Positions 1 to 37,783 of a stretch of 37,783 nucleotides of DNA are shown here, one piece after another. The notes beneath the pieces were generated by a model that was not told the origin of the DNA, did no database searches, and was given only the letters and a program-made list of their open reading frames with translations. The translations under genes were made by a program, and so were the position numbers. This DNA comes from a virus (lineage: Duplodnaviria; Heunggongvirae; Uroviricota; Caudoviricetes). The DNA lies in the IMG/VR virus record IMGVR_UViG_3300029190_000005; one strand, given 5' to 3'. How positions within the stretch are numbered: the stretch's first letter is position 1; every line of letters starts with the position of its first letter.

Positions 1-75
1 AATGAAGTGAACGGTATTTCCCGCGTGGTGTATGACATCAGCGGCAAGCCGCCAGCTACCATTGAGTGGGAATGA
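1..75 (+). CDS. guaA: 3' end of host GMP synthase-like gene (partial, host flank)
   Basis: Frame-1 translation ends ...NEVNGISRVVYDISGKPPATIEWE* with stop at 73-75; matches the GuaA C-terminus as I recall it. Not database-checked. Confidence 0.5.
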   Translation, partial: NEVNGISRVVYDISGKPPATIEWE

Positions 76-123
76 TTAACAGCTAACTCATAGCAAATCA
101 TTCCTATTCAGATGCCAACTCAA

Positions 124-148
124 CCCTCTGTTTTTGCAGAGGGTTTTT
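124..148 (+). terminator. Rho-independent terminator after host gene
   Basis: Hairpin CCCTCTG (124-130) / CAGAGGG (137-143) followed by TTTTT (144-148). Confidence 0.5.
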
Positions 149-203
149 GTTTTTATGTATTCATTTCTATTCACTCTACACCATATTTTTCGGCGGTACA
201 GGT

Positions 204-239
204 GACGGTATTACCTTAAAGGTATACTCTCATACCGTC
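204..239. promoter_or_regulatory. Nested inverted repeats upstream of integrase, including an imperfect TTACC-N5-GGTAt site (211-225)
   Basis: GACGGTAT (204-211) pairs with ATACCGTC (232-239); TTACCTTAAAGGTAT at 211-225 differs from the window-wide palindrome family by one base. Confidence 0.35.
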
Positions 240-267
240 ATGAAAATGGTTTCTATACGGGTGAATT

Positions 268-1518
268 GTGCTTACCGATACAAAATTAAAAAACCTCAAG
301 CCGCAGGACAAACTGTACAAGGTCTCCGATCGTGACGGGCTGTATGTAGCTGTGCTTACGTCAGGCACGGTCTCATTTCGTTATGACTACCGTATCAACG
401 GTCGCCGCGAAACACTGGTAATCGGGCAGTATGGGCGTGACGGTATCAGCCTGGCAGAAGCGCGGGAAGAACTGATTGCTGCAAAGAAGCTGCTTAAAGC
501 AGGCCAGTCACCGGCTGCGGCTAAACGTGACGGTATCAAAAAGATTCGTGGTGCCGAAACGTTTGCGGTACATACCGACAGTTATATGAAACACGTCATC
601 CTGGCTGAAAGTACCCGCGCAATGAAGCAGGCAGTGATCGACCGTGACATACTTCCGGTTCTTGGCAACAAAATGATGGCTGAAATTACCACATCGATGG
701 TTCGTGATTTGTGTGACCGGATTGTCGAACGCGGTGGCCGGGCAACAGCAGTGCAGGCCAGGGAGATCATCAGCAGCGTATACCGTCACGCCAATGACCG
801 TGGTCATGGTTTGTTTAATCCTGCGGCTGACATTAAGCCTTCGTCTATCGCCATATTTAAACCACGAGAGCGAACACTGACACCAGAAGAAATTGGCCTG
901 TTCTTCCGCACGTTGGATGCCATTGGTGCTATGGGCACTATGAAAATGGCTTTAAAACTGGTGCTTATCACTATGGTTCGTAAGGGCGAATTCACCAATG
1001 CAACGTGGGATGAAATAGATTTTAAAAAATGGACATGGACAATTCCTTCAGACCGCATGAAGGGAAGCCGGGCGCATGTTATTTACCTGCCTAAACAGGC
1101 TCAGGATATATTGGTCGGGTTGCAGATGTGCGCTGGTGGAAGTGAATATCTGGTTCCTGGTCGTTACAATTTCCGGAAGCCATTATCTAATGCCGCGCTG
1201 AACTCTCTGATCGACAGAACGGTGAAAATAATAAATGAAGATGGTGAGCATATTCAGGATTTCACCGTACACGATATGCGCCGTACAGCCAGTACGTTGT
1301 TGCATGAGGCTGGTTATCCTTCAGACTGGATTGAAAAGGCTCTGGCACATGAGCAGAAAGGTGTGCGCGCCGTATATAACAAAGCGGAATACGCCAGACA
1401 GCGCGCCTACATGTTGCAGCAGTGGGCCGATATGATAGATTCCTGGATTAACGGGGAGCATACGGATCTGATTCCGTTCTCCCCGTCGAAGTTTGAGAAG
1501 TGGATGGCGAGGGAATAA
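268..1518 (+). CDS. Tyrosine recombinase / phage integrase (P4-like)
   Basis: 416-aa ORF with GTG start; N-terminal arm-binding-like region (LYVAVLTSGTVSFRYDYRINGRRETLVIG) and C-terminal catalytic region with HDMRRTASTLL and a tyrosine near the C-terminus; sits at the prophage-host junction. Confidence 0.9.
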   Translation: MLTDTKLKNLKPQDKLYKVSDRDGLYVAVLTSGTVSFRYDYRINGRRETLVIGQYGRDGISLAEAREELIAAKKLLKAGQSPAAAKRDGIKKIRGAETFAVHTDSYMKHVILAESTRAMKQAVIDRDILPVLGNKMMAEITTSMVRDLCDRIVERGGRATAVQAREIISSVYRHANDRGHGLFNPAADIKPSSIAIFKPRERTLTPEEIGLFFRTLDAIGAMGTMKMALKLVLITMVRKGEFTNATWDEIDFKKWTWTIPSDRMKGSRAHVIYLPKQAQDILVGLQMCAGGSEYLVPGRYNFRKPLSNAALNSLIDRTVKIINEDGEHIQDFTVHDMRRTASTLLHEAGYPSDWIEKALAHEQKGVRAVYNKAEYARQRAYMLQQWADMIDSWINGEHTDLIPFSPSKFEKWMARE

Positions 1519-1712
1519 CGTTTAATTATTCTGCTGATTTTCTTCCATCTCGGCTTCTGCTGCCAGTGATTCAATTTTATCTGTGAATATTGCTGACAGT
1601 GTTGCAAATTCAGCATCAGTGACAGCGGGAATTGGAACAAACCTGATCCCGCTGTGTGCAAGCATGTTTGCAGTTTCAAGGCATTTCCTTAAATCTGCTG
1701 GTGATGCCCTGT

Positions 1713-2363
1713 TCATGCTGCACGCTCCCGCCCCTGGTTGTCTGTTGGTGACAGCGGAGCATTGCTGAATGCATTTGTTAATCTGGCAATATCCAACGCG
1801 TATCCAGGGTGTAGTTGCACTGCCGGGTCTTCGCACTGATTACCCCAAACATCGAAACCATGAGACGACTGGCGGGCGAACAGTTCAATGCGAGAAACAT
1901 CGCCTAACAATTGCACAAGTTTTTCACGAACGATATCTGGTTTTCTTGAATGCTCAAGCCGCGGTGCGGTAAATGACTGAACGATCCCTGCATTAATGCG
2001 CGTAGGTAGTTTTCCCTTTACTGCAAACAGGCAATCTTCACTATTGGCGCGAGTCATGTGACCCATACCCATAACCAGTTTATCTGGTTGTCGACTACCA
2101 CATTTTATCCACGTGAATCCCTTCATGGTCATCAGACGGAATCCCCAGGCCTCAACAACTTTTAGTGCTTCGAGTGGTTGTGTTGGCACCCACCACATGG
2201 CCAACAGACAGTTTTCATCGGCCAAATCCCACACAGGAAGGCGGCAGATATCCAGCACACTCATAACCGGATATTTAAAACCGGCACCGCGATTACCATC
2301 TGCGGCTTTGTCCCGGTATACCCAGGGTGGATCTGCATAGATTAGTGTGTATTTCTTAGTCAT
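1713..2363 (-). CDS. N6-adenine DNA methyltransferase (MT-A70-like, DPPW motif), orphan
   Basis: Translation MTKKYTLIYADPPWVYRD... carries the DPPW catalytic motif. ATG at 2363 is preceded by GGGGTGG; the ORF track extends to a GTG at 2375. No partner restriction enzyme seen. Confidence 0.75.
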   Translation of the reverse strand: MTKKYTLIYADPPWVYRDKAADGNRGAGFKYPVMSVLDICRLPVWDLADENCLLAMWWVPTQPLEALKVVEAWGFRLMTMKGFTWIKCGSRQPDKLVMGMGHMTRANSEDCLFAVKGKLPTRINAGIVQSFTAPRLEHSRKPDIVREKLVQLLGDVSRIELFARQSSHGFDVWGNQCEDPAVQLHPGYALDIARLTNAFSNAPLSPTDNQGRERAA

Positions 2364-2655
2364 AAACCACCCCACAACATCCTATGCCGCTATAGTCGCC
2401 ACGGCGAAGGCCGTTACCTTTTGTGATACATTGGTCCCTGCGAACCGCGATCCTTGCACGCTCAACATCACCAGAAGCAACATCCATACACTGAAGCCAA
2501 AGGTGAGCGGCAATGCGGAACTGCCCTTTTTTCTCTCTTTCAATCGCGCGTTTTTCGATCTCTATCGCCGCAGGAGTAACGGCGACAATCTTTGACGGAC
2601 TGCGCATTGAAACCTTGTTCATGTGATATTTTTCAAGTCGGCTTAACTTTCTCAC
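2356..2655 (-). CDS. Hypothetical protein (early-left operon)
   Basis: 99-aa ORF with GTG start preceded by GAGAGGG; overlaps the methyltransferase start by a few nt as in an operon. No recognisable motif. Confidence 0.4.
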   Translation of the reverse strand: MRKLSRLEKYHMNKVSMRSPSKIVAVTPAAIEIEKRAIEREKKGQFRIAAHLWLQCMDVASGDVERARIAVRRDQCITKGNGLRRGDYSGIGCCGVVYD

Positions 2656-2764
2656 TTAATCCAACCCTCTCTGAAAATTAATGCCAGCAGATAAAGCCAT
2701 GCTGAAACAGAGGCCAGGAATAAGTACCATCCTGACCATTTGCTCCAGTGCCTTAGCAGCACAC

Positions 2765-3013
2765 TCATGCCGCGTTGCTCACGGGACGATATACACGTTG
2801 CTGAACAGGAGGTTTTTTACCCTGGAACTCTGCCGGGCTTGCTGCCTGACGTTCATCAAGCCAACGCTCAACTTCATCACGGTTCCATGCGCAGCGTTTA
2901 TCGGTGATATACCAGCGTTTAGGAAATTCCCCTGCGCGCTCCATACGGTCGATAGTGCTCCATGACAGTGGAACCACCGCCAGGAGTTCCTTCTTACCTA
3001 ATGCACCTTTCAT
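2765..3013 (-). CDS. AlpA/Xis-like small DNA-binding protein (putative excisionase or regulator)
   Basis: 82 aa; segment LSWSTIDRMERAGEFPKRWYITDKRCAWNRDEVERWL resembles the AlpA/excisionase winged-HTH family; lies near the integrase. Confidence 0.65.
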   Translation of the reverse strand: MKGALGKKELLAVVPLSWSTIDRMERAGEFPKRWYITDKRCAWNRDEVERWLDERQAASPAEFQGKKPPVQQRVYRPVSNAA

Positions 3014-3062
3014 AAATACCTCTCTTGGTTGCAGTGCGGCGCGCGTGGCGCCGCGGTGGTGG

Positions 3063-4004
3063 TTACATAGATGTTTCGTTTAATTCTTCCCGACGAACGC
3101 TGTAAACGTCGGTGGCTTTTGCCAGCAGTTCGTCATCATCTGAAAGTTTTTGTGCAATGTATTTGTAAGCCTTATCCAGTTCGGAGACAGTGCTGTAATT
3201 CATCGCTGCGCTGGTAAAGGCCATCAGCATTTCTTCTGGATCACGGCTGTCCGATTTACGCGTTTGCTCATCAGGCTTTTTCGCTGGTTTAGCGTTGATC
3301 AGACTGTTCATTCCCGCAGCAGTGGTCGTTTGCGGAGTAATGTCTCGCTCAACGCGCGGTGCCGTTTCCTGTAATTCGTCTGGGGTGTAGACGCCCATGA
3401 TTACGTCAGGACAGTGCAGGCGAGACCAGCGTTTTGTCGCAAGGTATGCGAGTTGTTGTTTCGGATCACTGGCCCAAAGTGTGGAGTTTCTTACCTGTGC
3501 TTGAGACAGCATTAACTCAAGCACTCGAGGTTGATCCTCGCCCTTCATGGTTGCCCATACGCGAACACCGCAGCCTTCTTCGTCTTTTAGAGTCCAGCCT
3601 GGTGCGATATATGGATTGCCGTTTTTGGATGTTTTCTCAACAAACTTACCGATCACGCGTTCCCACGGCCCGAACCACTCGTAGTTGATGCGATCTTTTG
3701 TTGGCGACATCGTTGAGATAACTGCGTTTACTAATTGGGCTTCATAACCTAGCGTGCCGTTCACAACATGGGTTTTCTGAGCCACGGCAAACGGGTTCAT
3801 TCCCCACTGCGCAGCCTGCATTGCCACGGCCATGCAATCAGCTGGTTTCCCGGCGAGGTGCGCCGGTACCGTTACGCGGCTTTGCGCCATTACCTCGGCG
3901 AATTTCATCAGTTGGTTCAAGCCGTCTGGGCTGAAAATAGTTGCAGCAGTTCCAGCGATTGCTGTGTCTACTGGTGCGTTGATGTTTGCGATGTCGTTGC
4001 TCAT
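3063..4004 (-). CDS. recT: RecT-family single-strand annealing protein
   Basis: Translation from ATG at 4004 (MSNDIANINAP...) contains the RecT-like core GKPADCMAVAMQAAQWGMNPF...NGTLGYEAQL; start overlaps the stop of the upstream exonuclease gene (ATGA). Confidence 0.8.
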   Translation of the reverse strand: MSNDIANINAPVDTAIAGTAATIFSPDGLNQLMKFAEVMAQSRVTVPAHLAGKPADCMAVAMQAAQWGMNPFAVAQKTHVVNGTLGYEAQLVNAVISTMSPTKDRINYEWFGPWERVIGKFVEKTSKNGNPYIAPGWTLKDEEGCGVRVWATMKGEDQPRVLELMLSQAQVRNSTLWASDPKQQLAYLATKRWSRLHCPDVIMGVYTPDELQETAPRVERDITPQTTTAAGMNSLINAKPAKKPDEQTRKSDSRDPEEMLMAFTSAAMNYSTVSELDKAYKYIAQKLSDDDELLAKATDVYSVRREELNETSM

Positions 4005-4822
4005 ATGTACATATCCTGTTTGCGTGCCCACTCAGGGCGTTTAATGATTTCCACACCGCCCCATTCATCATTGATGCGGCATTCGTGATAGGTATTCAGA
4101 TCCCGGCGGAACAGAGCGTGCCCGGCATCGACATCCTGCGCATCCAGCTCGAACACGCGTACCGGATACCGACCACAATCAATGCTTTCGCTCACGGCAA
4201 GAAAGAAAAAACCATGCGGCTGACCAGTAACCCTCATTGCGCCTTCGCGGTACATTGCGTCCTGCACGTGGTAGCGGAATTCCTCGATGTGGCGTGCAAA
4301 ACGGTCCATATCTGCAACCTTTTTCACGTCGACGATCACGTTGTGCTCGTTCAGCCATTTGTCTGGACGAATTCGGCACAACTCCCCCGTCTCTTCATCG
4401 TTCCAGTACATTGATGCTTCGCAGTAACCAGGTGCTTCCAGCATCCAGCGTGCCGCCGGGTGAGCCATTGCGCTATCACGCATCAGCTCCAGTTTCCGCC
4501 ACTGCTCGGCATCAAGTACCGTAATCCCCATATCCGCCACATCACGAAGAAATTCCTCTTCGTCAGCTTTACCTTGTTTCGTCCGACGATCGAATTTCGG
4601 TGAAACAATGAAGCGTTTGTCGAACTCTCCAGGCTCCAGAAGCAGACAGTGCAATGCGGTTCCCATATCCAGTGCAGACTTTTTCTCTTCGTCTTCTGGT
4701 GCTGCCTGAACCCATTTAAGAAGCGCCGGATTCTTGGCAACCATGTCCAGTTGCGACTTACTCACGCCGTCACCGGCGTGGTAGTCTTCGTTGCTGATGT
4801 CGAAATAAATTCCCGGTTTCAT
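4001..4822 (-). CDS. RecE-like exonuclease (PD-(D/E)XK nuclease domain)
   Basis: 273 aa starting MKPGIYFDISNEDYHAGDGVSKSQLD...; this N-terminus and the D/E/K-rich core are typical of prophage exodeoxyribonuclease VIII-like proteins; translationally coupled to recT. Confidence 0.75.
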   Translation of the reverse strand: MKPGIYFDISNEDYHAGDGVSKSQLDMVAKNPALLKWVQAAPEDEEKKSALDMGTALHCLLLEPGEFDKRFIVSPKFDRRTKQGKADEEEFLRDVADMGITVLDAEQWRKLELMRDSAMAHPAARWMLEAPGYCEASMYWNDEETGELCRIRPDKWLNEHNVIVDVKKVADMDRFARHIEEFRYHVQDAMYREGAMRVTGQPHGFFFLAVSESIDCGRYPVRVFELDAQDVDAGHALFRRDLNTYHECRINDEWGGVEIIKRPEWARKQDMYI

Positions 4823-5118
4823 GCCGCGTCCCTCTGTCCATCAAGCTGATCCGCCAGATCCCAGCGGGCGATAATTGCCATTGCCTCTCGCCGATAGGCA
4901 TCCATCAGTTCTTCGAACTCAGGGCTGTCTTTAGCAGCCTCCAGTACTTCCTGGCGAACGCCTTTAACTGTTACAACGTCGAAAGTTGATGCCAGTTGAT
5001 GAAGCCGGATACTCTCAATCAGTTCAACTTGTCGGTCATATAGCTGTTCTGACAGACGGTAGTCCTTGTCGAATGCCAGCATGATTTTTTGAAGATTTTT
5101 CTGCTGATTAACGTTCAT
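4819..5118 (-). CDS. Hypothetical protein (early-left operon)
   Basis: ORF starting MNVNQQKNLQ with GGAGGG upstream; overlaps the RecE-like start. Function unknown. Confidence 0.45.
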   Translation of the reverse strand: MNVNQQKNLQKIMLAFDKDYRLSEQLYDRQVELIESIRLHQLASTFDVVTVKGVRQEVLEAAKDSPEFEELMDAYRREAMAIIARWDLADQLDGQRDAA

Positions 5119-5120
5119 TA

Positions 5121-5273
5121 TCAGCCCTCCCATATCTCGTTATCGTTGGCCACATCGCGAGCTTCTTTGCTGACGAAAGCCCACTTAATGCCTTCCTGTA
5201 AGGTGCGGAACTTCCAGCTCATGAATCCGCATGCAGTAACGCAGTACCAACCGTTGATGATTTTCCACTGCAT
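5121..5273 (-). CDS. Small ORF (50 aa), first gene of the leftward operon
   Basis: My own translation (below the ORF-track cutoff): MQWKIINGWYCVTACGFMSWKFRTLQEGIKWAFVSKEARDVANDNEIWEG*. Directly downstream of the OL-like sites; weak SD. Confidence 0.3.
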   Translation of the reverse strand: MQWKIINGWYCVTACGFMSWKFRTLQEGIKWAFVSKEARDVANDNEIWEG

Positions 5274-5292
5274 AACTTGTTACCTCGGTCTG

Positions 5293-5307
5293 TTACCGTT
5301 GAGGTAA
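5293..5307. promoter_or_regulatory. Operator-like palindrome TTACCGTTGAGGTAA (OL-like site 1)
   Basis: Perfect TTACC-N5-GGTAA at the head of the leftward operon, downstream of the repressor gene. Confidence 0.6.
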
Positions 5308-5354
5308 TAATTATGCGTATATGGTTTGATGTCAATAGATATGAGTTAAAAAAA

Positions 5355-5369
5355 TTACCCGTTAGGTAA
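5355..5369. promoter_or_regulatory. Operator-like palindrome TTACCCGTTAGGTAA (OL-like site 2)
   Basis: Perfect TTACC-N5-GGTAA; centre is 62 bp from the centre of the 5293-5307 site. Confidence 0.6.
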
Positions 5370-5381
5370 TCGAATAGGCAA

Positions 5382-5404
5382 TAAAAAAGCCGCCATAAGG
5401 CGGC
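5382..5404 (-). terminator. Rho-independent terminator downstream of the repressor gene
   Basis: Hairpin GCCGCC (5389-5394) / GGCGGC (5399-5404); on the minus strand it is followed by TTTTTTAT. Confidence 0.55.
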
Positions 5405-5426
5405 TTACTTACTGAAAAATATGGTT

Positions 5427-6011
5427 TTATTGTTTGTTTTTTTCGTTCTGGTTGATGACAAATTCAATGTAACTTTCGATCTTTGCTTTCTCGGTTTCGG
5501 GTAACAATGCGTAGCGCGAGCGATCATAGTTGATGGTCGCAGGGTCGTGCGGGTGAATCAGTAATTCATAGCCGTGACGCCCGAATGCGGATGCAACATT
5601 CTCCAGGGTGGAAATGGAAACGCTGACCTCATTGTTTAACAGGCGGCTGATTGTCACCTGGGCTACGCCGGATGCGCGGTGAAGTTTTCCCTGTGTTGAA
5701 AGGTCGCGGCTTTCGCTCATCCAGCGTTCCAGGTTGTGAGCCGCCAGCTGGCCAATGTCGCTTGGGCCGACAGGCTGAAAACCTTCCTGAGAAAGCGAGC
5801 GATCGATATCAAGCCAGTTACGGGGTTTATTGGCGGCAGCTTCAATTTTTCGCGCAACCTGATCGCCGATAACCTTCTTACCAAGAGCCCAGCGGTTTAC
5901 CAGATTTGCCTGAGTTCCAAGTTTTTCAGCCATCCGCGTCTGAACACCATTGAATTCACGGTCGATCAAGTCGTTGAGATTTTGCCTGCGGACGTCCTGG
6001 ATACTTTTCAT
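5427..6011 (-). CDS. Prophage repressor (CI-like position), HTH protein without recognisable S24 peptidase domain
   Basis: 194 aa. N-terminal HTH-like segment (RMAEKLGTQANLVNRWALGKKVIGDQVARKIE) and a second HTH-like segment (LHRASGVAQVTISRLLNNE); no Ala-Gly cleavage site or Ser/Lys dyad seen; divergent from the Cro-like gene across an operator cluster. Confidence 0.75.
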   Translation of the reverse strand: MKSIQDVRRQNLNDLIDREFNGVQTRMAEKLGTQANLVNRWALGKKVIGDQVARKIEAAANKPRNWLDIDRSLSQEGFQPVGPSDIGQLAAHNLERWMSESRDLSTQGKLHRASGVAQVTISRLLNNEVSVSISTLENVASAFGRHGYELLIHPHDPATINYDRSRYALLPETEKAKIESYIEFVINQNEKNKQ

Positions 6012-6066
6012 TTTCTGGAAAATCGCCTCATATATGAATCAGTAGATGATTCAATTTAAAGCAATA

Positions 6067-6081
6067 TTACCCAACAGGTAA
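6067..6081. promoter_or_regulatory. Operator-like palindrome TTACCCAACAGGTAA (OR-like site)
   Basis: Perfect TTACC-N5-GGTAA in the divergent repressor/cro intergenic region. Confidence 0.65.
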
Positions 6082-6083
6082 AT

Positions 6084-6129
6084 GCACCTCATGGGTAACT
6101 ATCCTTGATTTTTGTTACCTTATGGGTGA
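6084..6129. promoter_or_regulatory. Two degenerate operator-like sites plus candidate rightward promoter
   Basis: GCACCTCATGGGTAA (6084-6098) and TTACCTTATGGGTGA (6115-6129) each keep one perfect half-site; candidate -35 TTGTTA (6112-6117) and -10 TATTAT (6135-6140) lie upstream of the Cro-like start at 6166. Confidence 0.5.
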
Positions 6130-6165
6130 ATATTTATTATCTGAAATAAATATCAGGCAATAGCT

Positions 6166-6396
6166 ATGAGCGATAACGGACATTTCGATTTCAAAAAGCA
6201 CTGGCTTGCACTTACTCCGGATGAGCGTGAAGCCTTCGCACAGGAAGCCGGAACGACGAGTCACTATATCCAGACTCACTTAACAGGTAAGCGCAAAATG
6301 CCAGGTAAAGTATTGATGAATGGGCTTTTTAAAGCCTGTAAAACAAGACAATGGCTGCGCTCAAAAGCAGAACTGGCATACTTCTTCTACTCATGA
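6166..6396 (+). CDS. Cro-like small regulator
   Basis: 76-aa ORF divergent from the repressor, immediately right of the operator cluster; weak HTH-like features only. Confidence 0.55.
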   Translation: MSDNGHFDFKKHWLALTPDEREAFAQEAGTTSHYIQTHLTGKRKMPGKVLMNGLFKACKTRQWLRSKAELAYFFYS

Positions 6397-6418
6397 TATC
6401 CAGCTACAACCCTCTGTA

Positions 6419-6440
6419 GACCGCCACCCGGCGGTCTTTT
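6419..6440 (+). terminator. Rho-independent terminator after the Cro-like gene (tR1-like)
   Basis: Hairpin GACCGCC (6419-6425) / GGCGGTC (6430-6436) followed by TTTT (6437-6440). Confidence 0.5.
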
Positions 6441-6451
6441 CATATCTATTC

Positions 6452-6466
6452 GTACCTCAAAGGTAA
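6452..6466. promoter_or_regulatory. Operator-like site GTACCTCAAAGGTAA (one mismatch)
   Basis: Sits just after the tR1-like terminator and before the next gene. Confidence 0.4.
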
Positions 6467-6546
6467 TAAAAAACCAAATATGGTTGATATTTTTTTTGTG
6501 TCAGCACAAAATGACCGTAATCCCAATACTAATAACAGGGCTTACC

Positions 6547-6747
6547 ATGGAAATCATTACACGTATTGATGCCGCAAAGCGCGGACTTAAACGCTACTAC
6601 ACCGGAAAAACATGTAAGCACGGACATGACAGTGAACGCTGGGTTTACAACGGACACTGTGTTGAGTGCACCATGGAATCAAACCGTCGTATCAGGGCAG
6701 AGATTAAGCAGATCATGATTAATTCCTCCCCACAACATTCAAGCTGA
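6547..6747 (+). CDS. Small Cys/His-rich protein at the CII position (hypothetical)
   Basis: MEIITRIDAAKRGLKRYYTGKTCKHGHDSERWVYNGHCVEC... has C-x2-H ... C-x2-C spacing suggesting a zinc ribbon. Start at 6547 is my choice; the track ORF begins at 6484. Confidence 0.4.
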   Translation: MEIITRIDAAKRGLKRYYTGKTCKHGHDSERWVYNGHCVECTMESNRRIRAEIKQIMINSSPQHSS

Positions 6748-6762
6748 TAGCGGAGATTAATC

Positions 6763-7578
6763 ATGAGCAGACATGCAACAGATTGGGCCTGGGAGACAGA
6801 TCCAGGTAGCTCATCATTAAAGCTCATACTGCTCTCGATGGCTGACAGAGCCGATGAATATAACCTCTGCTACCCCAGCATAGAACGCCTCGTTAAAGAC
6901 ACTTGCCTGAATAAAAAAACCGTGCAGGCCGGGCTTATATCGCTCATGAAAATGGGGCTTATTTCAGATACCGGAGAGAGAAAGGGAGCGACAAAAAGAG
7001 TGCGGGTTTTCTCTCTTAATATAACCAAAAACGGGAACATTAAAGGCAACCGGGAGGGGGGCAATGAACCCGAAAACGGTAATGTTACCGAAAACGGGAA
7101 TATACCCAAAAACGGGATGTTGAATGATCCCAAAAACGGGATGTTGAATGATCCCAAAAACGGGATCCAGAACCAGTCATATAACCAGTCATTTAACCAA
7201 GAGAGGGAGAGCAGGACAAAAAGCGGGGATTCTGTGCCTCATGACCCCGGAGCAAACAACGCCGTGATGAATAACTTTGTTCCTCCTGGTGGGCCAGGGC
7301 AATTAGGCAAATTTGTCATGCATGAACAATGGCAGCCATCAGATGACTTTCTTCGGAAAAGCTCATTGCAGGGGATCTACCTGGACAGTCTGCCAACGGC
7401 ACAGGAACTTGCAGAGTTCAGAATTTACTGGATGGCTGAGGGTAAGGCATACCATCAGGCACAGTGGGAGCAGAAGCTGGCAAGGCGGCTGCAGATTAGC
7501 AGACAGAAGCAATCAACATTACCTGATAACAACGTTCCGCACTGGAACAGCCCTGAAGCATGGGAGGATTTCTTGTGA
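6763..7578 (+). CDS. Replication initiator (lambda O-like) with internal iterons
   Basis: 271 aa; the N-terminal HTH-like region followed by a repeat-encoded low-complexity linker (PKNGMLNDPKNGMLNDPKNG) is the typical O-like architecture. Confidence 0.75.
   Translation: MSRHATDWAWETDPGSSSLKLILLSMADRADEYNLCYPSIERLVKDTCLNKKTVQAGLISLMKMGLISDTGERKGATKRVRVFSLNITKNGNIKGNREGGNEPENGNVTENGNIPKNGMLNDPKNGMLNDPKNGIQNQSYNQSFNQERESRTKSGDSVPHDPGANNAVMNNFVPPGGPGQLGKFVMHEQWQPSDDFLRKSSLQGIYLDSLPTAQELAEFRIYWMAEGKAYHQAQWEQKLARRLQISRQKQSTLPDNNVPHWNSPEAWEDFL
7024..7174 (+). repeat. Iteron array (putative replication origin) inside the O-like gene
   Basis: About six direct repeats with core (C)CAAAAACGG(G/T)A; two adjacent 24-bp units CCCAAAAACGGGATGTTGAATGAT are identical (7105-7128 and 7129-7152). 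Confidence 0.7.
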
Positions 7579-8360
7579 ACAACGTTTTTACCGCGATACA
7601 AAACCGTGACGGAGAAGCCCTTTCTCGCATGTCAGGTTATGAGCATCAGTACGTCAACAATGACAATGTGGTGAACATGTCAGCAGAGAGGCTTGTTGAT
7701 GCCCTTTTTAAACAGCTGAAACAACTGTTTCCGGCGGCAGTGGTAACCAACCTGAAGACGCCAGAGCAGGAAGTTGCTGCAAAACAGCAGTGGATTGCTG
7801 CGTTTGCCGAAGGGGGGATCCGAACCCGTGAACAGGTTTCTGCTGGTATGCGCCACGCCCGCGCCAGTGAATCTCCGTTCTGGCCGTCTCCAGGGCAATT
7901 TATCAAGTGGTGCAAAGACAGCAAGATGGTTCTTGGCGTCACCATTGACGATGTGATGGCGGAGTTTCACCGGTACAGCAAGGAAAAAAGTTTATATCCT
8001 GGTGGTCCCGAAAGATTCCCGTGGCGACATCCGGTTATGTACTGGGTCGTATGTGATACCCGCCGTGCAATGTATCAGCGCCAGCTTAGCGAGATTGAGG
8101 TTGAGAAACACGCACGCAGGCTGCTCGATGATTGGGCGAAAAAGGTGGCTTCCGGACAGCAGATACCCGATCCGGTGATCAGCATACAGGCAAAGCCAGA
8201 GCCCATGAGTACGCCTCCGGACACAGGGAGAGACGTTTACCATCCACCAGGGCGAAGTTTCGGGTGCATGCCTAACGCCGCCACCCTTGGGGGAATAACA
8301 CCGGCGCAGTGGCTGATGGAGGAATACAGGCGGGGAAAGGCGGCAGGATTTATCAAGTAA
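7575..8360 (+). CDS. Replication protein P-like (helicase loader)
   Basis: Segment AAKQQWIAAFAEGGIRTREQVSAGMRHARASESPFWPSPGQFIKWCKD aligns by eye with lambda P as I recall it; GTG at 7575 is preceded by GGAGGA and overlaps the O-like stop. Confidence 0.8.
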   Translation: MNNVFTAIQNRDGEALSRMSGYEHQYVNNDNVVNMSAERLVDALFKQLKQLFPAAVVTNLKTPEQEVAAKQQWIAAFAEGGIRTREQVSAGMRHARASESPFWPSPGQFIKWCKDSKMVLGVTIDDVMAEFHRYSKEKSLYPGGPERFPWRHPVMYWVVCDTRRAMYQRQLSEIEVEKHARRLLDDWAKKVASGQQIPDPVISIQAKPEPMSTPPDTGRDVYHPPGRSFGCMPNAATLGGITPAQWLMEEYRRGKAAGFIK

Positions 8361-8397
8361 TACCAGCGCGATAGCGCATTTTTTTACGTCTATATGA

Positions 8398-8412
8398 TTA
8401 CCTGGAAGGTAA
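8398..8412. promoter_or_regulatory. Operator-like palindrome TTACCTGGAAGGTAA
   Basis: Perfect TTACC-N5-GGTAA in the intergenic region after the P-like gene. Confidence 0.55.
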
Positions 8413-8459
8413 TAAAATGTTCTAATCTCTATTGATTTCATGTCTTATGTGGTTTTTAA

Positions 8460-8474
8460 TTACCTAAGGGGTAA
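8460..8474. promoter_or_regulatory. Operator-like palindrome TTACCTAAGGGGTAA overlapping an RBS
   Basis: Perfect site; centre 62 bp from the 8398-8412 site; overlaps the SD (AAGGGG) of the gene starting at 8478. Confidence 0.55.
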
Positions 8475-8477
8475 ATC

Positions 8478-8825
8478 ATGAGAAAACAGATACAGGCTCT
8501 TGGTCGACTCAAAACAGGCCAGATGAACAAAACAGAATCTGCGTATTGCCAGCACCTTGAGCTGCGTAAACGTGCAGGGGAAATCGCCTGGTATCGATTC
8601 GAGGGTATCAAGCTGCGGTTAGCTAATAACACGTTCTATACGCCCGATTTCGCTGTGATGCTCGCCACCGGCGAGATGGAGCTGCACGAAGTGAAAGGGG
8701 GATTCTGGACCGATGACGCCAGAGTGAAAACCAAAGTCGCCGCAGATCAGTATCCGTTCCGAATCATCGGGGTAACGGTTAAACCAAAGAAAGCAGGTGG
8801 TGGCTGGAACATCGAAGAGTTCTGA
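8478..8825 (+). CDS. DUF1064-like phage protein (nin-region type)
   Basis: 115 aa; motifs (AWYRFEGIKLRLANNTFYTPDFAV...HEVKGGFWTDDARVKTKVAADQYP) resemble the DUF1064 family from memory. Confidence 0.5.
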   Translation: MRKQIQALGRLKTGQMNKTESAYCQHLELRKRAGEIAWYRFEGIKLRLANNTFYTPDFAVMLATGEMELHEVKGGFWTDDARVKTKVAADQYPFRIIGVTVKPKKAGGGWNIEEF

Positions 8826-8886
8826 ATCGACGATCTATTTAGTTATCAATGTAATCAATAAGTTATGTGGATAAGCGAGGGTAAAG

Positions 8887-9366
8887 ATGGAAAGTAATAT
8901 CAAAGGGTTAGTTGCCGCCGGGCATGAGATGGCTTCGGAACTGAAAGCAGAATGTGGTGCCGTTGATATGCGCAGTGTGGCAAAGCTGATCAGCGATTTG
9001 GCAACGCAACTGGAAGTGCAACTGGTGCGTGCTAATGCGCTGGCGGCGGAGAGTGCGGCAATGCATGAAACTATTGAAGCCGTTCGGAGTGTTGCGGATA
9101 ACTCCAGTGGAATTGCCGGATGGCATTTGAATGGCGATATCGCTACATGGGAAGAGATTCTTCCTGAAATTAACGATATCGAAACTCCAGCCACCGATGC
9201 TTTCCTGGCTGAAGTACGTGCGCAGGCGTTTAATGACCTTTGCTCGGCGTTCGTTAAACACGCGAATCTCGCGGGAATGGATGATGGTGAGCTAGTGAGG
9301 CTTAAATATGCGACGGACGCCCTGCTGCATTGTGCGGAACAGCTTCGCAAAGGAGGCAACCAGTGA
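8887..9366 (+). CDS. Hypothetical phage protein
   Basis: 159-aa ORF with SD (GAGGGTAAAG) before the ATG; co-directional operon context. Confidence 0.5.
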   Translation: MESNIKGLVAAGHEMASELKAECGAVDMRSVAKLISDLATQLEVQLVRANALAAESAAMHETIEAVRSVADNSSGIAGWHLNGDIATWEEILPEINDIETPATDAFLAEVRAQAFNDLCSAFVKHANLAGMDDGELVRLKYATDALLHCAEQLRKGGNQ

Positions 9367-9908
9367 GTGTAACGGTTGAAAAGATTGATGTGTTGTCATT
9401 CGTTATAACCGGTGCAGAGAGACTAGATCCGGTTCGAGTGATGATTGAAAACTATGAACCTGGAAAGGGAAGAATCACCATCACCTGCTACGGAAAAGCG
9501 TGGACTGCGGCTTGGTTTGCTATGGGCGGTGATGATGTGCAGACGTTCATTAAGCGAGTCAGCAACGACTATCTAATCGACAATTTCGACCCTCAACTGC
9601 GAAGCACGGTCGACGATGACAACGATGCAAATCTGCTTTTCGTGAAGTCAGAAATCATAAAGTTACGAAGAGAGAGAGAAATCGACGCCGTACTGGCTCG
9701 CGAAATGTGGTACGAGGCGGAAAACGCCGATGACGTAAAAGAAAGCTGCTGCTGTTTCGGCGTCGGTAACAAACTACTGAATCTCTTTGGTGATGAGCCG
9801 TGGTATGCCAACTGGCCAACGATACCAAACCCGAAATACCAGTATCTGGAACGCGTACTTAATGCAGTGAGAGACGGTCTTAAGCAAATAGAGAAGGTGG
9901 AACCATGA
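9363..9908 (+). CDS. Hypothetical phage protein
   Basis: GTG at 9363 preceded by GGAGG; overlaps the previous stop. Confidence 0.5.
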   Translation: MSVTVEKIDVLSFVITGAERLDPVRVMIENYEPGKGRITITCYGKAWTAAWFAMGGDDVQTFIKRVSNDYLIDNFDPQLRSTVDDDNDANLLFVKSEIIKLRREREIDAVLAREMWYEAENADDVKESCCCFGVGNKLLNLFGDEPWYANWPTIPNPKYQYLERVLNAVRDGLKQIEKVEP

Positions 9909-10204
9909 CTGTATGTCTTATTGATAAACGTCGACGTGGGCAACAAATACCATCTGTTGAAATGCCGAATCACACATGGTTTTGCGTACTTGATATCGAT
10001 GGCATGGATAAGTTTGTTGACACTCGTCATTACTGCGATACCGCAACAGCTACTCCGGCGAAAGCAAAGAAAATGGCTGCTCTGATAGAAAACTGGACTC
10101 CACCTGATGGTTGGTGCAATGGGAATGATCGGGATTGGCATGAAAAAATGAAGGGCTATATCTGCGATTTTTTACGTAAATGCAACGGATTCAGGGTGAT
10201 GTGA
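9905..10204 (+). CDS. Hypothetical phage protein
   Basis: 99-aa ORF overlapping the previous stop (ATGA). Confidence 0.45.
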   Translation: MTVCLIDKRRRGQQIPSVEMPNHTWFCVLDIDGMDKFVDTRHYCDTATATPAKAKKMAALIENWTPPDGWCNGNDRDWHEKMKGYICDFLRKCNGFRVM

Positions 10205-10205
10205 C

Positions 10206-10970
10206 ATGAGCAAGATTGACTATCAGGCACTGCGTGCCAAGGCAGAAAAAGCAACGTGTGGTGTATGGTCGCTCGAATATGGAGAGAGCCGATTTGATGG
10301 TGATGATGCGCTAATTCATCGTGAAGTTGCTGGATATATTCCTATTTGCAGAATTGAAGGAGCGCATCCAGAAAGCGGTTTCGATGAAGATTTCCAAATG
10401 GAACAGCAGGCCAATGCTGAATTCATCGCCGCAGCCAGTCCATCTACCGTGCTGGCACTGCTGGATGAACGGGAAAGAAACCAGCAATACATCAAACACC
10501 GTGACCAGGAGAACGAGGATATTGCGCTAACGGTAGGGAAGCTGCGTGTTGAGCTTGAGGAAGCAAAATCAAAACTCAACGAGCAACGCGAGTATTACGA
10601 AGGTGTTATCTCGGATGGAAGTAAGCGTATTGCTGAACTGGAGAAAAGCGAAGAGCAACTCATTAACGAGCGTGACCATGCTGAGTCTGCTTTAGCTGAT
10701 ATGTATTTTGCAGCAACCGGGGATAGGCCTGAGTGGAGTAACTGGTTCGGTTTTTCAGATGCAGTAGATGCCGTAGTTGACAGAATTGCTGATTTAGAAG
10801 CTAAACAGCCATCGCCAGTAGTACCTGAAGGACTGATTAAAGCGGTGCGTTTTTATGAGCAGGTAAAACGTGAGAACCCGCCAGTCGAAACCGGAGCATG
10901 GAAAGACGCTGTTGACTGGGTGCTCAAAGAGGCTTGCCAGGCTGTAAACATTGGCATCAAAGGAGAGTGA
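10206..10970 (+). CDS. Ea22-like family protein
   Basis: N-terminus MSKIDYQALRAKAEKATCGVWSL... and the acidic coiled-coil middle resemble Ea22-like prophage proteins. Confidence 0.55.
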   Translation: MSKIDYQALRAKAEKATCGVWSLEYGESRFDGDDALIHREVAGYIPICRIEGAHPESGFDEDFQMEQQANAEFIAAASPSTVLALLDERERNQQYIKHRDQENEDIALTVGKLRVELEEAKSKLNEQREYYEGVISDGSKRIAELEKSEEQLINERDHAESALADMYFAATGDRPEWSNWFGFSDAVDAVVDRIADLEAKQPSPVVPEGLIKAVRFYEQVKRENPPVETGAWKDAVDWVLKEACQAVNIGIKGE

Positions 10971-10971
10971 T

Positions 10972-11487
10972 ATGGCGTTAACACACCGCGAACTCTGTCA
11001 GATTGCGTACAAGTTCCTTAAGCGCAACGGGTTCAAGGTTTGTTTTCATGACCGCTTTATAGCTGTAACCAGTACCGGAGAACAGCCAGATGCTATGGGA
11101 TTCAGAAATTCAGCATCATGCCTGATAGAGGCGAAGTGTTCTCGTGCTGACTTGTTGGCAGATAGAAAAAAGCGTTTTCGTAAAAATCCGTCTCTTGGAA
11201 TGGGCGACTGGCGATTCTTTATTAGTGAGCCAGGAATTATTTCAATTGAGGATTTACCACCTGGCTGGGGATTACTTCACGTTGTTAACGGAAGAGTACG
11301 GAAAGTACATGGGTGGCCCAAGGGTAATTGCTGTTGGGGTAATCCTGACGATAAGCCATTTACTGGAAATAAGCAGGTTGAATGCGATTACATGTTATCT
11401 GCATTAAGGCGCATGGAGTTGAGAGGGCACCTTAATGAAATATATGACGGTGTAATTGTTAATAAGAAAGAAGGAAACGCAGCATGA
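10972..11487 (+). CDS. Hypothetical protein, possible PD-(D/E)XK-type nuclease fold
   Basis: ATG at 10972 with AAGGAGAG upstream; candidate catalytic arrangement D (EQPDAMGF) ... E-x-K (LIEAKCS). Weak inference. Confidence 0.4.
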   Translation: MALTHRELCQIAYKFLKRNGFKVCFHDRFIAVTSTGEQPDAMGFRNSASCLIEAKCSRADLLADRKKRFRKNPSLGMGDWRFFISEPGIISIEDLPPGWGLLHVVNGRVRKVHGWPKGNCCWGNPDDKPFTGNKQVECDYMLSALRRMELRGHLNEIYDGVIVNKKEGNAA

Positions 11488-12413
11488 TCACTATTACCAA
11501 AGAACGCCTGCTGACAATCCAGCAGTGGCGCGAAACATACGGACCTGGTAGCAACGTTGTACTGCCAGCAGAAGAAGCGGAAGAACTGGCACGAATTGCT
11601 CTGGCATCGCTGGAGCAGAATGCACTATCTGGCAACTCTCGGCTTATTCCTGGTGAAGTGTTGTCCGCAATCCGGGAGGTTGCCAAGATTCGTGCCGATT
11701 TCGATGATTTTGACGGTGACAGGCGAGGTATCGGTGATTGTCTGGATGAGGCCGAGCAAGAGCTTATCGTTACCATTAACAAATATGCCAGTCAGTTGGC
11801 AGCAGAACCGATAGCGACTAATGACGTTCGAGAGCAGCAGACAGCCGTTCCGCCAGTTCCGGAAATACAGGATGATGTCGCGCAAGCAATTGAAAATCTC
11901 AAGCAGAAGTTAGTGGAATGCAATCGCTATAACTACTGCGCAGATGCAGTTAAAGGCGTAGAGGATGCCTGCCACGCTGCCATGCTTCATAGTGCCGAAC
12001 CTGCAAGTAATCATGAAGAGTTGCCGCTTGATTATCTCCAAGGTCAAAAAGATGGTCTTGAATGGGCTGCGCAGCTTGCAGAAGCAAATCACCCACAAAC
12101 TGGCGACTGGCTTTACGATGACCCGCTGGAGGTGGCTAAAGCTATCAGAAAAGGTCCTGACATGCCCGAATTCGATGGACCAACTCCGGCAACTCCGGAT
12201 GGTTGGATAAGCTGTAGTGAGCGAATGCCGAACGATAAACAGTATGTTTGGTGTTGGGGTAAGTCTTACGGCTGGACTGAGTGCGATACCTTCGAAGGGT
12301 ATTACGATTGGTCGAGAAACAAATGGTGGGCAGTTACTGACGATGGGGAAGAACCGGCATCGAAAGTAACCCACTGGATGCCGCTACCAGAACCGCCGCA
12401 GGAGGTGAAGTGA
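11484..12413 (+). CDS. DUF551-like domain protein
   Basis: C-terminus ...WISCSERMPNDKQYVWCW...HWMPLPEPP matches the DUF551 signature as I recall it. Confidence 0.55.
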   Translation: MITITKERLLTIQQWRETYGPGSNVVLPAEEAEELARIALASLEQNALSGNSRLIPGEVLSAIREVAKIRADFDDFDGDRRGIGDCLDEAEQELIVTINKYASQLAAEPIATNDVREQQTAVPPVPEIQDDVAQAIENLKQKLVECNRYNYCADAVKGVEDACHAAMLHSAEPASNHEELPLDYLQGQKDGLEWAAQLAEANHPQTGDWLYDDPLEVAKAIRKGPDMPEFDGPTPATPDGWISCSERMPNDKQYVWCWGKSYGWTECDTFEGYYDWSRNKWWAVTDDGEEPASKVTHWMPLPEPPQEVK

Positions 12414-12535
12414 TGAACAAGTGCAACGCTCTGCTTTATGCCATGGTGATTGGTTTCGGCCTGGTTGCTGGTATCCGGGTTTATATTACCTGGGAGTCAT
12501 TAATCAATCTGGCGTGGAGTGCGATTCGTGGCTAA
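12413..12535 (+). CDS. Small hydrophobic peptide (40 aa), putative membrane peptide
   Basis: My own translation: MNKCNALLYAMVIGFGLVAGIRVYITWESLINLAWSAIRG*; strong SD GGAGGTG about 6 nt upstream; overlaps the previous stop. Confidence 0.35.
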   Translation: MNKCNALLYAMVIGFGLVAGIRVYITWESLINLAWSAIRG

Positions 12536-12830
12536 ATCCCCCGCAGAACGCAAAGCCGCGCAGCGCGCTCGGCAGTCCGCCGCCGGTGAGCGCAAAATTG
12601 AACTGGTGCTGGATAAGCAGGAGCAGGAAATGCTGGCGCGGAACTGCGCCGCCCGGCGCCCTGGTCGCGATCCCTATGAAATGGCCGAGTACATCGCGCT
12701 GCTGATCCGCCAGGATGATGCACGTGTGCGCGGGCGTATAAAATCGATCAGCAGAAACTTTGCGGTAAGTGCGGCGAGAGAGTTCCCGTTAATTCATGCC
12801 CGTGTAATGGTGACTCGCAATGCTGGGTGA
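12528..12830 (+). CDS. Hypothetical basic protein, last gene before the terminase region
   Basis: GTG at 12528 with GGAG upstream; sequence AKSPAERKAAQRARQSAAGERKIELVLDKQEQEML...; locally GC-rich. Function unknown. Confidence 0.4.
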   Translation: MAKSPAERKAAQRARQSAAGERKIELVLDKQEQEMLARNCAARRPGRDPYEMAEYIALLIRQDDARVRGRIKSISRNFAVSAAREFPLIHARVMVTRNAG

Positions 12831-12914
12831 CTAAAGGCTGGCATGAAACGAAATTAATAGTGTGACATGTCACGAGTAGATTATGCATGATGAATTTGAT
12901 GGGTTTTGAATACT

Positions 12915-12940
12915 GCCGCCAACTATGGCGGCTTTATTTT
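12915..12940 (+). terminator. Rho-independent terminator just upstream of the terminase genes
   Basis: Hairpin GCCGCC (12915-12920) / GGCGGC (12927-12932) followed by TTTATTTT. Confidence 0.5.
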
Positions 12941-12951
12941 GCATGGTACTA

Positions 12952-12966
12952 TTACCACAACGGTAA
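12952..12966. promoter_or_regulatory. Operator-like palindrome TTACCACAACGGTAA before small terminase
   Basis: Perfect TTACC-N5-GGTAA, 9 nt before the proposed terS ATG. Confidence 0.55.
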
Positions 12967-12974
12967 CAATTACC

Positions 12975-13580
12975 ATGGTGGTTATGATGCCTGCTGAACC
13001 TAAAACCTATAAACGCAAATCAACGCAATTTAAGCCACTAACCGCAATGCAGGAGGCTTATTGCCAGTCATACATCAAAACGCCTGAAAACCAGACTCAG
13101 GCAGCGATTAACGCAGGATTCTCCCCAAATACAGCGGCAGTTAAAGCCAGTGTCATGATGCGCGATGAACGCATTCAAAAACGGATTGCCGAGTTGATGG
13201 AGGAGCGCAACAAACGAATGCGCGTCAGTGCCGATTACGTTCTCATGCGCCTGGTGGAGATCGACCAGATGGACGTGATTGATATCCTCAATGACGATGG
13301 GAGCCTTAAGCCAATCCGCGAGTGGCCGAAAATCTGGCGCACTACGCTTAGTGGCTTTGATCTGTCATCGACCATCATGAACATGAACGAGGATTCGATA
13401 GAGACAATTCTCAAAAAAATTAAATGGCCTGACAAGGTGAAGAACCTCGAACTGATTGGTAAGCACGTCGACGTCAATGCATTCAAAGAACGCCTGGATG
13501 TTAATGTGAATGTGACAATTGCTGATCGCATAGCGGCAGCCAGGAAGCGACTCAAAGAACGTCAGGATGGTAATCAGTGA
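12975..13580 (+). CDS. Terminase small subunit
   Basis: About 200 aa directly upstream of and overlapping the large terminase; basic N-terminus with HTH-like segment (TAMQEAYCQSYIKTPENQTQAAINAGFS). Exact start uncertain (ATG at 12975, 12984 or 12987). Confidence 0.65.
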   Translation: MVVMMPAEPKTYKRKSTQFKPLTAMQEAYCQSYIKTPENQTQAAINAGFSPNTAAVKASVMMRDERIQKRIAELMEERNKRMRVSADYVLMRLVEIDQMDVIDILNDDGSLKPIREWPKIWRTTLSGFDLSSTIMNMNEDSIETILKKIKWPDKVKNLELIGKHVDVNAFKERLDVNVNVTIADRIAAARKRLKERQDGNQ

Positions 13581-15046
13581 CAGATACAGCGTTATCTCCT
13601 GAAGAGCAGTTGATCGAGGATATTGCAGGGTTCACTCACGATCCGCTTGGCTATGCCCTCTATGCGTTCCCGTGGGGGGAAGAGGGGACTGAACTGGCAC
13701 ATGCTACCGGCCCACGTCAGTGGCAGGCTGATGCGTTCCGAGAGATACGTGATCACCTGCAGAATCCAGAGACGCGCTATCAGCCGCTTATGCTGGCACG
13801 CGCTTCTGGTCACGGTATTGGTAAATCCGCATTCATCTCAATGCTGATCAACTGGGGCATGTCCACTTGCGAGGATTGTAAGGTCGTGGTGACCGCCAAC
13901 ACCGACAACCAGCTACGAACGAAGACCTGGCCGGAAATTATCAAGTGGTCGAACCTTGCTATCACGAAAGACTGGTTTACCTGTACCGCTACTGCGATGT
14001 ACAGCAATGATCCTGGGCACGACAAGCGGTGGCGAGCTGACGCAATCCCCTGGTCTGAGCACAACACTGAGGCATTCGCCGGACTACACAACGAGCGCAA
14101 ACGCATCATCGTGGTATTCGATGAAGCGTCGAACATTGCGGATCTGGTGTGGGAAGTTGCTGAGGGTGCGCTTACGGACGAAGACACTGAGATTATCTGG
14201 GTGGCGTTCGGAAACCCTACACGTAATACCGGGCGTTTTCGCGAATGTTTCCGCAAATACAAACACCGCTGGAAAACTGCGCAGATTGACAGCCGGACGG
14301 TGGAAGGTACTAACAAACAGCAGTTGCAGAAATGGGTTGATGACTACGGGGAAGACAGCGACTTCGTTAAAATCCGTGTGCGCGGCATATTCCCTGATGC
14401 ATCTGAATTGCAGTTTATCCCTACCGGTCTTACTGATGAGGCAATGAAACGGGTGGTAACCGCTGCGCAGGTTGCACATGCTCCGGTGATAATCGGCGTT
14501 GACCCGGCATACTCCGGAGTTGATGACGCTGTGATATACCTGCGGCAGGGGCTGCACAGTAAGGTGCTGTGGACTGGCAACAAGACCACTGACGATCTGA
14601 TAATGGCGAAGCGTATCGCTGACTTTGAAGACCAGTACCAGGCTGACGCAGTGTTCATCGACTTCGGTTACGGAACTGGTCTGAAGTCAATCGGTGACGG
14701 CTGGGGTCGTACATGGCAACTTGTTCCGTTCGGTGGCGCGTCTACTGACCCGCAGATGCTCAACAAGCGTGGGGAGATGTTCAACTCATGCAAGACATGG
14801 CTGAGGCTGGGCGGGATGCTGGATGACCAGGAAACAGCAGACGACCTGTCGACGGCAGAGTACAAAGTTCGCGTGGACGGTAAAATCGTTATCGAACCGA
14901 AGGAAGATATCAAAGAGCGACTTGGGCGTTCGCCGGGTAAAGGTGATGCGCTGCTGCTAACGTTCGCCTTCCCGGTAGCCAAGAAAACTAATGACCCACG
15001 GCAGCAGCAGGGGAAAGCTATTACTGAGTACGATCCGTTTTCATAA
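13577..15046 (+). CDS. Terminase large subunit
   Basis: 489 aa; candidate Walker A GHGIGKS, ATPase motif VVFDEAS, and a C-terminal nuclease-like region with conserved acidic residues; GTG start overlaps the terS stop. Confidence 0.85.
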   Translation: MTDTALSPEEQLIEDIAGFTHDPLGYALYAFPWGEEGTELAHATGPRQWQADAFREIRDHLQNPETRYQPLMLARASGHGIGKSAFISMLINWGMSTCEDCKVVVTANTDNQLRTKTWPEIIKWSNLAITKDWFTCTATAMYSNDPGHDKRWRADAIPWSEHNTEAFAGLHNERKRIIVVFDEASNIADLVWEVAEGALTDEDTEIIWVAFGNPTRNTGRFRECFRKYKHRWKTAQIDSRTVEGTNKQQLQKWVDDYGEDSDFVKIRVRGIFPDASELQFIPTGLTDEAMKRVVTAAQVAHAPVIIGVDPAYSGVDDAVIYLRQGLHSKVLWTGNKTTDDLIMAKRIADFEDQYQADAVFIDFGYGTGLKSIGDGWGRTWQLVPFGGASTDPQMLNKRGEMFNSCKTWLRLGGMLDDQETADDLSTAEYKVRVDGKIVIEPKEDIKERLGRSPGKGDALLLTFAFPVAKKTNDPRQQQGKAITEYDPFS

Positions 15047-15050
15047 AGTT

Positions 15051-15656
15051 TTAAGCAGCATTGTCTGTGTTGCGATTGTTCCTTGAGTTAAACTTATTTG
15101 CAATTCTGGTATTGGATTTTATTTTTTCTTCTGCAAGTTCTTTTTCAAGCGCCATTATTTTTTCAATAAGGGAATCTCTTTCCTGCAAAAAAGAATTCAA
15201 AGACTCTTGGTGCTTGATTAAATCATTTTTATAGAATTGAATCTCAGACTCAAACTCAACCTTAACTCTGTCGTATGTAATGTCCCTTTGTGCCTCAAGC
15301 TTACGCAATTCTATGGCGTTTTTAACATCCCTGAGGCTTTTGTTGTGTTTGAAGTTATCGATGTTCTGTAGTGGAATTTTTTGAAACATCACCACTATAT
15401 TGTTAAACCATGGAACTATTACACACAGCGCGAATGCACATAAAGCTGGATATAAGAGTGAGTGGTACGCATCACTATGGGAAGATATATAATTTATTTT
15501 TTCTTCAATTCCTGACTTACTGAAGAATAAAAATAATAGTGGATTCCAGTTAAAAGAACACCACGAAAACACAAATGCCCCAAGTGCTGGGTTGCGGACT
15601 CTCTCTGACGCTGTGCTAATAGCCGATGATGCGATCTCTTTAAATTGCTCGAACAT
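15051..15656 (-). CDS. AT-rich moron: membrane protein with C-terminal coiled coil (unknown function)
   Basis: 201 aa on the opposite strand to the flanking late genes; markedly AT-rich; two hydrophobic segments (GAFVFSWCSFNWNPLLFLFF, LLYPALCAFALCVIVPWFNNIVVMF) then a charged heptad-like region; operator-like site just upstream. Confidence 0.55.
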   Translation of the reverse strand: MFEQFKEIASSAISTASERVRNPALGAFVFSWCSFNWNPLLFLFFSKSGIEEKINYISSHSDAYHSLLYPALCAFALCVIVPWFNNIVVMFQKIPLQNIDNFKHNKSLRDVKNAIELRKLEAQRDITYDRVKVEFESEIQFYKNDLIKHQESLNSFLQERDSLIEKIMALEKELAEEKIKSNTRIANKFNSRNNRNTDNAA

Positions 15657-15688
15657 GTCTAAACCAGATGTTAAATGTTTTTGTTATC

Positions 15689-15703
15689 TTACCTTCAAGG
15701 TAA
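15689..15703. promoter_or_regulatory. Operator-like palindrome TTACCTTCAAGGTAA upstream of the moron
   Basis: Perfect TTACC-N5-GGTAA, 33 nt upstream of the moron ATG. Confidence 0.55.
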
Positions 15704-15718
15704 CGTTCAGTCACCAGG

Positions 15719-15743
15719 CAAAAAAATGCCCGGCGAACCGGGC
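15719..15743 (-). terminator. Rho-independent terminator downstream of the tRNA
   Basis: Minus strand reads GCCCGG-TTCG-CCGGGC followed by ATTTTTTT. Confidence 0.55.
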
Positions 15744-15907
15744 GAACTGGAAGCAATGAGTTATGCCTTCCGTGGCTGTACTGGTTTACAGCATGAAGTC
15801 ATCGCAATGGCGTCCTGCTGTAAAAAGGGCGGTGATAGTCCTTCAAGGGAAACAGTCACCGCCAATCCCCTGGAACTTCTGGCATCACGGTCCTTAGGCG
15901 TGATTCT

Positions 15908-15983
15908 GGCGTGGCATGCAGGATTCGAACCTGCGACCAACCGCTTAGAAGGCGGTTGCTCTGTCCAACTGAGCTAATGCCAC
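15908..15983 (-). tRNA. tRNA-Arg (anticodon UCU)
   Basis: Minus-strand 76-nt sequence GTGGCATTAGCTCAGTTGGACAGAGCAACCGCCTTCTAAGCGGTTGGTCGCAGGTTCGAATCCTGCATGCCACGCCA folds by hand into a cloverleaf: 7-bp acceptor stem, D-arm GCTC/GAGC, anticodon stem ACCGC/GCGGT with loop CTTCTAA, T-arm GCAGG-TTCGAAT-CCTGC, encoded CCA. Confidence 0.85.
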
Positions 15984-16312
15984 AACGCTGAGAGCACTGG
16001 TTTGGCTCGATATCAGGTAGGGTGGAACAGCCCGCTAATATCCAATGCTCTCATCGTTGTACCCTCGTCTCTTCCGAGGCGTCACACCGAATCGCCGGGA
16101 TGGTGAATCCCCGTGCGCGGAATAAAACCGCTCGACTTGCACATTCCGGCTACCTGGTTCGTTTGCCCGAGCAAGGGAGGGTGCCCCTTAAACGTATCCA
16201 GACCGCTATCGTCGCATGTGCCATACGCCGTACTGCTCAAAATAAAAGCTCACTCCACCTGTTCAATTTAACGACAAGCCAGTCAGGTTAGTAACCGGAA
16301 TGAACTCTTTGG

Positions 16313-16327
16313 TTACCTTAAAGGTAA
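16313..16327. promoter_or_regulatory. Operator-like palindrome TTACCTTAAAGGTAA
   Basis: Perfect site between the tRNA leader region and the head-gene block. Confidence 0.55.
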
Positions 16328-16417
16328 TAATTCGTGCATTAAATGTCAACTGTCTACGATAAATAAATCATATGTGGTTAAATTGGTAATAATTTAATTG
16401 CGTACGGAGTCATTGAT

Positions 16418-16624
16418 ATGTGCATGGGTAGCTCACCATCAGTGCCTGCAACACCAGAAGTTCAGGCAGCACCACAGGAGCAGGATGCCGCCGTTGTTGA
16501 TGCCCGCGACGAAGAAACTCGTCGCCGTCGCGCTGCTGCTGGTCGTAGTTCTACGCTGCTTACCGGTTCTCAGGGCGACACATCAACCGCTAATACCAGC
16601 GGTAAAACGCTGCTTGGTCAGTAA
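16418..16624 (+). CDS. Small hypothetical protein preceding portal
   Basis: 68 aa (MCMGSSPSVPATPEVQAAPQEQDAAVVDARDEETRRRRAAAGRSSTLL...); GGAG 9 nt upstream; low complexity. Confidence 0.45.
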   Translation: MCMGSSPSVPATPEVQAAPQEQDAAVVDARDEETRRRRAAAGRSSTLLTGSQGDTSTANTSGKTLLGQ

Positions 16625-16638
16625 CCGGAGTCATTGAA

Positions 16639-18318
16639 ATGGCGGAAACAACTAAAGAGCGATTGAACAAACAGTTCGCACAACTTGAAAGCGAGCGTCA
16701 ATCGTTCGAGCCGCACTGGCGCGAGTTGAGTGATTACATCAACCCGCGTGGTTCCCGCTTTCTGACTTCTGAGGTCAACCGTAACGATCGACGCAATACA
16801 CGTATTATTGATTCGACCGGGACTATGGCGGCGCGCACTCTCGCCAGCGGCATGATGTCAGGCATCACAAGCCCCGCGCGTCCGTGGTTTCGCCTGGCTA
16901 CGCCAGATCCTGAAATGATGGATTATGGCCCTGTTAAGTTGTGGCTTGAGGCGGTGCAGAACCGCATGAACGATATGTTCAATAAGTCGAATCTCTATCA
17001 GTCTCTGCCGCAGTTATACGGAAGCCTCGGCACATACAGCACTGGTGCAATGGCAGTGCTGGAGGATGACGAGGACATCATTCGCACAATGCCATTCCCG
17101 ATAGGCAGTTACTACCTGGCTAACTCACCTCGTGGCAGTGTGGACACCTGTTTTCGCAAGTTCTCTATGACTGTTCGTCAGCTTGTTCAGGAGTTCGGGC
17201 TAAATAACGTCAGCGAATCCGTAAAAAGCATGTGGGAAAGCGGCACCTACGAGAAGTGGATTGAAGTGATGCATTCGGTTTACCCGAACATTGACCGCGA
17301 TGCATCGAAGCTGGATAGCAAGAACAAGCCATTCAAATCGGTTTATTACGAGGTTGGTGGCGATAACGACAAGTTGTTGCGCGAGTCCGGATTCGATGAG
17401 TTTCCAATTATGGCTCCGCGCTGGGAAGTTAACGGCGAAGATGTTTATGGATCATCATGCCCGGGTATGCTGGCGCTTGGACCTGTTAAGGCATTGCAGC
17501 TTCTCCAGAAGCGCAAGTCGCAGTTGATTGATAAAGCCACCAATCCGCCGATGGTTGCTCCGACTTCCCTCAAGAATCAGCGCGCCTCCCTTCTTCCTGG
17601 CGACATCACGTATATCGATCAGATTACTGGTCAGGATGGCTTCAGGCCTGCTTATCTGGTTAACCCCAGTACAGCAGATTTGGTGGCAGACATTCAGGAC
17701 ACTCGTCAAATCATTAACAGCGCCTACTTCGTCGATCTGTTCATGATGTTGCAGAACATCAATACCCGCTCAATGCCTGTTGAAGCGGTGATCGAAATGA
17801 AAGAAGAAAAGCTTCTGATGTTGGGGCCGGTTCTGGAGCGTCTGAACGACGAATGTCTTAATCCTCTCATTGACCGCGCTTTCTCGATGATGGTGCGTAA
17901 AAACATGCTGCCGCCACCGCCTGACGCGATGGAAGGTATGCCCCTGAAGGTCGAATACATTTCTGTCATGGCTCAGGCGCAGAAGTCTATCGGCCTGTCC
18001 AGTCTGGCGTCCACGGTTAACTTCATTGGTCAACTTGCGCAAGCGAAACCAGAAGCTTTCGACAAACTCAACGTTGATCAGGCGATCGATGCATTCGCTG
18101 ATATGTCCGGAGTGTCTCCAACCGTCATTGTTCCGCAGGAACAGGTTGAGCAGGCTCGCCAGCAACGGGCACAGCAACAACAGCAGCAACAAATGATGGC
18201 GATGGGGATGGCGGCGGCACAGGGTGCCAAGACGCTAAGCGAAGCTAAAACTTCGGATCCGAGTGTTTTGTCAGCTATGGCGAATGCAGTTAGTGGTCAG
18301 GGTGGGCAATCACAATGA
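16639..18318 (+). CDS. Portal (head-to-tail connector) protein
   Basis: 559 aa immediately after the terminase region and before scaffold and capsid; size, position and C-terminal Gln-rich tail fit podovirus-type portals. Confidence 0.75.
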   Translation: MAETTKERLNKQFAQLESERQSFEPHWRELSDYINPRGSRFLTSEVNRNDRRNTRIIDSTGTMAARTLASGMMSGITSPARPWFRLATPDPEMMDYGPVKLWLEAVQNRMNDMFNKSNLYQSLPQLYGSLGTYSTGAMAVLEDDEDIIRTMPFPIGSYYLANSPRGSVDTCFRKFSMTVRQLVQEFGLNNVSESVKSMWESGTYEKWIEVMHSVYPNIDRDASKLDSKNKPFKSVYYEVGGDNDKLLRESGFDEFPIMAPRWEVNGEDVYGSSCPGMLALGPVKALQLLQKRKSQLIDKATNPPMVAPTSLKNQRASLLPGDITYIDQITGQDGFRPAYLVNPSTADLVADIQDTRQIINSAYFVDLFMMLQNINTRSMPVEAVIEMKEEKLLMLGPVLERLNDECLNPLIDRAFSMMVRKNMLPPPPDAMEGMPLKVEYISVMAQAQKSIGLSSLASTVNFIGQLAQAKPEAFDKLNVDQAIDAFADMSGVSPTVIVPQEQVEQARQQRAQQQQQQQMMAMGMAAAQGAKTLSEAKTSDPSVLSAMANAVSGQGGQSQ

Positions 18319-18611
18319 CAGATTACGAAGACGATCAACTGAAAGAAGAAAACGCCCGTAAGCAACGTGACATGGCACAGCGTGAAATTGATGACATTCG
18401 CTTTGTCATGAGCAGTGAACAGGGGCGTCGCGTTGTCTGGTCTGTGCTGGAGAAAGGCCGGGTGTTTTCCGCTATCTCACCGATGGACGCTATGGCAATG
18501 GCATTTAATGAGGGGCAACGCAATCTGGCGCTGGAACTGTTTCAGCGCGTTATGGCGCATTGCCCTGAACAGTATTTGAAGATGGCCAAAGAGGCCAGTG
18601 AACAGGAGTGA
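18315..18611 (+). CDS. Hypothetical head-assembly-region protein
   Basis: 98-aa ORF translationally coupled to both neighbours. Confidence 0.45.
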   Translation: MTDYEDDQLKEENARKQRDMAQREIDDIRFVMSSEQGRRVVWSVLEKGRVFSAISPMDAMAMAFNEGQRNLALELFQRVMAHCPEQYLKMAKEASEQE

Positions 18612-18613
18612 TC

Positions 18614-19309
18614 ATGAATTTATTTGAGCGTTTGCTGTATCGCCGTCTTTGCAATGAGCAACCAGTCGATGGTGGAGCAGCTCCGGCTGCGTCAGAACCG
18701 TCAGCGCCTGCAGGTGATAACCCTGCTCCAGTTGGTGATCCATCACAACAGGAAGGTGATAAGCCACAACCTGTTGCTGATGGCGATAAACCTGCTGATG
18801 ACAAAAAGCCTGAAAACGATAAGCAGGATGAAAAAAAGGACGGCGATAAACCAGAGGGTGCGCCTGAGAAGTACGAGTTTCAGGCTGCCGAAGGCGTAGA
18901 GCTGGATACAGAAGCGTTGAAGGAGTTCGAGCCGGTGGCGCGAGAACTTAACCTGACCAACGAGCAAGCGCAAAAGCTGGTTGATGCTTATCCGAAAATT
19001 CTGGCAGGTGTTCAGCAGCGCCAGGCAGAAGCCTGGCAGAAAACAACCGAGCAGTGGGCTGCGGATGTAAAAGCTGACAAAGAAATCGGTGGCGACAAGT
19101 TGATTTCTAACCTTAGCGCCGCACAGCGTGCGCTTGACCAGTTCGGGACACCTGAACTCAAAGAATATCTGAACACCACCGGGCTGGGTAATCACCCTGA
19201 TCTGGTCAAAACGTTCGTGAAAATCGGAAAGGCTATGTCTGAAGATGGCATGGTCACCGGTGGTAATGAAGGCCAGCGTAGTGCGGCCGAAGTGCTCTAT
19301 GGCAAATAA
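18614..19309 (+). CDS. Scaffolding protein (putative)
   Basis: Acidic Pro/Asp/Lys-rich N-terminal low-complexity region and helical C-terminus, located between portal and capsid; ATG at 18614 with GGAG upstream. Confidence 0.55.
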   Translation: MNLFERLLYRRLCNEQPVDGGAAPAASEPSAPAGDNPAPVGDPSQQEGDKPQPVADGDKPADDKKPENDKQDEKKDGDKPEGAPEKYEFQAAEGVELDTEALKEFEPVARELNLTNEQAQKLVDAYPKILAGVQQRQAEAWQKTTEQWAADVKADKEIGGDKLISNLSAAQRALDQFGTPELKEYLNTTGLGNHPDLVKTFVKIGKAMSEDGMVTGGNEGQRSAAEVLYGK

Positions 19310-19323
19310 GAGAGGAGATAACA

Positions 19324-20310
19324 ATGTCTGTTAAAGGCTTAACTGCGCTAACGCTGGCTGACTGGGGTAAGCGCGTCGATCCAAATGGGAAAGTCGATAA
19401 GATTATCGAGCTTCTCAATCAAACTAACCCAATTCTTCAGGATATGCCTTTTGTTGAAGGAAACCTTCCTACCGGACACCGAACCACCATTCGTTCTGGT
19501 TTACCTTCTGCTACCTGGCGTTTGCTGAACTATGGCGTACAGCCAAGCAAATCAACCACAGTGCAGGTCACCGATTCCATTGGCATGCTGGAAACCTATG
19601 CTGAAGTCGATAAGTCTCTGGCTGATCTGAACGGTAATACTGCCGAATTCCGTCTGTCTGAAGACCGAGCATTTATTGAAGCGATGAATCAGGCGATGGC
19701 GCAGACACTGTTTTACGGTGATTCCAGCGTTAACCCTCAGCAGTTTATGGGACTGTCCTCCCGCTATTCCAGCCTGTCTGCGGGTAATGCTCAGAACATC
19801 ATTGATGCTGGTGGCACGGGTACAGATAACACTTCAATCTGGTTAGTGGTGTGGGGCGAAAACACCGTGCATGGCATCTTCCCGAAAGGACAGAAGGCTG
19901 GCATTCAGATGGAAGATAAAGGCCAGGTGACACTGGAAGATGCTAAAGGCGGCAAGTACGAAGGTTATCGTACCCATTATAAGTGGGACAACGGGCTGAC
20001 ATTACGTGACTGGCGCTATGTAGTTCGTATCGCAAACATTGATGTCAGTAATCTTGACGCTCCTTCTACTGCCGCGAATATCGCAAAACTGATGATTCGT
20101 GCCCTTCATCGAATCCCAAATCGTGGGATGGGACGTCCTGTTTTCTACATGAACAGAACCATTAACGAAGTGCTTGACCTGCAATCTCTGGAGAAGAGTT
20201 CTCTGGCGATCAGCGTGAAAGAGACAGAAGGCGAATGGTGGACAGCACTTCGTGGTGTGCCGATTCGTGAAACTGACGCACTTCTGGAAACAGAAGCCCG
20301 CGTGGTGTAA
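19324..20310 (+). CDS. Major capsid protein
   Basis: 328 aa following the scaffold gene; followed by a partial hairpin (20327-20346); size and position fit a major capsid protein. Confidence 0.75.
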   Translation: MSVKGLTALTLADWGKRVDPNGKVDKIIELLNQTNPILQDMPFVEGNLPTGHRTTIRSGLPSATWRLLNYGVQPSKSTTVQVTDSIGMLETYAEVDKSLADLNGNTAEFRLSEDRAFIEAMNQAMAQTLFYGDSSVNPQQFMGLSSRYSSLSAGNAQNIIDAGGTGTDNTSIWLVVWGENTVHGIFPKGQKAGIQMEDKGQVTLEDAKGGKYEGYRTHYKWDNGLTLRDWRYVVRIANIDVSNLDAPSTAANIAKLMIRALHRIPNRGMGRPVFYMNRTINEVLDLQSLEKSSLAISVKETEGEWWTALRGVPIRETDALLETEARVV

Positions 20311-20361
20311 CGCCTGTTATTAACCTGTGGGCCGCAACAGGCCCACTAATGGAGAAAGAAG

Positions 20362-20799
20362 ATGATCACCGACAAACTGTTGATGTTCTCCGAAGCACAG
20401 GCGGTAACTGATACCGCGGCTTCTACTGACGTAATCGATCTCGGTCCAATTGACGGAAACCGTCGCGATATCGGTGTGGGTTACCCGCTTGAGTTTTGGG
20501 TGCTGGTTAACGAAGCCGCCACGGCAAGTGGTGAGGCAACTGTAAACATCCAGTTGCAGACGAGTGAGAATAACAGCTCATGGTCCACTATTTATGATAG
20601 TGGCGCACTGGCAAAGGCCACCCTGACAGCAGGTAAGCGAGTTGTTTCTGCAAAGGTGCCTGCCGGTGTTCAGCGATATCTGCGTGTTAACTACTCCGTC
20701 GCAACTGGCCCACTAACGGCTGGCAAATTCACTGCGGGTATCAATCTTGATGTTGATGCCAATACGCCGTATCCGATCCGCTCAAAAGTAACTGGTTAA
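20362..20799 (+). CDS. Hypothetical virion protein (possible capsid decoration)
   Basis: 145 aa, Thr/Ala/Gly-rich beta-like composition, directly after the capsid gene; SD GGAGAAAG. Confidence 0.4.
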   Translation: MITDKLLMFSEAQAVTDTAASTDVIDLGPIDGNRRDIGVGYPLEFWVLVNEAATASGEATVNIQLQTSENNSSWSTIYDSGALAKATLTAGKRVVSAKVPAGVQRYLRVNYSVATGPLTAGKFTAGINLDVDANTPYPIRSKVTG

Positions 20800-20809
20800 G
20801 GTGATATTG

Positions 20810-21145
20810 ATGTCAGGTGAGAAACCAAGATACCGCGTTCTGCGCCTCTCTCATATCCATAACACTCTGTGGCCGGAGGGGGCAGAAATCGAATACGAAG
20901 GTGAGCCTGGTAGCGCACTGGAACCTGTTAACGATGCAGCCAGACAGGCAAAAGCAAAAGTTGCAGGAAAGGTGTCAATGGCAGCAACCAGCACCAAAAT
21001 CATCAACGATGTGTCAGATGATGGTGAACTGGATAAGCTCCGTGAAGAGTACGAATTGCTCTTTAACGAGAAGCCACACCATAACGCCAAAGCCGAAACG
21101 CTCCGCGAGAAGATCGCAGATAAGCGTAAAGAACTGGGCGTGTAA
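20810..21145 (+). CDS. Hypothetical protein
   Basis: ATG at 20810 with AAGGTGA upstream; charged, helical C-terminus. Confidence 0.4.
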   Translation: MSGEKPRYRVLRLSHIHNTLWPEGAEIEYEGEPGSALEPVNDAARQAKAKVAGKVSMAATSTKIINDVSDDGELDKLREEYELLFNEKPHHNAKAETLREKIADKRKELGV

Positions 21146-21162
21146 GCCTCGCGAATCAGACA

Positions 21163-21183
21163 AGGGGCTTCGGCCCCTTTATT
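21163..21183 (+). terminator. Terminator-like hairpin between head and tail gene blocks
   Basis: AGGGGC-TTCG-GCCCCT followed by TTATT; short T-run, probably partial. Confidence 0.35.
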
Positions 21184-21201
21184 GCAGGAGTATAGAAACT
21201 T

Positions 21202-21807
21202 ATGGCCTCTGTAGTAGAGATCTGCAATCGTGCGCTGTCCAATATTGGCAACAGCCGCAGTATTAACAGCCTGACGGAAGCCAGCAAGGAAGCGGGGGAA
21301 TGTTCGCTGCACTTTGAGGCCTGCCGTGATGCTGTGCTTTCTGATTTTGACTGGAACTTTGCTACCAAACGCGTGGCGCTTGCAGATACGAGCAATCCAC
21401 CGCCTGACTGGGAATATGCGTACCAGTACCCGTCCGATTGTCTGCGCATTACTGAAATTATGCTTCCTGGTGTACGCAATCCAACAGCAGCAATGCGCGT
21501 TCAGTACGAAGTTGGTGCAGACACCAACGGAACAGGAAAGTTGATCTACACAGACCAGCCGCAGGCATGGCTCAAGTATGTATCTCGCGTTTCAGATGTG
21601 AACATGTTTGATGCCATTTTTATGGAGGCGTTGGCCTGGCGTCTTGCGGCAGCCATTAACATGGCGCTGACTGGGAATGCAGACCTCGGTACGTTTGCCC
21701 TCAATATGTACAATCGCGTGATTCTTAGTGCTGGCTCGCATAGCCAGAATGAATCACAGGAACCACAGCCACCGGTTGACGAGTTTACCATTGCGAGGTT
21801 GTCCTGA
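21202..21807 (+). CDS. Tail tubular protein A-like (adaptor)
   Basis: 201 aa, immediately upstream of the nozzle-like gene, matching podovirus gp11/gp12 order and size. Confidence 0.5.
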   Translation: MASVVEICNRALSNIGNSRSINSLTEASKEAGECSLHFEACRDAVLSDFDWNFATKRVALADTSNPPPDWEYAYQYPSDCLRITEIMLPGVRNPTAAMRVQYEVGADTNGTGKLIYTDQPQAWLKYVSRVSDVNMFDAIFMEALAWRLAAAINMALTGNADLGTFALNMYNRVILSAGSHSQNESQEPQPPVDEFTIARLS

Positions 21808-24278
21808 TGGCTATCAGTTGGATCCAGCCCAGCTTTGCCGGTGGTGAGATTGGACCGTCGTTGTACGGACGTATCGACATGGCGAAGTACCAGGTGGCAT
21901 TGCGCAAGTGCGATAACTTTATCGTGCGGCAGTATGGCGGCGTTGAGAATCGACCAGGTACGCGTTTTGTCGGTGCCGCAAAATACCCAAATCGGAAATG
22001 CCGCCTGATCCCGTTCCAGTTCTCGACGGTTCAGACCTATGCTCTGGAGTTCGGACACCAGTACATGCGCGTTATCAAAGATGGTGCGTTGGTGCTGAAC
22101 AGCAGCAATGTTATTTATGAAATTGCCACGCCATATACTGAAGCCGATCTGTTCCGAATTAAATTCACGCAAAGCGCCGACGTGCTTACGCTGGTTCACC
22201 CGGCATACCCGCCGAAAGAGTTGCGCCGCTACGCGCATGACAACTGGCAACTGGTTGATGTGGTAACGAAGAACGGGCCATTTGAAGATATCAATATTGA
22301 CGAGTCAGTGACGGTTTATGCCAGCGCCAGCACCGGGACAATTACGTTAACGGCAAGCGCCTCTATTTTTGGCGCGGAGCAGGTAGGCAAATTGTTCTAT
22401 CTGGAACAGCCTGCAGTGGATTCAGTGCCGGTATGGGAAACCAGTAAGAGTACGTCGATTGGCGATATTCGCCGTGCAGACAGTAATTACTATCGCGCCG
22501 TTACAGCAGGCAAAACAGGCACTTTGCGCCCTTCGCATACAGAAGGCACATCATGGGATGGCTGGGGCGGCTCCGGTGATGATGATACTGGCATTGAGTG
22601 GGAGTATCTGCACAGTGGTTTTGGCATTGCCCGTATCACTGCTGTAAACGGCACTACTGCAACTGCCGAGGTGATTTCCTATATCCCTTCGTAGGTCGTT
22701 GGCGAGGATAATGCCAGCTATAAATGGGCTAAATATGCCTGGAACAGTGTTAATGGTTATCCTGGCACTGTTGTTTATTATCAACAACGTCTTTACTTCG
22801 CCGCATCGACTGCGTTCCCTCAGACTATCTGGGCCAGCCGTACCGGGGATTATAAGGATTTTGGCAAAAGCAATCCTACGCAGGATGACGACAGAATTAT
22901 CTACACCTATGCCGGGCGTCAGGTTAATGAGATCCGCCACCTGATTGATGTTGGTTCGCTGGTGGCGCTGACTTCCGGAGGTGAGTACGTCATCACCGGC
23001 GACCAGAACAAAGTGTTAACCCCATCATCATTTGCATTCAGCTCTCAGGGATCAAATGGCTCAAGCAACGTCCCACCAATTGCTGTGGCGAATATTGCTC
23101 TGTTCGTCCAGGAGAAAGGCAGTGTTGTCCGTGATCTGGCCTACTCATTCGATGTTGACGGCTATCAGGGGAACGACCTTACTATCCTTGCCAATCATCT
23201 TTTTCAGAAGCACAGCATTGTTGACTGGTGCTTCTCTATTGTCCCTTACTCCAGCGCCTTCTGCATTCGTGATGACGGTAAATTACTGGTGATGACCTAT
23301 TTGCGTGATCAACAGGTTTTTGCATGGGCACCACAGTCCAGTACCGGAAAATATGAAAGCACATGCAGTATCAGCGAAGGCAATGAAGATGCGGTGTATT
23401 TCGTCATTAACCGAACCGTTAACGGGCAAACAGTGAGATACATCGAGCGACTGTCCAGCCGTTTATTTACCAGCGATGAAGATGCTTTCTTTGTTGATTC
23501 TGGCCTTAGCTATGATGGAAGAAATACGTCTGACAGAACGATGACCATCACTGGTGGTTCTGGTGAATGGGATTACCGTGCGGAATATACAATCAGTGTT
23601 TCTGGTGGTGCGTACTTCACCAGTAGTGATGTCGGCGCGCAACTACAGTTCCCTTATACCGGAACTGATCCTGATACTGGCGATGAAGTGTCAAAAGAAT
23701 TACGTTGCGACATTATTTCTGTAACCAGCAATACCGCAGTAGTGGTTCGTGCTAACAGGAACGTCCCGCCATCCCTCAGGAATGTGGCCACCACGAACTG
23801 GCAGATGGCGCGCCGGACATTTGGCGGCTTGTCTCATCTTGAAGGCCAGACCGTAAACATCCTCTCTGATGCGAACGTGGAACCACAAAAAGTGGTTTCC
23901 GGAGGTGCCGTCACGCTGGAATCACCGGGGGCTGTTGTGCACATCGGCCTGCCAATAACTGCTGAATTCGAAACACTGGATATCAACATTAACGGACAGG
24001 AAACGCTGCTGGACAAAAAACAGGTGATCCCGTCCGTTACTCTGGTTGTGAATGCCAGTCGCGGCATCTGGGCGACTACGCCCGGCGGTAAATGGTACGA
24101 ATATCCACAGCGTGAATTCGAGTTCTACGATGATCCTGTTGATGATGCTACCGGAAAAGTAGAAGTGAAGCTGGACAGTAACTGGGGCAAAAACGGGCGT
24201 GTAAAAATCCGTCAGCTTGACCCGTTGCCGCTGTCTGTTCTTGCCGTTATTCCTCGCCTTACTGTTGGGGGATTCTGA
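21807..24278 (+). pseudogene. Tail tubular protein B-like (nozzle) gene interrupted by one in-frame TAG at 22692-22694
   Basis: One continuous frame from 21807 to 24278 (824 codons) broken only by TAG at 22692-22694 (...AEVISYIPS*VVGEDNASYKW...); the N-terminus MAISWIQPSFAGGEIGPSLYGR resembles podovirus gp12-type proteins. Confidence 0.6.
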
Positions 24279-24742
24279 TGGTCGATGTTCAAATTATTCC
24301 CGCTACCGAAGAGCATCTTCAGATGATTTTGCCGGATGTTCGTCAGGCTGATATTGACGAACTGTATGCGGTATCGCTGATGACTACCGAAGATGCGCTG
24401 CGTGTTGGTCTGCGCACTGCGACTATGGCCTGGTCAGGATTTGCGAACGGAGAACTGGTAACCATGTTTGGCGTATCTCCGGCGTCAATGATCGGTGGCA
24501 ATGGTACGCCCTGGCTGGTAGGAACCAGCCGTATTGAAAAATATCAGAAGACATTTCTGCGCCACTGCCGCCCTGTATTGCAGCAGATGCTGGCAGTTTA
24601 TCCGCGCCTGGAAAACTACGTCGACGAGCGAAACCATGTTGCCAAAGCATGGCTGCACTGGCTTGGATTCAGGCTTGAAGAAGCCGCGCCTTATGGTGCT
24701 CTTGGTCTTAATTTCCACAGATTTCACATGGAGAGAAAATAA
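24278..24742 (+). CDS. Virion-associated protein (internal virion protein A-like position)
   Basis: 154 aa, translationally coupled (TGATG) to the nozzle gene; assignment by synteny only. Confidence 0.4.
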   Translation: MVDVQIIPATEEHLQMILPDVRQADIDELYAVSLMTTEDALRVGLRTATMAWSGFANGELVTMFGVSPASMIGGNGTPWLVGTSRIEKYQKTFLRHCRPVLQQMLAVYPRLENYVDERNHVAKAWLHWLGFRLEEAAPYGALGLNFHRFHMERK

Positions 24743-25317
24743 TGTGCGATCCGGTTATTGCTGGTGGCGCAATGCTCGCCATGAGTGGCATTCAGGCATA
24801 CACCCAGTACCAACAGGGAAAGTATGCCTCGAAGGTTGCAGAAGCGAACGCAGATATAGCCACAGCTCAGGCAAATGATGCAATAAACAGAGGTAACGCT
24901 GAAGCTGAGCAACGACGCAGAGAGACCCGACAGCGGCTTGGTACACAGGCGGCGACAATGGGGGCTACCGGCGCTGATTTATCTACAGGTAACGCGCTGG
25001 ATATATTTGGCGACACTGCCCAGTTTGGCGCTCTTGATTCGCTGACGACGGTGAATAACGCGCAACGCGAGGCTTACGGTTATCAGGTTCAGGCTGCCAA
25101 CTATAAAGCAGAAGCCAGTTCAGCCCGTAAACAGGGGAATGTAGGAGCAGCAACAACATTGCTCACTGCGCCTCTGAAGGCATACGGTGCGTACCAGATG
25201 TTTGGTGGGACGTGGAGTCCGTTCTCTAAAGGAAGTACATCTAGTGGTGGGACGCCAATGTTATCTAACTCAGGTTTTATGAATTCTGACTCCCGATTCA
25301 AAATAGGAGGTTACTGA
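24742..25317 (+). CDS. Internal virion / ejection protein (gp14-like position)
   Basis: 191 aa, Ala/Gly/Gln-rich with an N-terminal hydrophobic segment; by synteny. Confidence 0.45.
   Translation: MCDPVIAGGAMLAMSGIQAYTQYQQGKYASKVAEANADIATAQANDAINRGNAEAEQRRRETRQRLGTQAATMGATGADLSTGNALDIFGDTAQFGALDSLTTVNNAQREAYGYQVQAANYKAEASSARKQGNVGAATTLLTAPLKAYGAYQMFGGTWSPFSKGSTSSGGTPMLSNSGFMNSDSRFKIGGY

Positions 25318-37783: not shown

What the first reader, a model, noticed from the sequence alone, without database searches (positions are those of the whole stretch)
5293..8474. Operator pairs with identical 62-bp centre-to-centre spacing
The two sites at the leftward promoter (centres 5300 and 5362) and the two before the DUF1064-like gene (centres 8405 and 8467) are both exactly 62 bp apart, about six helical turns. 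That puts paired sites on the same DNA face and suggests cooperative binding or looping at both loci.
Basis: seen in the sequence. Interest (0 to 1): 0.55.

Follow-up and report, generated by a model that had tools for sequence, protein, structure and literature searches.

The report
Phased repressor operator pairs, phiV10-like prophage
Two promoters of a phiV10/epsilon15-type E. coli prophage are each bracketed by two binding sites for the phage's repressor exactly 62 bp (about six DNA turns) apart. This geometry is kept across related phages and fits one four-subunit repressor gripping both sites at once, so it is a real but fairly ordinary example of a known kind of gene switch.

Summary
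Perfect TTACC-N5-GGTAA palindromes lie at 5293-5307, 5355-5369, 8398-8412 and 8460-8474, with centres 62 bp apart at both loci.

The window is a phiV10/epsilon15-like (Uetakevirus) prophage. The sites belong to a set of about 16-17 operators (11 perfect; 0 expected) placed at nearly every transcription unit. The repressor (5427..6011, minus strand) is a full-length homologue of Salmonella phage SPC32H Rep. That protein is a solved tetramer, it does not self-cleave, and it is inactivated by a LexA-controlled antirepressor. The antirepressor gene and its LexA box are also present here.

Both 62-bp pairs are copies of one promoter cassette: distal operator, 19 nt, -35, 17 nt, then a -10 that abuts the proximal operator. 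This places the operators at about -62 and +1.

The spacing is 62±1 bp in 11 genomes whose Rep proteins are 42-100% identical. Across 205 Rep-encoding loci, promoter-flanking pairs fall only into three classes: 52-53, 61-64 and 73-75 bp, which is about 5, 6 and 7 helical turns. That supports same-face bridging by one Rep tetramer, but the bridging is inferred, not shown.

The epsilon15 GenBank record already annotates most of these sites as repressor-binding. I classify this as a new member of a known kind, of moderate interest.

The parts
5293..5307 (.). Proximal operator of the early-left promoter (TTACCGTTGAGGTAA), centre 5300. It abuts the -10 and covers the inferred start site.
5355..5369 (.). 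Distal operator of the early-left promoter (TTACCCGTTAGGTAA), centre 5362. It lies 19 nt upstream of the -35, at about -62.
5307..5335 (-). Early-left promoter: -35 TTGACA (5335-5330), 17-nt spacer, -10 AATTAT (5312-5307). It matches 10 of 12 consensus positions.
5387..5406 (-). Intrinsic terminator of the repressor gene, immediately upstream of the distal operator.
   Evidence: annotated in phiV10
5427..6011 (-). Repressor Rep, 194 aa. It has an N-terminal HTH DNA-binding domain, a middle HTH_3-like dimerisation domain and a C-terminal tetramerisation/Ant-binding domain.
   Evidence: Pfam. Full-length match to SPC32H Rep, PDB 5D50, E 4e-42. Domain roles from PMC9986798.
6067..6129 (.). Three operators between rep and the divergent early-right gene: 6067-6081 (perfect), 6084-6098 (2 mismatches) and 6115-6129 (1 mismatch). 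Their centres are 17 and 31 bp apart. They overlap the rightward promoter TTGTTA-17-TATTAT (6112-6140).
   Evidence: The same 17/30-31 layout occurs in epsilon15, SPC32H, Citrobacter and Erwinia.
8398..8412 (.). Distal operator of the second cassette (TTACCTGGAAGGTAA), centre 8405, 19 nt upstream of the -35.
8432..8460 (+). Inferred rightward promoter of the DUF1064 operon: -35 TTGATT (8432-8437), 17-nt spacer, -10 TTTAAT (8455-8460). It is weaker than consensus and was not called by the scanner.
   Evidence: Read from the sequence. It is in register with the pL cassette. It was not listed.
8460..8474 (.). Proximal operator of the second cassette (TTACCTAAGGGGTAA), centre 8467. It contains the Shine-Dalgarno sequence of the DUF1064 gene, whose ATG is at 8478.
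8478..8825 (+). DUF1064 gene, the first gene downstream of the second cassette.
35589..35846 (-). Antirepressor Ant, 85 aa, 88% identical to SPC32H Ant.
35868..35883 (.). LexA (SOS) box CTGTATGTTTATACAG, 22 nt upstream of ant.
35923..35937 (.). Operator between ant and the tailspike gene. It is one of the further single or paired operators at 211, 6452, 12952, 12970, 15689, 16313, 33414, 34474 and 34599.

Best explanation
The four sites are operators of the prophage's SPC32H-type repressor Rep (5427..6011, minus strand). Each pair brackets one sigma-70 promoter of a conserved cassette: distal operator, 19 nt of A/T-rich DNA, -35, a 17-nt spacer, then a -10 whose last base is the first base of the proximal operator. 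The proximal operator therefore sits on the inferred transcription start and the distal one at about -62.

Rep is a homotetramer by homology, and its four N-terminal HTH domains form two DNA-binding pairs. The proposed mechanism is that one tetramer binds both operators on the same face of the helix (62 bp = 5.9 turns). It would clamp or loop the roughly 47 bp that carry the -35 and -10. This would give cooperative, tight repression of the early-left operon and of the operon downstream of the replication genes during lysogeny. Repression would be lifted when the LexA-controlled antirepressor Ant breaks up the tetramer.

Shown here: site positions, enrichment, cassette architecture, conservation and helical phasing of the spacing, and homology of Rep and Ant. 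Inferred: that Rep binds these sites, the start-site position, and the bridging of the two sites by one tetramer.
For: (1) Sites and spacing are as described, and the motif is hugely enriched.

(2) The element is a phiV10-like Uetakevirus prophage.

(3) Rep matches SPC32H Rep (PDB 5D50) over its full length at E 4e-42. It has no S24 peptidase domain. Published summaries say that SPC32H Rep binds palindromic DNA as a tetramer, that the DNA-binding pairs are formed across dimers, and that Ant breaks the tetramer (PMC9638917). Its two pairs of dimerisation domains point in opposite directions about 100 A apart, and its C-terminal fold is the p53-like 'TetDloop' linked to DNA looping (PMC9986798). 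The tetramer-interface aromatics Phe187/Phe190 correspond to Tyr181/Phe184 here.

(4) Ant is 88% identical to SPC32H Ant and is preceded by a perfect LexA box.

(5) GenBank AY150271.2 annotates the homologous epsilon15 sites as repressor-binding.

(6) All lineages share the operator consensus and an invariant NLVNRW recognition helix.

(7) Spacing is 62 (18 cases), 63 (2) or 61 (2) at the two loci of 11 genomes. Their inter-operator DNA is only 60-87% identical, with no larger indels. Meanwhile the distance from rep to the distal operator varies from 21 to 153 bp.

(8) In 205 Rep-encoding loci, promoter-flanking pair clusters fall only at 52-53, 61-64 and 73-75 bp. The mean phase is -0.02 turn at 10.5 bp/turn, with R = 0.85. 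Operator pairs that do not flank a promoter (71, 76, 80, 84, 86, 106 bp) are unphased.
Against: - No binding, footprint or cooperativity data exist for this phage, and none could be generated here.
- The two primary SPC32H papers (PMC4983836, PMC3807360) and the epsilon15 genome paper were not available, so Rep's operator usage rests on secondary summaries and a GenBank annotation.
- The 21 spacing clusters are related by descent. With only the three size classes counted as independent, the phasing test is underpowered (p about 0.07).
- A tetramer whose DNA-binding pairs are about 100 A apart must either bend 62 bp (211 A of DNA) strongly or use its roughly 20-residue linkers fully extended.
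- At the rep-proximal control region the operators are 17 and 31 bp apart, which is not integral turns, so Rep clearly also works in other geometries.
- The -10 of the second cassette (TTTAAT) is poor, and no transcription start site is known.
Confidence: 0.6

Rival explanations
1. The sites are independent and only the cassette is inherited. Both operators bind Rep but without communicating. The proximal one blocks RNA polymerase. The distal one has its own job: it occludes the A/T-rich UP-like DNA next to it, or acts as a roadblock to read-through from the terminator just upstream. The spacing is the same at both loci only because both are copies of one promoter cassette.
For: - The two cassettes are similar in register in every genome (22-29 of 47 positions against about 14 expected), so equal spacing within a genome follows from common origin.
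- Each distal operator directly follows a terminator.
- Each distal operator directly precedes a T/A-rich stretch, at about -54 to -45.
Against: - Neither a roadblock nor UP occlusion needs ±1-bp precision.
- The flanking non-coding lengths vary freely (21-153 bp) while the inter-operator length does not.
- When the length does change in distant lineages, it changes by 9-13 bp, about one turn, and not by intermediate amounts.
- The repressor homologue is a tetramer with two DNA-binding units.
Confidence: 0.25
2. The distal site is an activator position. A centre at about -62 equals the classical class I activator position (-61.5, as for CRP at lac; my own knowledge). Rep, or a second protein with the same specificity such as the 76-aa Cro-like product of 6166..6396, would bind there to stimulate the promoter when the proximal site is free.
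For: The inferred start site at the centre of the proximal operator puts the distal centre at about -62. The second cassette has a weak -10 that might need help.
Against: - The start site is only inferred.
- pL already matches consensus at 10 of 12 positions.
- The alternative spacings of 52-53 and 73-75 change the distance in different ways. In one the distal site moves closer to the -35. In the other the proximal site moves downstream. That conserves inter-site phase rather than a fixed distance from the promoter.
- No evidence exists for a second protein with this specificity.
Confidence: 0.07
3. The palindromes are not Rep operators. They would bind another phage or host factor, or be a non-protein-binding repeat.
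For: No direct binding data for this phage were available. A second palindrome class (AACCATATATGGTT) also recurs at the same promoters, which shows that more than one factor may act there.
Against: - Three sites sit between rep and the divergent early gene, the classical operator position.
- The motif is present in every genome that encodes a full-length Rep with the invariant NLVNRW helix. It is essentially absent (at most one single-mismatch match) from five loci that encode only distant N-terminal-domain relatives.
- The epsilon15 depositors annotate the sites as repressor-binding.
- A 15-bp inverted repeat fits an HTH pair.
Confidence: 0.05

Closest known systems
Rep/Ant immunity system of Salmonella phage SPC32H (Kim & Ryu 2013; Kim et al. 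2016; PDB 5D50, 5D4Z)
   Same: - Rep is homologous over its full length (E 4e-42).
- Ant is 88% identical.
- A LexA box lies upstream of ant.
- The operator consensus is the same, and SPC32H itself has the 62-bp pairs at both loci (33604/33666 and 35972/36034).
   Different: - Rep is only about 42% identical, and most of the divergence is in the C-terminal half.
- The host is E. coli.
- This prophage also carries a BRO-N protein that others call an antirepressor (PMC9782041).
- Whether the SPC32H papers describe the 62-bp pairs could not be checked, because the papers were not held.
Annotated repressor-binding sites of phage epsilon15 (GenBank AY150271.2) and the phiV10 / vB_EcoP_ZX5 repressor
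   Same: - The epsilon15 record marks homologous sites as 'protein_bind: repressor' at the terminase, portal, tailspike, early-left and post-replication promoters.
- The ZX5 repressor is identical in sequence to phiV10's repressor, which tblastn shows is 100% identical to this one. Over-expressing it shuts off lytic genes (PMC9782041).
   Different: - At the post-replication promoter the epsilon15 record marks only the distal site (35906-35922), not its partner at 35969-35983.
- Neither the 62-bp regularity nor its phasing is annotated.
- The phiV10 record annotates no operators at all.
Cooperative binding of lambda CI to operators separated by integral helical turns, and Lac repressor O1-O3 loops (my own knowledge: Hochschild & Ptashne 1986; PMC3592455 for lac)
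   Same: Two operators for one oligomeric repressor lie on the same helical face and bracket or adjoin a promoter. Separations of about 5, 6 and 7 turns are allowed and half-integral ones are not.
   Different: - The proteins are unrelated in their oligomerisation domains.
- Rep is not RecA-cleavable.
- Here the tiny loop would enclose the whole core promoter.
- Cooperativity has not been measured.
Rco of Bacillus plasmid pLS20 (TetDloop tetramer looping two operators 75 bp apart; PMC9986798)
   Same: It has an N-terminal HTH and a C-terminal p53-like tetramerisation fold, the fold that paper also recognises in SPC32H Rep. It uses a short inter-operator distance (75 bp) and is relieved by an antirepressor.
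   Different: - Rco binds arrays of direct repeats, and several tetramers take part.
- Here each operator is a single 15-bp palindrome.
- There is no detectable sequence similarity in the tetramerisation domain.
Stoperators of cluster A mycobacteriophages (my own knowledge)
   Same: One repressor has many sites distributed over the whole prophage genome.
   Different: Stoperators are asymmetric, oriented and mostly within transcribed regions, where they block elongation. Here the sites are palindromic and sit at promoters.

Membership tests
SPC32H-type Rep/Ant prophage immunity (Uetakevirus) | Repressor homologous to SPC32H Rep over all three domains (DNA-binding, dimerisation, tetramerisation/Ant-binding) | tested here: met
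   phmmer against PDB: 5D50_A, E 4e-42, query residues 1-190 aligned to 2-197. Alignment.
SPC32H-type Rep/Ant prophage immunity (Uetakevirus) | Repressor lacks the RecA-dependent self-cleaving (S24 peptidase) domain | tested here: met
   Pfam scan finds only HTH-type domains and no Peptidase_S24.
SPC32H-type Rep/Ant prophage immunity (Uetakevirus) | Small antirepressor Ant encoded next to the tailspike gene | tested here: met
   The protein from 35589..35846(-) is 88% identical to SPC32H Ant, E 1e-57. Gene order is as in SPC32H.
SPC32H-type Rep/Ant prophage immunity (Uetakevirus) | LexA box at the ant promoter | tested here: met
   CTGTATGTTTATACAG at 35868-35883, 22 nt upstream of ant. LexA binding itself was not tested.
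SPC32H-type Rep/Ant prophage immunity (Uetakevirus) | Rep is a tetramer on DNA and is dissociated by Ant | not testable with these tools
   Known only by homology. The interface aromatics F187/F190 of SPC32H Rep align with Y181/F184 here.
In-phase dual-operator repression (lac / lambda-type cooperative bridging) | Two operators of the same sequence class bracket or adjoin one promoter | tested here: met
   Both loci have a distal operator 19 nt upstream of the -35 and a proximal operator abutting the -10.
In-phase dual-operator repression (lac / lambda-type cooperative bridging) | Centre-to-centre distance is an integral number of helical turns and is conserved as such | tested here: met
   - 62 bp is 5.9 turns.
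- 22 pairs in 11 genomes measure 61-63 bp.
- Distant lineages measure 52-53 or 73-75 bp and nothing in between.
- Mean phase is -0.02 turn.
- Statistical power is limited by shared descent.
In-phase dual-operator repression (lac / lambda-type cooperative bridging) | Measured cooperativity or loop formation that depends on helical phase | not testable with these tools
   Needs EMSA or footprinting and phase-shift insertions.
Lambda CI-type (LexA-like, self-cleaving) repressor | C-terminal S24 peptidase domain with a cleavage site | tested here: not met
   No S24 domain. The closest structure is SPC32H Rep.

The most novel reading that the evidence does not exclude
Rep works as a molecular caliper. 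One tetramer spans the core promoter and accepts only operator pairs 5, 6 or 7 helical turns apart. Evolution would then move operators in whole-turn steps (52-53, 61-64, 73-75 bp).

The same cassettes would carry a second, so far undescribed palindromic site (AACCATATATGGTT) in the -35/-10 spacer for a second regulator.

All Uetakevirus lineages would share one operator code and a nearly identical Ant, although their Rep proteins have diverged to about 42% identity. Immunity specificity in this genus would then not be set at the operator.
Probability: 0.3. Interest if true: 0.6.

Novelty: new member of a known kind. Interest (0 to 1): 0.42.

Why it matters
The structure of SPC32H Rep showed an unusual tetramer whose DNA-binding pairs form across dimers. 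How it represses promoters is still described as poorly characterised (PMC9986798).

The conserved, phase-locked operator pairs at about -62 and +1 give a concrete and cheaply testable model: one tetramer bridges both sites and encloses the promoter. These prophages sit in about a tenth of complete E. coli genomes (564 of 5426) and are used as reporter and typing phages. A map of the roughly 16-17 operators also tells which transcription units are silenced directly in the lysogen. These include the integrase, terminase, portal and tailspike units.

The principle, cooperative in-phase operators, is textbook. The gain is in understanding this family, not a new concept.

Tried and rejected
- Papers: the epsilon15 genome paper was tried by PubMed id, PMC id and DOI. 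The two SPC32H papers were tried by PMC id. None is held, so I could not check whether the operators or the 62-bp spacing are described there. Literature searches for Uetakevirus operators found nothing relevant.
It was not pursued, since a solved homologue exists.
- IMG/VR protein-based locus search returned only 100%-identical Rep loci. It was useful only to show rare ±1-bp variants. Diversity came instead from the genome collection and DNA-pattern scans.
- I tested whether other single operators in the window have a partner or half-site at 61-63 bp. Only the portal-operon site (16313) has a GGTAA half-site at +62. The tailspike site's half-site is at +50, so there is no general rule.
- I considered that ATATGGTT was an extended -10 or an IHF site. 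The positions do not fit either consistently. It is better described as half of a 14-bp palindrome.
- Chance was rejected as an explanation of the motif.
- A lambda-type CI reading was rejected.

Full report
**Observation.** Perfect TTACC-N5-GGTAA palindromes lie at 5293-5307, 5355-5369, 8398-8412 and 8460-8474. Their centres are 5300, 5362, 8405 and 8467, so each pair is 62 bp apart. The motif cannot be chance. There are 11 perfect copies in 37.8 kb against none in 100 shuffles. There are 16 copies with at most 1 mismatch against 0.67 expected, and 36 with at most 2 mismatches against 11 expected.

**What the window is.** The region is 97-98% identical to Escherichia phages phiV10, vB_EcoP_PAS61 and phiv142-3 (genus Uetakevirus, the epsilon15 group). 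It occurs in 564 of 5426 complete E. coli genomes. The RefSeq annotation of an identical copy shows a prophage inserted next to guaA. Its gene order is integrase, early-left recombination genes, a helix-turn-helix repressor, DnaT-like and P-like replication genes, DUF1064, terminase, portal, capsid, tail, BRO-N, a small gene and tailspike.

**The sites form a genome-wide set.** Besides the two pairs, the motif lies at these positions:
- upstream of the integrase gene (211);
- three times between the repressor gene and the divergent early gene (6067, 6084, 6115; centres 17 and 31 bp apart);
- after the first early-right terminator (6452);
- before the small terminase gene (12952, 12970);
- before a leftward gene next to a tRNA-Arg (15689);
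- before the portal operon (16313);
- around the BRO-N gene (33414, 34474, 34599);
- between the antirepressor gene and the tailspike gene (35923).

Almost every transcription unit therefore carries at least one site.

**The repressor.** The 194-aa product of 5427..6011 (minus strand) has HTH-type matches only and no S24 peptidase domain. It aligns over its whole length with the repressor Rep of Salmonella phage SPC32H (PDB 5D50, E 4e-42).

I could not obtain the primary papers. Two open papers summarise them:
- Rep binds palindromic DNA as a tetramer and binds only weakly as a dimer. The two N-terminal domains that read one palindrome come from different dimers. A tetrameric antirepressor Ant breaks the tetramer (PMC9638917).
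- Rep consists of an N-terminal DNA-binding domain, a middle dimerisation domain and a C-terminal p53-like tetramerisation fold. The two pairs of dimerisation domains point in opposite directions about 100 A apart. The repression mechanism 'has not been extensively characterized' (PMC9986798).

The interface residues Phe187/Phe190 of SPC32H Rep align with Tyr181/Phe184 here. The window also encodes an 85-aa protein that is 88% identical to SPC32H Ant (35589..35846, minus strand). A perfect LexA box, CTGTATGTTTATACAG, lies at 35868-35883, 22 nt upstream of it. The prophage is therefore a member of the SPC32H-type Rep/Ant immunity family.

For the identical repressor of phage ZX5, over-expression reduced endolysin and holin transcripts by more than 99.9% (PMC9782041).

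**That the palindromes are Rep operators is inferred, but on good grounds.**
- Three of them occupy the classical position between the repressor gene and the divergent early promoter.
- The epsilon15 GenBank record (AY150271.2) annotates the homologous sites as 'protein_bind: repressor'.
- The motif is present in every genome that has a full-length Rep with the invariant NLVNRW helix. It is essentially absent (at most one single-mismatch match) from five loci that encode only distant relatives of the N-terminal domain.

**Anatomy of the pairs.** Both pairs bracket a promoter, and they do so in the same way.

On the minus strand the early-left promoter reads as follows. The distal operator is 5369-5355. 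Then come 19 nt beginning with a T-run, then TTGACA (5335-5330), 17 nt, and AATTAT (5312-5307). The last base of this -10 is the first base of the proximal operator (5307-5293).

On the plus strand the second locus reads in the same order. The distal operator is 8398-8412. Then come 19 nt, TTGATT (8432-8437), 17 nt, and TTTAAT (8455-8460). The last base of this -10 is the first base of the proximal operator (8460-8474). That operator contains the Shine-Dalgarno sequence of the DUF1064 gene.

With a start about 7 nt after the -10, the proximal operator is centred on the start site and the distal one at about -62. This is inference. Each distal operator directly follows a terminator.

The two cassettes are similar in register in every genome examined: 22-29 of 47 inter-operator positions against about 14 expected, p at most 0.0065. 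An invariant CTATTGA lies at the -35. The equality of the two spacings within one genome therefore has a simple origin, which is one cassette used twice. The question then becomes whether the length is maintained by selection.

**Comparative test.** I checked 11 genomes: this window, Enterobacter phage Tyrion, Superficieibacter, Erwinia dacicola, two Klebsiella, two Citrobacter, Scandinavium, epsilon15 and SPC32H. Their Rep proteins are 42-100% identical to the one here.

At the two loci the spacing is 62 bp in 18 cases, 63 in 2 (Klebsiella early-left) and 61 in 2 (Scandinavium). The inter-operator DNA has diverged to 60-87% identity without larger indels. The non-coding distance from rep to the distal operator ranges from 21 to 153 bp. 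The downstream gene also differs between lineages: DUF1064 in some and a RuvC-like gene in others.

I then scanned IMG/VR for operator pairs at any spacing from 31 to 94 bp. Promoter-flanking pairs fall into three classes only:
- 52-53 bp: 2 clusters;
- 61-64 bp: 13 clusters;
- 73-75 bp: 6 clusters.

These correspond to 4.95-5.05, 5.8-6.1 and 7.0-7.1 turns of 10.5 bp. Nothing lies at 54-60 or 65-72 bp.

The sequences show how the jumps arose. In the 73-75 class the operator abutting the -10 has decayed to a half-site, and a new full operator lies 12 bp downstream. In the 52-53 class the distal operator sits 8 nt rather than 19 nt from the -35.

The mean phase is -0.02 turn, with R = 0.85 for 21 clusters. 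These clusters share ancestry. With only the three classes counted as independent, p is about 0.07. Operator pairs that do not bracket a promoter (proximal operator to a third site downstream) are spaced 71, 76, 80, 84, 86 or 106 bp and show no phase preference.

**Mechanism.** The best reading is that one Rep tetramer, with two DNA-binding pairs, occupies both operators on one face of the helix and clamps or loops the core promoter between them. This would give cooperative occupancy of the site that blocks RNA polymerase.

The geometry is demanding but not impossible. 62 bp is about 211 A of DNA. The dimerisation-domain pairs are about 100 A apart, and each DNA-binding domain hangs on a linker of about 20 residues. 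So either the linkers stretch, or the A/T-rich DNA next to the distal operator bends.

I put this reading at 0.6. The main rival (0.25) is that the sites act independently and the cassette is simply inherited whole. That rival does not explain the ±1-bp precision or the whole-turn jumps. A class I activator-like role of the -62 site (0.07) and a non-Rep ligand (0.05) are less likely.

**Comparison with what is known.** This is a member of the SPC32H Rep/Ant family, and all testable defining features are met. It works like the classical in-phase operator pairs of lambda CI and Lac repressor, and like the 75-bp loop of Rco from pLS20.

Most of the sites are already annotated in the epsilon15 record. 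At the post-replication promoter, however, only the distal partner is marked there. The phiV10 record marks none. I found no statement of the 62-bp rule or its phasing in the literature I could read.

**Verdict.** The finding is real and correctly read in outline. It is a new member of a known kind and of moderate interest. Its value is a specific, easily tested model for how this unusual tetrameric repressor engages promoters.

Noticed in passing
window 5313-5326, 6472-6485, 16366-16379, 34516-34529, 35964-35977 (degenerate copy about 8441-8454); L005 (Tyrion) 26452-26465, 34215, 35385, 37308; L003 (epsilon15) 2985, 33749: A second palindrome, AACCATATATGGTT (ACC-N6-GGT, distinct from the Rep operator ACC-N5-GGT), recurs at the same promoters. 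There are 7 hits with at most 3 mismatches against 1.6 expected in the window, and 9 against 1.5 in Tyrion, including one perfect copy before the holin gene. In both 62-bp cassettes it lies in the -35/-10 spacer, 19.5 bp from the centre of the proximal operator. It may be the site of a second regulator, for example the 76-aa Cro-like protein from 6166..6396.
   Followed up: partly
window 35589-35846 (-) versus 5427-6011 (-): Ant is 88% identical to SPC32H Ant, yet Rep, whose C-terminal domain Ant binds, is only about 42% identical to SPC32H Rep. All lineages (Rep 42-100% identical) also share one operator consensus and an invariant NLVNRW helix. Immunity specificity in this genus may therefore not reside in operator recognition.
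   Followed up: partly
window 35868-35883: A perfect SOS (LexA) box, CTGTATGTTTATACAG, lies 22 nt upstream of the ant gene. A Rep operator (35923-35937) lies 40 bp further on, so ant may be under double control by LexA and Rep.
   Followed up: partly
window 7068-7199: There are direct-repeat arrays inside the DnaT-like replication gene: an 18-bp unit x2.8, a perfect 24-bp unit CCCAAAAACGGGATGTTGAATGAT x2.6, and a 12-bp unit x2.4. This looks like an iteron-type replication origin embedded in the initiator gene, as in lambdoid O genes.
   Followed up: partly
window 6452-6512: A single operator (GTACCTCAAAGGTAA) follows the terminator of the 76-aa gene. It lies next to both a rightward promoter-like site (TTGATA-17-CAAAAT, 6484-6512) and a leftward one (CTGACA-16-CATATT, 6504-6477). 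The leftward one would make an RNA antisense to the 3' end of the 76-aa gene, an oop-like arrangement.
   Followed up: no
window 34474-34488 and 34599-34613: Two operators 125 bp apart (11.9 turns, also in phase) bracket the divergent region between the BRO-N gene and a YafO-type toxin operon. A further operator lies at 33414-33428, downstream of the BRO-N gene.
   Followed up: no
window 8460-8474 and homologous sites in 10 other genomes: The variable 5-bp core of the proximal operator of the second cassette is purine-rich in several lineages (GAGAG, AAGGG). It doubles as the Shine-Dalgarno sequence of the first gene, leaving a leader of only about 11 nt if the inferred start site is right.
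   Followed up: no
window about 10972-12865 (L002 11972-13865): RefSeq marks several frameshifted or partial genes in the late part of the early-right operon of the identical prophage, including a DUF551 fragment. That suggests some decay in this copy.
   Followed up: no
window 15907-15983 (-): A prophage-borne tRNA-Arg gene lies between the terminase and portal operons, according to the RefSeq annotation of the identical copy. SPC32H has one at the same place.
   Followed up: no

What the first reader, a model, noticed from the sequence alone, without database searches (positions are those of the whole stretch)
6067..6140. Tripartite operator cluster between repressor and Cro-like gene
One perfect and two degenerate sites (6067-6081, 6084-6098, 6115-6129) lie in the 155-bp divergent region; the third overlaps a candidate rightward promoter (-35 TTGTTA, -10 TATTAT). 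This mirrors OR1-3 graded-affinity logic and supports the palindrome being the immunity operator.
Basis: partly seen in the sequence, partly recalled or inferred. Interest (0 to 1): 0.5.

Follow-up and report, generated by a model that had tools for sequence, protein, structure and literature searches.

The report
Three-site repressor operator at phage switch
The three palindromes between the repressor gene and the Cro-like gene are real, conserved binding sites for the phage's SPC32H-type repressor. They sit on two back-to-back promoters of a phiV10/epsilon15-like prophage, so this is an ordinary immunity switch built differently from the lambda one.

Summary
The sites 6067-6081 (TTACC-N5-GGTAA, perfect), 6084-6098 (GCACC…GGTAA) and 6115-6129 (TTACC…GGTGA) lie in the 154-bp gap between a leftward repressor gene and a rightward Cro-like gene.

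The window is a phiV10/epsilon15-like podophage (Uetakevirus). The same three sites occur in the same register (+17, +30/31 bp) in every relative examined. Their arms are invariant and their 5-bp centres vary freely.

The lambda analogy holds only in part:
- The repressor is a full-length homologue of the tetrameric, non-cleavable SPC32H Rep. The window also encodes its LexA-controlled antirepressor Ant.
- The palindrome is a genome-wide operator: 11 perfect copies, about 0 expected, all at promoters. The same consensus is already annotated as 'repressor' binding sites in the epsilon15 record.
Site 3 overlaps the promoter core either way.
- The perfect site 1 lies on the best candidate promoter of the repressor gene itself, which is the reverse of the lambda layout.

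This is a new member of a known kind, and interest is modest.

The parts
5427..6011 (-). rep: 194-aa immunity repressor of the SPC32H Rep type. It has an N-terminal DNA-binding HTH, a middle HTH_3-like dimerisation domain and a C-terminal tetramerisation region. It has no S24 peptidase domain.
   Evidence: PDB 5D50_A at E=4e-42 over residues 1-190. Pfam HTH_3 at aa 106-147 and a weak YdaS-like HTH at aa 21-61. It is 100% identical to the phiV10 and ZX5 repressor. Overexpression of that ZX5 protein cut lytic-gene transcripts by more than 99.9% (PMC9782041). Domain names follow PMC9986798.
6067..6081 (.). Operator site 1, TTACCCAACAGGTAA, a perfect palindrome. It lies in the spacer and -35 of the candidate leftward rep promoter.
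   Evidence: It is perfect in every relative, and all 10 arm columns are invariant.
6084..6098 (.). Operator site 2, GCACCTCATGGGTAA, with a degenerate left arm. It lies between the two -35 hexamers, 17 bp from site 1 and 31 bp from site 3 (centre to centre).
   Evidence: The site sits at +17 in all relatives. The left arm is GCACC or GTACC in the phiV10 clade and perfect in most of the epsilon15 clade. Within-population polymorphisms fall only in its N5 centre.
6115..6129 (.). Operator site 3, TTACCTTATGGGTGA, with a degenerate right arm. It lies inside the rightward promoter core.
   Evidence: One arm is always TCACC/ACACC-like: the right arm in the phiV10 clade and the left arm in the epsilon15 clade.
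6105..6110 (+). Proposed -35 of the rightward promoter (PR), TTGATT.
   Evidence: TTGATTT is invariant in all 10 aligned relatives. It is the top or near-top rightward candidate in all 10 in the PWM scan.
6128..6133 (+). Proposed -10 of PR, GAATAT (AATAAT in the epsilon15 clade), 17 bp after TTGATT. Its first two bases are the last two of site 3.
   Evidence: A6129, A6132 and T6133 (positions 2, 5 and 6 of the hexamer) are invariant. PWM scan.
6112..6140 (+).
   Evidence: 9/12 and the best PWM score in window, phiV10 and Tyrion. It weakens to TTATTA/TGTTAT in BUCT554 and the Erwinia prophage, and is absent in the epsilon15 clade.
6053..6082 (-). Candidate leftward promoter for rep (PRM-like): -35 TTTACC (6082..6077), a 17/18-bp spacer, and -10 TTAAAT/TAAATT (6059..6053). 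It is weak and lacks a canonical A at -11 in some relatives.
   Evidence: It is the top or near-top leftward candidate at the same position in all 10 relatives. The columns AATT..A at 6053-6056 and 6059, and GGTAAA at 6077-6082, are invariant. There is no experimental mapping.
6166..6396 (+). Cro-like gene, 76 aa with a predicted HTH.
   Evidence: phrog_35 'transcriptional repressor' at E=5.6e-13. AF2 model pLDDT 86.7 with five helices. The Foldseek list is dominated by 434 repressor, YdaS N-terminal domain (TM 0.64-0.66), P22 C2 and C-controller proteins, but all E-values are weak.
6418..6437 (+). Intrinsic terminator after the Cro-like gene.
   Evidence: It is annotated as a terminator at the equivalent place in phiV10.
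6452..6466 (.). Further operator, GTACCTCAAAGGTAA (1 mismatch), 17 bp upstream of the next rightward promoter-like site (TTGATA at 6484, 17 bp, CAAAAT ending 6512).
5293..5369 (.). OL: two perfect operators (5293-5307 and 5355-5369), 62 bp apart, bracketing the strong leftward promoter TTGACA (5335..5330), 17 bp, AATTAT (5312..5307).
   Evidence: The same architecture and 62-63 bp spacing occur in all clades. The equivalent sites are annotated 'protein_bind repressor' in epsilon15.
35589..35846 (-). ant: 85-aa antirepressor, a homologue of SPC32H Ant.
   Evidence: PDB 5D50_E 'Anti-repressor protein' at E=1.3e-47.
35868..35883 (.). LexA-box-like palindrome CTGTATGTTTATACAG, 22 nt upstream of the ant start codon.
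35923..35937 (.). Perfect Rep operator upstream of ant.
   Evidence: The equivalent site is annotated 'repressor' in epsilon15 at 19895-19911.

Best explanation
The cluster is the right-hand operator region of a phiV10/epsilon15-type temperate podophage.

Rep, the 194-aa repressor encoded at 5427-6011, recognises the palindrome aTTACC-N5-GGTAAt through its N-terminal HTH. By homology it acts as a tetramer carrying two palindrome-binding units. The three sites lie on two back-to-back promoters:
- Site 3 sits in the spacer and -10 edge of the rightward promoter of the Cro-like gene (TTGATT 6105-6110, 17 bp, GAATAT 6128-6133). Bound Rep there blocks RNA polymerase and keeps the early right operon off.
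- Site 1 sits in the spacer and -35 of the weak leftward rep promoter candidate (TTTACC 6082-6077, 17 bp, TTAAAT 6059-6054). Bound Rep there would limit its own synthesis.
- Site 2 lies between the two -35 hexamers. It probably gives cooperative occupancy, either as a tandem pair with site 1 (17 bp) or in helical phase with site 3 (31 bp, about 3 turns).

Induction is not by repressor cleavage. DNA damage removes LexA from the ant promoter (35868-35883), and Ant then takes Rep tetramers off all operators at once.

Shown here:
- The sites, their conservation and their spacing.
- Homology of Rep and Ant to the SPC32H proteins.
- The genome-wide, promoter-linked distribution of the palindrome.

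Inferred:
- That Rep is the protein that binds the sites.
- The promoter positions.
- Autoregulation through site 1.
- Which pairs of sites one tetramer bridges.
For: Phage identity:
- The region is 98-99% identical to phiV10, PAS61 and related phages.

Rep and Ant:
- Rep matches SPC32H Rep (PDB 5D50_A) over its full length at E=4e-42.
- The N-terminal domain is the better-conserved part, and NLVNRW is invariant in it.
- Ant matches 5D50_E at E=1.3e-47, with a CTGT-N8-ACAG box 22 nt upstream.
- Published summaries say Rep binds palindromic DNA as a tetramer and that DNA-binding domain pairs come from different dimers (PMC9638917). Its domain order is DBD, dimerisation domain, tetramerisation domain (PMC9986798).
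- Overexpressing the identical ZX5 repressor abolished lytic transcription (PMC9782041).

The palindrome:
- The epsilon15 GenBank and RefSeq records annotate seven ATTACC-N5-GGTAAT sites as 'protein_bind: repressor'.
- The window has 11 perfect copies against 0 expected, and essentially all are intergenic or promoter-proximal.

The cluster:
- The three sites are conserved in register in 12 or more relatives whose Rep is only 42-78% identical.
- Arms are invariant and centres vary, and polymorphism avoids the arms.

Promoters:
- TTGATT and the A2/A5/T6 positions of its -10 are invariant.
- The PWM scan finds the same rightward and leftward candidates in all 10 relatives.
- At PL, the -10 abuts a perfect operator and a second operator lies 62 bp upstream in every clade. 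This shows the palindrome is used as a promoter-occluding operator elsewhere in the genome.
Against: - No binding or transcript-mapping data could be consulted. The three primary papers (Kropinski 2007; Kim & Ryu 2013; Kim et al. 2016) are not held.
- The leftward -10 has T or C rather than A at position 2 in several relatives, so the rep promoter may lie elsewhere or may need activation.
- A perfect site on the repressor's own promoter and a weaker one on PR looks paradoxical unless cooperativity or looping compensates.
- The epsilon15 annotators did not mark the three equivalent sites in their record.
Confidence: 0.8

Rival explanations
1. A lambda-like OR1-OR2-OR3 switch. The strongest site(s) would shut PR. 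Repressor at the middle site would activate the repressor promoter. The weakest site would shut the repressor promoter only at high repressor levels. Cro would use the same sites in reverse order.
For: - There are three sites between divergent repressor and Cro-like genes.
- Degenerate positions are conserved, which fits graded affinity.
- Site 2 would be centred near -44 of the leftward promoter candidate (inference), close to where lambda CI at OR2 sits.
- The Cro-like protein is highly conserved and has an HTH fold.
Against: - Rep has no S24 cleavage domain and belongs to the tetrameric SPC32H Rep family with an Ant antirepressor.
- Spacings are 17 and 31 bp.
- Only the weaker site 3 lies in the PR core, and the perfect site 1 overlies the leftward promoter candidate, which reverses the lambda order.
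- The same operator is used at about 16 places in the genome.
Confidence: 0.12
2. The palindromes are bound mainly by another regulator, with Rep recognising something else. Candidates are the Cro-like protein, another phage HTH protein or a host factor.
For: - Rep binding to these exact sequences was not seen directly in anything I could read.
- The Cro-like protein is at least 61% identical across clades with an invariant putative recognition helix.
- Apart from the arms and promoter hexamers, no other conserved palindrome exists in the gap that could serve as its target.
Against: - Sites flank rep on both sides and sit at every early promoter and at ant, as expected for the maintenance repressor.
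- The epsilon15 curators assign them to the repressor.
- The Rep DNA-binding domain is conserved along with the unchanged operator consensus.
- Distant homologues of the Rep N-terminal domain outside the Enterobacterales lack the motif.
- This rival is compatible with shared use of the sites, as with lambda CI and Cro.
Confidence: 0.05
3. Chance palindromes, or an RNA/DNA hairpin element rather than protein-binding sites.
For: The 76-nt stretch 6060-6135 folds better than shuffles (z = -3.0).
Against: - 0 perfect copies are expected by chance against 11 observed.
- The arms are invariant in sequence and show no compensatory changes, while the centres vary.
- The sites lie upstream of both transcription starts.
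- There is no Rfam match in the region.
- The fold signal is explained by the repeated TTACC/GGTAA arms.
Confidence: 0.01

Closest known systems
Salmonella phage SPC32H Rep/Ant lysogeny switch (PDB 5D4Z, 5D50; Kim & Ryu 2013, Kim et al. 2016)
   Same: - Rep is a full-length homologue (E=4e-42, about 42% identity) and Ant is a close homologue (E=1.3e-47).
- There is a LexA box in front of ant.
- The SPC32H rep/cro gap carries the same three sites at the same spacing.
   Different: - In SPC32H site 2 is perfect and the weak arm of site 3 is on the left (TCACC). Here site 2 has a GCACC arm and site 3 has a weak right arm (GGTGA).
- The Rep C-terminal two-thirds is strongly diverged.
- I could not read how far the SPC32H papers describe this operator region.
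Epsilon15 repressor binding sites as annotated in AY150271.2 / NC_004775.2
   Same: The consensus ATTACC-N5-GGTAAT is identical, and the sites are equivalent at OL, upstream of terS, upstream of the ant homologue gp19 and before the gene after the replication genes.
   Different: The three sites in the epsilon15 rep/gp39 gap (33341, 33358, 33388) are not annotated there. phiV10-type records carry no operator annotation at all.
Phage lambda / P22 OR (OR1-OR2-OR3)
   Same: Three palindromic operators lie between divergent repressor and cro-like genes. The sites are of unequal quality, and there is a terminator after the cro-like gene.
   Different: - The repressor is non-cleavable, tetrameric and inactivated by an antirepressor.
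- Spacing is 17/31 bp.
- One site, not two, lies in the PR core.
- The best site is on the repressor promoter.
- The same operator is used genome-wide rather than only at OL and OR.
Dispersed-operator repressors (P1 C1; mycobacteriophage stoperators) and looping tetramers (LacI, GalR)
   Same: - One repressor controls many scattered promoters.
- Paired sites 62 bp apart bracket promoters, as expected for a protein with two DNA-binding units.
   Different: - The sites here are symmetric and promoter-proximal. They are not asymmetric, orientation-biased sites inside transcription units.
- Looping was not tested.

Membership tests
SPC32H/epsilon15-type Rep-Ant immunity system (Uetakevirus) | Repressor homologous over its full length to SPC32H Rep (DBD, dimerisation domain, tetramerisation domain) | tested here: met
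   5D50_A at E=4e-42 over residues 1-190 of 194. Alignment A1.
SPC32H/epsilon15-type Rep-Ant immunity system (Uetakevirus) | No LexA-like S24 autocleavage domain | tested here: met
   Pfam finds only HTH families.
SPC32H/epsilon15-type Rep-Ant immunity system (Uetakevirus) | Small Ant antirepressor gene preceded by a LexA box | tested here: met
   5D50_E at E=1.3e-47. CTGTATGTTTATACAG at 35868-35883, 22 nt upstream of the ATG.
SPC32H/epsilon15-type Rep-Ant immunity system (Uetakevirus) | Operators of consensus ATTACC-N5-GGTAAT at phage promoters | tested here: met
   11 perfect and 5 one-mismatch sites. The same consensus is annotated in epsilon15.
SPC32H/epsilon15-type Rep-Ant immunity system (Uetakevirus) | Rep physically binds these sites as a tetramer and is released by Ant | not testable with these tools
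   Only second-hand statements were available (PMC9638917, PMC9986798). The primary papers are not held.
Lambda-type OR switch | Three operators between divergent repressor and cro genes | tested here: met
Lambda-type OR switch | Repressor with a C-terminal S24/LexA-like domain, inactivated by RecA-stimulated cleavage | tested here: not met
Lambda-type OR switch | Two adjacent strong sites over PR and a weak third site over PRM, at about 23-24 bp spacing | tested here: not met
   Spacing is 17 and 31 bp. Only site 3 (imperfect) lies in the PR core, and the perfect site 1 lies over the leftward candidate. The promoter positions are predictions.
Lambda-type OR switch | Positive autoregulation from the middle site, and Cro binding the same sites in the reverse order | not testable with these tools
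   This needs reporter and footprint experiments.
Stoperator / P1 C1-type dispersed operators | Many asymmetric sites, often inside transcription units with an orientation bias | tested here: not met
   The sites are palindromic and intergenic or promoter-proximal.

The most novel reading that the evidence does not exclude
The Uetakevirus right operator may be a symmetric, 'inverted' switch. The highest-affinity site would clamp the repressor's own weak promoter, giving tight negative autoregulation. A deliberately weakened site, whose weak arm flips sides between clades, would guard the lytic promoter. That weak site would be filled only through tetramer bridging to site 2 (31 bp, in helical phase) or to distant operators. 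Ant-driven tetramer break-up would then release PR first. In addition, all clades keep one operator specificity although Rep is only 42% identical. Immunity groups would then not be set by operator divergence as they are in lambdoid phages.
Probability: 0.3. Interest if true: 0.5.

Novelty: new member of a known kind. Interest (0 to 1): 0.3.

Why it matters
It gives phiV10-type prophages, which are common in E. coli including O157 strains, an explicit operator and promoter map that their database records lack. phiV10 and SPC32H are also used as reporter phages.

It also provides concrete DNA substrates (sites 1+2, 2+3 and 1+2+3, and the 62-bp brackets) for testing how the structurally solved Rep tetramer engages DNA. 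A 2023 paper still calls that mechanism poorly characterised (PMC9986798).

Biologically this is an ordinary immunity region, so the gain is incremental.

Tried and rejected
- Primary papers. Kropinski 2007 on epsilon15 and the 2013 and 2016 papers on SPC32H are not held. My recollection that the epsilon15 paper gives a consensus like ATTACCWDWWNGGTAAT could not be verified, and a text search for it found nothing.
- LexA box inside the cluster. There is none; the only CTGT-N8-ACAG matches are at 15776, 20325 and 35868.
- RNA element. There is no Rfam hit in 6012-6165, and the fold z-score of -3.0 is a by-product of the repeated arms.
- A separate conserved Cro operator. No other palindrome is conserved across clades in the gap. 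CTGA-N8-TCAG at 6141-6156 is conserved only in the phiV10 clade.
- Wider sampling. The IMG/VR scan returned only contigs with a 100% identical repressor. These were useful for polymorphism but not for diversity.
- Distant relatives. Homologues of the Rep N-terminal domain in Hydrogenovibrio, Thiomicrospira and Paraburkholderia have no TTACC-N5-GGTAA sites, so they do not inform this operator.
- Rep N-terminal domain against the Cro-like protein. The profile comparison is weak (E=0.034) and the recognition helices differ, so shared site use cannot be inferred from sequence.

Full report
**What is in the sequence**

The window region 6012-6165 is a 154-bp gap. It lies between a leftward 194-aa ORF (5427-6011) and a rightward 76-aa ORF (6166-6396). 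Reading the bases confirms the three sites exactly as reported:
- 6067-6081 is TTACCCAACAGGTAA.
- 6084-6098 is GCACCTCATGGGTAA.
- 6115-6129 is TTACCTTATGGGTGA.

**Is it more than chance**

- TTACC-N5-GGTAA occurs 11 times perfectly in the 37.8-kb window, against 0.00 in 100 shuffles.
- With up to two mismatches there are 36 copies, against 11.0 +/- 3.1 expected.
- A triple cluster within 70 bp arose in 2 of 1000 Markov simulations.

**What the element is**

The region is 98-99% identical to phiV10, vB_EcoP_PAS61, ZX5 and other Uetakevirus podophages.

The leftward ORF is the phage repressor:
- It is 100% identical to the phiV10 and ZX5 protein. Overexpression of the ZX5 protein cut endolysin and holin transcripts by more than 99.9% (PMC9782041).
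- It is a full-length homologue of the Salmonella phage SPC32H repressor, PDB 5D50_A, at E=4e-42.
- Pfam finds only HTH domains and no S24 peptidase.

Published summaries describe SPC32H Rep as having a DNA-binding domain, a dimerisation domain and a tetramerisation domain. They say it binds palindromic DNA as a tetramer and is dismantled by the antirepressor Ant (PMC9638917, PMC9986798).

The window also encodes Ant (35589-35846, minus strand; 5D50_E at E=1.3e-47). A CTGT-N8-ACAG LexA box lies 22 nt upstream of it, and a perfect Rep palindrome lies just beyond that. The immunity system is therefore of the SPC32H/epsilon15 type, not the lambda CI type.

**The palindrome is a genome-wide operator**

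The 11 perfect and 5 one-mismatch copies are essentially all intergenic. They lie at these places:
- On both sides of rep.
- After the Cro-like gene.
- Before the gene that follows the replication genes.
- Before terS.
- Before ant.
- Before the Bro-type gene.

The epsilon15 GenBank and RefSeq records annotate seven ATTACC-N5-GGTAAT sites as 'protein_bind: repressor, lysogeny'. The three equivalent sites in the epsilon15 rep/gp39 gap are not annotated, and phiV10 has no operator features at all.

From 58 distinct perfect sites the extended consensus is aTTACC-ttWaa-GGTAAt. The central base is A or T in 94% of them.

**Conservation of the three-site cluster**

I compared these relatives: phiV10, Tyrion, BUCT554, Klebsiella BUCT711, SPC32H and epsilon15, plus prophages of Superficieibacter, Erwinia dacicola, Klebsiella, Citrobacter and Scandinavium. 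Their Rep proteins are 41-78% identical to the window's.
- The cluster is present at the same distance from the rep start, with site 2 at +17 and site 3 at +30/31.
- In the 10-sequence alignment, 25 of the 30 arm columns are invariant and none of the 15 centre columns is.
- Site 1 is perfect everywhere.
- Site 2 is GCACC or GTACC in the phiV10 clade and perfect in most of the epsilon15 clade.
- Site 3 always has one TCACC/ACACC-type arm, on the right in the phiV10 clade and on the left in the epsilon15 clade.
- Neither weak arm of site 3 is forced by a promoter hexamer, so the weakness itself looks selected.
- Among 80 IMG/VR contigs with an identical Rep there are 16 haplotypes of the gap and 12 variable positions. 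None touches an arm, and all five inside the cluster lie in the N5 centres.

**Promoters**

Rightward:
- TTGATTT (6105-6111) is invariant in all clades. So are A6129, A6132 and T6133, which are positions 2, 5 and 6 of a -10 hexamer GAATAT (AATAAT in the epsilon15 clade).
- A sigma-70 PWM scan finds this rightward pair in all 10 relatives.
It decays or is absent elsewhere.
- I therefore favour TTGATT, 17 bp, GAATAT as PR, although it is only 7/12 to consensus here.
- Under either assignment site 3 lies inside the promoter core.

Leftward:
- The only positionally conserved candidate is TTTACC (6082-6077), a 17/18-bp spacer, then TTAAAT/TAAATT (6059-6053).
- Its -35 is the right arm of site 1 plus the conserved following A.
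- It is weak, and its -10 lacks the usual A at position 2 in some relatives, so it remains a prediction.

With these assignments the layout is symmetric: site 1 lies in the rep promoter, site 3 lies in PR, and site 2 lies between the two -35 hexamers.

**How it most likely works**

- Rep bound at site 3 occludes PR and keeps the Cro-like gene off.
- Rep bound at site 1 limits rep transcription.
- Site 2 supplies cooperativity.

Other promoters show how the protein uses paired sites:
- At PL, a strong promoter (TTGACA, 17 bp, AATTAT) has its -10 fused to a perfect operator. A second perfect operator lies 62 bp upstream in every clade.
- The same register recurs at 8398/8460.
- A tandem pair 18 bp apart precedes terS.
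- The recurring spacings (17-18, 31 and 62 bp) fit a tetramer with two palindrome-binding units. 31 and 62 bp are close to whole numbers of helical turns. Which pairs are bridged is inference.

Induction follows the SPC32H scheme: loss of LexA leads to Ant, which leads to loss of Rep from all operators.

**The Cro-like gene**

- It matches phrog_35 'transcriptional repressor' at E=5.6e-13.
- It is at least 61% identical across relatives, with an invariant GTT..YI.TH.T segment.
- It gives a confident five-helix model (pLDDT 86.7).
- Its best structural neighbours are the 434 repressor DNA-binding domain, the YdaS N-terminal domain (TM 0.64-0.66), P22 C2 and C-controller proteins. All the E-values are weak for so small a protein.

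'Cro-like' is therefore reasonable. Whether it uses the same sites is unknown. Its recognition helix differs from that of Rep.

**Comparison and verdict**

The lambda OR1-3 analogy fails on repressor type, spacing, the number of sites over PR and the position of the strongest site.

The operator type and the Rep/Ant system are already known from epsilon15 and SPC32H. What is added here is the explicit three-site architecture and its conservation, the promoter reassignment, and the map for phiV10-type phages. I rate it a new member of a known kind, with modest interest.

Noticed in passing
window 34255-34437 (minus strand), next to ORF 33514-34251 (minus) and the operator at 34474-34488: Rfam finds a C4 antisense RNA (34255-34342, 78.6 bits) and isrK (34361-34437, 74.7 bits). 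They lie directly upstream of the Bro-N 'anti-immunity' gene and downstream of a perfect Rep operator. This looks like a P1 immI-like second antirepressor module under Rep control.
   Followed up: no
window 35589-35937: An SPC32H-type ant gene (85 aa) is preceded by a perfect LexA box at 35868-35883 and a perfect Rep operator at 35923-35937. Ant is about 88% identical to SPC32H Ant, although Rep is only about 42% identical.
   Followed up: partly
window 5293-5369 and 8398-8474; loci L002-L011: Pairs of perfect operators exactly 62 bp (once 63 bp) apart bracket a promoter. The last T of the -10 is the first base of the proximal operator, and the distal operator ends 19 bp upstream of the -35. 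This is conserved in all clades at PL and suggests tetramer bridging or looping.
   Followed up: partly
window 12952-12984: A tandem operator pair (12952 perfect, 12970 with one mismatch, 18 bp apart) lies immediately upstream of the likely terS start (ATG 12987). The -35 is poor, so the late operon also carries Rep sites. The phiV10 terS start at base 41 of its record appears to be annotated upstream of these sites.
   Followed up: no
all relatives (L001-L012): The operator consensus is identical in clades whose repressors are only 42% identical, while the Rep N-terminal domain keeps NLVNRW invariant. Operator specificity does not seem to have diversified between these phages, unlike lambdoid immunity regions.
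   Followed up: partly
window 6141-6156: The palindrome CTGAAATAAATATCAG (CTGA-N8-TCAG) lies at about +1 to +16 of the proposed PR transcript. It is conserved only in the phiV10/Tyrion/BUCT554 clade. Its function is unknown; it could be a clade-specific site or a leader hairpin.
   Followed up: no
window 6418-6512: A terminator follows directly after the Cro-like gene. After it come a one-mismatch operator (6452-6466) and a second rightward promoter-like site (TTGATA at 6484, 17 bp, CAAAAT). The replication genes may therefore have their own Rep-controlled promoter.
   Followed up: no
window 15910-15983 (minus strand): A tRNA gene is found by Rfam (73.3 bits) in the region between the terminase and head genes. 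A Rep operator at 15689-15703 nearby has no counterpart in phiV10.
   Followed up: no

What the first reader, a model, noticed from the sequence alone, without database searches (positions are those of the whole stretch)
12830..12975. Terminator and 12-bp palindrome immediately upstream of terminase; no Q or lysis genes between P and terS
The 145-bp gap before terS contains a perfect palindrome GTGACATGTCAC (12862-12873), a strong terminator (12915-12940) and an operator-like site (12952-12966) overlapping the terS RBS region. No recognisable Q antiterminator, holin or endolysin lies between the replication genes and terminase. Late expression may use terminator read-through by an unrecognised factor (the basic 12528..12830 protein is a candidate) and/or direct repressor control.
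Basis: partly seen in the sequence, partly recalled or inferred. Interest (0 to 1): 0.45.

Follow-up and report, generated by a model that had tools for sequence, protein, structure and literature searches.

The report
Repressor-controlled terminase promoter behind a terminator
This stretch is the ordinary junction between the early genes and the DNA-packaging genes of an epsilon15/phiV10-type prophage: a terminator, then a promoter covered by two prophage-repressor sites, so no lambda-style Q protein is needed, and the only unexplained part is a small palindrome conserved across several phage families.

Summary
The window is a Uetakevirus (epsilon15/phiV10-like) prophage at guaA, about 100% identical to phage EC.W1-9. 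This genus has no Q gene, and its lysis cassette sits after the tailspike. Here that position lies beyond an IS629 that cuts the window's last gene.

The terminator (12915-12940, -16.2 kcal/mol) is conserved across genera. The "operator-like site" is the core of O1 (12951-12967). A second site, O2 (12969-12985), covers the terS ribosome-binding site. Both fit ATTACC-N5-GGTAAT, which occurs 17 times in the window against 1 expected. The sites flank the repressor gene and precede most transcription units. The epsilon15 RefSeq record already annotates a terminator and a repressor site at this position.

The candidate factor gene (12528-12830) is frameshifted in this lineage, yet the identical phage EC.W1-9 was isolated as a free phage. 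An essential antiterminator role is therefore unlikely.

The palindrome lies on that gene's ancestral stop codon. As GTGAC-NN-GTCAC it is conserved in podo-, sipho- (N15) and myophages (ZF40), and epsilon15 has three copies at operon ends. Its function is unknown.

Verdict: ordinary and largely already annotated. The palindrome is a modest new lead.

The parts
12528..12830 (+). Frameshifted copy of the phrog_536 'transcriptional regulator' gene (epsilon15 gp49 / phiV10 p55 / N15 gp46 family). Only residues 1-77 match the family.
   Evidence: PHROG hit 1.3e-31 covers 1-77 of 100 aa, whereas phiV10 p55 matches full length at 1.5e-54. The frameshift lies at the A-run 12755-12757.
12758..12866 (+). 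Out-of-frame remnant of the ancestral C-terminus (CGKC...CPC, zinc-ribbon-like), ending at TGA 12864-12866.
   Evidence: This frame is intact and translates to ...CGKCGERVPVNSCPCNGDSQCWVTKGWHETKLIV*, as in 72 of 77 relatives.
12862..12873 (.). Conserved palindrome GTGAC-AT-GTCAC on the ancestral stop codon of the regulator gene. It is the only copy in this window.
   Evidence: Invariant in the 8-genome alignment while the flanks vary. Kept after the stop codon in ZF40 and in L093. N15 gene 46 ends in GTGACTGGTCAC. epsilon15 has three copies. Unique in the window.
12883..12909 (+). Eight-codon mini-ORF MHDEFDGF*, the in-frame remnant of a moron slot. Its stop codon lies 5 nt before the terminator stem.
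   Evidence: 26 of 77 relatives carry a 69-aa ORF ending YDEFDGL* at the same place. M-x-DEFDGF* is kept in Klebsiella, Scandinavium and Buttiauxella with synonymous changes, but is absent in epsilon15-type genomes.
12915..12940 (+). Intrinsic terminator closing the early-right operon.
   Evidence: The stem and T-tract are conserved in most genera sampled and missing in two of them. The homologous site is annotated as a rho-independent terminator in epsilon15 (39646-39672).
12944..12952 (+). Candidate extended -10 promoter element TGgTACTAT for the terS operon (inferred).
   Evidence: TGnTAnTAT is present in all 12 genomes compared. Only the n and the third hexamer position vary among 17 haplotypes. 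The -10/operator overlap is the same as at PL, TTGACA-17-AATTAT. The -35/-10 scan does not find it.
12951..12967 (.). Operator O1, ATTACCACAACGGTAAC, a repressor (Rep) site overlapping the -10 and the inferred start site.
   Evidence: It corresponds to the epsilon15 'protein_bind repressor' feature at 12-27. Half-sites are invariant and the spacer varies.
12969..12985 (.). Operator O2, ATTACCATGGTGGTTAT, covering the ribosome-binding site GGTGG (12977-12981) and abutting the start codon.
   Evidence: The epsilon15 equivalent is ATTACTTCGGTGGTAAC.
12987..13580 (+). terS (small terminase subunit), first gene of the packaging operon.
   Evidence: Pfam Terminase_2 at 1e-29 and phrog_51 at 8e-58. 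Start as annotated in EC.W1-9 and epsilon15.
5427..6011 (-). Prophage repressor (Rep), the presumed trans-acting partner of O1 and O2.
   Evidence: Full-length homolog of the SPC32H Rep, PDB 5D50, E = 4e-42. It is flanked by the same operator motif at 5292, 5354 and 6066.

Best explanation
The interval is the boundary between the early-right operon and the terminase operon of a Uetakevirus prophage. Transcription coming from the replication and accessory genes stops at the intrinsic terminator (12915-12940). The terminase operon then starts from its own weak sigma-70 promoter of the extended -10 type (TGgTACTAT, 12944-12952). Two tandem 17-bp repressor operators cover that promoter: O1 sits on the -10 and start site, and O2 sits on the ribosome-binding site.

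In the lysogen, the SPC32H-type repressor encoded at 5427-6011 occupies O1 and O2, together with about a dozen identical sites elsewhere in the prophage. The packaging genes therefore stay silent. When the repressor is inactivated, probably by a LexA-controlled antirepressor, the promoter fires. No Q-like antiterminator is involved. The lysis genes form a separate unit at the far end of the genome.

Shown: the sequence elements, their conservation, the genome-wide over-representation and placement of the operator motif, the homology of the repressor, and the family's gene order.
Inferred: that Rep binds these sites, that TGgTACTAT is the promoter, and that the terminator works.
For: - Identity and layout: the window is about 100% identical to EC.W1-9 and closely related to phiV10 and epsilon15. 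In all three the lysis cassette follows the tailspike.
- Operator motif: 17 hits against 1.0 expected. They lie at OL (5292, 5354) and OR (6066), after the terminators at 6418 and about 8375 (sites 6451, 8397, 8459), before terS (12951, 12969), before the gene-3 homolog (16312) and before the tailspike (35922).
- Prior annotation: epsilon15 RefSeq annotates a terminator at 39646-39672 and a repressor site at 12-27, directly before terS.
- Repressor: homolog of the SPC32H Rep at 4e-42. A Rep tetramer is reported to engage palindromic sites (PMC9638917).
- Conservation: in most of the genera compared, the terminator stem, TGnTAnTAT and both half-sites are kept while the spacers drift. Two prophages lack the terminator.
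- Geometry: at PL, a 10/12 sigma-70 match, the last two bases of the -10 are the first two bases of an operator. The terS element has the same overlap.
- Terminator: -16.2 kcal/mol, z = -4.4.
- Experiment in a close relative: overexpressing the repressor of ZX5 (identical terS) lowers holin and endolysin mRNA by more than 99.9% (PMC9782041).
Against: - No experiment shows Rep binding at these sites or maps a start site. The two SPC32H papers that might define the operator could not be read.
- The standard -35/-10 scan finds no promoter between the terminator and terS. The extended -10 is my own reading, and its -35 region lies inside the terminator stem.
- If every unit is controlled only by Rep, nothing explains early versus late timing. 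An unidentified activator could still be needed.
- O1 and O2 are 18 bp apart centre to centre, which is not an integral number of helical turns. Other operator pairs are 62 bp apart.
- The ZX5 result does not separate direct from indirect repression.
Confidence: 0.6

Rival explanations
1. Late (terminase) expression depends on read-through of the 12915-12940 terminator. The small basic protein encoded just upstream (phrog_536, a probable ribbon-helix-helix plus zinc-ribbon protein) promotes this, perhaps through the GTGAC-AT-GTCAC palindrome.
For: The protein family is uncharacterised and is labelled 'transcriptional regulator'. Its gene is the last early gene before terS. In epsilon15 all three copies of the palindrome lie within 0-34 nt of an intrinsic terminator at the end of a rightward operon. 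The palindrome stays attached to the gene's 3' end in podo-, sipho- and myophages.
Against: - The gene is frameshifted and loses the zinc-ribbon part in this window and in phage EC.W1-9.
- The same lineage has lost the other two palindromes.
- 17 relatives with an intact gene also lack the copy after terL.
- The palindrome lies upstream of the terminator at two epsilon15 sites and downstream at the third, which does not fit a single antitermination geometry.
- A conserved promoter-like element and operators lie downstream of the terminator.
- Two relatives, L087 and L089, lack this terminator altogether.
Confidence: 0.1
2. The palindrome is the binding site of the phrog_536 protein or of another dimeric DNA-binding protein. 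It marks operon ends and accessory-gene slots as a boundary, bridging or roadblock element, and is independent of terS promoter control.
For: - The arms GTGAC/GTCAC are invariant while the centre varies (AT, AG, TG, AC, CT, GC), as expected for a dimer site.
- In terS-anchored loci the 2-nt spacing occurs 161 times, against 0 for 0, 1, 3, 4 or 6 nt.
- The site persists when the stop codon moves away from it (L093, ZF40).
- DNA beyond each copy is variable, holding different morons.
- The arms are identical to the MatP site GTGACRNYGTCAC (PMC6907758).
Against: - No binding data exist.
- No homology between the regulator and MatP was detected (hhalign probability 0.18). There is no Pfam or PDB sequence hit, and the structure model is poor (pLDDT 59).
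- The centre is 2 nt rather than the 3 nt of matS.
- Yersinia P2-like homologs lack the site, and in the Vibrio phage it is displaced.
- The presence of extra copies does not track an intact regulator gene.
Confidence: 0.3
3. The mini-ORF plus terminator is a translation-coupled attenuator. A ribosome finishing the 8-codon ORF (stop at 12907-12909, 5 nt before the stem) masks the 5' arm of the hairpin and lets early transcription run into terS.
For: The peptide M-x-DEFDGF* is kept in four genera with synonymous changes. Longer ORFs in other relatives stop at the same position. The stop-to-stem distance fits a ribosome footprint.
Against: The mini-ORF is absent in epsilon15, 65FD, C. braakii and P. 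vulneris, which keep the terminator. It is simply explained as an in-frame deletion remnant of the 69-aa moron. No alternative antiterminator fold is evident. Its Shine-Dalgarno sequence is weak.
Confidence: 0.07
4. The palindrome is the packaging recognition or cleavage site (pac or cos). This was suggested by its position just before terS and by the phiV10 record starting inside it.
For: phiV10 position 1 corresponds to window 12866-12867. The site is close to terS.
Against: The phiV10 record was simply opened right after the stop codon of gene 55. epsilon15 has three copies and phiV10 two and a half, including one after the structural operon. The same motif sits at the homologous gene end in N15 and ZF40, far from their terminase genes. 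The epsilon15, SPN1S and Tyrion records start at other positions.
Confidence: 0.03

Closest known systems
Salmonella phage epsilon15 (NC_004775.2): annotated terminator at 39646-39672 and 'repressor' binding site at 12-27 in front of terS
   Same: Homologous position and the same order: regulator gene, palindrome, terminator, ATTACC-N5-GGTAAT site, terS. The same operator family is found at the immunity region, before gene 3 and before the tailspike.
   Different: The window has a clearer second operator (O2) and a mini-ORF between palindrome and terminator. Its regulator gene is frameshifted, and it has one palindrome where epsilon15 has three.
Salmonella phage SPC32H Rep/Ant switch (PDB 5D50, 5D4Z)
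   Same: The window's repressor is a full-length homolog (4e-42). A LexA box (35868-35883) precedes a small leftward gene beside the tailspike. As I recall the SPC32H work, its LexA-controlled ant gene is placed similarly.
   Different: I could not read the SPC32H papers, so the operator sequence and any binding at late promoters are not verified here.
Phage P1 C1 repressor with operators dispersed over the genome, and mycobacteriophage L5 gp71 'stoperators' (from general knowledge)
   Same: One immunity repressor with many sites spread through the prophage, including in front of or inside morphogenesis operons. Late genes are therefore silenced directly rather than only through a cascade.
   Different: The sites here are symmetric 17-mers in intergenic regions, next to promoter-like elements and after terminators. 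P1 late promoters also need the activator Lpa. L5 stoperators are asymmetric and act on elongation.
Lambda-type late control (Q, qut, PR', tR')
   Same: A strong terminator stands between the early genes and the head genes.
   Different: There is no Q homolog. The terminator lies upstream of the candidate late promoter, not downstream of it. The lysis genes are not between the regulators and the terminase.
E. coli MatP/matS (GTGACRNYGTCAC)
   Same: The 5-bp arms GTGAC/GTCAC are identical. From my own knowledge MatP uses a ribbon-helix-helix domain, and the phage regulator looks ribbon-helix-helix-like on weak grounds.
   Different: The centre is 2 nt, never 3 (161 against 0). No sequence homology to MatP was detected.

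Membership tests
Uetakevirus (epsilon15/phiV10-like temperate podophage) genome | Nucleotide similarity to type members and the shared gene order: int, early-left genes, rep, cro, replication genes, accessory genes, terS, terL, portal ... tailspike. | tested here: met
   About 100% identity to EC.W1-9 over 61-37693, 93-98% blocks to phiV10 and 75-82% blocks to epsilon15. Gene order agrees.
Uetakevirus (epsilon15/phiV10-like temperate podophage) genome | Lysis cassette (holin, endolysin, spanins) located after the tailspike, next to attP/int. | not testable with these tools
   True in EC.W1-9, phiV10 and epsilon15. The window ends in IS629 inside the tailspike gene. No complete E. coli genome holds this junction. 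A related prophage has lost the cassette behind an IS1.
SPC32H-type repressor/operator immunity system | A repressor homologous to the SPC32H Rep. | tested here: met
   PDB 5D50, E = 4e-42, residues 1-190 aligned.
SPC32H-type repressor/operator immunity system | A repeated palindromic operator flanking the repressor gene, with the same motif at the site in question. | tested here: met
   ATTACC-N5-GGTAAT at 5292, 5354, 6066 and at 12951, 12969. There are 17 hits against 1.0 expected.
SPC32H-type repressor/operator immunity system | Physical binding of Rep to the site, and repression of the adjacent promoter. | not testable with these tools
   No binding data could be reached. The only support is the computational 'protein_bind' feature in epsilon15.
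Rho-independent (intrinsic) terminator | A GC-rich hairpin immediately followed by a U-tract, more stable than shuffled sequence. | tested here: met
   7-bp stem (6 GC pairs), 4-nt loop, TTTATTTT tail. -16.2 kcal/mol, z = -4.4.
Rho-independent (intrinsic) terminator | Compensatory base changes in the stem among relatives. | tested here: inconclusive
   The stem is almost invariant (GCCGCC/GGCGGC). The only change is a G-C to G-U pair in Buttiauxella. The separate terminator after terL does show compensatory changes.
Lambda Q-type late antitermination module | A Q-family protein encoded upstream of the late operon. | tested here: not met
   No antiterminator family is hit among the ORFs from 6166 to 12830. 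None is annotated in EC.W1-9, phiV10 or epsilon15.
Lambda Q-type late antitermination module | A constitutive late promoter followed by a terminator that must be read through. | tested here: not met
   The terminator precedes the conserved promoter-like element and operators. terS follows with no further terminator.
Sigma-70 extended -10 promoter | A TG at -15/-14 and a TAnnnT hexamer. | tested here: met
   TGgTACTAT at 12944-12952. TGnTAnTAT is present in 12 genomes.
Sigma-70 extended -10 promoter | A mapped transcription start. | not testable with these tools
   No transcript data are available.
MatP/matS | A 13-bp site GTGAC-RNY-GTCAC. | tested here: not met
   The arms match but the centre is always 2 nt (161 against 0 for 3 nt). 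The consensus comes from PMC6907758.
MatP/matS | A MatP-homologous binding protein. | tested here: not met
   hhalign of the regulator family against MatP gives probability 0.18. No Pfam MatP hit.
Leader-peptide transcription attenuator | A short ORF ending at or inside a terminator, conserved wherever the terminator is conserved. | tested here: not met
   The mini-ORF is present in 4 genera but absent in the 4 epsilon15-type genomes that keep the terminator.
pac/cos packaging site | A single site per genome at the physical DNA end. | tested here: not met
   epsilon15 has three copies, and the motif is also found in N15 and ZF40 away from the terminase genes. The phiV10 record start is an annotation choice. 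Physical ends cannot be tested.

The most novel reading that the evidence does not exclude
GTGAC-NN-GTCAC is the recognition site of the uncharacterised phrog_536 protein (a probable ribbon-helix-helix plus zinc-ribbon protein). Together they would form a small, dispensable site-plus-protein system shared by temperate podo-, sipho- and myophages of enterobacteria. It would mark operon ends and accessory-gene slots, for example as a bridging, boundary or roadblock element with matS-like half-sites. This prophage lineage would be in the course of losing it, since the gene is frameshifted and two of the three sites are gone.
Probability: 0.25. Interest if true: 0.6.

Novelty: already known. Interest (0 to 1): 0.3.

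Why it matters
Mainly as a correction. A lambdoid expectation (Q plus lysis genes before the terminase) does not apply to epsilon15-like phages, so their absence is not a sign of a hidden factor. These prophages are common, occurring in 635 of 5,426 complete E. coli genomes.

The sequence does support a simple layout: short operons, in several cases bounded by a terminator, many preceded by the same repressor site. This resembles the dispersed-operator scheme of P1 more than the lambda cascade. No experiment on this was found for the genus, and it is easy to test.

The conserved GTGAC-NN-GTCAC palindrome, tied to an uncharacterised regulator gene in three phage morphotypes, is a cheap and specific lead for a new DNA-protein pair.

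Tried and rejected
- The phiV10 record starts inside the palindrome, which looked like a cos end. I rejected this because the record was opened right after the stop codon of gene 55.
- Structure of the regulator: the AlphaFold model has pLDDT 59, so I did not run a fold search. PDB sequence and profile searches returned nothing. Pfam and NCBIfam gave only sub-threshold hits, the best being the LexA-regulated ribbon-helix-helix protein at E = 0.05. All 120 listed homologs (of 720 found) are unnamed or 'hypothetical'/'phage protein'.
- MatP homology: not supported.
- Rfam: only a sub-threshold rseX match, driven by the terminator.
- I looked for the window's exact genome to see what lies beyond the IS. 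No complete E. coli genome has the junction.
- The 14-mer scan of viral contigs returned many unrelated contexts, and random matches are expected. Only the Uetakevirus-type contexts were informative.
- Frameshift versus loss of the second palindrome: no real association. 17 loci with an intact gene also lack the second copy.
- Recurrent ATATGGTTT near the operators is only weakly enriched (19 against 10.5). I did not pursue it.
- The SPC32H and epsilon15 primary papers could not be opened. Searches for Uetakevirus transcription data found nothing useful.
Full report
**What the window is.** Bases 61-37693 are about 100% identical to Escherichia phage EC.W1-9 (PP445227.1), permuted so that the window starts at the integrase end. 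Large blocks match phiV10 at 93-98% and epsilon15 at 75-82%. Bases 1-75 are the 3' end of guaA. guaA is the integration site reported for the sister phage ZX5 (PMC9782041). The last 90 bases are the end of IS629/IS1203, which interrupts the tailspike gene at 37694. The window is therefore a Uetakevirus prophage. The same terS-upstream DNA occurs in 635 of 5,426 complete E. coli genomes.

**Checking the observation.**
- The palindrome GTGACATGTCAC is at 12862-12873.
- The terminator is at 12915-12940. It has a 7-bp stem with six GC pairs, a 4-nt loop and the tail TTTATTTT. It folds at -16.2 kcal/mol, z = -4.4, with 0 of 200 shuffles as stable. It is one of the three best terminator-like sites between 5 and 17 kb.
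- The "operator-like site" 12952-12966 is the core of ATTACCACAACGGTAAC at 12951-12967.
- PHROG and Pfam scans of the annotated ORFs from cro (6166) to terS found no Q-like or lysis protein.
- Four details need correcting. terS starts at ATG 12987, behind the ribosome-binding site GGTGG. The site that overlaps the ribosome-binding site is a second operator at 12969-12985. The upstream ORF is a frameshifted gene, as described below. A perfect 12-bp palindrome is not unusual by chance, with 4 seen against 9.1 +/- 3.3 expected.

**The missing Q and lysis genes.** This is the normal layout of the genus. EC.W1-9, phiV10 and epsilon15 all place holin, endolysin and spanins after the tailspike, next to attP and int. 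None of them has a Q homolog. In this window that position lies beyond the IS. No complete genome in the collection contains the junction. In a sister prophage (strain IMT16316), an IS1 follows the tailspike and the lysis cassette is gone. In epsilon15 and phiV10 the lysis cassette has its own upstream repressor-type site.

**The operator family.**
- ATTACC-N5-GGTAAT with up to 2 mismatches occurs 17 times in the window. The expectation is 1.0, and none of 100 shuffles reaches 17.
- The sites bracket the repressor gene at 5292, 5354 and 6066.
- Further sites follow the terminator after cro (6451) and the one after the P-like gene (8397, 8459). Others precede terS (12951, 12969), the gene-3 homolog (16312) and the tailspike (35922), and some lie in the moron region.
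- The epsilon15 RefSeq record annotates the same motif as 'repressor' binding sites at the immunity region, before gene 3, before the tailspike and at 12-27, directly before terS. It also annotates a rho-independent terminator at 39646-39672, just upstream.
- The window's repressor (5427-6011, minus strand) is a full-length homolog of the SPC32H Rep (PDB 5D50, 4e-42). A Rep tetramer is reported to engage palindromic sites (PMC9638917).

**A promoter between the terminator and terS.**
- The -35/-10 scan finds nothing there.
- TGgTACTAT (12944-12952) fits an extended -10 element. TGnTAnTAT is present in all 12 genomes compared, including two that lack the terminator.
- Among 17 haplotypes of close relatives, the variable positions in this stretch are the 'n', the third hexamer base, the operator spacers, the base between O1 and O2, and single variants at 12941, 12980 and 12985. 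The O1 half-sites and the terminator stem are invariant.
- At PL, the best sigma-70 match in the region (TTGACA-17-AATTAT), the last two bases of the -10 are the first two bases of an operator. The terS element has the same overlap.
- I infer a start near 12959. O1 would then sit on the -10 and start site, and O2 on the ribosome-binding site.
- In ZX5, repressor overexpression lowers holin and endolysin mRNA by more than 99.9%. This is consistent with the model but does not show direct control.

**The candidate factor gene.**
- The 12528-12830 product matches phrog_536 ('transcriptional regulator') only over residues 1-77. phiV10 p55 matches over its full length.
- The window has lost one A in the run at 12755-12757. 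The ancestral frame continues through a CGKC...CPC motif to TGA 12864-12866.
- 72 of the 77 related loci scored show the full 112-aa gene. The frameshift is seen in EC.W1-9 and in two further IMG/VR contigs (L005, L031).
- EC.W1-9 was deposited as a phage isolated from sewage. The full-length protein is therefore unlikely to be essential for late expression, although the N-terminal part remains.
- The family has no Pfam domain and no PDB relative by sequence. The homologs listed from the sources are unnamed or called 'hypothetical'/'phage protein'.
- The AlphaFold model is too poor to use, at pLDDT 59.

**Between the palindrome and the terminator.** 26 of 77 relatives carry a 69-aa ORF here, ending YDEFDGL*. 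Klebsiella and other prophages carry different small genes, some with LexA boxes. The window has an 8-codon in-frame remnant, MHDEFDGF* (12883-12909). Its stop codon lies 5 nt before the terminator stem. The peptide is kept in four genera but is absent in epsilon15-type genomes. The simplest reading is an accessory-gene slot. A translation-coupled attenuator remains a low-probability alternative.

**The palindrome.**
- T-GTGACATGTCAC-G is invariant in an 8-genome alignment while both flanks vary.
- It overlaps the regulator's stop codon in E. coli, Salmonella, Klebsiella, Citrobacter, Scandinavium, Buttiauxella and Pseudescherichia prophages.
- It persists when the stop codon lies elsewhere, as in L093 and in Pectobacterium myophage ZF40.
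- The N15 homolog, gene 46, ends in GTGACTGGTCAC, and a second identical copy lies in repA.
- epsilon15 has three copies: on the gp49 stop, just after the terL terminator, and on the gp18 stop just before a terminator. phiV10 has two plus one imperfect copy.
- 57 of 76 close relatives carry a copy after the terL terminator, and the DNA beyond it is variable.
- In terS-anchored loci the arms occur 161 times with a 2-nt centre and never with a centre of 0, 1, 3, 4 or 6 nt.
- The arms equal those of the MatP site GTGACRNYGTCAC (PMC6907758). However, the centre is one base shorter, and no homology between the regulator and MatP was detected.
- The window and EC.W1-9 retain only this one copy.
- A packaging role is unlikely, because there are several copies and the motif also occurs in N15 and ZF40 away from their terminases. 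The phiV10 record start inside the palindrome is an annotation choice.
- My best guess is a protein-binding site, most likely for the protein whose gene it closes. It would mark operon ends or moron slots. This is untested.
- The open-access library holds no phage paper containing the sequence.

**Verdict.** The terminator and the repressor site in front of terS, and the absence of Q and lysis genes there, are normal for this genus. They are already annotated in its type phage. Factor-driven read-through by the upstream protein is not. The palindrome is a real conserved element of unknown function and is the only part that may be new.

Noticed in passing
window 12755-12757: One A is missing from an A-run, which frameshifts the phrog_536 regulator gene. 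The change is shared with phage EC.W1-9 and with the two IMG/VR contigs L005 and L031. 72 of 77 relatives show the full 112-aa gene.
   Followed up: yes
window 37694-37783: The end of IS629/IS1203 (IS3 family) interrupts the tailspike gene (36042 onward), so the prophage is probably defective. The window ends inside the IS.
   Followed up: partly
window 1-75 and 210-226: The 3' end of guaA (…IEWE*) marks the attL side. A repressor-type site (ATTACCTTAAAGGTATA, 2 mismatches) lies just upstream of int.
   Followed up: partly
window 35868-35883: A perfect LexA box, CTGTATGTTTATACAG, lies between a small leftward gene (35589-35846) and the tailspike, next to a perfect repressor operator at 35922-35938. 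As I recall the SPC32H work, this resembles its SOS-controlled antirepressor arrangement.
   Followed up: partly
window 5292/5354 and 8397/8459: Two pairs of repressor operators share exactly the same 62-bp spacing. The terS pair (12951/12969) is only 18 bp apart. The 62-bp spacing might reflect a tetrameric repressor contacting two sites.
   Followed up: no
window 6418-6467, about 8370-8413 and 12915-12967: A 'terminator then operator' module occurs three times along the rightward direction: after cro, after the P-like gene and before terS. The rightward genes appear to be cut into separately controlled units.
   Followed up: partly
window 5319, 5419, 34522, 35970 (exact); 6478, 8447 (1 mismatch): The motif ATATGGTTT recurs on the + strand in intergenic regions close to repressor operators. 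Overall enrichment is weak (19 against 10.5 expected) and the meaning is unknown.
   Followed up: partly
window 15047-15700; L002 2262; L085 2142: Most relatives have a bidirectional-looking terminator and a second GTGACATGTCAC copy right after terL, followed by variable leftward morons. The window instead has a different leftward gene (15051-15656) and no palindrome.
   Followed up: partly
window 32591-35565: The moron region before the tailspike carries two YafO-family toxin genes and a Bro/Ant-type antirepressor, according to the RefSeq annotation of an identical prophage (L086). Each has repressor-type sites nearby (33413, 34473, 34598).
   Followed up: no
L084 2860-2915 and several loci: In Klebsiella and other relatives, the slot between the palindrome and the terminator holds a small gene preceded by its own LexA box (TACTGTTTAAATATACAGTA). 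This looks like an SOS-induced moron inserted just before terS.
   Followed up: no
L217 3238 (N15 record 33237): N15 carries a second exact copy of its GTGACTGGTCAC variant inside repA, far from gene 46.
   Followed up: no

What the first reader, a model, noticed from the sequence alone, without database searches (positions are those of the whole stretch)
15051..15983. AT-rich membrane/coiled-coil moron next to a phage tRNA between terminase and portal: candidate exclusion or defence gene
The 15051..15656 ORF is on the opposite strand to the whole late operon, is strongly AT-rich, has two hydrophobic segments followed by a charged coiled-coil tail, and has its own operator-like site and an upstream terminator separating it from the tRNA. 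A lysogen-expressed membrane protein at a known insertion hotspot is typical of superinfection-exclusion or abortive-infection genes. I do not recognise the sequence.
Basis: inference. Interest (0 to 1): 0.65.

Follow-up and report, generated by a model that had tools for sequence, protein, structure and literature searches.

The report
Fast-evolving membrane gene in prophage slot
The flagged ORF is a real accessory gene of an epsilon15/phiV10-like E. coli prophage; it encodes a small inner-membrane protein with a long helical tail, belongs to a large, completely uncharacterised and fast-evolving family, and carries the phage repressor's operator in its promoter, which makes it a reasonable but unproven candidate for a phage-versus-phage conflict gene.

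Summary
ORF 15051..15656 (-) is an intact 201-aa gene. It has 36% GC, against 48% for the window, and lies tail-to-tail with terL. Upstream on the same strand lie tRNA-Arg(UCU) and a strong terminator.

The "operator-like site" is real. It matches the sequence that the epsilon15 RefSeq record annotates as repressor-binding sites (TTACC-N5-GGTAA). The window holds 16 copies against 0.67 expected.

The gene is not a one-off insertion. It belongs to a family with about 1,700 cluster representatives (PHROG 4780 and relatives) that has no Pfam, NCBIfam, PADLOC, PDB or BFVD match. In 51 of 80 IMG/VR loci a member sits in this same slot of epsilon15-like phages, mostly with the operator core conserved. 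Members also occur in lambdoid, siphoviral and filamentous phages, in one defence island, and alone in Bacteroidota chromosomes.

The N-terminal membrane module is conserved (about 48% pairwise identity). The distal tail is hypervariable (about 20%). It is not a SieB homologue.

Function is inferred, not shown. The most likely role is a membrane-acting exclusion or abortive-infection protein. Because of the operator, expression in lysogens is uncertain.

The parts
15051..15656 (-). 201-aa ORF. Predicted parts: N-terminal helix (residues 2-19), hydrophobic helix 1 (23-45, kinked at the invariant N36/W37), short loop helix (50-60), and hydrophobic helix 2 running on into a long charged helix (63-200).
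   Evidence: ORF list; AF2 model; hydropathy and charge distribution; PHROG 4780 at E=6.5e-52; 1,694 family representatives.
15686..15714 (-). Inferred sigma-70 promoter of the ORF. The -35 is GTGACT (15714..15709), the spacer is 17 nt, and the -10 is TAAGAT (15691..15686).
   Evidence: Read from the sequence. It scores 8 of 12, below the scan threshold. The same layout is conserved in the Klebsiella homologue and in phage BUCT711, where the -10 is TATACT (alignment). This promoter is inferred, not shown.
15689..15703 (.). Repressor operator dyad TTACCTTCAAGGTAA. It lies in the promoter spacer and overlaps the -10.
   Evidence: 16 copies in the window against 0.67 expected. The sequence is identical in form to the sites annotated 'protein_bind: repressor' in the epsilon15 RefSeq record. 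The core TACC-N5-GGTA lies 42-50 nt upstream of the start codon in most slot alleles in IMG/VR.
15720..15743 (-). Intrinsic terminator (GCCCGG-TTCG-CCGGGC followed by a T-run). It ends the tRNA transcript upstream of the ORF promoter.
   Evidence: Terminator scan. Conserved in relatives. The homologous stem-loop is annotated as a rho-independent terminator in epsilon15.
15907..15983 (-). tRNA-Arg(UCU), on the same strand as the ORF and antisense to the late genes.
   Evidence: ARAGORN; Rfam tRNA model at 73.3 bits. The same gene and orientation occur in phiV10 and BUCT711; it is absent from epsilon15.
16313..16356 (-). Promoter-like site TAGACA-18-AATTAT (16356..16327) facing the tRNA, abutting a second repressor dyad (16313..16327).
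   Evidence: Promoter scan and dyad search. The homologous epsilon15 site at 2931-2947 is annotated as repressor-binding.
14977..15719 (.). Replaceable cassette relative to phiV10, ZX5 and phiv142-3. It comprises the last ~70 nt of terL, the ORF, and the ORF's promoter/operator.
   Evidence: BLASTN homology to the relatives stops at 14976 and resumes at 15720.

Best explanation
The ORF encodes a small inner-membrane protein. Its predicted topology is N-in/C-in: an N-terminal cytoplasmic helix, a two-helix membrane hairpin with a short periplasmic loop, and a cytoplasmic helix of about 110 residues that is probably a coiled coil.

It is one allele of a large uncharacterised family that epsilon15/phiV10-like (Uetakevirus) phages carry tail-to-tail with terL. 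It is transcribed leftward from its own promoter, and the phage master repressor's operator overlaps that promoter.

The most likely role is in phage-versus-phage conflict, as a superinfection-exclusion or abortive-infection type protein. In this model the conserved membrane module acts at the inner membrane, either blocking genome entry or permeabilising the membrane. The rapidly diversifying cytoplasmic tail would set specificity or oligomerisation.

Shown here: the gene, its anatomy, its regulatory sites, the family and its distribution. Inferred: the promoter, the topology, the timing of expression, and the whole function.
For: The slot and the gene behave as accessory.
- The gene is present, absent or replaced among close relatives.
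- Only 25 of the 769 E. coli genomes that match the region carry this allele across at least 80% of the query.

The gene looks foreign in composition.
- It has 36% GC, and 7 of its 10 Arg codons are AGA or AGG.

The family travels as cargo in unrelated mobile elements.
- Uetakevirus podophages of Escherichia, Klebsiella and Rahnella.
- The lambdoid phage KO-TP1 and a lambdoid prophage.
- A Chryseobacterium siphoprophage.
- Two kinds of Vibrio inovirus, confirmed by hhalign at 99.0% and 98.6% probability.
- A Pedobacter locus next to NACHT, GmrSD and HEPN genes.
- No partner gene is conserved across these contexts, so the protein appears to act alone.

The evolutionary pattern fits an arms race.
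- Within the slot, TerL stays 73-100% identical while the family protein drops to 28-44% identity to the window allele.
- Mean pairwise identity is about 48% in the membrane module and about 20% in the distal tail. Allele length ranges from 201 to 348 aa.

The gene is retained where the phage has decayed.
- Klebsiella loci whose only terL-related sequence is a 3' remnant, called there as a 191-aa gene, keep the gene intact. It is indexed in 37 blocks of the collection.

The architecture resembles known single-protein membrane Sie/Abi factors.
- Lambda SieB likewise lies reverse-oriented and tail-to-tail with the neighbouring N gene.
Against: - There is no homology to any known exclusion or defence protein. 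Pfam, NCBIfam and PADLOC give nothing beyond coiled-coil noise. hhalign against lambda SieB gives 0.85% probability. Foldseek against PDB and BFVD finds nothing at E<=0.001.
- The repressor operator overlaps the likely -10/spacer. The gene may therefore be silent in the lysogen, which does not suit a classical prophage-protects-host model.
- Many Bacteroidota members sit alone among housekeeping genes, outside any recognisable phage or defence island.
- The first hydrophobic helix is only borderline transmembrane, and coiled-coil periodicity was not significant in my simple test.
- No phenotype or expression data exist for any family member in the libraries and papers I could search.
Confidence: 0.4

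Rival explanations
1. It is an accessory factor for the phage's own infection cycle, not an anti-phage factor. It would be made once the repressor is absent and would act at the host inner membrane. Possible roles are modulating the envelope, cell division or membrane energetics, or tuning the timing of development.
For: - The repressor operator overlaps the inferred core promoter. Its core is conserved 42-50 nt upstream of alleles that share only 28-44% protein identity with the window allele. This shows long-term wiring into the phage's own regulatory circuit.
- The gene has a stable position in the terL-portal slot in 51 of 80 IMG/VR loci.
- In a Chryseobacterium prophage a member sits in the head module in the same orientation as the late genes.
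Against: - The gene is dispensable. Close relatives lack it or carry an unrelated gene in the slot.
- The family also occurs in filamentous phages, lambdoid phages and phage-free chromosomal sites. A role specific to one phage type is therefore unlikely.
- A hypervariable tail is not what a housekeeping-type helper would be expected to show.
Confidence: 0.25
2. It is a counter-defence protein. It would be made early in infection and would neutralise a membrane-associated host or prophage defence. The variable tail would track diverse targets.
For: - The repressor-controlled promoter would give early expression on infection.
- The distal region diversifies rapidly.
- It is carried by several kinds of phage.
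Against: - Members lie in a bacterial defence island and as solitary genes in Bacteroidota chromosomes.
- The gene is retained in Klebsiella loci whose only terL-related sequence is a 3' remnant. A gene that only helps a phage infect would be expected to decay there.
- There is no similarity to any known anti-defence protein.
Confidence: 0.1
3. It is a lysogenic-conversion or host-fitness membrane protein, affecting stress tolerance, the envelope or colonisation, with no role in phage-phage conflict.
For: - Its regulatory layout matches that of proven conversion genes in this phage group. The epsilon15 gp22/gp21 operon and phiV10 oac each have a dyad about 40 nt upstream of a reverse-oriented gene.
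- It is widespread in clinical E. coli and Klebsiella isolates.
Against: - The predicted topology exposes only about 18 residues to the periplasm, which leaves little surface for envelope chemistry.
- There is no enzymatic domain.
- The hypervariable cytoplasmic tail is hard to explain by a host-physiology role.
Confidence: 0.12
4. It is a chance ORF or a decaying pseudogene.
For: Some database entries list only a 112-aa product.
Against: - The 112-aa entries are start-codon choices made on an intact full-length ORF. In the locus that gave one such entry, 709 of 710 nt are identical to the window.
- The first 90 residues are the best-conserved part of a family with 235 representatives at E<=1e-10.
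- The full-length protein is recorded on at least 1000 contigs.
Confidence: 0.02

Closest known systems
SieB (lambda / P22 superinfection exclusion protein B, Pfam PF14163)
   Same: - Both are small prophage-encoded inner-membrane proteins with N-terminal hydrophobic helices and a cytoplasmic C-terminal part.
- Both are reverse-oriented relative to their neighbours.
- In both, the stop codon abuts the stop codon of a convergent phage gene: lambda sieB with N, and this ORF with terL.
   Different: - There is no detectable sequence relationship. Lambda SieB hits PF14163 at 1e-29, whereas this protein does not hit it even at E<=10. hhalign between the family profile and SieB gives 0.85% probability.
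- The genomic position differs (late region rather than the immunity region).
- The tail here is a single long helix rather than a compact domain.
Small membrane proteins that block phage DNA entry (P22 SieA, T4 Imm, HK97 gp15). This comparison rests on my own knowledge and was not tested here.
   Same: All are single small inner-membrane proteins encoded by phages as accessory genes, sometimes embedded in late or structural regions.
   Different: - No sequences of these proteins were compared here, and none is picked up by the Pfam or PHROG annotation of this protein.
- This family has a long cytoplasmic helix that those proteins, as far as I recall, lack.
PHROG families 4780, 13369, 35327 and 22645 (all of unknown function)
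   Same: These are direct sequence matches: E=6.5e-52, 2e-20, 2.6e-17 and 5e-06. Relatives from a Klebsiella phage, a Vibrio inovirus, a Chryseobacterium prophage and a lambdoid prophage hit the same families.
   Different: The window protein (201 aa) covers only the first ~199 of 275 profile positions of phrog_4780. It is the shortest intact allele I saw in this slot.
Lysogenic-conversion modules of the same phage group (epsilon15 gp22/gp21, phiV10 oac)
   Same: Each is a reverse-oriented accessory gene with its own promoter and a repressor dyad about 40 nt upstream of the start codon.
   Different: Those genes encode O-antigen-modifying proteins with known activities. This protein has no enzymatic domain and only a short predicted periplasmic loop.
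Phage_gp49_66 family (PF13876; phiV10 p03, ZX5, epsilon15 gp50)
   Same: It occupies the same slot in the same orientation in sister phages.
   Different: It is an unrelated, shorter (112-123 aa) protein that matches different PHROG families. No repressor dyad was found in front of it in phiV10 or epsilon15.

Membership tests
SieB (PF14163) | Significant match to the SieB profile, or profile-profile similarity to SieB. | tested here: not met
   Pfam scan at E<=10 gives no SieB hit. None of 56 family members hits it. hhalign between the family profile and lambda SieB gives 0.85% probability. The positive control works: lambda SieB hits PF14163 at 1e-29.
SieB (PF14163) | Aborts lytic growth of superinfecting phage when expressed from the prophage. 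| not testable with these tools
   Needs phage challenge experiments.
Known anti-phage defence systems (PADLOC-DB v2.0) | Significant match to a defence-protein model outside low-complexity or coiled-coil regions. | tested here: not met
   The only hit is CARF_HEPN at E=0.0014 over the helical tail. Family members hit only SMC-like coiled-coil models such as LmuB and JetC. The library dates from 2023, so newer systems are not covered.
PHROG 4780 and related PHROGs (uncharacterised phage protein family) | Significant full-length profile match. | tested here: met
   E=6.5e-52 over residues 1-197. The exhaustive profile search gives 1,694 representatives at E<=1e-3 and 235 at E<=1e-10. Nearly invariant R19, P23, G26, W32, N36, W37, S46, P70 and P82.
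Regulon of the epsilon15-type repressor (Rep) | A copy of the operator dyad (A)TTACC-N5-GGTAA(T) at the gene's promoter. | tested here: met
   A perfect dyad lies at 15689..15703. Its sequence form is identical to the seven sites annotated as repressor-binding in NC_004775. The core is conserved in front of divergent alleles.
Regulon of the epsilon15-type repressor (Rep) | Repressor binding to this site, and repression (or activation) of the promoter in the lysogen. | not testable with these tools
   Needs a gel-shift assay or ChIP, and transcript measurements with and without induction.
Moron (independently transcribed accessory gene in a prophage) | Own promoter and terminator, atypical composition, and presence/absence polymorphism among related phages. 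| tested here: inconclusive
   Atypical composition and polymorphism are met. A promoter is inferred and an upstream terminator is present. There is no terminator of its own downstream, since the stop abuts terL. It is also a long-standing slot resident rather than a recent insertion.
Holin / spanin (lysis proteins) | Location in the lysis cassette and a match to holin or spanin families. | tested here: not met
   No Pfam or PHROG lysis annotation. The gene lies between terL and portal. In sister phages the holin/endolysin/spanin cassette lies elsewhere. The family also occurs in non-lytic inoviruses.

The most novel reading that the evidence does not exclude
This family may be a new, widespread class of single-protein, membrane-acting phage exclusion or abortive-infection factors. 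It comprises a conserved two-helix membrane module plus a hypervariable cytoplasmic helix, and has about 1,700 cluster representatives across Proteobacteria and Bacteroidota. Podo-, sipho- and filamentous phages would carry it as exchangeable cargo. In epsilon15-like phages it would be placed directly under the master repressor, so that exclusion is switched by the phage's own lysis-lysogeny circuit.
Probability: 0.3. Interest if true: 0.7.

Novelty: new variant of a known kind. Interest (0 to 1): 0.45.

Why it matters
If the family proves to be an exclusion or abortive-infection factor, it would add a large, unannotated protein family to the catalogue of phage-encoded immunity. None of the four libraries searched here (Pfam, NCBIfam, PADLOC 2023, PHROGs) assigns it a function. 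It is common in clinical E. coli and Klebsiella prophages, so it could affect phage-therapy host range. It would also be an example of an accessory gene wired to a phage master repressor through a dispersed operator. Even if that role is wrong, the family is a well-defined target: it is short, single-gene and easy to clone, it has natural allelic series in one genomic slot, and its conserved and variable halves are clearly separated.

Tried and rejected
- Word-based homologue search with the single protein found only close relatives. The exhaustive profile search was needed to see the family.
- Pfam, NCBIfam and PADLOC scans of the protein and of 56 relatives returned only coiled-coil noise.
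- Foldseek of the AF2 model against PDB and BFVD found nothing at E<=0.001. The afdb50 library was unavailable.
- A second AF2 model, of a 317-aa Chryseobacterium prophage member, showed the same N-terminal module, a 180-residue helix and a small C-terminal beta/alpha domain. It also had no PDB match.
- A profile search against PDB sequences hit only coiled-coil proteins, and only over the tail.
- SieB homology was rejected by hhalign.
- I considered that the 112-aa database entries marked N-terminal truncation or an internal-start product like P22 Esc. The ORF is intact there, and Met89 is not conserved in the family.
- I considered that the adjacent tRNA-Arg(UCU) is specifically linked to the gene's AGA-rich coding. 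AGA codons occur throughout the phage (76 of 528 Arg codons), and the tRNA is conserved whatever occupies the slot.
- Literature searches found no characterised member. The DefensePredictor supplements contain neither the protein nor related accessions. The SPC32H repressor paper and the Brenes & Laub paper are not held.
- The first genome-contig scan found nothing because the search pattern was narrow. The second gave only 13 loci.

Full report
**What the window is.** The region is 100% identical to Escherichia phage EC.W1-9 and to prophages in about 25 complete E. coli genomes. Gene order and close relatives (phiV10, ZX5, phiv142-3, epsilon15) place it among the epsilon15-like podophages, genus Uetakevirus. 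terS and terL (to 15046) and portal (from 16639) are on the plus strand.

**Checking the observation.**
- ORF 15051..15656 (-) is intact, 201 aa, with an ATG start.
- It has 36.3% GC, against 48.0% for the window and 53-56% in the flanking late genes.
- Its stop codon lies 4 nt from the terL stop, tail-to-tail.
- The tRNA-Arg(UCU) at 15907..15983 is on the minus strand, upstream of the ORF on the same strand.
- Between them is a strong intrinsic terminator: six G-C pairs, a TTCG loop and a T7 run, at 15743..15728.

**The operator.** A search for TTACC-N5-GGTAA with at most one mismatch finds 16 copies in the window, against 0.67 expected and never more than 4 in 100 shuffles. All lie in intergenic regions. 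Pairs flank the HTH_3 repressor gene 5427..6011 (-).

The epsilon15 RefSeq record annotates seven 'protein_bind: repressor' sites, and their sequences are exactly (A)TTACC-N5-GGTAA(T). phiV10, epsilon15 and Klebsiella phage BUCT711 each carry 13-15 copies. The site is therefore the master-repressor operator of this phage group, dispersed over most transcription units. That is an already annotated feature, not a new one.

**The promoter and what the operator implies.** Upstream of the ORF, the best sigma-70 reading is -35 GTGACT (15714..15709), a 17-nt spacer and -10 TAAGAT (15691..15686). The dyad fills the spacer and overlaps the -10. The same layout is kept in an 87%-identical Klebsiella copy and in BUCT711, where the -10 is TATACT and the protein is only 42% identical. 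This promoter is inferred.

A repressor bound there should block the promoter, which argues against constitutive expression in the lysogen. However, the epsilon15 conversion operon gp22/gp21 and phiV10 oac are known from the literature and the record notes to act in lysogens. Both have a dyad about 40 nt upstream of a reverse-oriented gene, with a -10-like hexamer overlapping one arm.

The strong lytic promoters tend to have paired dyads (5293/5355, 6067/6115, 8398/8460, 12952/12970). This gene has a single one. A secondary source states that this type of repressor binds DNA as a tetramer and only weakly as a dimer.

I therefore cannot tell whether the gene is on or off in the lysogen. No strong terminator separates the gene from terL, so late transcription probably runs antisense through it (inference).

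**The protein.** AlphaFold2 with a 44-sequence alignment gives mean pLDDT 80.8. The predicted helices are 2-19, 23-45 (kinked at 36-37), 50-60, and one continuous helix 63-200.

Hydropathy supports a firm membrane helix at about 66-91 and a weaker one at about 24-45. Across 56 relatives the net charge is +1.1 before helix 1, -0.5 in the loop and +2.0 after helix 2. This fits an N-in/C-in hairpin with about 18 residues in the periplasm.

The tail is charged and helical. Heptads are readable at about 150-180, and there are many weak matches to coiled-coil proteins. A simple periodicity test was not significant. I describe the tail as a probable coiled coil.

**The family.**
- Pfam, NCBIfam and PADLOC give nothing meaningful.
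- PHROGs gives phrog_4780 (E=6.5e-52) and three related families, all of unknown function.
- An exhaustive profile search finds 1,694 representatives at E<=1e-3 and 235 at E<=1e-10. Typical lengths are 250-350 aa, and the match covers the first ~180 residues.
- In an alignment of 56 members, P70 is invariant and R19, P23, G26, W32, N36, W37, S46 and P82 are nearly invariant. The sequence beyond about residue 140 is unalignable.
- None of the members has a Pfam domain other than coiled-coil noise.
- A Bacteroidota branch adds a small C-terminal beta/alpha domain. Neither AF2 model has a PDB or BFVD neighbour.
- The family profile is unrelated to lambda SieB (hhalign 0.85%).

**Where the family lives.** The slot between terL and the tRNA varies between relatives. 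It is empty in phiv142-3 and holds a Phage_gp49_66-family gene in phiV10, ZX5 and epsilon15. Homology to those relatives breaks at 14976 and resumes at 15720, so the exchanged block includes the last ~70 nt of terL.

The family is nonetheless the regular tenant of this slot.
- Of 80 IMG/VR loci encoding a relative, 51 have it convergent with a near-full-length Uetakevirus terL (73-100% identity). The stop codons abut or overlap in most of them (gaps of -25 to +26 nt). Most carry the dyad core 42-50 nt upstream of the start.
- Two GTDB genomes labelled Rahnella and Advenella (the latter a MAG) show the same arrangement.

Within the slot, alleles range from 201 to 348 aa. Mean pairwise identity is 49% over residues 1-22, 48% over the membrane module, 40% over the proximal helix and 20% over the distal part. 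The window allele is the shortest intact form seen in this slot.

Pieces of the slot have moved to other elements.
- In Klebsiella loci next to xseA, which also hold large epsilon15-size genes including an SLT-domain one, the gene (89% identical) is intact. The only terL-related sequence there is a ~470-nt 3' remnant, called as a 191-aa gene.
- A lambdoid prophage carries a distant member next to a terL 3' fragment.

Other members are found in:
- the nin region of the lambdoid phage KO-TP1;
- the head module of a Chryseobacterium siphoprophage;
- the accessory regions of two Vibrio inoviruses, confirmed by hhalign at 99.0% and 98.6%;
- a Pedobacter locus beside NACHT, GmrSD and HEPN genes;
- solitary positions among housekeeping genes in several Bacteroidota.

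No neighbour is conserved across these contexts, so the protein appears to work alone.

**Interpretation.** A dispensable, compositionally foreign, single-gene membrane protein is carried by unrelated temperate and chronic phages. It is retained in Klebsiella loci where only a terL remnant is left. It combines a conserved membrane module with a hypervariable tail. I read it as most likely a conflict gene of the superinfection-exclusion or abortive-infection type, at confidence 0.4.

The proposed mechanism is inference. The membrane module would act at the inner membrane, and the tail would set specificity or assembly.

The main rival (0.25) is a helper for the phage's own cycle. The conserved repressor wiring and the stable slot support that reading. 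Dispensability and occurrence in very different phages and in phage-free loci weaken it. Counter-defence (0.1) and host-fitness conversion (0.12) are not excluded. A chance ORF or pseudogene is excluded.

The description is accurate. The functional guess is reasonable but untested. Two assumptions need correction. The gene is an old, diversifying resident of this slot rather than a recent insertion. Its operator ties it to the phage repressor, so lysogenic expression cannot be assumed.

**Novelty and interest.** The kind of thing is familiar: a prophage accessory membrane protein. The family itself is large, unannotated and unrelated to known exclusion or defence proteins. I rate it a new variant of a known kind, of moderate interest (0.45). 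It is a good, cheap experimental target.

Noticed in passing
window 211, 5293, 5355, 6067, 6115, 6452, 8398, 8460, 12952, 12970, 15689, 16313, 33414, 34474, 34599, 35923: There are 16 copies of the dyad TTACC-N5-GGTAA against 0.67 expected, all in intergenic or promoter regions. They form close pairs (18-62 bp apart) at the early-left, early-right, middle and terS promoters, plus a looser pair 125 bp apart at 34474/34599. Single copies lie at int, this ORF, tRNA/portal, the Bro-N gene and the tailspike. The sequence matches the repressor sites annotated in the epsilon15 RefSeq record, so this is a known dispersed-operator system. The split between paired and single sites may reflect tetramer binding.
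   Followed up: partly
window 15907..16356 (-): The phage tRNA-Arg(UCU) is transcribed antisense to the late operon. It appears to start from a promoter-like site (16356..16327) that abuts a repressor dyad (16313..16327). That gives a leader of about 340 nt, and about 160 nt of trailer containing an 18-nt inverted repeat (15785..15824) before the terminator. The arrangement is conserved in phiV10 and BUCT711. epsilon15 lacks the tRNA.
   Followed up: partly
window 15675..15977 (+): This plus-strand ORF is annotated as a hypothetical protein in EC.W1-9, phiV10 (p04) and ZX5. It overlaps the tRNA gene on the opposite strand and is probably a spurious gene call.
   Followed up: no
window 14977..15046 (terL 3' end): The last ~70 nt (about 23 codons) of terL are not homologous to the terL of phiV10, ZX5 or phiv142-3. 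They travel with the accessory-gene cassette. terL 3' fragments also accompany family members that have moved into other elements (L007-L010, L011).
   Followed up: partly
L007-L010 (Klebsiella spp.), locus positions 7898-9090: These Klebsiella loci next to xseA also hold large epsilon15-size genes, including an SLT-domain one. They keep an intact 89%-identical copy of the gene with its promoter, operator and terminator. The only terL-related sequence there is a ~470-nt 3' remnant, called as a 191-aa gene. The protein is indexed in 37 blocks of the collection.
   Followed up: partly
window 31455..32306 (+): A second strongly AT-rich ORF (283 aa, 37% GC, 5 of 10 Arg codons AGA) lies directly after the last large structural gene. 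It has no Pfam hit and is another candidate accessory gene.
   Followed up: no
window 15390..15392 (Met89 of the ORF): Many public annotations (one 112-aa entry is recorded on 805 contigs) start the gene at an internal Met preceded by GTGGTG. This drops the whole membrane module, although the full ORF is intact. Such entries hide the family's defining domain.
   Followed up: yes
L015 (Pedobacter), locus 7430-14691: A family member lies in a same-strand run with two unannotated genes (184 aa and 323 aa), a NACHT NTPase, a GmrSD_N protein and a HEPN_RiboL-PSP protein. This looks like a defence island. It is the only such context among the loci examined.
   Followed up: no
P0165 / A6 (Bacteroidota branch of the family): The longer Bacteroidota members end in a small, confidently modelled beta-sheet plus helix domain (residues about 246-316, pLDDT about 88-90). 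It follows a helix of about 180 residues, has no PDB match, and is absent from the window allele.
   Followed up: partly

What the first reader, a model, noticed from the sequence alone, without database searches (positions are those of the whole stretch)
22692..22694. Single in-frame amber codon in the nozzle-like tail gene
The region 21807-24278 is one continuous frame of 824 codons except for TAG at 22692-22694. The ORF track shows this as two ORFs (21807..22694 and 22962..24278) plus a spurious out-of-frame ORF, but the same frame is open on both sides of the TAG. Either a recent nonsense mutation has inactivated an essential tail gene (a defective prophage, consistent with the IS in the tail spike), or it is a sequencing error, or the gene is expressed through amber suppression.
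Basis: seen in the sequence. Interest (0 to 1): 0.6.

Follow-up and report, generated by a model that had tools for sequence, protein, structure and literature searches.

The report
Private amber mutation in prophage nozzle gene
A single C-to-T change has turned a glutamine codon into a stop codon in the tail-nozzle gene of an E. coli prophage whose tail-spike gene is also broken by an insertion sequence, so this is ordinary decay of a prophage and not a new biological mechanism.

Summary
21807-24278 is one frame of 824 codons, interrupted only by TAG at 22692-22694 (codon 296). The gene is the tail nozzle of a phiV10/epsilon15-like (Uetakevirus) prophage integrated next to guaA. The intact protein aligns end-to-end with a solved single-chain "Tail Nozzle" (PDB 8ck1_A, E=1e-217).

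The ancestral codon is Gln: CAG in phiV10 and epsilon15, CAA in Tyrion. Window 1-37693 is identical to the E. coli Ecol_881 prophage, and over 31 kb to the sewage-isolated phage EC.W1-9, except for one base: C->T at 22692.

The T allele is rare:
- 0 of 515 complete E. coli genomes that carry the site
- 0 of 50,697 phage records
- 1 of 87 IMG/VR contigs

That one contig, plus ENA and Logan assemblies, match the window exactly and share its IS3-family insertion in the tail spike. A sequencing or assembly error is therefore unlikely. A natural split or programmed readthrough is rejected.

The prophage encodes no suppressor tRNA, has no other in-frame TAG, and offers no usable restart before GTG 22962.

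Verdict: a recent, lineage-private nonsense mutation in a defective prophage. It is ordinary and of low interest.

The parts
21807..24278 (+). Tail nozzle gene (homolog of epsilon15 gp12 / phiV10p15, T7 gp12-like 'tail tubular protein B'). Here it is a pseudogene with one internal amber codon.
   Evidence: intact 823-825 aa CDS in relatives. (PDB 8ck1_A 'Tail Nozzle', residues 2-822, E=1e-217). (phrog_376 tail protein).
22692..22694 (+). In-frame amber codon TAG (codon 296). It is derived from CAG (Gln) by a C->T transition at 22692.
   Evidence: The T allele is absent from 515 E. coli genomes that carry the site and from the phage records. IMG/VR has 86 C against 1 T.
21807..22694 (+). Truncated N-terminal product, 295 aa (about 36% of the nozzle protein).
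   Evidence: The exact product was found in other assemblies.
22695..22961 (+). 89 codons (297-385) left untranslated. There is no in-frame ATG/GTG/TTG in this stretch. It corresponds to the best-conserved block of the alignment with the solved nozzle.
   Evidence: no in-frame start. (alignment). (profile gap 275-363).
22962..24278 (+). C-terminal 438-codon ORF called from an internal GTG (Val386 of the intact protein). No Shine-Dalgarno-like sequence lies upstream, so it is probably not translated on its own.
22699..22944 (+). Spurious out-of-frame ORF (81 aa, TTG) inside the nozzle gene.
   Evidence: The region is covered in the other frame by the conserved nozzle homology.
21202..21807 (+). 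Adaptor / gp11-like tail protein. Its stop overlaps the nozzle start (ATGA-type junction).
24278..25317 (+). Two internal virion (ejection) protein genes, translationally coupled to the end of the nozzle gene (TGATG overlap). They are candidates for a polar effect of the amber codon.
   Evidence: The polarity is inferred, not tested.
36042..37693 (+). 5' part of the tail-spike gene (GH28-related / pectate-lyase-like), truncated by the IS insertion. It is 2130 nt in intact relatives.
37694..37783 (.). Terminal 90 nt of an IS3-family element (IS1203/IS629-like). The contig ends inside it.
   Evidence: The junction is absent from all complete E. coli genomes. In IMG/VR it is present only on the contig that also carries the TAG.
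1..1518 (+). Left prophage end: the 3' end of host guaA (1-75) followed by the phage integrase (268-1518).

Best explanation
The window is a whole metagenome-assembled contig carrying a phiV10/epsilon15-like (Uetakevirus) prophage of E. coli integrated beside guaA. Its tail nozzle gene has a recent point mutation, C->T at 22692, which changes Gln296 (CAG) to amber (TAG). Ribosomes should stop after 295 of 823 residues. The next in-frame start is 89 codons further on and has no ribosome-binding site, so no functional nozzle is made. The long untranslated stretch may also reduce expression of the translationally coupled ejection-protein genes downstream; that step is inferred. The same lineage has an IS3-family element in its tail-spike gene. 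It therefore carries two independent lesions in tail genes that are probably essential and is, very probably, a defective prophage undergoing ordinary decay. Shown: the mutation, its direction, its rarity, its linkage to the IS, and the identity of the gene. Inferred: loss of particle production and the polarity.
For: The single internal TAG in an otherwise open 824-codon frame is confirmed.

The gene is intact, at 823-825 aa, in phiV10, epsilon15, Tyrion, EC.W1-9 and the E. coli prophages. The codon at this site is CAG, CAG and CAA in phiV10, epsilon15 and Tyrion, and CAG in EC.W1-9 and DFL.5.

Window 1-37693 differs from the Ecol_881 prophage by exactly one base, at 22692. It differs from EC.W1-9, a phage isolated from sewage, by the same single base over 31,110 nt. 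The 25-kb search gives a bit score that corresponds to one mismatch in at least 15 genomes.

Seed-restricted 55-nt probe: the T allele gives 0 hits and the C allele gives 515 genomes. There are 0 hits among the phage records. IMG/VR has 86 C against 1 T.

The TAG allele recurs, with 100% identity over 20.9-21.3 kb, in JGI/IMG-VR, ENA and Logan assemblies that have different contig ends. The IS/tail-spike junction occurs only on the TAG-bearing IMG/VR contig and in no complete genome.

The full-length protein is homologous to a single-chain solved Tail Nozzle, and both halves fall in one PHROG. There is no in-frame start before 22962 and no Shine-Dalgarno-like sequence there. The only tRNA in the prophage is tRNA-Arg(TCT). 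The nozzle TAG is the only internal stop among 44 CDS.

Sporadic independent breakage of this gene is seen elsewhere, for example an internal stop at codon 772 in L027; 49 of 51 IMG/VR copies are intact.
Against: No reads were available, so heterogeneity within the sample, or a systematic error shared by assemblies of the same reads, cannot be strictly excluded. The JGI dataset 3300045988 is a pooled collection, and the ENA and Logan records may derive from one sample.

The host genome is unknown, so an amber suppressor cannot be excluded. Basal UAG readthrough would most likely insert Gln and so recreate the wild-type protein, and a virion probably needs only about six nozzle subunits.

That the only substitution in 37.7 kb is a nonsense change has a prior of only 3.6% (5.4% for C>T/G>A). 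This could hint at selection for inactivation instead of neutral decay.

The essentiality of the gene is taken from knowledge of T7 gene 12, not tested here for Uetakevirus.
Confidence: 0.87

Rival explanations
1. Sequencing or assembly error: the true sequence is CAG and the gene is intact.
For: The change is a single base, and no curated complete genome or phage record has it. The assemblies that share it may come from the same reads. In one other scaffold (L011) the site lies inside a run of N.
Against: At least four assemblies with different contig boundaries (37,783, 26,053, 25,965 and 25,344 bp), made by different pipelines (JGI/IMG-VR, ENA, Logan), give TAG with 100% identity across more than 20 kb. 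A consensus substitution error at a site that is not a homopolymer is rare in short-read assemblies.
Confidence: 0.04
2. The gene is still expressed, either through amber suppression (a host supE/glnV-type suppressor) or through leaky near-cognate readthrough. Both would insert Gln and give the exact wild-type nozzle at a low level.
For: The ancestral residue is Gln, so a Gln-inserting suppressor would restore the wild-type sequence; this follows from established knowledge of supE. The tail hub is hexameric, so few copies are needed (PMC12391199).
Against: The prophage has no suppressor tRNA. TAG is a real terminator for another prophage gene (28064-31453), and there are no other in-frame TAGs. 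The allele is private to one lineage instead of conserved. To my knowledge, natural E. coli isolates rarely carry amber suppressors. The tail spike is broken by an IS anyway, so restoring the nozzle would not restore infectivity.
Confidence: 0.05
3. A naturally split nozzle (two genes), or a programmed/recoded stop that is a normal feature of this phage group.
For: Gene callers report two ORFs. Two small PHROG families (phrog_20269, phrog_15566) look like N- and C-terminal fragments of this protein.
Against: The stop is absent from the 515 E. coli genomes carrying the site, from 86 of 87 IMG/VR contigs, and from phiV10, epsilon15 and Tyrion. The solved homolog is a single chain that spans both halves. 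There is no start codon or RBS for a second gene until 89 codons later, which would delete the most conserved block. The fragment PHROGs extend past residue 296 in both directions, so they do not mark a split at this site.
Confidence: 0.01
4. The lesion was positively selected and is not neutral: the host lineage benefited from disabling virion production (prophage domestication). On this view both differences from the intact relative hit tail genes for a reason.
For: Both of the two differences from the intact prophage, over 37.7 kb, are disabling. The chance that a random substitution is nonsense is 3.6-5.4%.
Against: With two events there is no statistical power. Once one lesion exists, the second is neutral. 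Lesions in lysis or regulatory genes would protect the host better than tail lesions, because tail-less induction still kills the cell (inference). 49 of 51 related IMG/VR copies keep the gene intact.
Confidence: 0.08

Closest known systems
Tail nozzle / tail tubular protein B of podoviruses (T7 gp12-type; epsilon15 gp12, phiV10p15; solved homolog PDB 8ck1_A 'Tail Nozzle')
   Same: There is full-length sequence homology: residues 2-822 against 9-828 of 8ck1_A, E=1e-217. The synteny is the same: adaptor (gp11-like), then nozzle, then internal virion proteins. The gene is 98% identical in DNA to phiV10 and 77% to epsilon15.
   Different: This copy carries an amber codon at residue 296 and can encode only a 295-aa fragment.
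Classical amber (sus) mutants of phage structural genes (for example T7 gene 12 amber mutants), CAG->TAG and suppressible by supE
   Same: It is the same kind of mutation: a single C->T converts a Gln codon to UAG in a tail gene that is probably essential. A Gln-inserting suppressor would restore the wild-type protein. This comparison rests on established knowledge.
   Different: It arose naturally in a gut metagenome lineage, not by mutagenesis in the laboratory. No suppressor host is known, and it is accompanied by an IS disruption of the tail spike.
Defective (cryptic) prophages of E. coli that decay by point mutation and IS insertion
   Same: The element is integrated at a chromosomal site (guaA side). 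It has a nonsense mutation in one structural gene and an IS in another. Related copies show other, independent lesions.
   Different: The decay is at a very early stage. Apart from these two lesions, the 37.7 kb is base-for-base identical to intact prophages and to a sewage-isolated phage.

Membership tests
Podovirus tail nozzle (T7 gp12-like / tail tubular protein B) | Full-length sequence homology to an experimentally solved nozzle protein | tested here: met
   phmmer against PDB: 8ck1_A 'Tail Nozzle', E=9.8e-218, query residues 2-822 against chain residues 9-828. phrog_376 'tail protein' matches both halves. There is no Pfam family.
Podovirus tail nozzle (T7 gp12-like / tail tubular protein B) | Gene order: adaptor (gp11-like) upstream, internal virion / ejection proteins downstream | tested here: met
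   phrog_394 tail protein lies upstream, and phrog_308 and phrog_418 internal virion proteins lie downstream. The order is the same in epsilon15, phiV10 and Tyrion.
Podovirus tail nozzle (T7 gp12-like / tail tubular protein B) | Hexameric beta-propeller nozzle fold assembled under the adaptor | not tested
   No structure prediction was run. The hexameric tail hub of epsilon15 is taken from PMC12391199.
Podovirus tail nozzle (T7 gp12-like / tail tubular protein B) | Uninterrupted reading frame encoding the whole protein | tested here: not met
   TAG at codon 296. This copy is a pseudogene of the family.
Programmed stop-codon readthrough / stop-codon reassignment | The stop codon is conserved at the same position in homologs | tested here: not met
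   Zero T against 515 C among E. coli genomes. IMG/VR has 86 C against 1 T. phiV10, epsilon15 and Tyrion have CAG, CAG and CAA.
Programmed stop-codon readthrough / stop-codon reassignment | Phage-encoded suppressor tRNA and/or many in-frame TAGs across the genome | tested here: not met
   The only tRNA is tRNA-Arg(TCT). There is one internal stop in 44 CDS, and TAG terminates the gene at 28064-31453.
Naturally split (two-gene) nozzle | The second half has its own start codon and RBS directly after the stop, and homologs are split at the same place | tested here: not met
   The first in-frame start is GTG 22962, 89 codons downstream, with no Shine-Dalgarno-like sequence. Homologs are single CDS.
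Amber (sus) conditional-lethal mutation suppressible by a Gln-inserting suppressor | Single-base change from a Gln (CAG) codon to UAG | tested here: met
   C->T at 22692 is the only difference from the relatives.
Amber (sus) conditional-lethal mutation suppressible by a Gln-inserting suppressor | A permissive host carrying an amber suppressor | not testable with these tools
   The host genome is not part of the window. The contig ends at guaA on one side and in an IS on the other.
Defective prophage | Integrated in the chromosome, with inactivating lesions in genes needed for virion formation | tested here: met
   The guaA-integrase junction is at the left end. There is an amber codon in the nozzle gene and an IS in the tail spike.
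Defective prophage | Failure to produce infectious particles on induction | not testable with these tools
   This needs an induction and plaque assay.

The most novel reading that the evidence does not exclude
The amber allele is not simply dead. One version: low-level Gln readthrough of UAG recreates the exact wild-type nozzle, so the gene is down-tuned instead of lost. Another version: the stable 295-aa N-terminal fragment acts as a dominant-negative decoy that poisons tail assembly of superinfecting Uetakeviruses, which would give the lysogen a new kind of prophage-encoded interference. Neither version is excluded by the data, and neither has any positive support.
Probability: 0.03. Interest if true: 0.5.

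Novelty: already known. Interest (0 to 1): 0.1.

Why it matters
It matters little beyond annotation. The two ORFs at 21807-22694 and 22962-24278 should be annotated as one nozzle pseudogene with an internal stop, and the prophage should be flagged as probably defective. It is a clean snapshot of the first steps of prophage decay: one SNP and one IS insertion away from a sequence isolated as a phage from sewage. That may be useful as an example or for strain tracking, because the TAG plus the IS junction form a lineage marker found in several gut metagenome assemblies.

Tried and rejected
1. My first 61-nt probe could not separate 'TAG plus one flanking SNP' from 'CAG with no SNP'. I replaced it with a 55-nt seed-restricted probe and ran a positive control.

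2. L009 (Logan SRR15095371) came back as an exact 295-aa hit, but it is a false positive. It has CAG, and the contig happens to end two bases into the codon.

3. L011 carries the identical 438-aa ORF, but the TAG site lies in a 100-N scaffold gap, so it is uninformative. L012 has CAG plus a 2-nt indel, which is a different lesion or an assembly error.

4. The 249-aa N-terminal fragments (P0005, P0015) suggested a Trp250 nonsense allele. Probes for TGA and TAG at that codon found nothing in the complete genomes.

5. The 438-aa variant P0018 (E. coli 908675, 88 contigs) could not be looked up, and none of the IMG/VR loci encode it. Its upstream lesion remains unknown.

6. A Dcm (CCWGG) deamination hotspot as the cause of the C->T was rejected: the mutated C is not in a Dcm site.

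7. TAG reassignment was rejected.

8. Scans of metagenome contigs and genome contigs for the TAG 41-mer found nothing.

9. Literature searches for PDB 8CK1 and for epsilon15 nozzle genetics gave nothing specific.

Full report
**Observation.** Translating window 21807-24278 on the + strand gives 824 codons. There is a single internal stop, TAG at codon 296 (22692-22694), and the terminal TGA.

**What the gene is.** The region is 98% identical in DNA to Escherichia phage phiV10, and 77-81% identical to Salmonella phage epsilon15 and Enterobacter phage Tyrion, all of genus Uetakevirus. In those genomes the homologous gene is one CDS of 823-825 aa annotated 'tail protein' (epsilon15 gp12, phiV10p15). 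It lies between a gp11-like tail/adaptor gene and the internal virion protein genes.
- The repaired protein aligns over residues 2-822 with the solved 830-residue 'Tail Nozzle' chain 8ck1_A (E=9.8e-218).
- Pfam has no model for it.
- In PHROGs the two halves hit the same family, phrog_376 'tail protein', at profile positions 2-274 and 364-712. The neighbours are tail protein and internal virion protein families.

So this is a single-chain podovirus nozzle gene, and it is not naturally split in two.

**What the window is.** Window 1-37693 is colinear with the prophage of E. coli Ecol_881, which sits beside guaA. Window 1-75 is the end of guaA and 268-1518 is the integrase. The last 90 bases (37694-37783) are the terminus of an IS3-family element (IS1203/IS629-like), present in thousands of copies in E. 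coli genomes. It interrupts the GH28-related tail-spike gene, which starts at 36042 and is 2130 nt long in Ecol_881. The exact-sequence look-up of the 295-aa product reports a longest carrying contig of 37,783 bp, which is the window's length. The window is therefore a whole assembled contig that begins at the attachment-site side and breaks inside the IS.

**Direction and age of the mutation.** At the TAG position, phiV10 and epsilon15 have CAG and Tyrion has CAA, within a conserved ...IPSQVVG... motif. Across the whole 2472-nt gene the window differs from phage EC.W1-9 and from the E. coli DFL.5 prophage by one base only, T instead of C at 22692. Across all 37,693 bases shared with Ecol_881 there is exactly one mismatch, the same base. 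The same holds over 31,110 bases shared with EC.W1-9, a phage isolated from sewage. A 25-kb query returns at least 15 complete genomes with a bit score that corresponds to one mismatch. The mutation is therefore CAG (Gln296) to TAG. It is very recent, and it sits on a background that is otherwise identical to intact prophages and to a phage isolated from sewage.

**How rare it is.** I used a 55-nt probe with the T at position 28, so that every 28-nt megablast seed has to include the T.

| Collection | T allele (TAG) | C allele (CAG) |
|---|---|---|
| 5,426 complete E. coli genomes | 0 genomes | 515 genomes |
| 50,697 phage records | 0 records | not probed |
| IMG/VR contigs carrying the 41-mer | 1 | 86 |

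The JGI metagenome subset and the GTDB representative genomes have no exact TAG 41-mer. A conserved programmed stop is excluded.

**Is it an error?** The exact 295-aa product, followed by the 438-aa ORF, was found on other public contigs:
- JGI 3300045988 Ga0495776_045930, which is IMGVR_UViG_3300045988_101581 (26,053 bp)
- ENA ERZ28665886, sample SAMEA2737692 (25,965 bp)
- Logan ERR589551 (25,344 bp)
- several similar places that the tool did not display

The displayed contigs are 100% identical to the window over 20.9-21.3 kb, TAG included. From their coordinates, all of them end a different number of bases into the same IS. The IS/tail-spike junction 40-mer occurs in IMG/VR only on the TAG-bearing contig and in no complete genome. 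So several pipelines reconstruct the same two linked lesions, and an assembly artefact is very unlikely. I could not show that the assemblies come from different biological samples, because 3300045988 is a pooled dataset and the ENA and Logan records may share reads. Inspecting the reads remains the formal test.

**Consequence (partly inferred).** Translation should end after 295 of 823 residues.
- There is no in-frame ATG, GTG or TTG between the TAG and GTG 22962, and no Shine-Dalgarno-like sequence precedes that GTG.
- A restart there would omit residues 296-385, which form the best-conserved block in the alignment with the solved nozzle.
- The genes of this module are joined by overlapping stop/start signals...CTGATGG at 21807 and ...TCTGATGG at 24278.
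- By inference, about 1.6 kb of untranslated mRNA could also lower expression of the downstream ejection-protein genes, through loss of translational coupling or Rho-dependent polarity.

In T7, gene 12 is essential for tail assembly. That is established knowledge and was not tested here for Uetakeviruses. Together with the IS in the tail spike, the prophage is most probably unable to make infectious particles.

**Alternatives.**
- *Suppression.* The only tRNA in the prophage is tRNA-Arg(TCT). TAG ends another prophage gene (28064-31453), and the nozzle TAG is the only internal stop among 44 CDS. There is therefore no sign of TAG reassignment. A host suppressor cannot be checked. A Gln-inserting suppressor, or near-cognate readthrough, would recreate the wild-type protein, and the hub is hexameric so few copies are needed (PMC12391199). 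The broken tail spike would still block infectivity.
- *Mutational hotspot.* The mutated C is not in a Dcm site.
- *Chance or selection.* 3.6% of all possible substitutions in this prophage create a premature stop (2.6% of transitions, 5.4% of C>T/G>A). That the only SNP is a nonsense change is mildly unusual but unremarkable. With one SNP and one IS there is no power to argue for selection.

**Context of decay in relatives.** Of the 51 IMG/VR loci that contain the whole gene, 49 are intact (five of them with in-frame length variants) and two have an internal stop: this lineage, and L027 at codon 772. The protein cluster also holds many N-terminal fragments that end at contig breaks around residues 233-258. 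It also holds a second 438-aa C-terminal variant (P0018, E. coli 908675) seen on 88 contigs, whose upstream lesion I could not determine. Probes for a Trp250 nonsense allele found nothing in complete genomes. The nozzle gene is thus broken now and then, at different places, in different lineages. That is what ordinary prophage erosion looks like.

**Verdict.** It is a lineage-private, recent CAG->TAG nonsense mutation in the nozzle gene of a prophage that is also disrupted by an IS. It is a known kind of event, useful for annotation and as a strain marker, but of low scientific interest.

Noticed in passing
window 37694-37783 (junction at 37693/37694): An IS3-family (IS1203/IS629-like) end is inserted in the GH28-like tail-spike gene. 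The junction is absent from all 5,426 complete E. coli genomes. In IMG/VR it is present only on the contig that also has the TAG, so the two lesions are linked. Their order is unknown.
   Followed up: yes
window 1-37783: The window's length equals the longest contig recorded for the 295-aa product. It is therefore a whole metagenome contig, bounded by the guaA/attL side and by a repeat (the IS). Other assemblies of the same lineage break at about window 11.7-12.4 kb, inside the ea22-like region that carries frameshifted or partial genes in Ecol_881 (L006 13972-15865).
   Followed up: partly
window 21146-21201: The gp10-like capsid protein gene (PF21628) lies between the head genes and the adaptor gene in phiV10, epsilon15 and L009. 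It is absent here, with no tblastn hit anywhere in the window, and a terminator-like hairpin (GGGGCTTCGGCCCCTTTATT) sits in its place. The sewage-isolated phage EC.W1-9 has the same arrangement, so this subgroup seems to do without that protein.
   Followed up: partly
window 15907-15983 (-): The prophage encodes a tRNA-Arg(TCT), which reads the rare AGA codon. It is also annotated in the Ecol_881 prophage. It is not a suppressor.
   Followed up: no
L027 (IMGVR_UViG_2778261504_000023), nozzle gene codon 772: A related prophage has an independent internal stop in the same gene. 49 of 51 IMG/VR copies are intact.
   Followed up: partly
Protein cluster of the C-terminal ORF: P0018 (ESE15522.1, E. 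coli 908675): A 438-aa C-terminal ORF variant (3 substitutions relative to the window) is recorded on 88 contigs, including a 5.07-Mb chromosome. This implies a more widespread lineage with a disrupted nozzle gene. The lesion is not the TAG at codon 296 in any complete RefSeq genome, and it remains unidentified.
   Followed up: partly
Protein cluster of the N-terminal fragment: P0003, P0004, P0013 and others: Many 'partial' N-terminal products of 233-258 aa end at contig ends of large E. coli contigs (P0003 alone is on 19 contigs). This suggests a recurrent assembly break, possibly an IS insertion, near codon 238-241 of the nozzle gene in some lineages.
   Followed up: no
L011 9694-9793 (about window 22487-22754): In scaffold LIUN22-1_SAMN19290940 (ENA ERZ28595016) the sequence is otherwise identical, but a 100-N gap covers exactly the region that contains the TAG site. 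This could reflect a strain mixture (C and T alleles) in that sample.
   Followed up: no
L009 (Logan SRR15095371_16441), end of contig: The contig of a phiV10-like phage ends two bases into codon 296 ('CA'). Its truncated product is therefore identical to the 295-aa fragment, and the exact-protein look-up returns a false positive.
   Followed up: yes
PHROGs phrog_20269 (374 positions) and phrog_15566 (552 positions): Two small PHROG families match only the N-terminal or only the C-terminal part of the nozzle protein, and they overlap each other. They are probably built from broken copies in prophages and are not real separate families.
   Followed up: no
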